Shown here: positions 1 through 64,000 of the stretch, in pieces
Layout of the letters: every line of letters starts with the position of its first letter
Numbering within the stretch: the first letter of the stretch is position 1
Source of the DNA: Magallana gigas
Lineage: Eukaryota
NCBI RefSeq assembly: GCF_963853765.1
Contig: NC_088854.1
Coordinates: forward strand, 56,606,001 to 56,670,000
Length of the DNA stretch: 64,000 nucleotides
Direction of reading: 5' to 3'
The notes under the pieces: model-generated
Told to the model about the DNA's origin: nothing
What the model saw: the letters and a program-made list of their open reading frames with translations, nothing else
Databases searched by the model: none
Program-made: the position numbers and the translations under genes

Positions 1-1094
1 GCCTTGCTTTTATCAGGACTGCTCTGGGGTGAGGATTTTTCCGATTTACCATCACCTGATTTAATTCCCTTTGGTACAAATGATGGAGGTGGCATTAGTT
101 TGAGGTCTTTCTCATCGTCATCGTCATAGTCATCATCCTCTGTACCTGCTGTATACATAGATATAGCTCATATAGAGCTTGTTATACAGCAACATCACAT
201 ACAAATTTACTTTATTCTTGTAGTCTACAGATTGACCAATGAAGAGCTTTACATCATCAGTTGTCATATATATTGACTGACATACATAAGTATGTTAGCC
301 AAAATCTTTGTTCTTGATAAAGAAAAATACATAATATTTCAATCATTTAAACTAGCTGCTTGGTATTTAATATAGAGTCAATTTTCATGTAATTTATCTC
401 TTCCCCACCGGATAGCAGTTTTGATTTTTGCAGATTCATTATATAATTGACAAATAGCTGGGAGTTACCATTTGCAGGCACAAGAAGACCATGCATGGCT
501 TCCTTCACCCTCTCTGTCTCTTCATCCACTGCCTCTGTTATGTCAGAATAATCAACTGCAGTTGGAGACTTCGCAGAAAAGTCCTCTAATAAAAAATATC
601 AAAGAGAAGAAACTTAAAATTAGTGCATAATTTCAGCATGTCAAAAGTCATCAACAGTGTACGTCACAATGATACAGTGACAGTCTGTTGTGAATGTCAG
701 AGGACTTACCTGACATACTGTCATCATCATCTTGTCTGTCATTTTCTTCATCCCCGGTAATCTCCTTGACCATTACTCCAATACCACCAAGAGAACTAAG
801 GGATCCCAAATGTCTTTTTGATTCCTTTATAAAAAATACAACTTTCACCAACTCATTCATCCAGATGTTTTAAACACCAGCCTATGATGGACCAATCATA
901 ATTTATTCAATTTTCTTCATGAGTTTACTTTATTTGTATTTTTATCTTTAACCTACTCGATGGGCATTGCCTACCTCATCTAGAAAATCCTCCGTCAGGT
1001 CACCTTTCTCATCAATGTTACCAAAAAGGAATCCTGTCATGGAGGACATTGTTCCATGACTGTCCGAGGGGTCATGTTCATCTTCACTATCCAT
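1..1094 (-). CDS. TAF1: TFIID subunit 1, N-terminal exons (975-1094, 710-824, 469-585, <1-148); gene continues off the left edge
   Basis: GT-AG spliced frame MDSEDEHDPSDSHGTMSSMTGFLFGNIDEKGDLTEDFLDE / ESKRHLGSLSSLGGIGVMVKEIT / EDFSAKSPTAVDYSDITEAVDEE / GTEDDDYDDDDEKDLKLMPPP. This matches the TAF1 TAND motifs GFLFGNI, KxHLxxL, AVDYSDI and KLMPPP, and exon phases are consistent. Confidence 0.93.
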
Positions 1095-1592
1095 ATTGGA
1101 GAAGTTGTGCCTCCAAATCTAAGGAAGCTTATTTCATAGAAAGATCTCAGTCATTATCTGTTGACATGTGTCCATCTACATGACAGTATTCAGCACCAAC
1201 AGTTCCAACCTACAATATTAAAGAATTACATACAGTACATCTTCATAAAGTTGATTTAAACATGTTAGCTCCGTTACATCCCAGACATACAAAATCAAAT
1301 AAAAAATCCACAAAATGGGTAGAGAGTCAATAGTAATGTTTCAAGTTATGGGGATTTGCTTAATTTTTTATTTATGTTTATTTTAGGAAAATTATTCTTT
1401 GGTATGTTTTCCATTCTCATTCTGAAATGTAACTGCCTTAGAAAATATATAAACACAATAAAAAATATATATATTTATATATATGCATATATTTGAAAAT
1501 AATAATTCTGCATTGTAATGAAATGCATTACACTGTAAGTTAATGAGCATCTGACTCTTTTCACTTGATCAACTTCAACTTCGACGAATCGA

Positions 1593-1602
1593 CGCCATAT
1601 TG
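1593..1602 (-). promoter_or_regulatory. YY1-like motif in the probable TAF1 promoter/5' region
   Basis: CAATATGGCG on the minus strand (AANATGGC consensus) about 500 bp upstream of the TAF1 ATG. Motif match only. Confidence 0.3.
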
Positions 1603-2298
1603 TTTTATTTCTAAAATAAAGAACCGAACGGACAAGCCGTAACAATCCGGATCATTTGATAACAAAAGAACTTACGACAAAATATATCTTTACAGTCATG
1701 TCTTATTGACCCCAACGAGTAAAATTTATACAAAACCTTTACATCTTAAATATTTCAATAATATAAGTATGTTGTATTGATATAAGTTCAAACATTTGGT
1801 AGCTAGCATGTTGAACTGAATAATGACTGAGCATTTTCAGTTACTTTGCAAATCGAAAGTTCTTTCGTAAAGCGCAGTCCTCGGGACGTATATAAACTGC
1901 TATATATTATATTTATCAATGCTTAACATTTTTATGAATTCCCAAAGGGAATTTCTTAATCTTTTTTTTTTTTTTACATGGTATGCAACCGTGCGTTTTT
2001 CTCTTTATTTACAATAAACATGTTTGAGAAATTTTCATCACCTGGAATCTTAATTATTACTCACGAGAACGACAAAAACTTGATGTCATTAGTTATAACC
2101 ACAATTAAGGACCGAATATGAACATAAGAACTATAAATTGAAAAAGTTGAAATAAATTATTCTGACATCAGTAGAATATGCTGCATGTCCGATCCTCGGG
2201 ACCATATGAACTGGACATAAACTATAGTCATTTATTTTTATAACAGATTTTAACAATAATTTCCTTTACATGCTTTAGGGGGTTGTACAGCATGTACT

Positions 2299-2301
<3 letters not shown>

Positions 2302-2373
<72 letters not shown>
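2302..2373. repeat. (GA)n microsatellite
   Basis: About 36 uninterrupted GA/AG units. Confidence 0.98.
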
Positions 2374-2376
<3 letters not shown>

Positions 2377-3519
2377 ATATATAATCATTTATATTAAAGA
2401 GAGAGAGAATATATATATTCATTTAAAATTGATGACTTCGGCAAATTTAAAAAATCAATAATTTTTACACTAGACTTTGTTAACGGTCAATGTGCCGTCT
2501 GTTGATTGTTAAGGAATCCTATCTTGTATCTTTTTTAATTTTAATCCATGCAGGAACGCAATATATGTCTTCATGTACCGTGGCATTTAAATGATCTACC
2601 GTAAATCCTTTCATGATAGAATAATTTAATGTCTGTATGTTTGACCACGATTCTGATAGAGAGTTACTCTTGTTGTAAATAAATTATATCCCCTTTTGAG
2701 CACCTCAACCCCAAGCTTTAATACACACCTTAACACTATGTAATGCACATGTATTACTAATTAACTTCAACGCTTTTAAAGCTTTGTTTTTTGTTTTTTT
2801 TAAAGTTTTGTCCATCACAACAACTGTTACAGACCTAATTATATGAAAATGGTATTTCAAAAAGGTATTGTCCAAGGCATATCGATTTTCCAAGAGTGTT
2901 CAAATTAATTCATACGTTGATAGTTTACGGATTTTTTTTTTTTAAAATATTTTTCACTCTTCGCTAATTATAATTAGCACTGATGAGTATTTCTTCAGTG
3001 TTTGCACAGTATGGCACGGCGATTAGTTAACAGGCTGTGTAATGGCTGGATTTGACATGTGTACATAATCAGCTCGTAATTACATGTAGAGGCCATGTGT
3101 CAAATCACGGGGATATAGTAATCAACGGCGGAAAACATTTACCTATAAATCTGAGATCAATGAGTTACTAAAAGACAGAAAGTTACTCGGCATAGAGAGA
3201 AGAGTTTCAGAAATCTTCAAATCCAGCAAATCTGCAAGCACACAGCTCGATTTTCCAATAGTAGCGTAAACGGAAGAAAATAATAACTTCTCCCCGTTGT
3301 GCATAATTCATTATTTGCTATGAATAAACAGTGATTGTGAATGCAGTAGTACAGACAGTGATATCATGTGGTGATTTTGACCGATAATCGGGTGATTGTT
3401 TATGTTTGATCATTGCCCACCAGAGATAAGATTCACGCCCGGATTTGTGGTGGGGAGAGATATCTGATCACCGTAATATCCTTGTAAGTGGATCTGGGAA
3501 AGCCAGAGTCTGGGCAGCC

Positions 3520-6500
3520 ATGTCGAGCCTGTTTTCATGCTTTGGGAAGAAAAGCAAAGTGAAGAGAGGAAACAAAGAGCCCAAGGACAGGAAGGTGAGA
3601 CATCGCTCTTTGGTCTTTATTCGTGTCATTCTGATTTTAACTACAAAAATCATTGGTATTAATTAAGCTTCCAAAGCATCGATTTTTTTCTTTGTGTAAT
3701 TAACAAGTTTATGTTTGTGTACATGATGCGTAAGATGTGTATCTCGTTGTCAAAACTATAGCCAGCAGTTATATGAACATCACCGATATATCCAAAACAT
3801 GTACAATTTATTGGTTTTTCGTAAAACATTTATACCTCGGCTAACAACTTGAGAACGACATCAGCTGACTGGGACATCTTCCGTGACCATGTGCCGGGTT
3901 TTAGTTCGAGTAAATAATGTGCAACCTACACGTGTTGTAAATATGAGTCAAAACAAATAATTTATCGACGGGCTTCACACACAACCTTAAAAATTGTCTT
4001 TTTTTTTTAATTTCTAAAATTTCAATTTTTCGTATTGGGGAACACATTATTGATTTTCTTATTAAGTGTTAATTGGGAGAAAATTATTCCTCGCGATTTT
4101 TGCCTATATTTTTACTAGATAAGTGGAATAAATACGGTAGCGAAACAATCTTGAACGGAAGTCGAATTTAAACGTTCTGGTAACTCGCTGTTGCATGGAT
4201 TAATCCAGATTATGTTTACCGGTCACTAGCTATATTAAATATGCCCAAACCCGGTATATAATTGCTGTAAGAATTAGATAAAAACGGGCATTTAACAGCC
4301 GCATTACGTGCAGTGACCGTGACCTTAAAAAGGGACCGGTTATTAATTCACTAAAACCTTGTTTTTCTCCCAAAACAGAAAGATGCAAAACACAGAGAAC
4401 AGATCCCGGCTCCCATTGAGGACGAACGAAAACCACCGGTAGAGGAAAGTATTCCAGATAAAGCCCAGGTAATTACTTAATTAAGGATAACAATGGATCT
4501 GTATACATTAATAGTGTTAGCATTGCAGTGAGAGGGGTGGGGGGGGGGGGAGGTGGGGGTCGTCGTTCTTGGTAATATTTGAAGTAAGTGTAATGATCAT
4601 GCATTGGCTCAGGAAATTTTATTTTGCACAGATTTATGACCTTAACAGTAAACACTAATTTTGTTATGAGTTGGTAACATGTAAATATCCAGTCACATTA
4701 CAGTCAGTTTGACTTACTTCTATATCCGATGATTAAAATTGTACATAAGCCCAAACAATTTAATAAGCACATCATAATAAATCGTTATTTTGAATTTAGC
4801 AAAATGGGGACGTACATAAAGAGGAGGCGGAAGTGCCACCGCCCGAGGAGACCAGCAGTCCTTTGATTAAGGAGCTGGAAAACAAACTGCAGAAGAGAAG
4901 GGAGAAAAATAGTACGTCTGACGAGCATACAACAGAAGCGAAAGAAAATGAAGTCATCCCACAGCAAGCTAAACAATCGGAACAAACAATTCCTGAGCAA
5001 ATTCCCCCAAAACCCACCCGCTCACAGTCGGAGAAAAAATCCGCTCCCATCGCGGCGGAAAAGAAAGATGCAGAAAGCGATGCACTAGAGAGTCAGGTGG
5101 AAAAGCTACGATCGGAGATCGCACAACTAAGAACAGAGAATATTAAACTAAGAGAAAAGGCGTCCGAGAATGACAAACTCAAGAAAGCACAGACAGAAAA
5201 ATTAGAGCTGGAAGAGAAAGTTAAAAGTCTGGAAGACTTGAACCAACAAATACAGGCGCGAGAAAAGAATATGTCCTCTGAGTACGCAGAGTTAAAGAAA
5301 AAAGTAGCCAAGGAAGAAGATAGGATGAATGACGAAGTACAGGAAAGGTTAGGAATTGCTCTCAAAGAAAGACAAAATATTTTGGCATCGTTCGAGGAGT
5401 TAAGCCAGTTGTGTTGCAAACTTGCCCCTAGACTTGATTCGATCGAGTCAGCAAAAGAGAAACAGAAAACACCGGACGATGTGTTACCGCGCGTGGAAAC
5501 CTTAGGAGAATCCCAGAAAATGGTCAGTAAAGACGTCACAACACTAAGGCACCATCTGGATGAGCTGGAACTTCGTATTATTCGTCTGGAGGTGGATAAA
5601 GACAACATGGAAGATTCAAATGGCGATAAGTTTGCTGCTTTAGAGGATATGAAAAAAGAAAACACTGCTTTGATGGCAAAAATAAAGAAATTGGAAGTGG
5701 AACTGGAGGTGAAGAAATCGAATTTGCTCCGTGTGGAGAACGAGAAATCATTGATGTCATCACAGCTGTCAGTTCTCATGACGGAGGTGGAAAACCTAAA
5801 AAGGAAGATGGATGAGTTGTCGATAGCTCATGGCGAGAAAGAGGCAGAATTGGAGATCTCTGTAAGAAAGCACTCGACGCTGAACGAAGAGATCAAAGTT
5901 CAAGGAATCAAGCTACAAACAATGGCGTCACTTGTCAAAGAAAAGGAAGAAGCGTGCAACAAAGCCGAGAAGAAAATGAGGGAAGCTAAAAAACTTAACG
6001 AGGAACTCATGAAACGGTACGCGATTTTAGATAATGTAGGCAACCTGTACAAAGCACCCGTGAACAATGCGCTATTAATTATTCATTGTAAAGTAACATA
6101 TTTCCGTGTACGAAATAAAACCCGAAAGATGAGTTTTTTTAAAAATGTTCCCTTTTTAATCACAGATTACACGAACAAGAAAAGAAAAGTCCCGCCAAAA
6201 TGAATGGCGCCGCTTCACCAGCTGCGCCTCTAGCAGACGACATGGACCGCATGCGGAAAATATCAGAGCGGTTTGCTGTAGAACTTTACGGAGGTTTGTG
6301 GCGGGAAGCATTTGAAAAGCTCACAACAGTATTTAAAAGGGAGGAGAAGAAATCGCTACAGATACTGATGGACTTCTGCACGGTAATCTTCATACGCCCA
6401 AACATAAGATGTAAATTTTCTAAAAATATCAGTAATTTTCCAAAGGCTTCCATAGACAGCGTAAACCAACATTGTGATCTCTATTGTTTCAGGAGGCGTA

Positions 6501-7536
6501 CCTTCATTGCCGACGGACGGCCAGGCAACAGTTGGACTCCGTGTACTCTCTACTGACGAACCCTTCCGTCACTCACGGACGTAACAGCATCAGCAGACGA
6601 TCGCCGTCATCTGTAAGTATCAATACTGATTTCTTTTCGATTCGATTTCTTCCTTCTTGTCGTGTTGTTATTGATGTTGTTATTGTTGTTGTTGTGATTT
6701 AAACTCTTTTATAAAATCTTGTTTTAGAATATATATAAGAATATTATTATACAGAAACAGTCGACGCCCGAGAATATTCCGCCAAGTCTACGTCACCAGA
6801 TTGTACAGTTCCGCAAGGATCCATCCAGGGACTTCCTTGATAGCTTATACGATGTAAGATCCCTAGGTTTACCTTGTTTAAACCCAGTTTTAGTCTACCA
6901 ATAACAGAACCGACTTTATTACATGTAATTATTTTAAAAGTTGTCTGGATTACACTAGGGCTGAATACGGTAGCATACAATCAGTACATAGTTATCAATT
7001 TTGCAACTGTATTAAAAATCATATTGGTTTTTGTATTGCATCAGGGGAATTTAAAAGTACATGTTCTAAAATGTAATATATAAGGGAAAAAATTCTGATC
7101 CACAAAGATAAGAAGGGCAGACTAACTAATTTTTAGAACAAACAAAATTTTCGAAATGTAGAAACCATTTCACTTTGATTATCAGCATAACTTGGAATTC
7201 TCATTGAATGCTTTTGATTTCCAGGATTTCCTGAGTGTGTTAGACTTCCAGAAGTCCCGTCACCTAAGAAGCTTCCACATGAAGGAAGTAAAGGACATTG
7301 CCCCCTACATCACCAGGTGTCTTGCCATTAGCTGGGAGATGGTGGTCCAGGACCCACCCATGTACCTGCAGTTCAAAGTTCGGCACGGAACACCCGTGGA
7401 TCGGGAAAAGTACAACTTTTACACCACAGAAGGGGATGTGGTAGACTATCTTGTGTGGCCCGCCGTTTTGAGGGAGGAAAATGGCGCGGTGCTTCAGAAA
7501 GGGAAAGTGCAGGCTATCTCCCCTAGGCCGGTGTAA
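3520..7536 (+). CDS. Coiled-coil protein with Mieap/SPATA18-like C-terminal domain, 7 exons (3520-3594, 4379-4468, 4800-6016, 6166-6382, 6493-6612, 6755-6853, 7225-7536), 709 aa
   Basis: All introns are GT-AG and phase-consistent (2130 nt). Exon 3 is a ~400-aa E/K-rich heptad region. The C-terminus has KISERFAVELYGGLWREAFEKL ... YITRCLAISWEMVVQDPPM ... YTTEGDVVDYLVWPAV ... GAVLQKG, the pattern of the MIEAP domain family. Confidence 0.78.
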
Positions 7537-9088
7537 TGGTCCCAATGATGTTGGGTCGTTCTATTGCAAATCAAAGATTGACAAGGGTCCACGTTAACAT
7601 TTATTTTTTAACCCTGCTAATAGGGATTGTTCAGGAAGTCGCCATTTTGATCAATGCTTGGCATTTAGTTTTTCCTTAACAATGACGTCATGTTGTATTG
7701 TAATTTATTTTAAGTCTTCGATTTTTTAATTTGTTGTTTTACATGCATTGTGTTGACCAATACAGAGCCCAGTCTGTACCACTGCCTTCTAATAGTCGTA
7801 TTACAGATCTGGATCTTTTATAAAGAAAAGGGTCTTTTGAGATGTAAATATTTTTTTTGAGTGTTTATTGCATTAAGGCAAAGATTTTTATTATATTCAG
7901 AAAATGTCGGACTCGTCTCGCTTGTTTTAGTTCTTGTTTTTAAATTAGTATTTATTCATCTTTTATTTGTTTTTGCATTTAATATACTAACTCAGCACAC
8001 AAAATAGATGGGTAAGGTGTTTTTTACGAAGAGGGTGAAGAAATCAATTGTTTAATGATGCTCACGCTTTGTCTAGTCACCGGATGTTAACAGCGTCCGG
8101 TTGTCGTAATTCTAGTATTACACTAAATGCAATACTTAACGATATTTTTATCTAATTGGTGCCATTTCCCCGGAGATTTTATTTTACACCGTATAACTAT
8201 ATAGAAGTAGAGACTACCATCATATATTATTTGATAAGGAATCCATTTATCCTGTGGTTTTTAGGACGTTTATTTGTAGTAATTTTTATTGAGTGTTTTT
8301 CACTCCCTTTCCATTAGATGGTTGGATGAGTTGTATCAGTTGTTAGTGACATTTTTTTTGCTTGGCATTTTGCGGTTGTGTATATCCTGTACATCTGTTG
8401 TGTCTATTTTGTTGTTGAGAATAAAATGATGTCAAAGTATATTGCTTTGTGGATTTATATTTAATGGAATTTCTAACAGAAAAAAGTATACATAAAAATA
8501 AATAAATATACATGTAATATTCAATGTTTGAGATTAAGAGGCGCATTTTCATAATTAACATCATTAATTGAACATAAAGCAAAACATATTTTTAGATACT
8601 AGTAGTTTAAACAAATGTCTTATTGCCATAGGTGGTTAATTTTACCATTGATTCTTATGGAACATGAAATTGACGGGTAAGTTTTTTTTTTTTTTTTTTT
8701 TTTTTTATAAGACTGGTAATTGCTCATCGAGTTGCTTTCTTTAAATGAGGTTGGATAGAAAACAAATCAAATCATGAGAAACAAATCGACCACTGTACAT
8801 GTATCGTTACATCGAGAAAAAAAAGGTAAGTTAAATGTGCTACAAAAAGCACCGCTGGGTTCGGGCCTCTGAGGCCAACAGGTCGCGTTCGTTTGATGGG
8901 ATTTTTTTCTTTCATCTTTCATTTTTCCCGTTCAACTTTTCTTGCCCCTTCTCTTCCTAAAGGCGATTGGACTGTGAACATGCATATAAAGTAGAATCGG
9001 CCTTTACTAGAAGGGCCTCTCTATCTGTGCTCTGATTAGAGGTAATAATCCCACCCTTATGTTAACAGAGATCTCAATAATCATTGAA

Positions 9089-9245
9089 GTGTCCACCGTG
9101 CTGTATGCAAGATGGATTTTCTTGTGCTAGTCTGATTGCATTTCAAGATGACGAACCACCTTTTGACAGTGGCAATAGACGGCCCATCATTTGATGACTG
9201 TAATGCAGGAAGTGCAATCTACATTTGGTACACCAACAGACAAAG
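9089..9245 (+). pseudogene. Degenerate hAT/ZNF862-like transposase C-terminal (dimerisation) fragment
   Basis: Frameshifted VST..AR-GFSC..LI followed by LLTVAIDGPSFDD..AIYIWYTNRQR. This resembles the hAT motifs (S/T)A.CERGFS and LM.I.IEGP..F...AV..W...K.RR. Confidence 0.55.
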
Positions 9246-9666
9246 ACAAGGTACATTTGGTACACCAATAGACAGACACACCGTGGACCACATTTGGTAC
9301 ACCAAAAGACAGAGAGAAGGTGGACCACATTTGGTACACCAATAGACAGAGACAAGGTGGACCACATTTGGTAAACCAATAGACAGAGACAAGGTGGACC
9401 ACATTTGGTACACCAACAGACAGAGACAAGGTGGACCACATTTGGTACACCAATAGACATAGACAAGGTGGACCACATTTGGTACACCAACGGACAGAGA
9501 CAAGGTGGACCACATTTGGTACACCAATAGACACACACACAGTGGACCACATTTGGTACACCAACGGACTGAGACAAGGTGGACCACATTTGGTACACCA
9601 ACAGACAGAGACAAGGTGGACCACATTTGGTAAACCAATAGACAAAGACAAGGTGGACCACATTTG
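9221..9666. repeat. 37-bp minisatellite, ~12 copies
   Basis: Unit GGTGGACCACATTTGGTACACCAATAGACAGAGACAA. CATTTG recurs at 9254, 9291, 9328, 9365 ... 9624, 9661 with an exact 37-bp period and no spacers. Confidence 0.97.
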
Positions 9667-11024
9667 AAGTAGACAAAGGAAGAGGATGAGGATGCTTTGC
9701 TGAATTTCTTAATTGCATATGACCCCTGGCTCAGTGTACAGTTTAAATGATGACTTTTAAATACATAACAAAAAATGACACTTTACTTTGTCTACAGTAT
9801 TACTGTTTACTTCTTTAATACGTTATAATAAAAAGAATGTGTAATGTATATGCAATTCGGATATTGAGTTACTTAGAGATAAAATTATTTCATGTTTCTT
9901 CTTCTTCTTAATTACTCGGGCTAGTCAGAGCTTGAGTTCACGTGCCCGACGGTCAAGGAGATTTATAGGTTGATGTCTACCCCTGACTTATAAATGAGAA
10001 ATTCTGGTAAAGAGAGATGATGATATAAACAGCAAAATGCTTCTATCAGCAGTTCATACGGAATAGCGAACCCTTCGGAAAAATTTCCGTTTACAGACTC
10101 GGTATAACTTATCCATTAAGGATACGTATCTTTAAAGTTTAGAATCAACACAGCTGTTCATCTTTGATATTATAGGTGAAATTAGATTTTGTTTTTTAAT
10201 TGTTTGTATGGTTTCAAAGGAAGTAACAGATGTTAGTCTCCACGGGAACGACTACAAAAGGCTCATGGACTGCATCTCTCGCCTGAGCAAACTGGCTATA
10301 CCAATGCACATGTACCGGTATTATATTTTTATGACTTTTCTTTTGTATTAAACATTTCCAAATTCATGAAATTATCACATCAGTCACGCCAGTAAACACA
10401 ACTAGATTTGTCAACAACTGCATATACATATACTGAGTGCTACAAGTATTTTCCTCCCATTTTATAAGTTTCAGGTTGACTACGTATTGATTAATTATTT
10501 CTCTGTCGTGTCGAACTTGGCTACATTATTGAGAGTACAGAATGCAAAGACTGCACGGATGCACGTTACACTTCCAAATAGATGCAGTATATTATCTAAA
10601 TATATATATATAGGATGGTTGGCTGGTCCTTTCAACTTACTGGTTGACATTAAAAAAGGAGGGGGAGGGGGAGGGGCGGCGCAAAATTTAAGTTTTATAA
10701 GAACAACAAAGCTAGCATGCTGAGTAAGTTTTCGTTTATAAATAGAACCACTTCTACTTTAAAAATGTTTGACTGAAAACGAATATACATGCATATCAAC
10801 TTTATTTATATTTAATTAACTAAAATTGACAAGATTTAGTTGACAAGATAAATTTAGCATATTTTTTACGCATACATTCGTAAGAAAAGTGAAGCGGCGA
10901 GATTAAGTGCATGCATACGCATTTTAAAAGCAGGTAAAGTGGTAGATAAATAGCCAAGACTGTCCAGAGTTGTCGTTCCCTTCTACACTAAAATTACTTT
11001 CACTTTGCCTTTCAACAAGACACA

Positions 11025-12963
11025 ATGAGGCGTTTACTTTTAATTTCCAATTCTACTCTTCATGGAAGTGGTTATTTAGATCACTGCAAAGAACAGATAA
11101 AATCCTTTCTAAGTAGGTAAGTGAATAAATCAATCGGTTGTATAAAACTCTTTCAAGATAATCGTAAATGGGGGCCAAGAAGGGGGCGTGTACCATCATG
11201 TGCATGTACATCTTAATTATCACAGGCCTCTGTCAATATAAGCCGTAAACAGTGGTAAATGTATGGAAAGAGAAATAAATATACCCTCTCTACATACTGC
11301 ATATATATTTATATATGTAGATTTAATTTGATTAATGATCTTGTTTCAGTTCAGTCCAGAAGGTTTTGTTTGCCCCCTATGCTCTTCATGACAGGGATGC
11401 ATACACAAAGCTTGCAAGAACAGCATTCAACGAGATGGGTACGTAAAATGTATTTTGATCATGTATTTTGCGATTATAAGTACATGTAGTATGGTATAAA
11501 AACAGCTCAAGCACTTAATTGTCACTTCAACAGGAATAGTCATACTATACCTCTGAATATTTTTGAAGGCTATGATCTTGATGGAATCCATGAACATAAA
11601 AGTGCCGTAGAGGCAGTGAAAGCTGCTCAAGCCATTTTCATTGGTGAGGTTCTGAACAATTTTACAATGTACATGTATATTGTCTTCATAAATTAATATT
11701 TTAAAACACTTTATTGATCTTGCTATATGCTTTTGTAAATCTAATCCTCAGGTGGAGGAAATACATTCAGACTGCTGAAAACACTGTATGACGAGAAAAT
11801 TGTGGAGTTGATCAGGGAACGAGTTACCAATGTAAGAGACAATGCAACATAGATCAACTCTAAATTATAAAGCTAACTTAGTTGATGGAACGGAGCACCC
11901 AATTACCTTCAAATTGAAGATCCTCAATTCAATCCATGCAGTCAGCTGTGTTTTTTGCTTTCCTGTTATATGTATTCTCAATGTTTATTATGGATCTCAT
12001 TAAACAGGAGAATGTGCCATATATAGGGTCAAGTGCTGGAACAAATGTGGCCACCCACAGCATCAATACAACCAATGACATGCCCATCGTTCACCCGCCC
12101 ACATTTGATGCCATCGGACTCGTTCCGTTCAACATAAACCCTCATTATTTGGACCCTGACCCCAACAGCAAACACATGGGGGTCAGTTTCCATTAGAAAT
12201 ATTTTTATTCCTATTTGTTTTTTTGCAAGTTTTAAAGTTGCGAAATTGATTTGTTTCAGGAAACCCGTGAGGCACGAATCAAGCAATACCACGAGTATGA
12301 AACATCGCCCCCTGTTCTGGTCAGTATGCAGACTACATAGATATTAATTTCTTCCAAATCAAGTGCAAGCATTATTTTAATCCTGATATATTGTAATGTT
12401 TATCTTTTAATGGTGACATAAACTGCAGATACCATTTCATAGACCACACATTTTGATGTATTGGCATAACAGAATTCATAGCCCTTTCATGAAATTAGAA
12501 AAGTTCAATTTATGTTGCTGTCATATGCAAAACCTCTTTATACATACAAATACATGTGGAGCTCATTGTTTGCAGGGACTCAGAGAAGGCTGTATTCTTT
12601 TAGTGGAGGGAGACAAAGCAACATTAAAAGGCAAAACAGGGGCAAGGCTATTTGTCAGGTGAATATACTATCTAGCATCTACTAAATAATATACCGGCCC
12701 ACGAATACATGAACCTGGGCACGACTGACATCTGAAAGGTTAATCCACGTACCGGCAATAATACACAGAACAAGGAGACTTCCATAAACTGGCTTGAACT
12801 GTTTGTAATTACTTTAAATTGTTTGAGTTATATACTGTATCTATTCTTTAATATTATGTAATCTGCGTTTATCTTACTATATTTATTATGTCATCATTGT
12901 AGGGGGAAGGAACCAGTCGAATACCAGCCAGATGATGATTTGAGTGCTCTTCTCAGTAATTAG
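11025..12963 (+). CDS. pepE: Alpha-aspartyl dipeptidase / peptidase E (S51 family), 8 exons (11025-11116, 11350-11438, 11569-11643, 11752-11831, 12008-12181, 12260-12319, 12576-12658, 12903-12963), 237 aa
   Basis: [46 protein letters not shown] (catalytic Ser), NINPHY (His), GLREG (Glu). All introns GT-AG; 714 nt in frame. Confidence 0.95.
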
Positions 12964-15212
12964 TTCTATCATAGACAGACATTTGACCACAACAACTTTG
13001 TTTCTGTTTAAAAAAATACAATTATAATTTAGATAAATATTGATATACAGGATGTTTAAAAATGAAATTTTTTCACAGTAAATACATGTACCGGTACGTA
13101 TGTGTTTACTTATTTAACTACCTGTTCTTTTAATTGAACTGCCCAGGAATAAAATTTAGACTGAGAAATTAGAATTTGGGGGGAGGGGGTGTTACACTCG
13201 TGTATTTAAATATCATAGAAAATGTCCAGAGACTTTTTTATTGGTCAAAACATTCTTGAAAGACATACAGCTTTAAATGGAATATAGTCAGGAGAGAATA
13301 TTGGCTTGGTGAACTCACAGATAAAGCATTGGCAATAGAGGTTTAGTCATCATGTTTGCAATTCAGCCATTTAGCCAGTAAAAAACATTGTTGAAATCAA
13401 TTATAAAAACCAAAAATCAGGTGCCCTTTTTTGTATCTATACAAAGTACTCTAAATATATACACATGTATATATGGCATATATTTGTACGTTTTTGGCGG
13501 ACAACAGCTTTTCAACAAAATGACATGAATTTGAATTAGCATGTTCCTGCAATCATTTCTTTTCTTAAATATGAACATACATACATGCATGGCACTTAGC
13601 TATGTACTTGAAATTAAATGGAAGCTGCTTTATGCCAAAACACTAAAAAGGATACACAGCCAAATATAATATGTTTACAGTATGTGGTACATCTTACAAA
13701 GGGATTTAAACACAGATTGTTGAGGGAAATAGACTAACAGAGAATCAACATACGAAAAAATCTGGAATAAAACCGTATTACAACAAGAAATTACCTAATG
13801 TACTTATAACAAATATTAACCATGGAATGTTTCATAATGAGATGAAAATCTGCCATGATTCTCCTCCTTAATTAATAATTTCTGTATTAATTAATTTTAA
13901 AATTAATCAAAACTTGAAGTAAAAAAATTCACATCTGAACTTACAGTAAGTGCAGAAACATCTTAATTTAAAATTTTTCTTTACATCAACTATGGTAACC
14001 ATCTGCCCTTATGTCTAGAAATTTACATTTTAATGTCTGAGATAACACTACAAATTGAATTTCTTTATAGATGTGTTTAAAAAAAAAAAAAGAAAAAAAA
14101 AAGGTAATTTGTATAAGGGCCAGATCCCATATTCCTCATAGAAATGTAAATTTCAGAACCCATAATGATCCTTGGTGTATCGTTCTCAATACTGATATCA
14201 TTAAAAGTATGCTGTACTATGTCCCCATATATTTCTGCATCAACTAAATTTATTGACTGCATTATAAGAGAGGTTAAGCATTTGAATGTGTACGTGTACT
14301 AGTATTTGTAACTAGGGGAATTCCCTAATTTTACAAGTATTACATCCTAATTTCTGCATACTGCATAATTCTACAAGTTGTACAAAATGGTGTAGAATCA
14401 AAAGTACAAGGAGGTGAAAATCTTTTGGAATAAAAAAAAAAATATATAAACTTTGTGCATAACAAACGTTGTTTTATATAAAGCAAACAATAAATTGAGG
14501 AAGACTCCTGTGCTTTTGGTTTTTGATAAATTTTTTGAATTTTGAAAATTTTTTGATAACCAGTGAGAGTAACTGAAATGTTGAAAATGTTAAATTTAAT
14601 TATTTTACATGTTTGCTTACACGCTCAGTTTATCAAACATAACCTTATTTGTATGTGTACGTGTAAATATACTTGTAGCTTCACACGTACCTGTGGACGC
14701 ACACATTCAAATGCTTAACCCCTTTACATATAGTCTTATTTTCATAAATAAATGCAGCTAAAAATGAAAAATCTTCAAAAAACATTACATAATTTTCAGC
14801 CTTGTTAAACATATTAAGCAATTTTTAAAAAAAGAGATGCAGTAAAGAGAAGGGGGATTACAAAAAAAATAAAAATAAAAAGTTTGACAATCAAAATTGC
14901 ATGCACATTCATGGTTGTACAGAAAATAAAAGTTACAAAAGTAAAAAAAATTCTGCCAAAATGCCGAAATGAAATACTGTAATGTACAGGTAGTTGGCTG
15001 TCTTTGAGGTAATATGAAGGATGTAATGGATTGGGTTCAAAATAAAACACTTGTGTAAAAACTTGAAAACAATTGGCACAAATGAAAATGGCTGATATAA
15101 AAAGGTAATAAAATAAGTTTCAAAAAGCTTTTTTAATGAAAAATAACTCTGTTTCAGACAATAACACCTCATATCATGATTATCTTCTAAAATGGATGCT
15201 GAGCAATCAGTA

Positions 15213-18200
15213 TTATTGAAAGTAAGTGTGATATAAGAACTGCTTATTGATGATGTTCCGTGTGCAGGCATGTATAGGTTTTGGTTTTGTATTGTTCCGA
15301 GGAGTTACCACCTCTGCTCTCATTGACGATTTCCTCATATCTATCTGTATCATTTGTGAGAATGCATCTTTTTTGTTCTGGCTGGCTGAGAGCAGTAAAA
15401 TCCTACCCCTGTAATGGGTGAACCCTAATAGAGGCAGATAGGAGGGCGAGAGTTTCATCAGAGGCTTGAAATTCAGTTTGTAATCCTCATCCTTTTTCAT
15501 GATATCAAACTTTATTATGTCACCCTTGGCATTTATAATGAAATTCAGACGTCCAAATGATGACACAGCAACCGGCTGCTCCAGATCCAGATGACCAACA
15601 ACTTTGCATTCCCTCGTTCTGATTTCAAACACCTGTATGTCTCTGACATAAGTCCCATTTTGATCGATTCCACCAAAAATATAAATCCTTTCTCCTATCA
15701 CTGTAGAGGCTGCAGAATGGACTGGTGTCATTAGCTCACCCATGGCTCTCCATCTCCGTCCCCTGATGCTGTACTCCTCAATAGAACTCAACACATTTTT
15801 TCCTTCCTTGGCTTTTGGATTTTTCCCCCCGATGATATATATAGATTCCCTTACAGCTACCATGATGTGACAGGAGCGACCTCGCTTCATCTGAGCTTCC
15901 ACCAAGTTCCACTCATTTCTCTCTGCATCGTAATGCAGCAAGTTCTTTGAATTGTTTGTTCCTCCTGACAGATACAAGTCACTTCTGTAGGTTATCATTT
16001 GGAAGTCCATCCCAGGGTTTTTGTCCAGTGGGATTGGTGCCAGTGTGTACCAACGGTTCTGGTTAAAACTGAAAGCCCACAAGCACTTGCCATCCTGATA
16101 GAATGATCCAGATCTCTCCATGTCATACTCCGTAATCACCATAGTAACCTCCTCAAAGTCATCACTATTGCGCAGGTGAAATCTGGTGGAGCAGAACTCT
16201 TGTTGTCTGGCTGGCAGCATGTGATAGTCCCGGGCTTCATCCAACATCCTGCAACAATTGACGTCTTCTGTCAATAAGTCCTCACTATATAATTCAGCCA
16301 GAAGATACTCCGGACTAATTTTAACTAATCTCACGTATCTAAACAGTTTGTCAATGTGATCCTCCCTGTGTTTTTTATCCGCTTTCACCCAGCGGATTAC
16401 GGCCTCACATATTTGTTCCTCATCCACTGGAACCAGATCATCGTCTTTGACGATGTCCAAAATGTCATCCACATCAAGATCATCAAATTCTTTGGTTTTC
16501 CACAAACCATTGAAACCCTCCATCACATAAGGGCGACATTTCTCGAGTAGGATTTTGCCTCCAAACTGACGAGCCAGTTTGAAGACTTCAAGGCAGTTTT
16601 CTGTATCCATTTCCTTGCTGAGATATTCTTCACAGGAATCTTGTAAAGCCTGTACCTAAAATGAACAAAATGATGCATAGCTTTTAATTCTAACCTAGAA
16701 CATAAGGTGTTATTACTGCTACTGGTATTTGACAGATTAAACAAAATTAACAATGACTAATACTTGCATTGGGATCAGGAAAGTATTACCATTGAATATT
16801 TGAATACTTGTATTTTGGAATCATTAAATTCATGGTGGCTCAGTTTTGTGGATTTTGTGGTTACCCCTCATTATTAACATTGATGTACCGATACAAGGTA
16901 TTTTTTCATCAGGTCTCAATGGTCTTTTGTAATGTATTAATGCAAAATCAAAATCTGTTTATGATATAAAGGAGGAGGGGGGGGGGGGTCTTTTGGACAG
17001 ATTTTAGCAGAACATTTTTTTAATCTATGCACTGTCTTTAGTACTGGAACATGAAATTGTTTTAAATTCATTGCAAACTATCTGCAAGACATGGATATGT
17101 ATAATATGCAAAGTTTGAAGTATTCTAAATAAAATATAACTGAATGAATGAATGGCTGAATGAACAAGGGGAAGCAATATACCGGTACACCCCAATGCCA
17201 CATTCCCTTTGAGAATTGCTGGACTACCTGAAATATAGCGGCTGCCCTCAGTAGTTCAACCACATTCTCGCTGTTTATATCCTCCTGACCTGTGTATATG
17301 TAGGTTCTAAATGCCTTAAATGTGGCTTTTTGAATGTCTGGTAGCTCCAAGGTTTTGCTAGTTGTCTCTAACATCCCAGAATTAAACATTGACTTAAAAT
17401 ATGGCGAACCTGAAAAAATGAAAAGTAAAATTAGGATTCTAAAACAAATGTCTGTTTTTCTGCTGATCACAATTTTCTACTGTGTGAAAAAAATTGACTT
17501 CAAAGAGAAAATCAGGCTCTTAGATTTTTTGGATAGTATCGCACACATGCAGGTAAGTGATTTTTTACTTTAAACATTTTATTATCAATAAGTACCATAG
17601 TATATTCAATAACACATCACAAACTTAATTACACATTTATCCGAGTTATTTCTGATAAACAGTAATTTCAAGTAATTCTCAAATTATTCAAACATGCATA
17701 TTAAAAAATAACAACTCTGAATATAGTTATGGTCTGTCCCAAGATATTTATGCAGCTCATTTGGACGATTTTCAATAAAAAGACACGCACCCGTGAAAGA
17801 AGTGCAATTGAAATAGTTGAAAGGGATAATTTTCAAGATAATTTCATTGACACATTATCGTCTCTCACTCATAAAAATTCACAGGAAAGAAAACAGATTC
17901 CTTACAGAGATTTATAATGGGGAATGTTTACATCTTTCCTCCATTCGGAATACATCGCGTAATTTTACAACGTTATCATCTGGGCTTGTTGCAATACAAA
18001 ATCTCCCTATAGACATCACATTTTTTAGCATTGTATTGAAACCTGATGGAGTAACAGGGGCATTTCAACTGAGAAATCTTGGAAATTTTTCATACTTTTG
18101 AATGATGAACATCATTTGAACCCTGAGGTATTTATAAGTAAAATGCAATTAAGCAAAATGTAAATCTAGGATATCTTGGGACAGAGTATATAATGGCTTT

Positions 18201-18460
18201 TATTATGCATAATCAGTGCATGAACAGTGTTAATTTGTTGTCGGACACCCACCTGCAGCCAGTAGGAGTTTGTGGCAAGGAAAGCTCTCTCCCTCCACTA
18301 TAATCTCCACGTCAGAGTTCTCTCCCTCCATTCCCATCTCCATGATACCCGCCATCATGCTCTCTAGGTAGCGCTTCCTCGCACTCTCAGACATGCTGTT
18401 GAGAAATGACTGGCCCATACCCAATTTGCTCCCTTCGCCGGGCAGCCTTGATTCAGCCAT
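15213..18460 (-). CDS. Kelch-like BTB-BACK-Kelch protein, paralog A; 3 coding exons (18253-18460, 17228-17409, 15213-16655), 610 aa
   Basis: BTB motifs SDVEIIVEGESFPCHKLLLAA-GSPYFKSMF, BACK domain (EEQICEAVIRWV), Kelch repeats with GG and Y..W motifs. Exon phases 1 and 0 are consistent. Confidence 0.92.
17728..18190. mobile_element. TA-flanked MITE (Tc1/mariner-type), in intron 1 of kelch paralog A
   Basis: Ends TCTGTCCCAAGATAT ... ATATCTTGGGACAGAGTA are inverted repeats. The internal sequence is nearly collinear with the copy at 51266-51733. Confidence 0.85.
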
Positions 18461-19449
18461 AGTGTGCTAGATCTCAACAGCGATCACCTATCAATAGAAA
18501 TAGACCTAGTGTTTTACTTATAAATATCTAGAACCACACATTGCCCCAGTTTTCAAGGAAGTTATACAAGGAGATTCAAATACTAGTACTATTAATGCAT
18601 CTACAGGGAAGTACACAAGTAGACTGTAGTCTGTTGTAAAAAGAAATTTGTCACAAAATATTTTGTATACAAAGATCACCTTGTGTTCACTGATCCATGT
18701 ACGTTCTTGTCTACCTAAACTGCAAGGGCAACATATTTATAGCTATAGCTAAAACTTAATAAAATGGTTGTTTAAACACAGTGCAAAAATTAAGAAAACA
18801 AACCTCTGATACAAAATCCTACAATACGCAAATGTCATAGCTGCTCAGCGGAAATGCTTCTCTAAAGCGAAAGTAGAAAAATCGAGTAAACAACTGTTGT
18901 TTTTGTTGTTGTATTTTAATATGTTTAACACATACTGGGGCTATAAGAATATCCTACATTTTAAAAAAAATTGTTATGTTAAATTCACTATAAATAAACA
19001 CGTAGTTTATTCTAAAGAACAAATGGTCATATTATATCGAAATATTTATGGTATGAGTGAATTATTTTTTTTTCATGCTTTGTGGTTGTGGGGAATGACA
19101 TGACGTTAGTTGTGTAGGGACGTAACTGGAGTCATTTGAAGGTATGTTATAAGATAAGAAAATGATCTGTAGCATATTTGCATCAGCGTATTGCTCTTGA
19201 TCAGCTGATTTAAAGTGTATTGTATTAGTTCTCGAATTCATTATGACGTCATAATGAACAAGTTCCCTTTACACCCCCCCCCCCCAAACTGGTCCATAAC
19301 CATACATAAATGTATCGAATTTCAACAGTTGATGGTTATTGATTAAATGATTATGATTATCATGTAATGCCTTATTTTTTCCTTTATTTACCCAATAATA
19401 GTTTGATTCTTGAAAAATAAAAGTCCTATATGCACATTCTAACGATTTT

Positions 19450-19880
19450 TGTAACAGTCATCAGTCTCATCAACTTGGACTTGGAACACAAGGCCTCTGG
19501 CATAGTCTGCCAGCGGATTGATCCAACTACTGTCAGAGATCGACCTGATAAGTATGTATATTAGCTATGTAAATTGACTAACATGCAGTTATAAGTACAT
19601 GCACCTGTGAACACATTGAGTTATTCCTCCTCTTGGTAGAAATTATTGATAGTCCTCAAGTTTATAAGTAAAATTCTATGAGTGGAGGAATGCAGCGTGA
19701 GGCATTCTCCTAAGTGGTTATGTTCTGTTGGCTTAACTCTGCTTAAAGGTAACAGGCTGATAATTTAAGGTGAAATCGATGTGAAGTCTCAACCAGGACT
19801 CGAACCCAGGGCCTTTGGCATACTATGCCAGCGCTTTCACCACTCAGCTGTGAGATTTGATATTTTGACTACCAGTCACA
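19450..19880 (-). mobile_element. Degenerate pair of ~133-bp tRNA-like LTR-type repeats (19450-19583 and 19748-19880)
   Basis: On the minus strand both contain ...GCTGGCA(T/G)A(G/C)TATGCCA(A/G)AGGCC.TG.GTTC(G/C)A(A)GTCC (B box; intact GGTTCGAGTCC in the right copy). The right copy starts TGTGAC and the left copy ends GTTACA. A PPT-like GAGGAGGAA lies between them. No clean PBS or TSD. Confidence 0.5.
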
Positions 19881-20159
19881 CACCTATTAAGCCGATGGCA
19901 ATAAATTTTCTGAATGTCAGATGACACTACCCAACTTTTGATAATCTTATATAATTCTACTCTCACTTCCTCACAAACTTTATTAAAGATTTCCATAATG
20001 ACATTGATCAATCTTTTGGTCTTATATTACTGAGCTATTTTCAAATATGTAGAAAATAAAAGATTTTCTTTCTATTTTCGTATTTGATTTCACATGAAAA
20101 AATCCTGTTACCTGGTGTTTTATATACATGTGTGACGGTCAGACCGGTTCAAATACCTG

Positions 20160-20231
20160 CGCCAGATAGCTCAGTTGGTAGAGCACCTGACTAGAGGTTC
20201 AGGGGGCCCGGGTTTGAAACCTGGTCTGGTC
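20160..20231 (+). pseudogene. tRNA-like sequence (Pol III A/B boxes) inside the 5' LTR
   Basis: A box TAGCTCAGTTGGTAGAGC, D and T arms, 8-nt anticodon loop. B box is mutated here (GGTTTGAAACC). Not a functional tRNA. Confidence 0.85.
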
Positions 20232-20389
20232 CGTCATTATTTCTCCCATCGCTTTACATTTGGTGCCGTGACCAACCCCTGGAACTGACAGGTGAACTCC
20301 TGCCAGGGGAAGAGTCTGGGGGTGATCTCTGGGGACGAAGATCATTTAAGGGCGGAGGAATGTGATTGTCAGACCGGTTTGAATACCGG

Positions 20390-20461
20390 CGCCAGATAGC
20401 TCAGTTGGTAGAGCACCTGACTAGAGATTCAGGGGGCCCGGGTTCGAAACCCGGTCTGGTC
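20390..20461 (+). pseudogene. tRNA-like sequence (Pol III A/B boxes) inside the 3' LTR
   Basis: A box TAGCTCAGTTGGTAGAGC and intact B box GGTTCGAAACC. Stems CCTGA/TCAGG and CCGGG/CCCGG. The anticodon loop is 8 nt (CTAGAGAT) and the first acceptor pair is mismatched. Confidence 0.85.
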
Positions 20462-21032
20462 CGTCATTATTTCTCCCATCCCGTTACACATGACTGTGTG
20501 TTAATTAAAATTTATAAGATGAGGTTGAGAACATTTAACTATTCAAACATCTATATATATACCGGTACTTTTCCTGTGAAATGATGGGGAATTTGGATAC
20601 ATTTCATTTAATTGTTTACAAAAATAAAACAACTTTTTGATTATTTTATCAATTTGTATTGAATTTAAATGTTGGGTTAAAACACAATTTTTCATGTTAT
20701 AATTTAAGAATTTAATACCGGTACCTTTTAAATTTGAGCTGTAAGTATGATTACTTTTCATTTATTAGATTTAATTGACGTAAGTAAAGATTGGCATTGG
20801 GCTGAGTGCATGCATGACTGTCATCTTCACACTATGGAGCTCGGGTGACGAGGCTAAGCATGCATGTGTATAAAATCATGATGATATTTGAACGATCTGC
20901 ACTTTGGTCATATAGAAATTCTCATGAAAACTCATTAACCTTTATGATGATTAGTCATGTGCATCGAGTCCATTAATTATTATTAAGTCATGAAATTTTT
21001 ACAGAGTCTCTGATCACATATATACTGCCAAC

Positions 21033-21100
21033 CTGATTAAGATCAGCTGTTCTGATATGGGCAAGAGCGGTAGTGTATCAGAACAGTTGATTTTATTCAG
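21033..21100 (+). other. 68-nt hairpin (25-bp stem, 18-nt loop)
   Basis: CTGATTAAGATCAGCTGTTCTGATA pairs with TATCAGAACAGTTGATTTTATTCAG, with two G-T wobbles and one T-T mismatch. Confidence 0.7.
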
Positions 21101-22014
21101 ATTGATATACTACTTTCGGATGTATAAGGAGTAATTGTGCGCATCATAATTTTGATTGAAATGATAATTAATATTTGTGAATGAATAGATTGAACATTGC
21201 ACAGATGCACACTGAAAATGTTTTTGATTCAGAAGTCACATCTTCCGCATATTGTATATCAAATATCTAAATAATTGTATTGGTTATACAAGTACTGATA
21301 TATACGGGTACCGGGTACTTTCATATATATAACAAAAGTGTTTCAAACAAAAATCTTCAAACAATATAGTATAAACATCAATAATATTATTATAACAAGA
21401 AAAATCTAGTTATATCATGCAGAACTTATGAAAAATGTTCAGGAAATACTTTTACTTACAGTCTCCTTTCTTACCAAGGATTTGTGCATTGAACAAAGGT
21501 GTTCTCATGTTTTTGATGGTGGTCACAAGGCCTACACGTAGTACATAAGTTAAAGCTTGTGATATCCTGTATTCATAAAGTGAAGCACAAGAGAATTACA
21601 TGTATTTTCTTTATTATGCTTCCTTATACACAATTAGTATACAAACTGGGCAGGTATTGCAGGTGGCAGTAGTTCATATTTGTTACCTGGTGCACATTAT
21701 ATGATACACATGCATTGACATGTAACAGTTGAGTATAAATACACTGTAGTATCAAATGATTTACTTACTAAGTTTGTGTCAGTTATGTCATAAAACAGCA
21801 GTAGTAATGGCAATCGTTAATACACTGTACAAGTTTATTCATTATTGATCGATGCATTTATAAAATTTGTTTCTTATCCTACTGATACATATATTATACG
21901 TAAATAGGAACAAAATTGTTTTAAACTGCACTCTGAGCAAAAACAGGAATTTTCCACTCGTATAACTTCCTTTTACTAGGACTATCCCCAATGTGTTAAA
22001 ACTACACACCAACT

Positions 22015-25000
22015 TTATTGATAGTAAGTGTGGTACATGTATTGTTTATCAATAATCCCTTTATGACAGGAAAGAACTGGTTTAGGTATAGTGGTATTTT
22101 TGGAGCTAATACTGACTGCTGTCTCTGTCATTGGTGATTGACTTATGTCAACCAGCGTCATTTTAGAATAAACGTCAGGTTTCTTTGTACTACTCGTCAA
22201 AACGGCCAATTTCCCGCGGTAGTTTGCTACTTCTAAGACAGGACGTAAAGTTTTAGACAGGGTTTGATTAAGGGATTTTATTTCTACTTCTATCTTCTCT
22301 TCATTTATCTTCCTGATGTTTACTCTATAAAGCTGGCAGTCAGATAAAATGATATAATCACTGCCTAATTTTACTAATTTAAGAGGTTGAGGGATGTCGC
22401 TAGGAATCTGAGAAATAATGGACGATTCTCGTTTCCTGGTGTCAAAGACTTGAATGTCACTGGTCCATGTTCCATCTTGTTGTATTCCTCCAAAAATAAA
22501 TATCTTCTCCCCCATGACAAGGGAAGAAGCAGAATGTACAGCTGTAGGTACCTCCCCAATGCTCTCCCATTTGCGACTCCGGATGTTATAGGCCTCCACG
22601 GTGCTCAGTACATGGGAACTGCTTTCTGGCCTTGACTTGGGATTTCTGCCCGCTATCATGAAGATGGATTCCCTAACGGCAGCCATGACATGTCCACATC
22701 TCCCCCTCTTCATACTGGCATCACAGAGAGTCCATTCGTTTCTCTCATTGTCATAATGGAGCAAGTTTTTGGAGTGATTTGTCCCACCTCCAAGATAAAG
22801 ATCATTCCTGAAGGACACCATGCGGAATTCTAATCCAGGATTAAAATCCATGGGCATTGGAGCTATTGTATACCATCTCTCCTGCTGAAAGCTGAAGGCC
22901 CACAGACACTTTCCATCCTGGTACATCTGAGCCGTTTTTTCCATGTCAAATTCTGTTATAATCAGAATCACTTCCTCTAGGTCATCACTGTTTCTGAGCT
23001 GGAACCTAGAAGAGCAATACTCCTGTTGCCGAGCAGGAAGCATGTGGAAGTTTCTGGCTTCATCCAGGTACCTCTGGCAAGTGTGATCATCTGTTAGTAG
23101 GTCATCAACGTAGAGCTCATGAATCAGGTACTCCGGACTGATCTGGATCATCCTGATGTAGCGAAACAAGTTCCCGATAAATGATTTTCTTTTTTCTTTA
23201 TCATGTTTCACCCAGCGTAGAACTGCTTCACATATTTCTTCTTCATTAACAGGAACTAAATTGTCATCCTTAACAATACTCTCCACTTCATCAAACTCCA
23301 GTTCCATAAACTCTTGAGTCTTCCACAGTCCGTTAAACCCTTCCAACACATACGGCTTACACTGCTCAAAAAGAGTATGGCACCCAAACGTTCTGGAGAT
23401 TTTGAACAATTCTAAGCAGTTATCGTTGTCCATTCCAGTCCCCAGAAATTGTTCACAGCTCTTTTGAAGCCCTTCAACCTGGAGAAAAGAAAAAAATCCT
23501 TTAAGTACTATACTCAGGATGCTTTAATGATAAAATTCAGAGAATATTTGCAAGATTGAATCAAATTTTGTACCTGAAATATGGCAGCTGCGCGGAGTAA
23601 CTCAACAACATTATCCTGGGTGATATTCTCGTTGCCTGTGTATATGTACTCCCGGAATGCAGCAAAAGTCTCTTTCTCTATATCAGGAAGCTCCAGACGA
23701 CTGCCATGTGTCTCCATCATGCCAGAACTAAACATGGATTTAAAATATGGAGAACCTGCAAGAAGAAAAGATAACTGAATAGTTATATTTTATCAGATTC
23801 ATTGTCATGCCTCAGAAGGTAAATGTACTTGCAAATTGGATGCACATGAATTGCTATATTGTCAATGTGCAATTTATGAAGTTAATTGTACCAGAATCTA
23901 TTACCGGTATATGCCATCGTAAATTGGGGAGATTATTTTTATCATGCTTCAACTTTGTTTTTATCTTTGCAAATATACTACAAAGTACCATTCATGTACA
24001 GGTTTAGTATAATGCATAATCCCTTTTGCAGGCATTATCAAGGTATACCAGTGATAACAAATTATTTATTGCATGCATTCAATCCATTGCATATTGAGGT
24101 AATATATTCATTTCCAAGCTGTTACACCATTTAATGATTTTTTTGTTGAACCTTTAATATTTGAAAATGTCGTACTAGTATTATTTTTTATACATGTTTG
24201 AGGTCAGTTCTCTCTTATCACTGTTTCCAGAAACAATTACATGTATTTGTTTGTCAGATGCAATGAATTTTGGGCGTTCTGGCACTCTCTCTTTCCTAAG
24301 AGCACTTGATATAGAAAATGTGACGCAGAACTCTTATATGTGTTTTAGTCAGCCAGACTGATCGAGCTGTTAAGTAGGAATTACCGTTTATGATTTATTT
24401 ATGGTGGTGTTCTTCAGAGTTTTTTAATCCTTGATATCCGTTTTAATCCTATGCATCATTTCTTGTCACGATGACTTTATGTTTTGAATGTAAAATTTTT
24501 TAGGGTTTGAGATAATAAACACATTTTGGACTCTATGTTATTGCATAATTGATTGAATACGGTTTTTCAGCTGATTCATGCAACAACAATAACAGATTTA
24601 ATTTAGACTCTTTCTGAGTTATTTTGGACATTTATTTTTTAAAATCCCTCAATGTACTACATGCATTTTTATTTGGAGACAGTAATCTGAGTATTGAATG
24701 CTATATTTAGGAACTTTTCATTTTCAGTTTTGGACTGAAAATATGAAGTGAAACTAGCTGTACAATTTGGAAGATCATATATCATTATCTCATATTCAAT
24801 CTCTATAGGAGAAATGTGCAATATATTAGAATACATGTAGCAAAAAATTATGTTGAAACTTTTTTTCCAGGACATTTTACCGCTATTATTCACTTTGGTT
24901 TAATCAAATTAATATTGTGTCAATATTTCTTGTTTTTATCAGTGGATACTCTTCAGAGTCGTGACAAGTACCTGCTTGTATTCAAAATGAAAGTAGGAAT

Positions 25001-25211
25001 TGTTACCTGCAGCCAGTAGGAGTTTATGACAAGGAAAACTCTGTCCCTCCACGATGATATCAATGTCTGAGTTCTGTCCCTCCATCCCCATCTCCATGAT
25101 CCCCTGCATCATGCTCTCCAGGTAACGCTTCCTAGCACTGTCCGAGAGGTCCTTACCCCAGCTGGAGGTGAAACTGACCCCTCCTCCACTGGCCCCACCC
25201 TGCTCTGCCAT
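22015..25211 (-). CDS. Kelch-like BTB-BACK-Kelch protein, paralog B; 3 coding exons (25007-25211, 23574-23755, 22015-23478), 616 aa (an in-frame upstream ATG at 25298 is possible)
   Basis: Same intron positions and phases as paralog A (exon 2 is 182 nt in both). Shared motifs SARKRYLESMM.GIMEMGMEG, CHKLLLAA, YQDGKCLWAFSF. Confidence 0.92.
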
Positions 25212-50500: not shown

Positions 50501-53500
50501 GATATTCTCTGAAACTCGAAGGAGATATGCACCAGAAGATCAATTCAAGATTGTCCCTCAAGTACAACTCAATGTGTTTATATTAGTACAACCGGAACCA
50601 TTAGAAAGAGCTATACAGTTTAAATAACGGGAAAGAGAACAGTCTACAGACAAAGAAGACACATCCCAAGCACCTCTTCAATGAAGTATAAAAATTAAGA
50701 ATGTCATTGACTTCGAGTTGGGATCAGGTGAGACCCTTGAGTAAGAACATTGTGAAGATAGAAGTCAAAACTATGAAATACCCCTAGATAACCCAAATAT
50801 GCCTTTTAGACGAAGATATGGAAATAGATAAAATGATCCGTAAAGTAGGTCTATGCTTTAAGCTAACCATTAACCAATGTAAATTAATCCCTAAGCCCTG
50901 TAAAGAAAATGATAAATAAGAGTAAGCAATAACGATAACTTTAGGACATTGTTTTCACAGACGAAAACTATTATCGGGAGATATATGTTGTTGTAGATGA
51001 TGGTCAGCTTGTCGAAAAGGGATAGAGACCTAGATGAGAAAGGTTCCTCCAAGGACGATTTGTTCTGTTGTGTGAATCCAGAGACACGAACCTTTAAAGA
51101 AATAATTGAAATGAAACACAAAATGAAATACACTTCAATCCCGAAGAAACTCGGAAAAGCAGTAAAATACATGTAGAAGCCCATAAGATTATTCATAGCA
51201 CAAGGACAGTGTCTTCCGACTTAGCAAGACAATTACTCGGAGAGAAGAATGAAGAGGAATCTCACTATACTCTGTCCCAAGATATTTTGGATTCACGTTT
51301 GGACGATTTTTTATAAAAATACACTTACCTGTGAAAGAAGTGCAATTGAAATGGTTGAAAGGGATATTTTCCAAGATAATTTCATTGACACATTATCATC
51401 TTTCACTCGGAAAAATTCACAGGAACGAAAACAGATTCCTTACGGAGATTTATAATCGGGAATGTTTACATCTTTTCTCCATTCGGAATACACTCGGAAT
51501 ACATCGCGCAATATTTCAACGTTATCATCCGGGCTTGCTGTAATGCAAAATCTCCGTAGACATCACATTTTTAGCATTGTATTGAAACCTGATAAGCTAA
51601 CAGGGGCGTTTTGACTGAGAAATCTTGGAAATTTTTCATACTTTTGAATGAACATCGTTTGGATCCTGAGGTATTTATAAATATCAAACAATTAAGCCAA
51701 ACGTGAATCCAAAATATCTTGGGACAGAGTATAGGCCAAAATACTATAGACCGGACCTACAACTGGCATGCAAATACATTGAAGAAAAGGCCGCAATATC
51801 ATCGCAACAGAGGAACACAGGAGATATAAGATCAAATTCTTCGCAAGGAAAACACTCTTTCGATTCAGCCCGATTTTTCGTACATCATCGGTACTTCAAG
51901 AAAAAATGTGGTGCGTATGGCGAGACGACTTCTCGCAAATTATCTTCTGCGAAGTTTAGACTCCGAAATGAAGCTTAAAGCTGACATGCATTTATATATA
52001 AGCATTATTTCCCATTTAATTCCTATACTACCGCCATATTAGTTGTTGATTTCTATTGTTCTGCTCAACGCTACACACCCCCTATATAAGGCTGAGAGCA
52101 CTATTCATGCTTCACCGCATTCAGGTATTTCATACAACCGAACACGTTACCTTGGAGAAAGAGCATGAAGAAACTAGTTTTAACAAAAATAAATATGACA
52201 ACCACTGCACTGACAAGGAACATCCAAATGAACGACGAAACAAAAAAACTAAAATCCAGGCATAGGTACTTGAAAAATCCTTGATTATTGTAGACTGTTT
52301 TTCCTGTGTATGACATATACCTTTTAACATCGCACCTGTGCAAACTGTGGCAGATCAAACAATAAAGTCAATGATTGCATAGATTTAAGAAATGGAGCGT
52401 TTTTGTAGAAACCAAAAAAAAAGATGTTACACTGCTACTTTCTTGGATTTACTATCAGTAAGCTACTGTGTTGGATGTAGTGCTACCGGGGTTTTCAAAA
52501 AGATGCAGACGTAATGCACTCTGTGTGAACGACACACGTGTTCGATGTACATATAAATTAAGGCGGCATCATCTGTGCAAAATAATACGGATACCTTGGA
52601 CATTCTTTCACAGAATAAATATATTTTGTGATTTATAGATTATTGTTTCCTTTATTCTTTGTTACAAAAATTTAACTACAATGTGTATTTCATGCATTTA
52701 GAAGTCCGTGCAACCTGAATGCGTCGATCAGAAAGCATCCGACATTAACTATCTCAACCGGAATATATATCCAGGTGGCAGGTGTAGAGGAGCTATCGAA
52801 AATAATCTGGCGACCAAATGCTTTTATGAATTCATGTCAGCTTTAATGAAAAAATGAAAATAACAAACCGTCAACCATCTCAAAATTCAAAGCAGAGCAA
52901 CACAGACCTCCAAAAAGATAGAGGTTGGATCAGGTGCCTAGGAGGAGTGAGCATCCTCTGCTGACCGGTGTCGTATAATTTAAGGTCCGCCCTGTAAAAT
53001 GGTCCGGCCGGACCTTTAATGTTAACATTTAGGGTCCGGCTTTACCCTATAAGAATCGCATTCGCCGTTTGCTTGTTTTAAATGCAANNNNNNNNNNNNN
53101 NNNNNNNNNNNNNNNNNNNNNNNNNNNNNNNNNNNNNNNNNNNNNNNNNNNNNNNNNNNNNNNNNNNNNNNNNNNNNNNNNNNNNNNNNNNNNNNNNNNN
53201 NNNNNNNNNNNNNNNNNNNNNNNNNNNNNNNNNNNNNNNNNNACCATGTTACTTGATGTTTGTGGGTGATATTTTTATTAATAATGTCGTTGGTGATTTA
53301 GGTGGGTAAATCCGCTGTTCCGTTATGGATTCCGCAACACCTTGACACAGGATCATCTGTTCGATGTCTTACCTGAGGACCAGTCCCACTTATTAGGGGA
53401 TCGCATGGAAAAGTAAGGAAAGTCTAGAACATTAACGTGATTTAGAAATCTGTAAAATAGTTTATTTTAAAAGGATGTTTTCGCAAAGAAAAGTAAGGAA

Positions 53501-56500
53501 AGTCTTGCACGTTTCGTATTTTGATATATGAAACATTCATTTCATTATAGCACACAACTTAATTTTAATCCTTTTCTGATGTCGACGCGAAAGTGTGTCC
53601 GCATAATACAATATTACACGACTCGACAGAATCATTTTAAATAGTTATTGTGAGACAACATGCAAATGGGAATTATTAGGTGCATATATTGAAAATTATA
53701 TGCAAGATATTCTTTAGTCATATTCTAGTTAGTCAAAGGTATATTTTATATTTTTCGTTGTTACTCGTAAAACGTCTAGTGAACCCTTATATCTTTTCCC
53801 TAATTCCTTAATTAGTTTAATATGTCGAATGCCTCTACTTTTTGTGTGCAATAAATATACAGATTTATGTATGGACGGAACTGTAGTCCGACAACCCAAA
53901 TTTTCAGTGGAGCTTTGCATAAAGTTTTGCAATATGTAGCTTCCTGGTCGTCCATCTGAAAGGACTCGGTGCGGTATGATCAAATATCTGCCCCCGAATT
54001 CAACCAAATTTTAAATAGTATCGTATAAAAATCAAATCTTCACATAGCATTGTATAGAGGATGCCTAAAACTTTTATCTTGGTTTTAGTCATCATTGCTC
54101 AGTCGCTGTTTATCTATGACGTCACCTAAATGACCTAATTCCCGCAAATTTGCAAACAAATGAAGATATTCTCATTTTTGTTCTATATTATGCATTTGAA
54201 AGTATAGAGCACAGGTCTGCTCAAGTGCGATTTTGACATATGTTTTTCTTCAGATAGTTATACATAGTATACTAAAAAATGGTACTTGAGCAAGCCTGCG
54301 CTCGATGATTCCCAGTCGAAAAACCATCGGAAAACACCCATATTTTGCTACAAAACATCATTTTATCAAAATAATGCAATCTTAATGGCGTCATTACTAC
54401 ATTATGACGTTTCTGTGGTGATAACCTTTTACACCTTTATTTTCAATATGATTTTAACTATATTTTACCTTATTTTTAAAGCTCTTTTTAAAACTTTGAT
54501 TTTGGGGGCAAAAAATGCATAAACCCGCACATAGTCCTTTCTGTTTTTCAGACAGGAAGCTAGATTTCTGCAGCTAATTAAAATAAGGATTGCTTGAAAT
54601 CGTTAATAAATGCGCTAATTCTAGTTATTTTAAACGATTTCAGAATATTTTTATTTCTCTATCTTTTTTGCAGAAGCGACTTTCTTGACTGTCTTAAGTG
54701 AGATATATATATATATAATATAACCATTATGTACTTCATTTGACGGTCAATATGTGGTTTGATAGACCAATGTCAAGTGATATGGACCGAAGTCACAGAA
54801 AGTGATATCGACATCGCATGTTAAATCCATATCAATTTTTGTGCATTCGGTCAATATATTTAACATGGGTCCATATAACAACATATCGACCTACAAATGA
54901 TGTGAATAGTTGTATATGGTAAAATTCTCTTATGGTTTCTACGATGATTTAGGATTCGAATCCATAGAGTATTATTTTAAGTCTTTAAATGTATTTTCTT
55001 TCTTTTCTGTCTAATGCTTGAAGATCCTGGAATACCCATGTGAAAAAATGTGAAGATAACGGCGAAAAGCCAAGTTTGTACTGGGCAGTGATTGCAGAGT
55101 TCAAATGGGAGTGGGGCGTCAATGGCCTCTTTCTTGTCGCCTCTGTAAGCATTGCTTCAAATTGGCTGGATCATGTAATGTTAAACCTATTAACTTTTGG
55201 TATTTCTTTGAAATGTATAACTCATGCATTTTTGACCAAACATTATTCTTAAAATAATTGTTATTACTGGCATATTTATAAAATAAATGTAATTTTTAAT
55301 TATACATACGGTTGGGAAACACAAGTCGTTATGGAAATCATTATCCTGTTCTGTCTATTGGAGTTAAGTTATTAGAAGTTTCGGTTTAACATCCCTTTCA
55401 ATCCTGTTGATCATGTTGGGTATGAGAGTATATATGCAGCCACGATAAAGGTTTTAGTTAAATGCAGTCTTAATTGAAGACAAAGTCTAAGTTGAAGACG
55501 ATTACCTCATTCTAAGTGAGAACTTTGATAAGAGGATCAATTAAATGTGCCTGAACAAGTCTTTTAAAACTTTATTTAATATTGTGTTGGTTGTAATAAC
55601 TGTTAGGGTTTAGTTTGAAGCACATGCACTCAATGATAGAATATGTGTTTATGTATATTATTGATTAAAATATTTGTTTAAGAAAATTTATAGCACAGTT
55701 AGTTTATATATTTCTTAAATAACCAAGCTAAGGGAGAGCAGTCTAATACCTAGACACATTACATTTGAACAAGACTCACAATGCCTCAACTAAATGACAA
55801 ATTTCATTGAACTTGTAGCCGGATATAGAAACTATAATGCTGTCTCTATAAACAATTATAAATATTTTCCGTTTTCTCCTGTCGTGTATTTATATAGGAA
55901 GGCATCAGGATTGTCCAGCCCTACCTGATTGGTCTGATCATCTCCTACTTCCAGCCTGGCTCCACCTTGTCACAGACCGAGGTGTACATCTATGCGACGG
56001 TGGTGGCAGTCAGCCACATTCTACAGCTGATCGTCAATCCCAAGTACTACTTCAATAGCCAACATATTGCTTTGAAAATGAAAGTAGCTGTGGCTAGCCT
56101 AATTTATAGAAAGGTGAGACAAACTCTACAATTGACAGTTAAAAACAAATAAATTTGAAATTGATCAGTAATTTTATTCATAATTAATGAAGTTCTCGAT
56201 GTAAAACTAGATTTTTATTTCATGAACTCAAAATGAAATTTTTCAGATACTGAAAATGAGCAGTTGGTCTAAACATTCGACGACTTCTGGAAAAATTATC
56301 AACCACCTGTCAACGGATTTGGAAAAGTTCTCATATGTAAGCCTGTAAATTCATAACAACTATTGTATGATAAGATTTTTTTTTTGTTGAGAAAAAATTA
56401 ATGTTCCATTGATTGTGCAGCTGTTGTTTTACTTAGACGATCGAGAGCTTCCATTTTTGTTGGCTGGGTCCCCTGGAGATTGCGGCTATTCTGTACTTGT

Positions 56501-59499
56501 TGTACCAACAGATCGGTCTGGTCAGCCTCCTTACTTTGACTATTATATTGGTTCTGCTACCCCTACAGGTCATGATGGGATGGATTTATGGAAAACAGAG
56601 GTGCAGACATTCGTAATTCTCTTCCAGTGGAAACATATATTTCAATTATTTACAGTTACAGGTGCAAAACGCCAGCAAAAAAATGTGATTCATTTTAATC
56701 TTATGTTTTAAGACTTCACAATCAGCGTAAATCTGTAATATGCATGCTTATCATAACTGTGCTTAACTTTATAAGAAGCTGCTAAATGAAAAAGTCTGCT
56801 GTTTAATACAGATTATGTTCATGAATGTTATTATGAAGGATGAAGATAGGAGCCGCAGGAGACAAAAGGATCCATTTGATGAACCAGATAATCGCTGGGA
56901 TGAGAGTGATCAAAATGTACTGCTGGGAGAAACCATTCAGTGAAATTGTGTTTAACATCAGAGGGTAATTGTTACTTTTATTGAGTCTCTGGTATCTGTC
57001 ATTGCTGGAATTTATATACTGCTAAGCCTTATGTGGGAAATCGTGAAAATTATTACAGATCTTGGCTTCATTTTTATCCTGATAAATAGCTATATAGAGA
57101 ATAATAAAAGCAAAACTGAATATTACACCCCATGTCAACCCGAGACTCTAATATCAACCCAAGGACCAGAGGACTTATTTTGGTCGATGGTTGATTTTGA
57201 TGTGATACAGATTTTGACATGGATTGTTGTGTTTATTAAACATTTGAATTAATGACACATCTTTATTTTCATGTCAAAAACTCTATAAAGATTTATCATA
57301 GGTTTTCTATCTCGCTACTGCCATGTTTTGACCGTTTTGTGACGTCATATATAACAAAATAAATATTCATTTCATGAAATCATTGTTCAAACTACAGATT
57401 ATGCATCAATATAAGAGAAAAGATCTTAGGTATTTAGAAAAAAGCAAAGGTGTTCCGGAAAGGTGTTAGTAAGGGTGTGCTAAGGAGTAAAAAAAAGGTG
57501 ATGGCATACTGGATGTAATGAAGGCGTTTGCCGTTGTTCATTATTGTATCAGGCCTAGGGAAGCAAAGACCCCGTATAAAATAAAGATTCTTAATTTAAT
57601 GTATTTAATACATGTATATTGAATTTAGATTAGAAGTGTCCGAGATATGGAAAGCCAATATTGCCAAGTCCATCAACATGGGATTGTTCCAGAGTGCCTC
57701 TGTGGTCATCAGCATGACCCTGTTTGGAACAGCGTGGTACACGGGGGTTCCCCTGTCTGCCCAGAGGATCTACAGCACCCTGGGCTGGGTCTTCTGTCTC
57801 CGCTTTACCATCTTCCTCTTTATGATGCACCTGGTGGAAGATAACAAACAGCTGGCATCTTCCCTCAAAAGAATACAGGTAAACCGTCAGTAAATCTGCT
57901 AAAGAATATGACATTTTATGTCTTTTTATACATTTAATTAGGAAACATATCAAGGTTGTGAATCCTCAGCCCGCAAATCTTTAAATGAAGCTTTGTTTTC
58001 TTTTTAGAGATGAGAATTGCTTTTTACACTGTATGAAAAGAGTACAATACATGAAAAATGAATATGAAATACAAAGTCATAGTGTTTAAGAGTTTTTAAC
58101 TTTCACTTTTTTAAACAGTCTAGCGTATGCATATGAAACATTGAGGCATTATGTTATAAAATACATGTTTATAATTTTTTGATCACATTGTTCCAAACTA
58201 CATGCACTTTTTTGATTAATTGCCTTGTAACATGTCTGAAAAATAACTACATATGCTTAACTTTTCTTTCAGTCCTTCCTCTCAGTGGAGGATATGAAGG
58301 TCTTTTCCGAGTCTGAAGGGACAGCCAAGTCGATGGAGAAGATGGATGTGTCTGTCTGTATCAGGGACATGACCGCCAGCTGGCTCGGGCACCACCCCCA
58401 GGACAAGGGGAGTTTTGCCGATAACGTTCAAGAGCAGGTGAGACTGCATGAAAAGAAAACACAAAAAGGCCAAATTGATATATTCTACCAATTTTTCCTT
58501 AATTTTTTTTTAAATAAAAAAATTCAAAAATGTACAATACTAGTGTATAGAATGTGTTAAAGTTATAACTTTGGATTTAGAATCTTTTATTGGAAACCTA
58601 CAAAATCAATTTGAATATACATCAGATATTAGAAGTAAAAAAATATAATATTAATAGTGAAGAGTGATATATTGTGGCATTTCAGGGGATGAAAAAACCA
58701 TTTTCTTTGAAGAATATTGATCTTGATGTCAGAAAGGTAGGAGGTGAATGCCACTCACAAAGTTCTAATGTTTTAACAGTTCTATTCTTTCACAATTGAA
58801 AGTGTTATGTCTCTTGAATTTCAATATATGGTGACGTTTTGTAATTGTCTTTTTCCGCCGTCATATGTTGTCCATTACACCTTAAAACTACAATGTCAAT
58901 TATTTCACTTTAATTTGGAAACATCTTGGGATAAAAGGAATCTTAATTATGAAATTTATAACCTCACCACCCTCGGGACCTCATGGGCGGGGCCAAACTT
59001 TCAAAAATTCTCTCTACTCCCACAAATCTGGAAGAAACCTAATTACATGGTTATGATGTCTGGAAGCTCTTTATCTATAAAATTCATGGCCCCTGGACCA
59101 AGGGTTCAGGCCCTAGGGTTGGGCCAATATTACCATATCATAGAAATTTTTAAATGAAAAATGACAACAACAAAATGTCAATTATCTCCAAAATCCATAA
59201 AACGGAATACAAAATCAAAGCAGAGCAACACGGAACTGTAAAAAGATAGAGGCAGGATCAGGTGTAATGAAGGAGTGAGCATCCTCAGCTGACCGCGGTC
59301 ACACCCGCCGTGTGCTCTTTGTCGTAATCGGGGAAAAACGAAAAAAGTCCGTAGACAATTATGTGATTAATTATGGTCTAAAAATTAGTATGAAAACGTC
59401 AGTCAGCATGCGACCCAGTGGAAGATGGTATTTGACAAGGTCGTTGTATCGACCATGGAACCTACGAAAAGATAACTTCAAACGAGACTGTTGATAGTC

Positions 59500-59536
<37 letters not shown>

Positions 59537-59575
59537 ATTCTGATCACATTTTGTCTGTCGTCCGTCTGTCCGTCT

Positions 59576-59606
<31 letters not shown>

Positions 59607-59641
59607 CGTAAACTTTTCACATTTTCAACATCTTCTCAAGT

Positions 59642-59673
<32 letters not shown>

Positions 59674-62600
59674 TCATCCTTAGTCAAAGGGAATTTAAAG
59701 TTGTGAAAATTAAGGGCCACGCTCGTTTTCAAGGGGAGATAATTAGAAATTAATGAAAAATTTCGAGAAATTTTCAAAAATCTTCCTCTCAAGAACCAGA
59801 AAGCCAGGAAAGCTGAAACTTGTGTGGAAGCATCCTCAGGTAGTGTAGATTCAAAGTTGTGAAAATCATGACCCCCGGGGGTAGGGTGGGGCCACAATGG
59901 GGGGTCAAAGTTTTACATAGGAATATATAGAGTAAATCTTTAAAATCTTTTTCTCAGAAACTAATCAGCCAGGAAAGCTGAAACTTGTGTGGAAGCATCC
60001 TCAGGTAGTGTAGATTCAAAGTTGTGAAATTCATGATCCCTGGGGGTAGGATGGGGCCACAATGGGGGGAGGGTCGAAGTTTTACATAGGAATATATAGA
60101 GTAAATCTTTAAAAATCTTCTTCTCAGAAACTAATCAGCCAGGAAAGCTGAAACTTGTGTGGAAGCATTCTCAGGTAGTGTAGATTCAAAGTTGTGAAAA
60201 TCATGACCCTTGGGGGTAGGGTGGGGCCACAATGGGGGGTCGAAGTTTTACATAGGAATATATATAGAGTAAATCTTTAAAAATCTTCTTCTCAGAAACT
60301 AATAGCCAGGAAAGCTGAAACTTGTGTGGAAGTATCCTCAGGTAGTGTAGATTCAAAGTTGTGAAAATCATGACCCCCAGGGGTAGGGCGGGGCCACAAT
60401 GGGGGGTCGAAGTTTTACATAGGAATATATATAGAGTAAATCTTTAAAAATCTTCTTCTCAGAAACTAATCAGCCAGGAAAGCTGAAACTTGTGTGGAAG
60501 CATCCTCAGGTAGTGTAGATTCAAAGTTGTGAAAATCATGACCCCCAGGGGTAGGGTGGAGCCACAATGGGGGGGGGGGGGTCGAAGTTTTACATAGGAA
60601 TATACAGAGTAAATCTTTGAAAATCTTCTTCTCAGAAACTAATCAGCCAGGAAAGCTGAAACTCGTGTGGAAGCATCCTCAGGCAGTGTAGATTCAAAGT
60701 TGTGAAAATCATGATCCCTGGGGGTAAGGTGGGGCACAATCGGGGGTCGAAGTTTTACATAGGAATATGTAGAGTAAATATTTAAAAATCTTCTTCTCAG
60801 AAACTAATCAGCCAGGAAAGCTGAAACTTGTGTGGAAGTATCCTCAGGCAGTGTAGATTCAAAGTTGTGAAAATCATGATCCCTGGGGGTAAGGTGGGGC
60901 ACAATCGGGGGTCGAAGTTTTACATAGGAATATGTAGAGTAAATATTTAAAAATCTTCTTCTCAGAAACTAATCAGCCAGGAAAGCTGAAACTTGTGTGG
61001 AAGTATCCTCAGGTAGTGTAGACTCAAAGTTGTGAAAACATGACCCCTGGGGGTAGGGTGAGCCCACATTGGGGGGGGGGGGTGTTAAAGTTTTACACAG
61101 GAAAATATAGAGTAAATCTTTTAAAATCTTCTTCTCAGAAACTAATCGGCAATAAGATGATTCTTTATAATTGTTAAGACTTTGGCTCCAGGACAATTCT
61201 TTTGCCTCACAAGAAGGTTCAGAGTTTGATGTAGCTTAATATCCCATATATAAACAATTGTAAGGGATCTTTTTGAGGACTGCAATACTCAACATGTGAT
61301 ATGAATAAAATCATCCTGTTAGAAAAGGGACTAATGATTATAAACATAAGAATATCCAGGGGGAAAAATGGATTTTATTTATACAGAATCTACATGTATT
61401 ATTGTACATTGTCCAGATTGTTTGTATTATGACTCCATTAAGCTGATTTTATCATACCTATTGTTCCTCAGGTGAGCGATGTGGCCAATGGGCCTCTTGA
61501 TTATCAACTTGATTGTCAGTAGCTTGCCTTGTCTTAGAAACTGTTTTTACGAAGAGCATGCCTTGTGTATCGAATTAACTGAGAGACAAAACACCATAGT
61601 GTGATGTTTTTCAGCATGTAATGAAGGTATATTGCTACATAAGTAAGGAGACTTGTTGACCATAGAAAAAGTCATCGCGTTTATCATAAAGTTTTGTTGT
61701 TAAGTTACCATCAATGTCCATGTCCAGTAAAATATCCAAATATGAACCAGATGACGCAAACTCAGTTGTATCTTTTATTTCAAGTTCACTTGAATATATT
61801 GAGTCAACTTAAGTATGGAAATAACAATTGTTAATTGATAATCCGTCGTCAATATACCTGAATGTTGAGTTGAAGGCCACAGCGAATGATTTATTTTGTT
61901 CATGACAAGTTTTCGAATAAAAATACAAAAATAGGTCTGCTAACAATGGGGCACAATTGGTACCCGTGGGAATTCCAACAGATTGTTGGAAGATTTGAAA
62001 TCCAAAAACTACATAGATGTTGTCTATCAGAAACTCAAGCATCTTTTTAAATCTGAAAAACTGAAATCAAAATATTCTTTACTGGAATAAATATCAAAAA
62101 CTGAATAAGCCATTATGATAAACATGAAGCCTTCTACATCTAATGAAGCCTACAATGCAAACATTAGTAAAAATAAAGGCAATGGTACTAAGGGCCTTTT
62201 TTATCATTTCAGGGAGAACTCCTGGCAGTAGTGGGACCAGTTGGTTCTGGAAAGGCTTGTATCCAGATTCAACAATGATTATTTACATTTTTAACGCTAC
62301 ATTTACGTATAGTATAAAGTATTAAATCATATTTTCCTCAACAGACATCTCTTCTGTTGAGCCTTCTTAAAGAACTTCCATCTGAGACAGGACAGGTGTG
62401 TGTGCAGGGTAGGCTGGGATACATGGCTCAGACGCCGTGGGTTATGTCTGGAACCTTTCAGACCAACGTCACGTTTGGAGAGAATGTGGAGCAAGAGAGA
62501 TATCGCAAGGTGCTGCATGCGTGTGCTTTATACAAGGTACATATGGGCTTGTTCATCATTGAGTTATCCAGAACCTTTAAGCGTAGAAAACCTTATGCTA

Positions 62601-63680
62601 GACTACTAGTAGAAGTTCTTTTCGCTCTAAGTTTGTGACTATTAATGCTGTACCAGGTCATTTGAATCATAAATAAAAAAAAAAAGAAAGTCTGAAATAC
62701 TATTTTAAATTAAACTCTGTCTTTAAGCTTAAGTGTTTATTGGGTGTACATGGCTACACACTCAATTACAATCGGTTGGTTATTAAATACATGTACCATG
62801 TACTAATTGAGTGTTTGCATAACTGCATACTTTTTGTAGGACCTTGAGTTAATGAGACTAGGGGACCAGACCTTGGTTGGTGAGAAAGGTTTGTTGCTGA
62901 GCGGGGGTCAGAAGGCCAGACTCACACTTGCAAGGTACTCAGTGATGTTAAGTGAAAACCTATCACTTTCAAATGAACATCTCTAACAAATTATGAAACA
63001 CGTTCTTAGTTTAATCGACGCAGAAGCAAATCCATGAAATTATATTCCATCTTGAGATTCCATAAAAATTAGCTCTCATGAATTTTAGAAATCACAAGTC
63101 ATGCTCACTCAGTGTAATATAAACACAACTATATAAAACTGAGTTTGAAATAAAGATTCAAACATGAGTTCAGCTTCACAAAAACTAGTCATGTCATTCT
63201 TTCTTCATTGAATTATAGGACGGTGTACAGGGAAGCAGATGTGTACCTTCTGGACGATCCCCTGGGGGCGGTGGACACAGAAGTGGGCAGTCACCTGTTC
63301 CAGAGGTATGAGCAAGAGAGATAAAGGATGTACAGGAAGGCAGATGTGTAGCTGCTGGATGATCCCCTTGGGGGCAGTGGACAAATAGGTGGGGGAGTCA
63401 TTTGTTCCAGATGCAAGAGAGAGAGAGAGAGAAGGAGAGAGAGATAAGTGTACAGGGAGGCAGATGTGTACCTGCTTGACAATCCCCTGGGAGCAGTGGA
63501 CACAGAGGTGGGGTTAACCTGTTCCAGAGGTAAGAGAGAGAGAGAGAGAGAATATACTAAAATGCTGATGTCTTTCTATTTAGATGTATTTGTGAGTTGC
63601 TGAGAGGGAGCACCAGGATTTTGGTGACTCATCAGCTGCAGTATCTAAGGTCAGCTGACAGAATTGTTCTTCTGACAGAG
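47546..63680 (+). CDS. ABCC4: ABCC4/MRP4-like ABC transporter, paralog b, exons 1-15; continues beyond the window
   Basis: Exons: 47546-47613, 53302-53412, 55024-55144, 55898-56113, 56247-56336, 56437-56600, 56839-56964, 57629-57878, 58273-58437, 58686-58736, 62213-62254, 62345-62536, 62840-62934, 63219-63305, 63584-63680. Every exon has the same length as in paralog a and no stops were seen. Intron 11 has a GC donor. Confidence 0.88.
48962..49923. mobile_element. Non-autonomous hairpin-ended DNA element in ABCC-b intron 1
   Basis: ~140-bp palindrome at 48962-49101. A 12-bp inverted repeat TTTATCTCATAC (49105-49116) / GTATGAGATAAA (49912-49923). A second hairpin CCCGTGTGATA/TATCACACGGG at 49864-49896. 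Confidence 0.6.
49924..50630 (+). mobile_element. Gypsy/Ty3 integrase remnant
   Basis: Degenerate YYMPNLYK..C...[26 protein letters not shown], then [33 protein letters not shown] (rve core) and TQTWDIHLN. Confidence 0.8.
51266..51733. mobile_element. TA-flanked MITE with long TIRs (same family as 17728-18190)
   Basis: TA-TACTCTGTCCCAAGATATTTTGGATTCACGTTTGG ... CCAAACGTGAATCCAAAATATCTTGGGACAGAGTA-TA. Confidence 0.9.
52851..52968 (-). mobile_element. Short 3'-end copy of the Penelope-like element also present at 59160-59310
   Basis: CAAAGCAGAGCAACAC.GA.C...AAAAAGATAGAGG..GGATCAGGTG...GGAGTGAGCATCCTC.GCTGACCG is shared with 59215-59295. Confidence 0.7.
53088..53242. other. Assembly gap (N run)
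   Basis: Run of N. Confidence 1.
53959..54540. mobile_element. Probable MITE in ABCC-b intron 2
   Basis: Imperfect TIRs AAAGGACTCGGTGCGG ... CCGCACATAGTCCTTT. Confidence 0.5.
59501..61498 (+). mobile_element. HINE (non-autonomous Helentron) carrying a satellite array, ABCC-b intron 10
   Basis: TT insertion site. Subterminal IRs GCTCACCTGAG (59507-59517) / CTCAGGTGAGC (61467-61477). (GTCY)n microsatellite at 59555-59610. 3' hairpin GGCC-AATG-GGCC. Confidence 0.9.
59790..61150. repeat. Tandem array of ~8 monomers of 165-173 bp (oyster Cg170/HindIII-like satellite)
   Basis: AGGAAAGCTGAAACT recurs at 59806, 59971, 60141, 60308, 60476, 60649, 60814 and 60979. The family name rests on monomer length and recalled sequence, not on a search. 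Confidence 0.9.
63326..63550 (+). repeat. Two degenerate duplicates of ABCC-b exon 14, each followed by (GA)n
   Basis: 63326-63447 (in-frame TAG, indels) and 63448-63550 (DD>DN, 1-nt deletion, keeps the CAGAG|GTAAGA donor). Confidence 0.88.
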
Positions 63681-64000
63681 GTTTGTTCAACTTAAAGCTA
63701 ACATGAATTCATAAAAGCATTTGGTCGCCATATTAGTTTCGATCGCTCCTCTACTGCCACTGGGGTATATATACCGGTTGAGAAAGTTACGGTCGGTTGC
63801 TTTCCGATCGAGGCTTTCAGTATGCACGGACTTCTAATTGCATGAACTACACATTGTAGTAAAATGTTTGTAGTAAAGAATAAAGAAAACAACAATCAAT
63901 GAAATACAAAATATATTTATTCTTTGAAAGGATTTCCAGATAACTTTACTATTTTGCACAGACAGTGCTGCATCACTTCGCATTCACATCGAACACGTGT

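Follow-up and report, generated by a model that had tools for sequence, protein, structure and literature searches.

The locus described here raises the question of what kind of element carries a tRNA-like unit in each of two terminal repeats, and how such an element, with hardly any sequence between the repeats, could be transcribed, copied into DNA and inserted elsewhere. It occupies positions 20131-20488 of the window, a term used for the whole 64,000-nt stretch of the Magallana gigas genome that was analysed (contig NC_088854.1, positions 56,606,001 to 56,670,000), and all of its features discussed below lie on the plus strand. We are confident that it is one old, decayed insertion of Helenus-2C_CGi, a non-coding oyster TRIM ('TRIMp3' class) whose LTRs are arranged around a tRNA-derived unit. 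The family, its class, its 4-bp TSD, its tRNA-His PBS and its likely dependence on Gypsy elements were already published in 2024 (PMC10886601).

Anatomy and family identity of the element

The element has a total length of 358 bp and an LTR-internal-LTR layout, in which two direct TG...CA repeats of 128 nt each (repeat family D1) start with TGTGA, finish with TTACA and are identical at 118 of 128 positions (92%). The 5′ LTR (20131-20258; TGTGAC...TTTACA) has decayed further than the 3′ LTR (20361-20488), which reads TGTGAT...GTTACA. The TSD CATG can be read directly on both sides, with the same letters at 20127-20130 and at 20489-20492. Between the LTRs, the sequence shows a non-coding internal region of 102 nt (20259-20360), which leaves no room for a gag or pol gene. 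Its PBS, TGGTGCCGTGACCA (20261-20274), is separated from the 5′ LTR only by a TT, and was assigned by alignment with genomic tRNA-His genes and with a cDNA fossil (see below); its 14 nt can pair with the 3′ end, CCA tail included, of the genome's own mature tRNA-His. At the other end, directly before the 3′ LTR, a polypurine tract (PPT) with one C interruption was read from the sequence (20348-20360); it is AAGGGCGGAGGAA in the window copy and AAGGGGGGAGGAA in young copies.

The preliminary description of this locus, made from the sequence alone, had listed the same repeats with their 118/128 identity, the PBS, the PPT, the CATG duplication, the 102-bp interior and the tRNA-like units, and each of these structural claims was reproduced. 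What it took for a SINE-LTR hybrid corresponds to a non-autonomous TRIM with a tRNA-derived unit in each LTR, and its suggestion of Gypsy-type machinery is also borne out, in that the 4-bp TSD, the tRNA-His PBS and the PPT together point in this direction.

The same description called the element 'Ajax-like' and left it unsettled whether the family had been catalogued; the name has to be replaced, and the family does exist in the literature. Specifically, Helenus was named by Kojima (2024, Biology 13:119; PMC10886601) for TRIMs with tRNA-derived sequence in their LTRs; the hosts reported there include pteriomorph bivalves, among them Crassostrea gigas, and the animal copies have 4-bp TSDs. For Helenus-2C_CGi, that work gives an LTR of 128, an internal part of 101, a total of 357 and a TSD of 4 (Table S1), groups it under tRNA-His primers (Figure S2) and puts its copy numbers in C. 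gigas at 1124 LTRs and 402 internal parts. The window element agrees with this entry in both dimensions and sequence: the LTR lengths are equal, the interior is 102 against 101 nt and the total 358 against 357, and the 4-bp TSD, the tRNA-His PBS, the PPT, the termini and the copy numbers match as well. Counted by eye against the published sequences (Data S1, PMC10886601), the 3′ LTR differs from the Helenus-2C_CGi LTR at 4 of 128 positions and the 5′ LTR at 8 of 128, and the interior shows approximately five mismatches and one extra base; the identity of the element to the published sequence is about 94-97%. At the family level no difference was found, and the window copy is a mutated individual.

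The nearest published relatives are Helenus-2_CGi, Helenus-2B_CGi and Helenus-1_CVi, which resemble the window element in the tRNA-like unit, the tRNA-His PBS, the type of PPT and a hairpin before the PPT, but differ in the LTR flanks around the tRNA-like unit and in LTR length (139-162 nt); Helenus-2B_CGi also has an interior unlike that of Helenus-2C. In the published sequences, the tRNA-like unit with its odd CTGACTAGAG anticodon arm is common to these three and to Helenus-2C.

Several other types of element share parts of this design and were rejected. Ajax is likewise a miniature LTR element with a small-RNA-derived promoter of Pol III type in its LTRs, but it is the 5S rRNA-bearing group, with a 5S rRNA fragment, 5-bp TSDs and a tRNA-Leu PBS, and is known from two nemerteans only (PMC10886601). 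None of these characters is seen in the window element: tRNA is the only Rfam model above its gathering score in the window, 5S rRNA is not detected there and the TSD has 4 bp. The plant TRIM Cassandra follows the same design principle and also forms tandem arrays of LTR-internal units, but it has 5S rRNA rather than tRNA in its LTRs, a plant host and no relation in sequence to the window element. A further bivalve TRIM, biv-TRIM (Satovic et al. 2019, PMC6934838), also occurs as arrays and solo repeats, but has terminal repeats of 202-218 bp, an interior of 77-80 bp and GGGGAGA as its PPT, while a clear PBS is lacking and a tRNA-like unit has not been reported; the corresponding lengths in the window are 128 and 102, and the conserved biv-TRIM segment TGATCCCAAAGGAC is absent from the window interior. 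Finally, a tRNA-derived SINE (SINE2) would have a single tRNA head, a LINE-type 3′ tail and neither LTRs nor PBS nor PPT, whereas the window element has two LTRs, a PBS, a PPT and fixed 4-bp TSDs.

Within the short interior, two hairpins are predicted to form. Hairpin 1 (20276-20309; CCCCTGG...CCAGGGG, with an inner CAGG/CCTG stem) appears in the consensus fold of 25 copies and in the fold of a young copy, and hairpin 2 (20324-20343), predicted by folding, ends 4 nt before the PPT. In the young copy L006, hairpin 2 is clearly more stable than shuffled sequences (z = -3.75), and two changes weaken it in the window copy (z = -1.38). The family is too uniform to yield a covariation signal in the interior, and no compensatory pair was found there across the 25 copies. 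Among the published relatives, Helenus-2B and Helenus-1_CVi keep the hairpin 2 stem through paired changes, as judged by eye (PMC10886601).

The tRNA-like units and the question of transcription

The tRNA-like unit of the 5′ LTR spans 20160-20232 and scores 44.3 bits with the Rfam tRNA model (RF00005), and that of the 3′ LTR spans 20390-20462 and scores 50.5 bits. Reading of the sequence places an A-box-like TAGCTCAGTTGG at 20167-20178 and a B-box-like GGTTTGAAACC at 20211-20221 of the 5′ unit, the latter with a C-to-T change at 20215 in its GGTTCGA core; the 3′ unit has its A-box-like sequence at 20397-20408 and a B-box-like GGTTCGAAACC at 20441-20451.

RNA polymerase III may initiate the genomic RNA of Helenus-2C at the A and B boxes in its 5′ LTR, in place of the usual Pol II promoter, as the preliminary description had proposed. 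The proposal draws on the pattern of conservation: compared by eye across Helenus-2, 2B and 2C, the cores of both boxes and indeed the whole tRNA-like unit, including its 8-nt loop, are kept, while the remaining LTR is completely different. Pol III function in Helenus was described as unvalidated in the original report (PMC10886601). The main competing explanation accepts the same Helenus-2C TRIM, but has its template RNA come from Pol II or from read-through of host genes, so that the tRNA-like unit would be a relic or would have a role in structure or packaging. We consider this the less probable account, although it retains a substantial minority share.

Four RNA runs were mapped on window positions 19800-20800, all from poly(A)-selected or random-primed libraries, which are ill-suited to short Pol III RNAs. 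Family RNA is abundant in all four, far above the reads from the flanks, and 68-85% of the family reads run on into flanking sequence unlike that of the window. At least one expressed copy, and a well-expressed one, is transcribed from upstream of its LTR. Clustered read starts or ends, including a start cluster at the +1 position of the tRNA-like unit, were not seen in these libraries, but short non-polyadenylated Pol III RNAs would be lost from them, so that this absence counts neither for nor against Pol III initiation. Read-through is also less easily reconciled with the approximately 2.5-fold sense bias of the family reads in the stranded poly(A) run, with the selective retention of the tRNA-like unit and its box cores described above, and with the analogous Cassandra, which makes transcripts from a Pol III promoter (PMC10886601). 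The lack of termination-type T runs bears on neither explanation: T4+ runs are absent from all 36 LTR variants and from 27 of 29 interiors, but since 52% of composition-matched shuffles are also without such a run (P = 0.52), their absence is uninformative on Pol III.

That the two tRNA-like units might be functional tRNA genes which lie inside a repeat by chance is a highly improbable alternative. Both units do exceed the Rfam gathering score of 29, but ARAGORN, which calls a tRNA-like unit in each window LTR, reports an 8-nt anticodon loop and assigns no isotype to either, and so does not confirm the tRNA-Thr(AGU) donor that the preliminary description had considered; the Rfam alignment also shows a mismatch at the first acceptor pair. 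[quoted passage not shown] Approximately 1000 tRNA-like units of this genome are therefore LTR parts, and their annotation as tRNA genes would be wrong.

Priming by tRNA-His and candidate Gypsy-type helpers

Two fossil cDNAs found among the genomic copies lend strong support to the proposal that reverse transcription of Helenus-2C is primed by mature, CCA-tailed tRNA-His. In the first (locus L066), an LTR-I-LTR-I-LTR array (5888-6482 of that locus) is followed by TT and then, at 6485-6554, by nt 5-73 of tRNA-His and a CCA in reverse complement, a copy identified with ARAGORN, Rfam and reading of the sequence. At least 11 genomic tRNA-His genes match this copy at 99%, but these genes are followed by GTG and have no CCA, so that the template copied in L066 was the mature tRNA rather than a gene. 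In the second (locus L069, 4593-4730), the LTR has lost its first 8 nt, and after it come TT and an 18-nt PBS that matches tRNA-His (ending in ...ACCAGGAT) and not the family PBS (...ACCAACCC). These 18 nt are exactly the stretch 3′ of tRNA position 58; in retroviruses, the m1A at this position usually stops reverse transcriptase. The L069 fragment thus looks like plus-strand strong-stop DNA. A search allowing up to 3 mismatches returned no second fossil in which an LTR is joined to a whole tRNA, and L066 is a single case. Both fossils provide support for tRNA-His priming at the level of sequence, and with L066 the analysis goes beyond the published account (PMC10886601).

In that account, a helper was suggested from the similarity of the PBS with that of Gypsy-39_CGi only, and the PBS region was the only part common to Helenus and the Gypsy element (PMC10886601). 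This agrees with the limit found here, as Helenus-2C and the Gypsy-type elements compared show no similarity beyond PBS and PPT end signals of 17-28 nt. The PBS by itself is non-discriminating and was rejected as a means of naming the helper: exact tRNA-His PBS matches number 73 in the genome and are associated with at least eight unrelated LTR ends. When a TTACA LTR end was required besides the PBS, two non-Helenus lineages remained, and a comparison of PPTs then kept one element (L067) and added another (L072). A third candidate, L070, has only the PBS and the TTACA end in common with Helenus-2C, and was set aside since its PPT differs.

The LTRs of L067, 1025 and 1023 nt long, are identical but for this two-base length difference and read TGTAAC...CCGGTTACA, and the element has the TSD CAAT, and a tRNA-His PBS of 18-19 nt. 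Its gag ORF includes a zinc knuckle, and in its pol ORF protease, reverse transcriptase, RNase H and integrase follow each other as in Ty3/Gypsy elements. The PPT of L067, TTTAAGGAGGGAGGAA, is that of the published Helenus-2_CGi and is one base off that of Helenus-2C. L072 has a PBS context like that of Gypsy-39_CGi, and its PPT and LTR start are identical over 20 nt to those of L006. The preliminary description had proposed to look for an autonomous Gypsy element with the same PBS and termini. Two Gypsy-type lineages, represented by L067 and L072, have the tRNA-His PBS, a polypurine tract of the TTTAAGGRGGGAGGAA type and TGT...ACA ends in common with Helenus-2C, which is a second point beyond the published account; for the 4-bp TSD only L067 was examined, and it has one. 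As a side observation, three Gypsy-type copies have a hairpin just before the PPT, each weakly supported (z from -1.1 to -2.1), which may serve as a lead.

The proteins needed by Helenus-2C may be supplied in trans by Ty3/Gypsy-type elements of this genome. The shared PBS, PPT and TGT...ACA termini point to such helpers, as does a physical fusion of the two kinds of sequence in L066. Because at least two lineages share the end signals, the helper is not pinned to one of them.

The fusion lies beyond the tRNA copy of L066, where 8 filler nucleotides are followed by antisense L067-type sequence, running from 4298 back to 1996, and this by a forward repeat of L067-type 1873-2010. A TATA-like box precedes the start of the forward repeat by some 20-30 nt, and this start coincides with the RNA 5′ end predicted from the position of that box. 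The chimeric insertion as a whole is without a TSD. A tentative reading, to which we give somewhat less than an even chance, is that this stretch (G000:C8:40609888-40612961, or 5888-8961 of L066) is one continuous aberrant product of reverse transcription. Specifically, Helenus-2C plus-strand DNA would have copied the whole tRNA-His primer and then jumped onto an L067-type Gypsy RNA, and synthesis would have run to the 5′ end of that RNA before a snap-back produced the forward repeat. If this were true, L066 would document physically that the RNAs of Helenus-2C and of the L067-type Gypsy lineage were once in one particle, and it would identify the helper for a tRNA-promoter TRIM of animals, a step beyond the PBS similarity on which the earlier work relied (PMC10886601). 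Together, the cDNA fossils and the candidate helper lineage could guide a test of whether the family is transcribed by Pol III.

Genomic copies and decay of the window copy

A search of the genome (564 Mb, assembled into 29 contigs of which ten are large) with the window element gave many full-length matches of 90-96% identity among 1310 first-look candidates, with copies on all ten large contigs; for the interior, identity between the window copy and the others compared is 92-95% in most cases. Motif searches allowing up to two mismatches found 1055 LTR sites and 506 internal sites genome-wide, as opposed to 1-2 for reversed-pattern controls, and these counts are close to the published 1124 LTRs and 402 internal parts (PMC10886601).

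In 24 non-redundant copies or arrays, the 4-bp TSDs are perfect and mutually different in 22 cases and agree at 3 of 4 positions in the other two. At several loci the family forms arrays of the type LTR-I-LTR-I-LTR(-I-LTR), with a period of 229-230 nt, and arrays with three or four LTRs have a single TSD around the whole array. Since the copies are dispersed and nearly every one examined has its own 4-bp duplication, the Helenus-2C family moves by integrase-type insertion. It has also been active recently, given that many copies have identical LTRs (128 of 128 positions in 9 of the 24 loci).

The notion that the window structure arose when a tRNA-derived SINE was duplicated locally in tandem, a possibility raised in the preliminary description, or that it is the minimal unit of a satellite with a 229-bp repeat, could draw on the 229-230-nt arrays, but is already refuted by the TSD evidence, in that 22 of the 24 copies or arrays are bounded by their own 4-bp TSD at exact TG...CA ends, and it also sits poorly with a PBS and a PPT located exactly at the LTR borders, with dispersal over all ten large contigs and with a tRNA primer carried in a cDNA fossil. 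The independent TSDs, whose absence from other copies that description had named as grounds for abandoning its proposal, are thus found both around single copies and around arrays.

The window copy itself is an old member of this family of integrase-type insertions. Its changes were scored against L006, a young copy with two identical LTRs, which served as the single reference. Relative to L006, seven changes are seen in the window 5′ LTR (five at CpG sites) and three in the 3′ LTR (all at CpG sites); these ten changes are the differences between the two LTRs. As 8 of the 10 are at CpG sites, the raw LTR divergence (K2P 0.083) overstates the age of the insertion. Across LTRs and interior, functional sites are affected: the B box of the 5′ LTR (GGTTCGA to GGTTTGA), the tips of both LTRs where they adjoin the interior, the hairpin 2 stem and a single G in the PPT. 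With the 5′ B box, the inner LTR tips, hairpin 2 and the PPT all mutated, mostly through CpG decay, the window copy is probably inert.

Other copies of the family may serve as oyster insertion markers, as the family looks recently active, with several copies having identical LTRs.

The flanks of the window element are AT-rich and non-coding, with low RNA coverage. Approximately 220 bp upstream of it, on the minus strand (about 19602-19907), lies an older Helenus-3-like fragment. It retains a 5′ LTR, in which a tRNA-like unit is present, together with an interior and an end that resembles a PPT.

Aberrant insertions of Helenus-2C

A complex insertion without a target-site duplication lies at locus L066 (positions 5888-8961, G000:C8:40609888-40612961). 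It begins with a Helenus-2C array of three LTRs alternating with two internal regions (LTR-I-LTR-I-LTR). Next come nt 5-73 of tRNA-His plus CCA in reverse complement, 8 filler nucleotides, antisense Gypsy-type sequence (positions 4298..1996 of the helper candidate L067) and, finally, a forward snap-back copy of 1873-2010. The whole insertion looks like one aberrant cDNA. Another unusual copy, on the minus strand of L069 (positions 4593-4730, G000:C4:19389593-19389730), is a solo Helenus-2C LTR that lacks its first 8 nt; directly after it come TT and a primer-binding site of 18 nt, which matches tRNA-His exactly and departs from the primer-binding site of the Helenus-2C family. The copy resembles plus-strand strong-stop DNA that was inserted.

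Copies with common flanks

Three copies on different chromosomes (L010, L014 and L020, at G000:C10:6684527, C3:43535910 and C7:16590537), one of which is a three-LTR array, have identical flanks and an identical TCTC duplication; this points either to a host sequence that is repeated in its own right and took the element with it, or to a favoured insertion target. Two further three-LTR arrays, L028 (G000:C7:52770514-52771087) and L029 (52741910-52742483), are spaced 28.6 kb apart, and because they agree in structure, in their 10-nt flanks and in a single shortened interior of 89 nt in each, a recent segmental duplication is suggested.

End signals and tRNA-His genes

Another LTR family (L044, L045 and L046, at G000:C1:52987995, 62763439 and 63398141) carries a polypurine tract of the same type, RAAGGGGGGAGGAA, immediately 5′ of an LTR beginning TGTGATAAAAC; this family may likewise belong to the Gypsy-type clade with which Helenus-2 has signals in common. 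In Helenus-2C (L006 1642-1669, minus strand) and in each of the three Gypsy-type copies with tRNA-His priming that were examined (L067 9225-9244, L072 4661-4677 and L070 9663-9685), a predicted hairpin ends 0-5 nt ahead of the T-rich stretch (TTTAAGG or CTTAAG) that leads into the polypurine run; of these four hairpins, only that of Helenus-2C is strong (z = -3.75). Genes for tRNA-His are clustered at G000:C3:8089514-8112071, C3:52699924-52712689 and C7:7969297-8035279, and in one cluster (L078) a tRNA-Gln gene lies 0.9 kb off.

Read-through expression and the neighbouring fragment

In the RNA read runs X21 and X24, 62 and 46 reads, with loose ends at window positions 20360-20369, cross into the LTR from outside. 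Their source is one Helenus-2C-like copy elsewhere, whose upstream flank ends ...AATAATTCTTTATATA; the reads therefore show read-through expression of a single Helenus-2C-like locus.

About 220 bp upstream of the Helenus-2C copy in the window, and in opposite orientation, lies a fragment of a second miniature LTR element (19602-19907, minus strand), which is older than its neighbour. Its LTR contains a tRNA-like unit, to which Rfam gives 31.8 bits (19793-19849); an interior and a PPT-like end are present too, and the fragment matches other copies in the genome at 69-84%. By eye, its sequence appears similar to the published Helenus-3_CGi.
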